A stretch of DNA of 10,390 nt from Treponemataceae bacterium (GTDB taxonomy: Bacteria; Spirochaetota; Spirochaetia; Treponematales; Rectinemataceae), in NCBI GenBank assembly GCA_963677895.2, contig CAXXGJ010000037.1, forward strand, positions 1-10,390, in the 5' to 3' direction. The notes below the pieces were generated by a model. That model did no database searches. It saw only the letters and a program-made list of their open reading frames with translations, and was not told the DNA's origin. Position 1 is the stretch's first letter. The number at the start of each line of letters is the position of its first letter. Below are positions 1-10,390 of this stretch, one piece after another. The translations under genes and the position numbers were made by a program.

Positions 1-2
1 CG

Positions 3-365
3 GTGCACCTGGCCAAGGCTACGGGCAAGTTCGCGGGCGAACCCAAGTCGCGCATGATCGAACGCCTGGCCCACATGGCGGAGATCGACGGAACCATGAT
101 GCGGGACACGGCCAAGGCCTTCTGCGACCGCTCGGTCGAACTGGCGTTGAGCGCGGCCGCGATGGATGATATCGTGGATGGCGAGCACAAGGCCCTGATC
201 AACGATGTGCTCGCCATGATGCGCGAAAGGCCGGAAGAGGCCGAGAGGGCGGCCAAGCTCCTCACCACCTCGGGCTACCTCGAGCGGTTGGGCGACCACA
301 TGACCAACGCATGCGAGGATATCGTCTTCATGGTGAAGGGCACGCGTGTGGATCTGAATGAATGA
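3..365 (+). CDS. phoU: Phosphate signalling complex protein PhoU, C-terminal part (5' end outside window)
   Basis: Open frame from the window edge to TGA 363-365. It contains the second PhoU repeat (MDDIVDG...YLERLGDHMTNACEDIVFMVKG) and lies directly upstream of a PhoB/PhoR-like pair. Confidence 0.92.
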   Translation: MHLAKATGKFAGEPKSRMIERLAHMAEIDGTMMRDTAKAFCDRSVELALSAAAMDDIVDGEHKALINDVLAMMRERPEEAERAAKLLTTSGYLERLGDHMTNACEDIVFMVKGTRVDLNE

Positions 366-378
366 GGAGGGAAGCGGA

Positions 379-1071
379 ATGGATGGTCCGACAATTCTGA
401 TCGTGGAAGACGATCCGGATATCGCGGAGCTTCTCGCTGTCTCCTTCCGCAAGGAAGGCTGGCTGAGTCTCCACGCCGAAAACGGCGAAAAAGCCCTCGC
501 CCTCATGGCGGAGAACGATTTCAGCCTCTGCGTCCTCGACCTGATGCTCCCCGGCATGGACGGCCTCGCCGTCCTGCGCGCGCTGCGTTCGCGGCCGAAG
601 AGCTCCGTACTCCCCGTCATCATCGCCTCCGCGCGCGGGGAGGAAGCGGACGTCGTCGTAGGTCTCGACCTCGGCGCCGACGACTACATAGCCAAACCTT
701 TCAGCCCCAAGGTTCTCGTCGCCCGAATCCGTTCGCTTCTCAGGCGCGTCGAAGGCAAGACGGAAAAAAAGAGCGATTCCCTGGAGGTTTCGGGGATAGT
801 CCTCGATCCATTGCGGCATGAGGTATTCTCGAAGGGAAGGCCCATAAATCTCTCCGCCACGGAGTTCGCCTTTCTGGAGCTTCTGATGCGCGAACCTGGA
901 CGAGTGTTCACGAGGGCGCAGGCCATCGCGAAGACGAAAGGCGAGGATTATCCCGTCACCGACCGCTCACTTGACGTTCATATCCTTTCACTGAGGCGGA
1001 AACTGGGCGACGAAGGCGCCTTCATCGAAACGGTGCGGGGCATAGGGTATAGATTCAGGGGCACGCCGTGA
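379..1071 (+). CDS. phoB: OmpR/PhoB-family DNA-binding response regulator (PhoB/PhoP)
   Basis: Receiver motifs ILIVEDD, LDLMLPGMDG (phospho-Asp) and ADDYIAKPFS. Winged-helix C-terminus DRSLDVHILSLRRKL...IETVRGIGYRF. Start placed at ATG 379 rather than 358 because GGAGG (366-370) lies 8 nt upstream. Located between phoU and phoR. Confidence 0.88.
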   Translation: MDGPTILIVEDDPDIAELLAVSFRKEGWLSLHAENGEKALALMAENDFSLCVLDLMLPGMDGLAVLRALRSRPKSSVLPVIIASARGEEADVVVGLDLGADDYIAKPFSPKVLVARIRSLLRRVEGKTEKKSDSLEVSGIVLDPLRHEVFSKGRPINLSATEFAFLELLMREPGRVFTRAQAIAKTKGEDYPVTDRSLDVHILSLRRKLGDEGAFIETVRGIGYRFRGTP

Positions 1072-2906
1072 GACGAAGCCTTTTCGCCAGAAGCCTGGCG
1101 GTTATATCGGCGGCCGTCCTCGCGGTGGCTGTCCTCGTCCTCGCGCTCAGCATAGCTATCTCCGAGAGAGCGTACATCAGGTCGAACGCCGACGGTCTTG
1201 AACGGGCCGCCGCGGCGGCGGCCGCTTTTCTGCCCGAGGACTGGAATTCGACTTCGAATCCCGGCGCGGCCGCCTTTTTCTGCGCCCGTATCGGAGCCGA
1301 ATCGGGCTATAGAGTTACGCTGATCGACGTTTCGGGGAAGGTCGCGGGCGATTCAAGCGCCGATTCCATTTCGATGTCCAACCATTCCGACCGACCCGAA
1401 GTCGCCGGCGCTCTCGCGGGCAAGGCTTCCTGGTCCAGACGTCTCTCGACGACCTTGGGCGAATGGATGCTTTACGCGGCCATTCCGCTGCGCTCTCCGG
1501 ACGGAAAAACCATAACGGGCGCTCTGCGCCTGGCCCTTCCCCTCCCGGGCCTCATGGAAAGCCTCGGCGATGCCCAAAGATCCATGATCCTGGCCGCGCT
1601 CGCCGCCGCCCTCGCCGCCCTCGCCGGGAGCGCGGCCCTGGTGCGCATCCTCGATCGTCCCGTGGTCCTGCTTGCCGACCGAGCCCGGCGTTACGCGAAA
1701 GGCGGCATGGAATCGGATACCGCGGCGGAGACTCGCGCGGCTTCACGGCACGCTTTGCGGCACGATTCCCTGAACGCTTCCCGGCGCGGTCAAGCCGACC
1801 ACATGCCGCGCGAACTGAAGGTTCTGGAAGAATCCCTCGATTCGATGGCCGCCGACCTAAACAAAAGGGCGGCTGAGGCCGAGGCTTTGGGCAAACGCTT
1901 TTCGGCGATTCTCGATTCGGCGGGCGAGGCCATCATGGCGCTCGACGACCGCCTCAAGATCATCGAGGCCAATCCCGCCGCCCACGCGATGCTGGGCGCC
2001 GAGCGGGGAACCCTCCCCGGCCTTCTCCTTTCCCAAATTGCCGGGACCTCGGGCCTCGTGTCGATCGCGAACCGCTGCATCGCTTCGGACAGGGCTGTCG
2101 CCGATGAGGTGAATCTCTATCCCGGAAACGAAAAGATCGTGCAGGTCAACGCGTCGCTACTAGGCGGCGCGGAAAAGCAGGGCATCGTCCTCGCGATCAG
2201 CGATATAAGCGTGATGAAGCGGCTCGAAACCATGCGCACTGATTTCGTCGCGAATGTCTCGCACGAATTGCGCACCCCCATCCACCTCATCAGGGGTTTC
2301 GCGGAAACCCTCCGTTCGGGAGGCCTCGAAAGCGAGGCCTCGGATCGGTACCTCGAGATCATCGAGAGAAACGCGCTTCGCATGGAAAGGATCGTCGAGG
2401 ATCTTCTGTCCCTGGCCAGGCTCGAAAAAGACCCTTCCGAATGGCTCAGCATCGAATCCTGCCTCGTTGAGGACATAGGCGCGGCGGCTTTCGAGAACGT
2501 GAAAGACCAGGCCGAACTGAAGTCCATACGGCTGGAATCCGTCATTCAGAGCGGCCTTCGCCTCATGGCCAATCCAGGCCTCGTCGAACAGGCGCTCACC
2601 AATCTCCTCGAGAACGCCATACGATATTCGCAGCAGGGCTCCATCGTGACGCTAGAAGCGGAAGCCGGGAACGGCATCGTCGAACTGCGCGTCAGGGACA
2701 GAGGATCCGGAATTCCCGCTCCCGACCTGGAACGGATCTTCGAGCGTTTCTACCGCGCCGATAAATCCCGGGACAGGAAATCGGGCGGCACGGGCCTGGG
2801 GCTCGCCATCGTGCGCCATATCGCCATCGCCCATGGCGGTTCGGTGCAGGCGGAAAGCTGGTCGGGAGAAGGTTCGATTTTCACGATCCGGCTGCCCGCG
2901 AAATGA
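1068..2906 (+). CDS. phoR: PhoR-like sensor histidine kinase (2 TM, extracytoplasmic domain, HAMP, PAS, HisKA, HATPase)
   Basis: GTG start overlaps the phoB stop (GTGA, translational coupling). Two hydrophobic TM segments flank a domain with the NHSDRPEV motif. H-box FVANVSHELRTP, N-box LTNLLENAIRYS, G1 DRGSGI, F-box IFERFYRAD, G2 GGTGLGLAIV. Confidence 0.9.
   Translation: MRRSLFARSLAVISAAVLAVAVLVLALSIAISERAYIRSNADGLERAAAAAAAFLPEDWNSTSNPGAAAFFCARIGAESGYRVTLIDVSGKVAGDSSADSISMSNHSDRPEVAGALAGKASWSRRLSTTLGEWMLYAAIPLRSPDGKTITGALRLALPLPGLMESLGDAQRSMILAALAAALAALAGSAALVRILDRPVVLLADRARRYAKGGMESDTAAETRAASRHALRHDSLNASRRGQADHMPRELKVLEESLDSMAADLNKRAAEAEALGKRFSAILDSAGEAIMALDDRLKIIEANPAAHAMLGAERGTLPGLLLSQIAGTSGLVSIANRCIASDRAVADEVNLYPGNEKIVQVNASLLGGAEKQGIVLAISDISVMKRLETMRTDFVANVSHELRTPIHLIRGFAETLRSGGLESEASDRYLEIIERNALRMERIVEDLLSLARLEKDPSEWLSIESCLVEDIGAAAFENVKDQAELKSIRLESVIQSGLRLMANPGLVEQALTNLLENAIRYSQQGSIVTLEAEAGNGIVELRVRDRGSGIPAPDLERIFERFYRADKSRDRKSGGTGLGLAIVRHIAIAHGGSVQAESWSGEGSIFTIRLPAK
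1740..1787 (+). repeat. Four degenerate in-frame 12-nt tandem repeats inside the phoR HAMP connector
   Basis: gcttcacggcac / gctttgcggcac / gattccctgaac / gcttcccggcgc, encoding ASRH-ALRH-DSLN-ASRR. Confidence 0.6.
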
Positions 2907-2944
2907 CAGCCCGCTGGCGATCGATGTATTCCAGCCAGCCCGGC

Positions 2945-2973
2945 TTTTCTCCCTTCGCATACAATGATACATT
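2945..2973 (+). promoter_or_regulatory. Putative sigma70 promoter for the riboswitch-pruA transcript
   Basis: Extended -10 TG-A-TACATT (2965-2973) with a weak -35 TTTTCT (2945-2950, 17-nt spacer). The predicted +1 near 2980 coincides with the 5' strand of the riboswitch P1. Confidence 0.35.
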
Positions 2974-2978
2974 TCCCT

Positions 2979-3101
2979 TGATGCTCTGAAGCTTATTCCA
3001 CCTAAGGACCCTTCCTTCCACAGGATCGGCTCTATGGGGATAAGCCAATGGGTTCGTCCCGAAAGAGGCGGATCTCCCATGCTTGGAAAGGAGGCTCATC
3101 A
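2979..3101 (+). ncRNA. Moco/Wco (molybdenum/tungsten cofactor) riboswitch-like leader, P3-less form
   Basis: P1: tgatg+ctct (2979-2987) pairs with ggag (3090-3093) and catca (3097-3101). P2: cttattc (2992-2998) pairs with ggataag (3038-3044) and carries the canonical tetraloop receptor CCTAAG (3001-3006)/TATGG (3033-3037). P4: ccaa+tggg (3045-3052) pairs with ccca (3076-3079)+ttgg (3083-3086). P5 is capped by a c-GAAA-g tetraloop (3061-3064). The 3' end CTCCC...TGGAAAGGAG is typical of the Moco RNA motif. Recognised by eye, not by a covariance-model search. Confidence 0.78.
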
Positions 3102-4771
3102 TGCAGGACGGGATTTTTTCTTCACCCTTTCCGCACAACGAACACGTCTACAATTACGCGCCAGATTGTCTCGAAACGGGAGCGCTCGCCCTCGAGCTTT
3201 CGCGCCAGGGATCCAGCACTATCGAGATACCGCTCATAATCGGGGGCGAAGAAATTCGCACTGGGCTCATGGGAGAGATACGTTCGCCCCACAACCATAA
3301 GGCCTTGCTGGCGACCTATCACAAGGCGAATCCCGCGATGGTGGACATGGCGGCCGAAAAAGCGGTCGAAGCCCGGGCCGAATGGAAGAGCATGCCCTGG
3401 CAGGCCAGAGCCGCGATCTTTCTCAAGGCGGCCGATCTTCTGTCCACGCGGTTCCGCCAGAAGCTGAACGCCGCGACAATGCTGGGACAGAGCAAGAACG
3501 TCTATCAGGCGGAAATCGACTCGGCCTGCGAACTGATCGATTTCTTCCGCTTCAATGTTCATTATGCCCGGCAAATCTATGCCATGCAGCCCGAGCATAA
3601 CGGAGAGAGAACATGGAACAGGCTGGAGTACAGGCCCCTCGAGGGCTTTGTCTTCGCCGTGACACCTTTCAACTTCACGTCTATCTGCGGGAATTTGCCG
3701 ACGGCTCCCGCCATAATGGGCAACACGGTCGTCTGGAAGCCGGCAAGCTCCGCGGTGCTCTCCAATTACTATGTAATGGAGCTGCTGAAGGAGGCCGGTC
3801 TGCCCCCCGGGGTGATCAATTTCGTTCCAGGCGACGGGGCTAGCGTCGGCGGGCCAGCCATCGCCAGCAGGCATTTCGCGGGGCTGCACTTCACGGGCTC
3901 CACCTCCACCTTCAACGCGATGTGGGTCGACATAGCGAAAAACCTCGCTGCGAATCGATATAAAGTATACCCCCGCATCGTCGGGGAGACGGGCGGCAAG
4001 AATTTTCTAATCGCCCACGAGGACTGCGATGTCCAGGCTCTGGCGGTGGCGCTGTTCCGTGGCGCGTTCGAGTACCAGGGGCAGAAATGCTCGGCCACGA
4101 GCCGCGCCTATATACCCCGCTCCATCTGGCCAAAGGTCCGGGACAAGCTCGTCGAATTCGCCGAGGCCGCCGCCATGGGCGATGTCGCGGACTTTTCCAC
4201 CTTCATGGGGGCGGTCATCGACAAAAAGGCCTTCAGGAACATCGCTTCCTACATCGACTATGCCAGGGCCAAGCCCGAAGAATACAAATTCCTCGTTGGC
4301 GGCGACTGCGACGACAGCGAAGGCTGGTTCATACCGGCGACCATCATCGAGACAAACAATCCGGCAGGCAAGCTCATGACGGAGGAGATTTTCGGCCCGA
4401 TCCTTACGGTTTACGTCTACGACGGCGACAAGCTCGACGAAACGCTGGCCTTGGTGGACGCCACAAGCCCCTTCGCTCTTACGGGGTCGATATTCGCTAA
4501 CGACAGGAAGGTGATCGAAAAAATGTCGGATGCCCTCTCCGACTGCGCCGGCAACTTCTATATCAACGACAAGTCGACGGGGGCTGTCGTCGGCCAGCAG
4601 CCTTTCGGCGGGGCGAGGGCCTCGGGCACCAACGACAAGGCGGGAAGCGTCTTCAATCTCCTACGCTGGACTTCGGTGAGGACCATCAAGGAAACCTTCC
4701 TGCCGTCTGAGACCTGGGATTACCCACACCAGAGACAGTCGGGATACCGGGAACCCGAGAATATCCGCTGA
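3101..4771 (+). CDS. pruA: L-glutamate gamma-semialdehyde (delta-1-pyrroline-5-carboxylate) dehydrogenase, ALDH4/PruA type
   Basis: ATG 3101 follows AAGGAGG (3088-3094). Family motifs AATMLGQSKNVYQAEIDSACELIDF, RPLEGFV..TPFNFT, FTGST, catalytic ETGGK and FEYQGQKCSA, EEIFGP, and GAVVGQQPFGGARASGTNDKAG. Confidence 0.95.
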   Translation: MQDGIFSSPFPHNEHVYNYAPDCLETGALALELSRQGSSTIEIPLIIGGEEIRTGLMGEIRSPHNHKALLATYHKANPAMVDMAAEKAVEARAEWKSMPWQARAAIFLKAADLLSTRFRQKLNAATMLGQSKNVYQAEIDSACELIDFFRFNVHYARQIYAMQPEHNGERTWNRLEYRPLEGFVFAVTPFNFTSICGNLPTAPAIMGNTVVWKPASSAVLSNYYVMELLKEAGLPPGVINFVPGDGASVGGPAIASRHFAGLHFTGSTSTFNAMWVDIAKNLAANRYKVYPRIVGETGGKNFLIAHEDCDVQALAVALFRGAFEYQGQKCSATSRAYIPRSIWPKVRDKLVEFAEAAAMGDVADFSTFMGAVIDKKAFRNIASYIDYARAKPEEYKFLVGGDCDDSEGWFIPATIIETNNPAGKLMTEEIFGPILTVYVYDGDKLDETLALVDATSPFALTGSIFANDRKVIEKMSDALSDCAGNFYINDKSTGAVVGQQPFGGARASGTNDKAGSVFNLLRWTSVRTIKETFLPSETWDYPHQRQSGYREPENIR

Positions 4772-4791
4772 CAGAGAAAACGCGAAGGCAT

Positions 4792-4830
4792 AAAAAAGGG
4801 GTGACCCGCGAATATATCGCGGGTCGCCCC
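4792..4830 (-). terminator. Rho-independent terminator between convergent pruA and TAXI genes (probably bidirectional)
   Basis: 14-bp stem ggggtgacccgcga (4798-4811) / tcgcgggtcgcccc (4817-4830) with one non-Watson-Crick position and a 5-nt loop. A6 at 4792-4797 gives a U6 tail on the - strand. Confidence 0.85.
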
Positions 4831-4859
4831 AATCAGTGATTTCTATCGATCGTCAGGGC

Positions 4860-5831
4860 TTATTTGAGCCAGCCCTGCTCGACAAAGTACTTCCTGGCGC
4901 CGGGATGATAGGGAATGAGCATCTGGTCATCCGGCAGCACGAGGTCCTTGGTGAACTGCTTGAGAAGCGCCGCGACATTCTGGATGGTGGGCAGGTTCTC
5001 GTAAAGCGTCTTCGTCATTTTGTAGACAAGGTCAGCGTCCATTTCGGCGCGGCACATGATGACGTCGGGGGGCGTTCCAACCGTGGGGACAGCCGCCGTC
5101 TGGTTGGGATAGGTATTGGCGGGTATGTTGCGGCGGGTATATGCCACATTGACCTTCTTCAAGTTGGCGAGAGCCGCGTCGGTTATCGGCACGAGCTGAA
5201 CCTTGCCGTCAAGAAGAAGTTCGGTCATGCCGGCCGCGCCCATAGCCAGACCGAGGATTCCGCCATCGGCGAGACCATCCTGCATCATCTCGATACCCTG
5301 GGTGTATTCGACGAAACTGGCCTTCACGTCCTTATAGGTCAAGCCGTAAGCAGCGAGCGTCTCGCGTGCGTCGACTTCACCGCCGGATCCTACTGGGCCA
5401 ACAACGATGCGCTTGCCTTTAAAATCAGCGACGGACTTAATGCCGCTCGATTTCGAGGCAACGACCTGGAAAACGTCCATGAAGAGTCCGCCGGTCATGG
5501 CGCGAATCCAGGGCATCTTTTCGGGGTAGGGGGCAATCCCGTTGGTGGCGCGATAGGCTTCGAGCGAACGAACCTGGGCGATATCCGCATCCTTGGTCCT
5601 CAGCAAGTCTATATTGTGGGGACTTCCGCCCGTCGCGATGGCGACAGCCTTGATGCCGGTGATGTTCTGGTTCCATAGCGTGCACATGGCGATGCCGACG
5701 GGATAGTTGGTCCCGCTTACGCCGGCCGTACCCATGGTGAGCTGCAGGATGGGGGCGGCGAAAAGACCCGATCCACCGAGAACCAGGGCGATCATCATGA
5801 CGAAGAGCGCTTTGCTTCCAGTTTTCTTCAT
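4860..5831 (-). CDS. TAXI-family TRAP transporter solute-binding subunit
   Basis: AAGGAGG RBS (5846-5840). Signal peptide MKK...GLFA. TAXI-like motifs GTAGVSGTNYPVG, TGGSPHNI, DFKGKRIVVGPVGSG, IPANTYPNQ, DLVYKMTK and PYHPGARKYF. Confidence 0.92.
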   Translation of the reverse strand: MKKTGSKALFVMMIALVLGGSGLFAAPILQLTMGTAGVSGTNYPVGIAMCTLWNQNITGIKAVAIATGGSPHNIDLLRTKDADIAQVRSLEAYRATNGIAPYPEKMPWIRAMTGGLFMDVFQVVASKSSGIKSVADFKGKRIVVGPVGSGGEVDARETLAAYGLTYKDVKASFVEYTQGIEMMQDGLADGGILGLAMGAAGMTELLLDGKVQLVPITDAALANLKKVNVAYTRRNIPANTYPNQTAAVPTVGTPPDVIMCRAEMDADLVYKMTKTLYENLPTIQNVAALLKQFTKDLVLPDDQMLIPYHPGARKYFVEQGWLK

Positions 5832-5904
5832 TGTAGAAACCTCCTTCTACGCAAGTTGCTACATTAACATACATTGCCGGGACTAAGCCCGGCAGCAGTC
5901 CAAA

Positions 5905-7866
5905 TTAAGCGGCCGCGACAGCCCTATTTCTCTTTATCAGCTGGATACTAAGCCAACCCAAGCCCGCAAGGCCCAGACCAATCAAGTCGGTGACAGTACC
6001 GGGCGCCATCAAGAGGATAGCGGCCACAAAGAACACGGGCCTCAGCCATATCGGCAATTTGATGGTCAGATAGCCTTCAACGGCCACTGCCAGAAGAGCC
6101 GTACCCGCCAGGCCGGTTATAGCCGCAAAGATTACCTGCGTGGCCGAATCGGCGATCAGGAGCATGGCCGGGGAATAGATGAAGAAGAAAGGAACGATGA
6201 AGCCAGCGAGGGCCAGCTTGAAGGCAGTCCAGCCAACCTGGCTCGACTTCGCGCCGGCGAGACCGGCGCCGACATAGGCGGCAAGGGCTACGGGGGGCGT
6301 GATCGTGGAGAGGCAGGCGTAATAGAAGATGAAGAAATGAGCCTGGAAGGGAGCGACGCCCATTTTGGTGAGTATGGGAACGGCAATCGACGCCGCTATG
6401 ACGTAGCAGGCGCTCGTGGGAAGCCCCATTCCGAGGATGATGCAGACAATCATGCAGAGCACGAGCGCTATGATCAGCCTGCCCTGAGAGAGGAGCACGA
6501 TGTTGTCGGCAAGAATCGCCCCGATTCCGGTCATCGCCAATACGGCGATGATGAATCCCGCGTTGGCCATCGCTACGCCGATGCTTAAGGAGCTGCGCGA
6601 AGCGGCTACCGCGATGTCCTTCGCGGCCTTGAGGTCGATCCTGGTCTCCTTGCGGACCCAGGAGAGTATGACAGTGAAGAGTACGGTGTAGAAAGCGGCG
6701 AATAAGGGAGTCTTACCGCTGGTCATCAAGTAGACGAGGACGATGATCGGGAAAATCATATGGCCATAGCGGAATACCGTTGCTTTGACATCGGGCAATT
6801 CGCTTTTATCCAAACCTTTGAGTCCCATGGATCTCGCCCTGAGGTCTATCTGGAAGAAGACGCTGGCAAAGTAGAGAAGCGAAGGAATTATGGCCGCTGC
6901 CGCCACGTCGATGTACTTCATCCCGAGGAATTCGGCCATGATGAAGGCAGCCGATCCCATGATCGGCGGCATGATCTGTCCGCCAGTCGAGGCGGCGGCT
7001 TCAACCGCGCCCGCGAAATGCGGTTTATACCCGACCTTCTTCATGAGAGGAATGGTGAAGGCGCCCGTCGTCGCGACATTCGATGCCGCGCTGCCTGAAA
7101 TCGTCCCGATGAGGGCCGAGGCGACAACAGCGACTTTGGCTGGGCCTCCGACCATCTTGCCGCCGAGCCCGAGGGCGACATCGTTGAAGAGCTTGCCTAA
7201 GCCGCTTCTCTCAAGCGTCGCGGCCAGGATGACGAATATGATGAGGAATGTCGAGGATACTTCGATCGGTATGCCGAAAATACCCTGCGTCGTAAGATAC
7301 ATCTGATAGATGATTCGCTGGATCGTATACCCTCTGTGCGAAAAAACGCCGGGGATGTACTTCCCTGCATAGGCATACAGGAGGAAAATGAGGCCGAGAG
7401 CCAACAGCTGCCAGCCAACGGATCGTCTGCAAGCTTCCAGTATCAGCAGGATCAGGATGCCACCCGCTATGTAATTATCCAGTGTCGCGACGCCTGCCCT
7501 TATGAGGAAAGCGTCTCGCGCCAGTATGGTGTAGATAATCACCGCTAAAGACAGAAAAACTAAGCCCAAATCGACAAAACTCGGCCTGTCTTTCGGCGAT
7601 TTTGTCGTCGCGGGGAAATAGAGCCACACGAGCAGGAGAATGAATCCTACATGGATCGCTCTGTGCTTGATCGTTTCAGGCATTCCGAAACGCGCCGTAT
7701 AAAGATGATAGGAGATGAAAAGAATAGAGATGACAGTGACGACAATCTTCCATGCAGGAAGGAAGTTTCTTCTGTACCTCGATTCTACTTCAGCCTTCTG
7801 CATAATCTTGTCGACATCGGCCGGCGCCGCGCCTTGAGGCATCGTCGCCGCATTTTCCTTTTTCAC
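5905..7866 (-). CDS. TRAP transporter fused 4TM/12TM permease (TAXI-associated DctQM fusion)
   Basis: GTG start with GAGG upstream. Highly hydrophobic 653 aa. Motifs GGPAKVAVVASALIGTISGS, TTGAFTIPLMKKVGY...EAAASTGGQIMPPIMG, LGMGLPT and ITPPVALAAY. Confidence 0.95.
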   Translation of the reverse strand: MKKENAATMPQGAAPADVDKIMQKAEVESRYRRNFLPAWKIVVTVISILFISYHLYTARFGMPETIKHRAIHVGFILLLVWLYFPATTKSPKDRPSFVDLGLVFLSLAVIIYTILARDAFLIRAGVATLDNYIAGGILILLILEACRRSVGWQLLALGLIFLLYAYAGKYIPGVFSHRGYTIQRIIYQMYLTTQGIFGIPIEVSSTFLIIFVILAATLERSGLGKLFNDVALGLGGKMVGGPAKVAVVASALIGTISGSAASNVATTGAFTIPLMKKVGYKPHFAGAVEAAASTGGQIMPPIMGSAAFIMAEFLGMKYIDVAAAAIIPSLLYFASVFFQIDLRARSMGLKGLDKSELPDVKATVFRYGHMIFPIIVLVYLMTSGKTPLFAAFYTVLFTVILSWVRKETRIDLKAAKDIAVAASRSSLSIGVAMANAGFIIAVLAMTGIGAILADNIVLLSQGRLIIALVLCMIVCIILGMGLPTSACYVIAASIAVPILTKMGVAPFQAHFFIFYYACLSTITPPVALAAYVGAGLAGAKSSQVGWTAFKLALAGFIVPFFFIYSPAMLLIADSATQVIFAAITGLAGTALLAVAVEGYLTIKLPIWLRPVFFVAAILLMAPGTVTDLIGLGLAGLGWLSIQLIKRNRAVAAA

Positions 7867-7954
7867 ACCACACCTCGCTTACTATGTTTTAGGGTTCAAG
7901 GGCTATGAACAGATGCCCATAGCTTGCCTTGACTTTTCTCTCACATATTTCAAA

Positions 7955-8012
7955 GATATAATATCCTATATCCTATATCATAAATAATATCATGAGTTCA
8001 TCTATCACGCAA
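7955..8012 (-). promoter_or_regulatory. Putative sigma70 promoter and GATATA-heptad operator of the TRAP operon
   Basis: On the - strand, TTGCGT (8012-8007), an 18-nt spacer, then TATATT (7988-7983). This is followed by gatatag-gatatag-gatatta heptads and the palindrome GATAT-A-ATATC (7955-7965). The segment 7995-7961 is 29/35 identical to 8970-9004. Confidence 0.65.
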
Positions 8013-8118
8013 GTCACAAAAAAGAAGATTATAGCGTGCTATAAAAAATGTGCCGGGGCACAGTTACTCGGTGGATTAGGGTTCCGAGACGATGAACATG
8101 TAGATGGAAGAGAATGGC

Positions 8119-8146
8119 GACAAACGGGCTGCGTAAAGGCAGCCCG
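8119..8146 (-). terminator. Probable terminator downstream of the GntR gene
   Basis: Perfect 8-bp stem cgggctgc (8125-8132)/gcagcccg (8139-8146), 6 nt after the stop codon. It is followed by only a short TTTGT tail on the - strand. Confidence 0.6.
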
Positions 8147-8152
8147 AAAACA

Positions 8153-8818
8153 TCAACGCTTCCGGAGAAGCGCGGCCATGGCGCGCTTTTCACCATTGCG
8201 GAGGTGCGTCTGCACGCTTTCGGACACTTTGGCCGGGTCCCGTGTCTTGAGCGCATCGATGATGGAAAGATGCTCCTGAAGAACCTCGTTGACGATCTGC
8301 TCATGCATGACCGGGGAATCCTCGGGGAAATAGCGAATCCTTATCGACATCTGATGCACTCGCCTGATCGTATCTTTGAGAAACGCATTCGGCAGATGGA
8401 TATAGAGAATCTCGTGCATTTTAGTATCTGAAGCCACATAACGGTCATTGTTGAAAGGAGACTGCTTGATGTTGAGGATCTCGCCGCGTATCGCCTCCAC
8501 CTCGCTGTCCGGTATCAGGCTGGCGCTCTTCCCCGCCGCGTAAGGTTCGAGGAGTTGCCTCATTTCCCAGTTGTTGAGGATATCGTCGGCCTGGATATCT
8601 GTGACGATGGCGCCTTTGTTGGGGATGAGCGTCACGAGACTTTCCGCCTCAAGCCGAACGAGCGCTTCCCTCACCGGGGTGGCGCTGACGCCAAAATCTT
8701 CAGCCAGCCGGTCGATCGGCAGCACCGAATTGGGAGCATAGGTATTCTTGAGAATGGAATCCCGCAGCGCGTCGTAAATCTGGTCGCGCATGGAAAGCGT
8801 CACGATTTTTTTCGTCAT
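8153..8818 (-). CDS. GntR-family transcriptional regulator, FadR/FCD subfamily
   Basis: N-terminal wHTH LAEDFGVSATPVREALVRLEAE...PNKGAIV. C-terminal FCD motifs EMRQLLE, DTKMHEIL, EHLSIIDAL..RD and HL. 221 aa, divergent from the ThDP enzyme gene. Confidence 0.93.
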   Translation of the reverse strand: MTKKIVTLSMRDQIYDALRDSILKNTYAPNSVLPIDRLAEDFGVSATPVREALVRLEAESLVTLIPNKGAIVTDIQADDILNNWEMRQLLEPYAAGKSASLIPDSEVEAIRGEILNIKQSPFNNDRYVASDTKMHEILYIHLPNAFLKDTIRRVHQMSIRIRYFPEDSPVMHEQIVNEVLQEHLSIIDALKTRDPAKVSESVQTHLRNGEKRAMAALLRKR

Positions 8819-8872
8819 ATGGACACCAGGCCTTTCTTTTCAGCGTTAAGTACCGAATGAAATCTCCATTCC

Positions 8873-8906
8873 GATATAATATATCATCGATTCAATAAGC
8901 TGTACA
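8873..8906 (-). promoter_or_regulatory. Putative gntR promoter overlapped by a GATATA-A-TATATC palindrome
   Basis: On the - strand, TGTACA (8906-8901), a 17-nt spacer ending in TGn, then TATATT (8883-8878). A perfect palindrome at 8873-8885 covers the -10. Confidence 0.5.
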
Positions 8907-8952
8907 GAATGATATTAAAAGTACCGATTTTATAAACTTCTTCAATTGTATC

Positions 8953-9006
8953 TTGTCTATTCGAAAGTGTCATGATAAGATATATGATATAGGATGTGTG
9001 ATATAT
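8953..9006 (+). promoter_or_regulatory. Putative sigma70 promoter and GATATA-heptad operator of the ThDP enzyme gene
   Basis: TTGTCT (8953-8958), a 17-nt spacer, then TAAGAT (8976-8981) preceded by TGn. Four tandem heptads gatatat/gatatag/gatgtgt/gatatat (8979-9006) overlap the -10 and +1. Confidence 0.68.
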
Positions 9007-9094
9007 TTTAGTATACACCTACTTTACTTTATCATTGCGTAATTGTAGAGATAGCGGAAACCATCCTTCGAACTGCATAAAATAGGGGAATATT

Positions 9095-10390
9095 ATGGGG
9101 ACAGTTGCCGAACAGTTGGTCAAGCGTTTCCGTGAGAAAGGCATTCGCTTCGTATTCGGAGTGCCGAGCGGCTCGTGGCTCTATTATATGGAAGCGATGA
9201 GAAAAGAAGGCCTGGACTTCGTGCTTGTCAGCAATGAAGCCTCGGGCGGATTCATGGCCGATGTCTGTGCGAGACTCACCGGCATTCCGGCGGTCTGTTA
9301 CGGAACCGTTGGGCCGGGCGCCACCAATCTCAGCACGGGGGTCGTCAACGCGCTGCTGGATCGATCGCCCATGATCGTGCTTTCGAGCGAACCGCCCGAA
9401 AAGATGATCGGACGCACGGTTCAGATGGCCATCGACCAGCAGGCGCTATTCCGCCCGCTCACGAAGTGGACCACCAGGCTCACCGCCGAGCGAGTCGATC
9501 AGATTGTCGACCAGGCGCTCAGGATAGCCACGAGCGAAGTCCCCGGGCCGGTGCATATCGGTTTGCCGGAGGATCTGGGTTCCCGCAAAGCCATTTCTCA
9601 GAACCTGGGAGCAAGGGTGTTGACCGCGCCCGCCCAGCCCCCGACCGCCGATGAAGCCGCGCTCTCGTCGATGGAAGAGGTTTTCGCCCGATCGCGCCGC
9701 CCCGTTCTGGCGGTCGGCTTGTCGGCCGTCCGGAGCAAGGCAGGCAGCCTCATCGTGCAGCTGGCAGAGAAACACGGCATTCCCGTCATCCTCACCCCGA
9801 TGGCTAAAGGCATCATTTCGGAAGACCATCCCTGGTATGCAGGCGTCCTCTTCCATGCCCTCAGCGACAGGGTAGCGGAAACCCATCGCGACGCCGATCT
9901 CGTCGTTGCCGTCGGCTACGATCCCGTGGAATTCAATTTTGAGGACTGGATGCCCGCTGTTCCGCTCCTCCACCTGGACACCGTGGAAGCCGACATCGAC
10001 CGAAGCGTCTATCGCGAAGTCTACGATATCGTCGGAAATATTCCGGCCTCGCTGAACCGCCTCGTCGCCCTCCCCGCCCTGGATTCGGCTTGGGATAAAA
10101 AAGCCCTCGCCGAACGCAGGCGGAAGATGTTCGAAGACCTTTCCCCGCCTCCCGGAAGTTTCGGCCCGCGCGCTGCCCTGGCCATACTGCGGGAAACCCT
10201 GCCGCAGGACGGCATCATGGCCTGCGACGTAGGCGCCCATACCCACCTTATCGGACAGATGTGGCGCACGCCGGCGCCCGGCCTCCAGCTCATGACGAAC
10301 GGCTGCTCCTCGATGGGATTCAGCGTCCCCGCCGCCATCGCCGCCAAGCTCTGCCGCCCCGACAAGAAGGTCGCCTGCGTCACGGGCGAC
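9095..10390 (+). CDS. Thiamine diphosphate-dependent enzyme, acetolactate synthase-like superfamily (3' end outside window)
   Basis: Not in the ORF track because it has no stop in the window. AGGGG RBS at 9084-9088 and ATG 9095. Manual translation: MGTVAEQLVKRFREKGIRFVFGVPSG...LVSNEASGGFMAD...GPGATNLSTG...DRSP...PGPVHIGLPED...DVGAH...SSMGFSVPAAIAAKL...VACVTGD. It ends at the start of the GDG ThDP/Mg motif after 432 in-frame codons. Confidence 0.93.
   Translation, partial: MGTVAEQLVKRFREKGIRFVFGVPSGSWLYYMEAMRKEGLDFVLVSNEASGGFMADVCARLTGIPAVCYGTVGPGATNLSTGVVNALLDRSPMIVLSSEPPEKMIGRTVQMAIDQQALFRPLTKWTTRLTAERVDQIVDQALRIATSEVPGPVHIGLPEDLGSRKAISQNLGARVLTAPAQPPTADEAALSSMEEVFARSRRPVLAVGLSAVRSKAGSLIVQLAEKHGIPVILTPMAKGIISEDHPWYAGVLFHALSDRVAETHRDADLVVAVGYDPVEFNFEDWMPAVPLLHLDTVEADIDRSVYREVYDIVGNIPASLNRLVALPALDSAWDKKALAERRRKMFEDLSPPPGSFGPRAALAILRETLPQDGIMACDVGAHTHLIGQMWRTPAPGLQLMTNGCSSMGFSVPAAIAAKLCRPDKKVACVTGD

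Follow-up and report, generated by a model that had tools for sequence, protein, structure and literature searches.

A Moco/Wco riboswitch upstream of pruA, a gene for a cofactor-free semialdehyde dehydrogenase, and its proposed role as an OFF switch

The DNA analysed here (the window) is an entire contig of 10,390 nucleotides from a Treponemataceae bacterium. It carries a Moco/Wco riboswitch (RF01055) directly upstream of pruA, the gene for the NAD-dependent L-glutamate gamma-semialdehyde (P5C) dehydrogenase. This gives a known riboswitch a new regulatory use, for which the association is well supported and the mechanism is moderately supported. The association is shown by the identity of the RNA, its conservation, its covariation, its gene context and its layout. 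As for the mechanism, we consider it likely that RF01055 on pruA is a cofactor-sensing OFF switch of a cofactor-free back-up enzyme.

According to cmscan of the window, the RF01055 match on the plus strand scores 39.4 bits (gathering score, 36 bits; E = 1.2e-6) and spans the full length of the model (positions 1–135), with the P3 columns deleted. At the level of sequence, this confirms that the pruA leader is a genuine Moco/Wco riboswitch in the P3-less form, as a preliminary description of this DNA had proposed. The parts of the RNA are listed in Table 1. The receptor, the GAAA loop, P5 and the AAA junction are all intact in the window copy, and its junction nucleotides agree with the Rfam consensus. 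The perfect 11-nt GAAA receptor described earlier is indeed present in P2, and so are the CUCCC...UGGAAAGGAG end of the RNA and the P1 that covers the ribosome-binding site as far as the A of the start codon (A3101). The GAAA tetraloop had been assigned to P5; the published numbering puts this loop on P4, and P5 is the small hairpin that follows. P1 has 9 bp and covers both the Shine–Dalgarno (SD) sequence and the AUG. The loop of P2 contains a CU-rich tract (3009–3019), an alternative pairing partner of the SD region. At the position of the predicted −10 hexamer, TATAAT is present in the second genomic copy and in the relative G001; the window hexamer is absent among the sites listed by a consensus promoter scan. 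In free folding of the isolated leader, the minimum-free-energy (MFE) structure differs from the Rfam structure (z = −0.43). The support for the aptamer structure is comparative.

Table 1. Features of the pruA locus (positions in the window)
Feature	Position	Strand	Basis or remark
Promoter-like −10 hexamer TACAAT (predicted)	2960..2965	+	Sequence; about 7 nt 5' of the RNA
Moco/Wco riboswitch aptamer RF01055, no P3	2972..3109	+	Rfam score; covariation in 35 ALDH-linked copies
P1, 5' strand	2979..2987	+	Pairs with 3090–3093 (SD GGAG) and 3097–3101 (to the A of AUG)
P2 with 11-nt GAAA receptor	2991..3045	+	Receptor CCUAAG 3001–3006 / UAUGG 3033–3037
P4 with GAAA tetraloop cap (3061–3064)	3050..3075	+	4-nt linker from P2; no P3 between
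P5 hairpin (3076–3086) and AAA junction leading back to P1	3076..3089	+	CG/GC swap in 4 of 35 rows
Shine–Dalgarno GGAGG and start codon	3090..3103	+	Brought up to the aptamer by loss of 113 nt (compared with G001 and G002)
pruA, NAD-dependent L-glutamate gamma-semialdehyde (P5C) dehydrogenase, 556 aa	3101..4771	+	TIGR01236
14-bp hairpin, U-tract on the minus strand	4798..4830	−	z −6.65

The open reading frame from ATG 3101 is intact and matches TIGR01236 with 778.6 bits against an equivalog cut-off of 613.6. PruA contains GETGGKN and GQKCSA, which we take to be its catalytic motifs. The gene order in the window is phoU-phoB-phoR, a 195-nt gap, pruA, a converging TRAP transporter with a GntR regulator, and a divergent acetolactate-synthase-like gene. 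Members of RF01055 are expected to precede genes of Mo/W transport, cofactor synthesis or cofactor use, and the downstream gene here is pruA. No Mo/W gene is found 3' of pruA on the plus strand or adjacent to pruA within the window. The preliminary description had pruA followed by a terminator, with no Mo/W gene co-transcribed. The latter part stands, whereas the hairpin is not assigned to pruA; its U-tract is on the minus strand, which makes it the terminator of the TRAP operon that converges on pruA. The hairpin may also end pruA transcripts. The window is matched at 91% identity by a locus on contig C18, which also has the riboswitch and pruA, and the window may derive from a co-binned sister population. 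The second genomic RF01055-pruA copy scores 36.4 bits.

The link to pruA is conserved. Among the 61 genomes that were searched, 22 have a full pruA orthologue, and the RNA is located directly upstream of pruA in 14 of these, spanning two families. In 13 of the 14, an RF01055 match is found directly 5' of pruA (one scoring below the cut-off), and in the remaining relative a copy with a disrupted P5 was detected by the model built in this analysis. No RNA is found upstream of pruA in the other eight. The neighbours of pruA vary among the relatives, which indicates that the RNA travels with pruA. The pattern made from the pruA leaders gave 23 matches in 185,579 genomes (20 pruA, two pcd and one moaA), although this pattern is biased to pruA and about half of the matches overlap with the relatives above. 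None of 19 pruA loci from other spirochaete families in a phylum sample of 151 genomes has the RNA. The preliminary description had allowed that the link might occur in this genome only. A rearrangement relic of one genome is rejected as an account of the whole association, since the link is conserved in the relatives and in a second lineage. According to the PruA tree (a quick LG+G4 tree), the RNA was lost several times, and the window's clade is surrounded by RNA-free genes and separate from the main clade that bears the RNA. A single origin of RNA-bearing pruA in the window's clade and the main Treponematales clade is rejected by the AU test (p = 1.2e-4), for which the groups were named after the tree was seen.

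Covariation was analysed in 35 ALDH-linked RNA copies with shuffled and slid controls, and the expected covariation among homologous leaders was seen. In the top of P1, P4 and P5, 88.9% of the cells are paired versus 76.7% in the shuffled sets, and the slid controls pair in at most 54%. The two-sided changed cells in these parts number 75 versus 28 in the shuffled sets (0/500 shuffles). The count of pairs with two-sided change (eight) is not above the shuffles. P1 itself shows one-sided changes alone and no two-sided change in the 35 rows, with a mismatch in 11 of them. The GAAA tetraloop is invariant in all 35 rows. The first four pairs of P2 are kept in 35, 31, 34 and 34 rows, the register of P2 having been placed by hand in four of the 35.

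The RNA also precedes other semialdehyde dehydrogenase genes. The second lineage has lower GC and is grouped around G062 (41 genomes; the more distant ALDH-match genomes G242–G246 are left out of the count). Here, the RNA leads pruA in seven genomes and pcd, the gene for L-piperideine-6-carboxylate dehydrogenase, in six, with 12 genomes in total. A metagenome sample was obtained by a generic RF01055 pattern, unselected for ALDH. It comprises 122 loci, of which 80 were examined and 70 have a first gene. These first genes include 23 TupA-like, 10 MoaA, five MoeA, five ECF-type components, three molybdopterin oxidoreductases, one [FeFe]-hydrogenase and one ALDH. The sole ALDH is a RocA-type P5C dehydrogenase, with TIGR01237 above the cut-off. 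Together with the pruA and pcd targets, the RNA-linked ALDHs found belong to three families, all of which act on amino-acid semialdehydes.

As all these targets have semialdehyde or cyclic-imine substrates in common, the scaffold might have been repurposed for another ligand of proline, ornithine, lysine or glutamate catabolism, which was the second option of the preliminary description. The pruA copies of Treponematales are a recognisable subtype with a C-GAAA-G loop closure and an A at the base of P4, and the pattern on this subtype retrieves ALDH genes in 22 of its 23 matches. However, every feature of the subtype is also found 5' of tupA, fdh, salvage or moaA genes, and the ALDH copies of lineage 2 are often without these features. 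No core nucleotide is exclusive to the ALDH-linked copies among the 70 RNAs compared by eye, and the CUCUGAAG form of the window copy also leads AOR (aldehyde oxidoreductase) genes in G210, G211 and G215. An altered-ligand variant is rejected on these two results, and the consensus junction nucleotides also argue against it. The RNA-free pruA loci of the other spirochaete families and the clustering of RNA-ALDH genes with cofactor genes point in the same direction, and the OFF layout is a poor fit for a substrate sensor. A new ligand is thus unsupported and, in our judgement, very unlikely.

The clusters are as follows. G063 has aor, RNA-pruA, RNA-tupA, moeA, moaC and mog together; G215 has moeA-moaA-moaC-mog with RNA-pcd-pruA; and G236 has RNA-pruA, RNA-fdh, RNA-porin-modABC and fdhD. 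An RNA-ALDH gene is located beside modABC in G061, modAB in G011, moeA-moaA in G237 and G238, a salvage operon in G019, xdhC/mobA in G023, and yqeC-yqeB in G007 and G026. In lineage 2, an AOR-family gene is present in all 12 RNA-positive genomes, versus one of the 16 genomes that have pcd and/or pruA but no RNA, 12 of these 16 being one clade. In the window's families the AOR is near-universal (32/36 and 6/6), and thus co-occurrence is a weak test there; a clear AOR is present in 14/14 RNA-positive versus 5/8 RNA-negative relatives with pruA. Of the proposed co-occurrence with aor, tup and moeA genes, the clustering and the AOR match of lineage 2 hold, whereas the contrast in the window's own families is weak. 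The RNA on pruA probably still senses the metal-pterin cofactor. In the founding paper, the ligand of RF01055 was established only genetically, direct binding of Moco or Wco was not demonstrated, and the presence of P3 correlated with Mo and its absence with W (Regulski et al., 2008; PMC2408646).

The window copy has no P3, as in the Tuco subclass, and the preliminary description had connected this form with tungsten. This rule fails in this lineage. P3 is present in four of four tupA and two of two AOR-operon alignments examined, and also in the RocA-linked copy. Thus, whether the metal is W or Mo cannot be read from the fold, and the breakdown of the rule here is a caution against assigning the metal in this way. 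Enzymes of the AOR family and of Mo-type families are both encoded by the host.

The position of the start codon was surveyed in a chosen set of 51 leaders, five rows of which were classed by eye. The start codon is no more than 14 nt from the 3' strand of P1 in 12 of 15 pruA, four of six pcd, 11 of 11 tupA and five of five salvage leaders, and in none of 14 AOR operons. These results indicate that the ALDH genes share their layout with the uptake genes and with E. coli moaA, in which the SD lies within P1 and the cofactor represses (PMC2408646). A 124-nt expression platform is homologous among the closest relatives, G001, G002 and G017. In the first two, P1 formation releases a strand that pairs with the first codons, and the modelled bound-like fold buries the start, with an opening energy of 11.5–13.3 versus 7.5–7.8 kcal/mol, suggesting an OFF switch. 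The long platform of G017 gives no computed switch. Both copies in the present genome are without 113 nt of this platform, and the deletion has placed the real SD and AUG in P1.

When P2 and P4 of the window copy are fixed, P1 forms (−41.0 kcal/mol, versus −35.9 kcal/mol with the site open). The unconstrained fold (−48.8 kcal/mol), which is 7–10 kcal/mol below the aptamer fold, also buries the SD, via the CU-rich P2 loop. Both computed folds close the ribosome site, with 12–17 kcal/mol to open it. Since the unconstrained fold is also closed, the calculation shows no opening for the window copy. The computed SD–AUG accessibility is 0.47 with the aptamer enforced and 0.31 otherwise, that is, not lower with the aptamer. 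The class link could then be real and the window copy a damaged relic, in which the deletion removed the ancestral platform and pruA is translated weakly and constitutively. The two closed folds, the missing platform in both copies, Rfam scores that are barely above the cut-off and the repeated loss of the RNA on the pruA tree are consistent with this. However, the deletion leaves P1 over the SD and AUG as in most other pruA copies, it is common to two loci of only 91% identity, and the receptor, tetraloop and junction nucleotides are intact. The score is also low in the relatives with the long platform (39.3 bits in G002 and 32.1 bits in G001). We regard a relic as unlikely.

The genome of the window, which is 92.8% complete, has nine pterin-enzyme genes (three of the AOR family, five of the xanthine-oxidase family and one of the DMSO-reductase family), and TupA, ModA, MoaA, MoaC, MoeA and Mog were not found in it. 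Thus, the supply of the cofactor is likely to be variable. Downstream of a third RF01055 copy in the genome are genes for an ABC binding protein, an Oxidored_molyb lipoprotein and a permease. The lipoprotein is present in 11 of the 61 genomes, and 10 of these are without MoaC, which points to cofactor import. The host probably imports the finished cofactor, and a cell dependent on an outside supply would have a clear use for a cofactor-free back-up. In the literature searched, no paper on cofactor uptake by bacteria was found. RocD, which forms glutamate semialdehyde from ornithine, is encoded in the 92.8%-complete genome, in which proline dehydrogenase and arginase were not found.

According to PDB searches, the three local AORs are nearest to the P. 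furiosus AOR, and no substrate is indicated. The best candidate for a pterin-dependent partner is an AOR clade of about 720 aa; its genes adjoin RNA-pruA in G063 and G237 and, in lineage 2, have an RNA of their own. This clade is present in 11 of the 14 RNA-positive and three of the eight RNA-negative relatives, against a background of 29/61. It was not found in the window's genome, G017 or G033; in the first of these, the partner would need to be either a Mo hydroxylase or one of the three local AORs outside the clade. In the literature searched, no pterin enzyme is reported to oxidise glutamate or aminoadipate semialdehyde. As precedents, a dedicated enzyme for phenylacetaldehyde oxidation is replaced by AOR in A. 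aromaticum, and glutaric semialdehyde is a likely substrate of FOR (PMC12096430).

In the mechanism that we propose, the leader would sense the metal-pyranopterin cofactor in its W or Mo form. With the cofactor bound, the GAAA loop of P4 would dock in the P2 receptor, the junction would close, and P1 would form. P1 would hide the SD together with the first base of the start codon, leaving PruA untranslated. When the cofactor is scarce, P1 would not be held, and the NAD-dependent, cofactor-free PruA would be made. PruA would then oxidise glutamate semialdehyde (from ornithine via RocD) that is otherwise handled by a pterin-dependent aldehyde oxidoreductase. Isozyme switching of the metE/metH type is an analogy for PruA versus the pterin enzyme. 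We infer the ligand, the OFF direction and a pterin enzyme covering the same reaction. This mechanism agrees with the first option of the preliminary description, a cofactor-free back-up shut off by the cofactor. The conservation, the covariation, the clustering, the joint loss of RNA and AOR in lineage 2, the three families and the SD in P1 argue for that option; the W enzyme that oxidises glutamate semialdehyde is a putative part of it.

Alternatively, the RNA could sense the cofactor while PruA is no isozyme back-up. The switch would then serve a broader rerouting (e.g. NADH versus ferredoxin, with ornithine and lysine oxidation off when pterin routes are open), or it would work as an ON switch within the window's clade. 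As a rule, PruA and Pcd are specific for their substrates, and formate dehydrogenase subunits, an [FeFe]-hydrogenase and further genes are likewise found behind the RNA. The missing 720-aa clade in the window's genome, the accessibility of the window SD–AUG and the lack of a computed switch in G017 would also fit. On the other hand, all the RNA-linked ALDHs found oxidise semialdehydes, and AOR-family enzymes catalyse reactions of this type; the RNA and the AOR were lost together in lineage 2; and the layout groups the ALDH genes with the uptake genes, apart from the AOR operons. Such a rerouting or ON switch seems rather unlikely to us, and we retain the cofactor-sensing OFF switch of a back-up enzyme.

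A more far-reaching possibility is put forward tentatively. The AOR/WOR clade of about 720 aa may be a pterin-dependent glutamate-/aminoadipate-semialdehyde:ferredoxin oxidoreductase and would then add a new anaerobic step to the breakdown of ornithine, proline and lysine. This clade would be turned on, and its NAD-dependent stand-ins PruA, RocA and Pcd turned off, by a single riboswitch class. If the present genus, for which no genes of cofactor synthesis were found, scavenges the cofactor from neighbours, the supply in the community would choose between ferredoxin-linked and NAD-linked oxidation of amino acids. To our knowledge, the physiological substrates of orphan AOR/WOR enzymes are largely unknown, and the gene associations predict amino-acid semialdehydes as their substrate class. 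If the OFF switch is real, RF01055 can also choose between cofactor-dependent enzymes and their cofactor-free counterparts, as is known mainly for B12 riboswitches. A cofactor-importing host would also be a clean system for determining which form is sensed (Mo or W, with or without nucleotide).

Cobalamin riboswitches on the B12-independent metE and nrdAB are a close parallel, in which an RNA that senses a cofactor represses the enzyme that does without it. The two enzymes of each pair are proven isozymes in those cases, whereas the pterin partner of PruA is a proposed one. Sun et al. (2013; PMC3766115) use the category 'Isozymes of B12-dependent enzymes'. ALDH terms are absent from the supplements of that paper and of PMC2408646. 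The available parts of two reviews (PMC7266159, PMC9971707) give no ALDH target of RF01055, and no paper on an RF01055 RNA controlling an ALDH was found in a literature search that covered few subscription papers. As for the RNA itself, the Moco RNA motif of the E. coli moaABCDE leader is like the window RNA in fold, receptor, tetraloop, junction nucleotides and the SD in P1; unlike the regulon of that motif, the window target PruA needs, makes and transports no pterin cofactor (PMC2408646). The Tuco riboswitches of Eubacterium limosum are also P3-less RF01055 RNAs, with several kinds of expression platform and a regulon of wor1, tup and further genes. Their non-W targets, as far as given in the available text, are iron transporters and focA, and include no cofactor-free enzyme for the same reaction type (PMC11725836). 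For the enzymes, the AOR of A. aromaticum and the FOR of Pyrococcus furiosus are a precedent for a W enzyme in place of a dedicated aldehyde enzyme and for C5 semialdehydes, in an account whose available part mentions no riboswitch and no glutamate or aminoadipate semialdehyde as substrate (PMC12096430). Compared with these systems, the ALDH target lies outside the regulons described in the available parts of PMC2408646, PMC3766115 and PMC11725836.

The window (positions 1–10390) is duplicated at 167272–177720 of contig C18 in its own genome, G000. The two copies are 91–92% identical over the whole contig except for the TRAP transporter, where they have diverged, and the window contig probably derives from a co-binned sister population. 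The sole xdhC and mobA matches in G000 are located on contig C35. The GC content of C35 is 0.68 and that of C39 is 0.33, compared with about 0.57 in the main contigs, and both C35 and C39 may be contaminants.

The third RF01055 copy of G000, on contig C2, is followed by genes for an ABC binding protein, an Oxidored_molyb lipoprotein and a permease. Of the 61 genomes searched, 11 have this lipoprotein, and 10 of these 11 have no MoaC. Therefore, this gene set is a candidate importer of the ready-made cofactor. In the second, lower-GC lineage, RF01055 copies (L203, L204, L207, L208, L209, L212 and L218) precede Asp-rich lipoproteins, and a TonB-dependent receptor, an ABC-type membrane protein and a TiaS-like protein are encoded 3' of these. 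This set is possibly a second cofactor-uptake system. ECF-type (PF09819) membrane components are led by five of the 70 metagenome copies (L258, L282, L311, L313 and L316), and are possible cofactor transporters.

Other genes are also led by RF01055. The formate dehydrogenase alpha subunit is split, with two per genome in G236 and G061, and each is led by a separate RF01055 copy. The point at which the subunit is split may correspond to a selenocysteine codon. In family f32 (L164, L168, L171 and L177), RF01055 lies upstream of a small lipoprotein that contains a CXXCH motif, beside further copies on TonB receptors and fdh. The [FeFe]-hydrogenase at L243, a further pterin-free enzyme, is preceded by an RF01055-like RNA whose leader is terminator-sized.

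Loci of RF01055 copies and the genes that they lead
Feature	Locus	Positions
Third RF01055 copy of G000 and its genes (contig C2)	L063	4775–9599
Split formate dehydrogenase alpha subunit with RF01055	L228	7338–10019
Split formate dehydrogenase alpha subunit with RF01055	L228	16513–19191
Split formate dehydrogenase alpha subunit with RF01055	L153	
Split formate dehydrogenase alpha subunit with RF01055	L154	

At four loci (L133, L137, L210 and L138), the SD that the leader buries belongs to a short ORF upstream, and this ORF stops at or just 5' of the true start codon. This arrangement suggests control via translational coupling.

Among the spirochaetes examined, the P3 helix is present in the riboswitches of tupA and the AOR operons (L045, L052, L057, L136, L084 and L086), whereas the pruA and salvage copies in the same spirochaetes lack P3. 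This distribution is the reverse of the published rule, in which P3 indicates Mo and its absence indicates W (PMC2408646).
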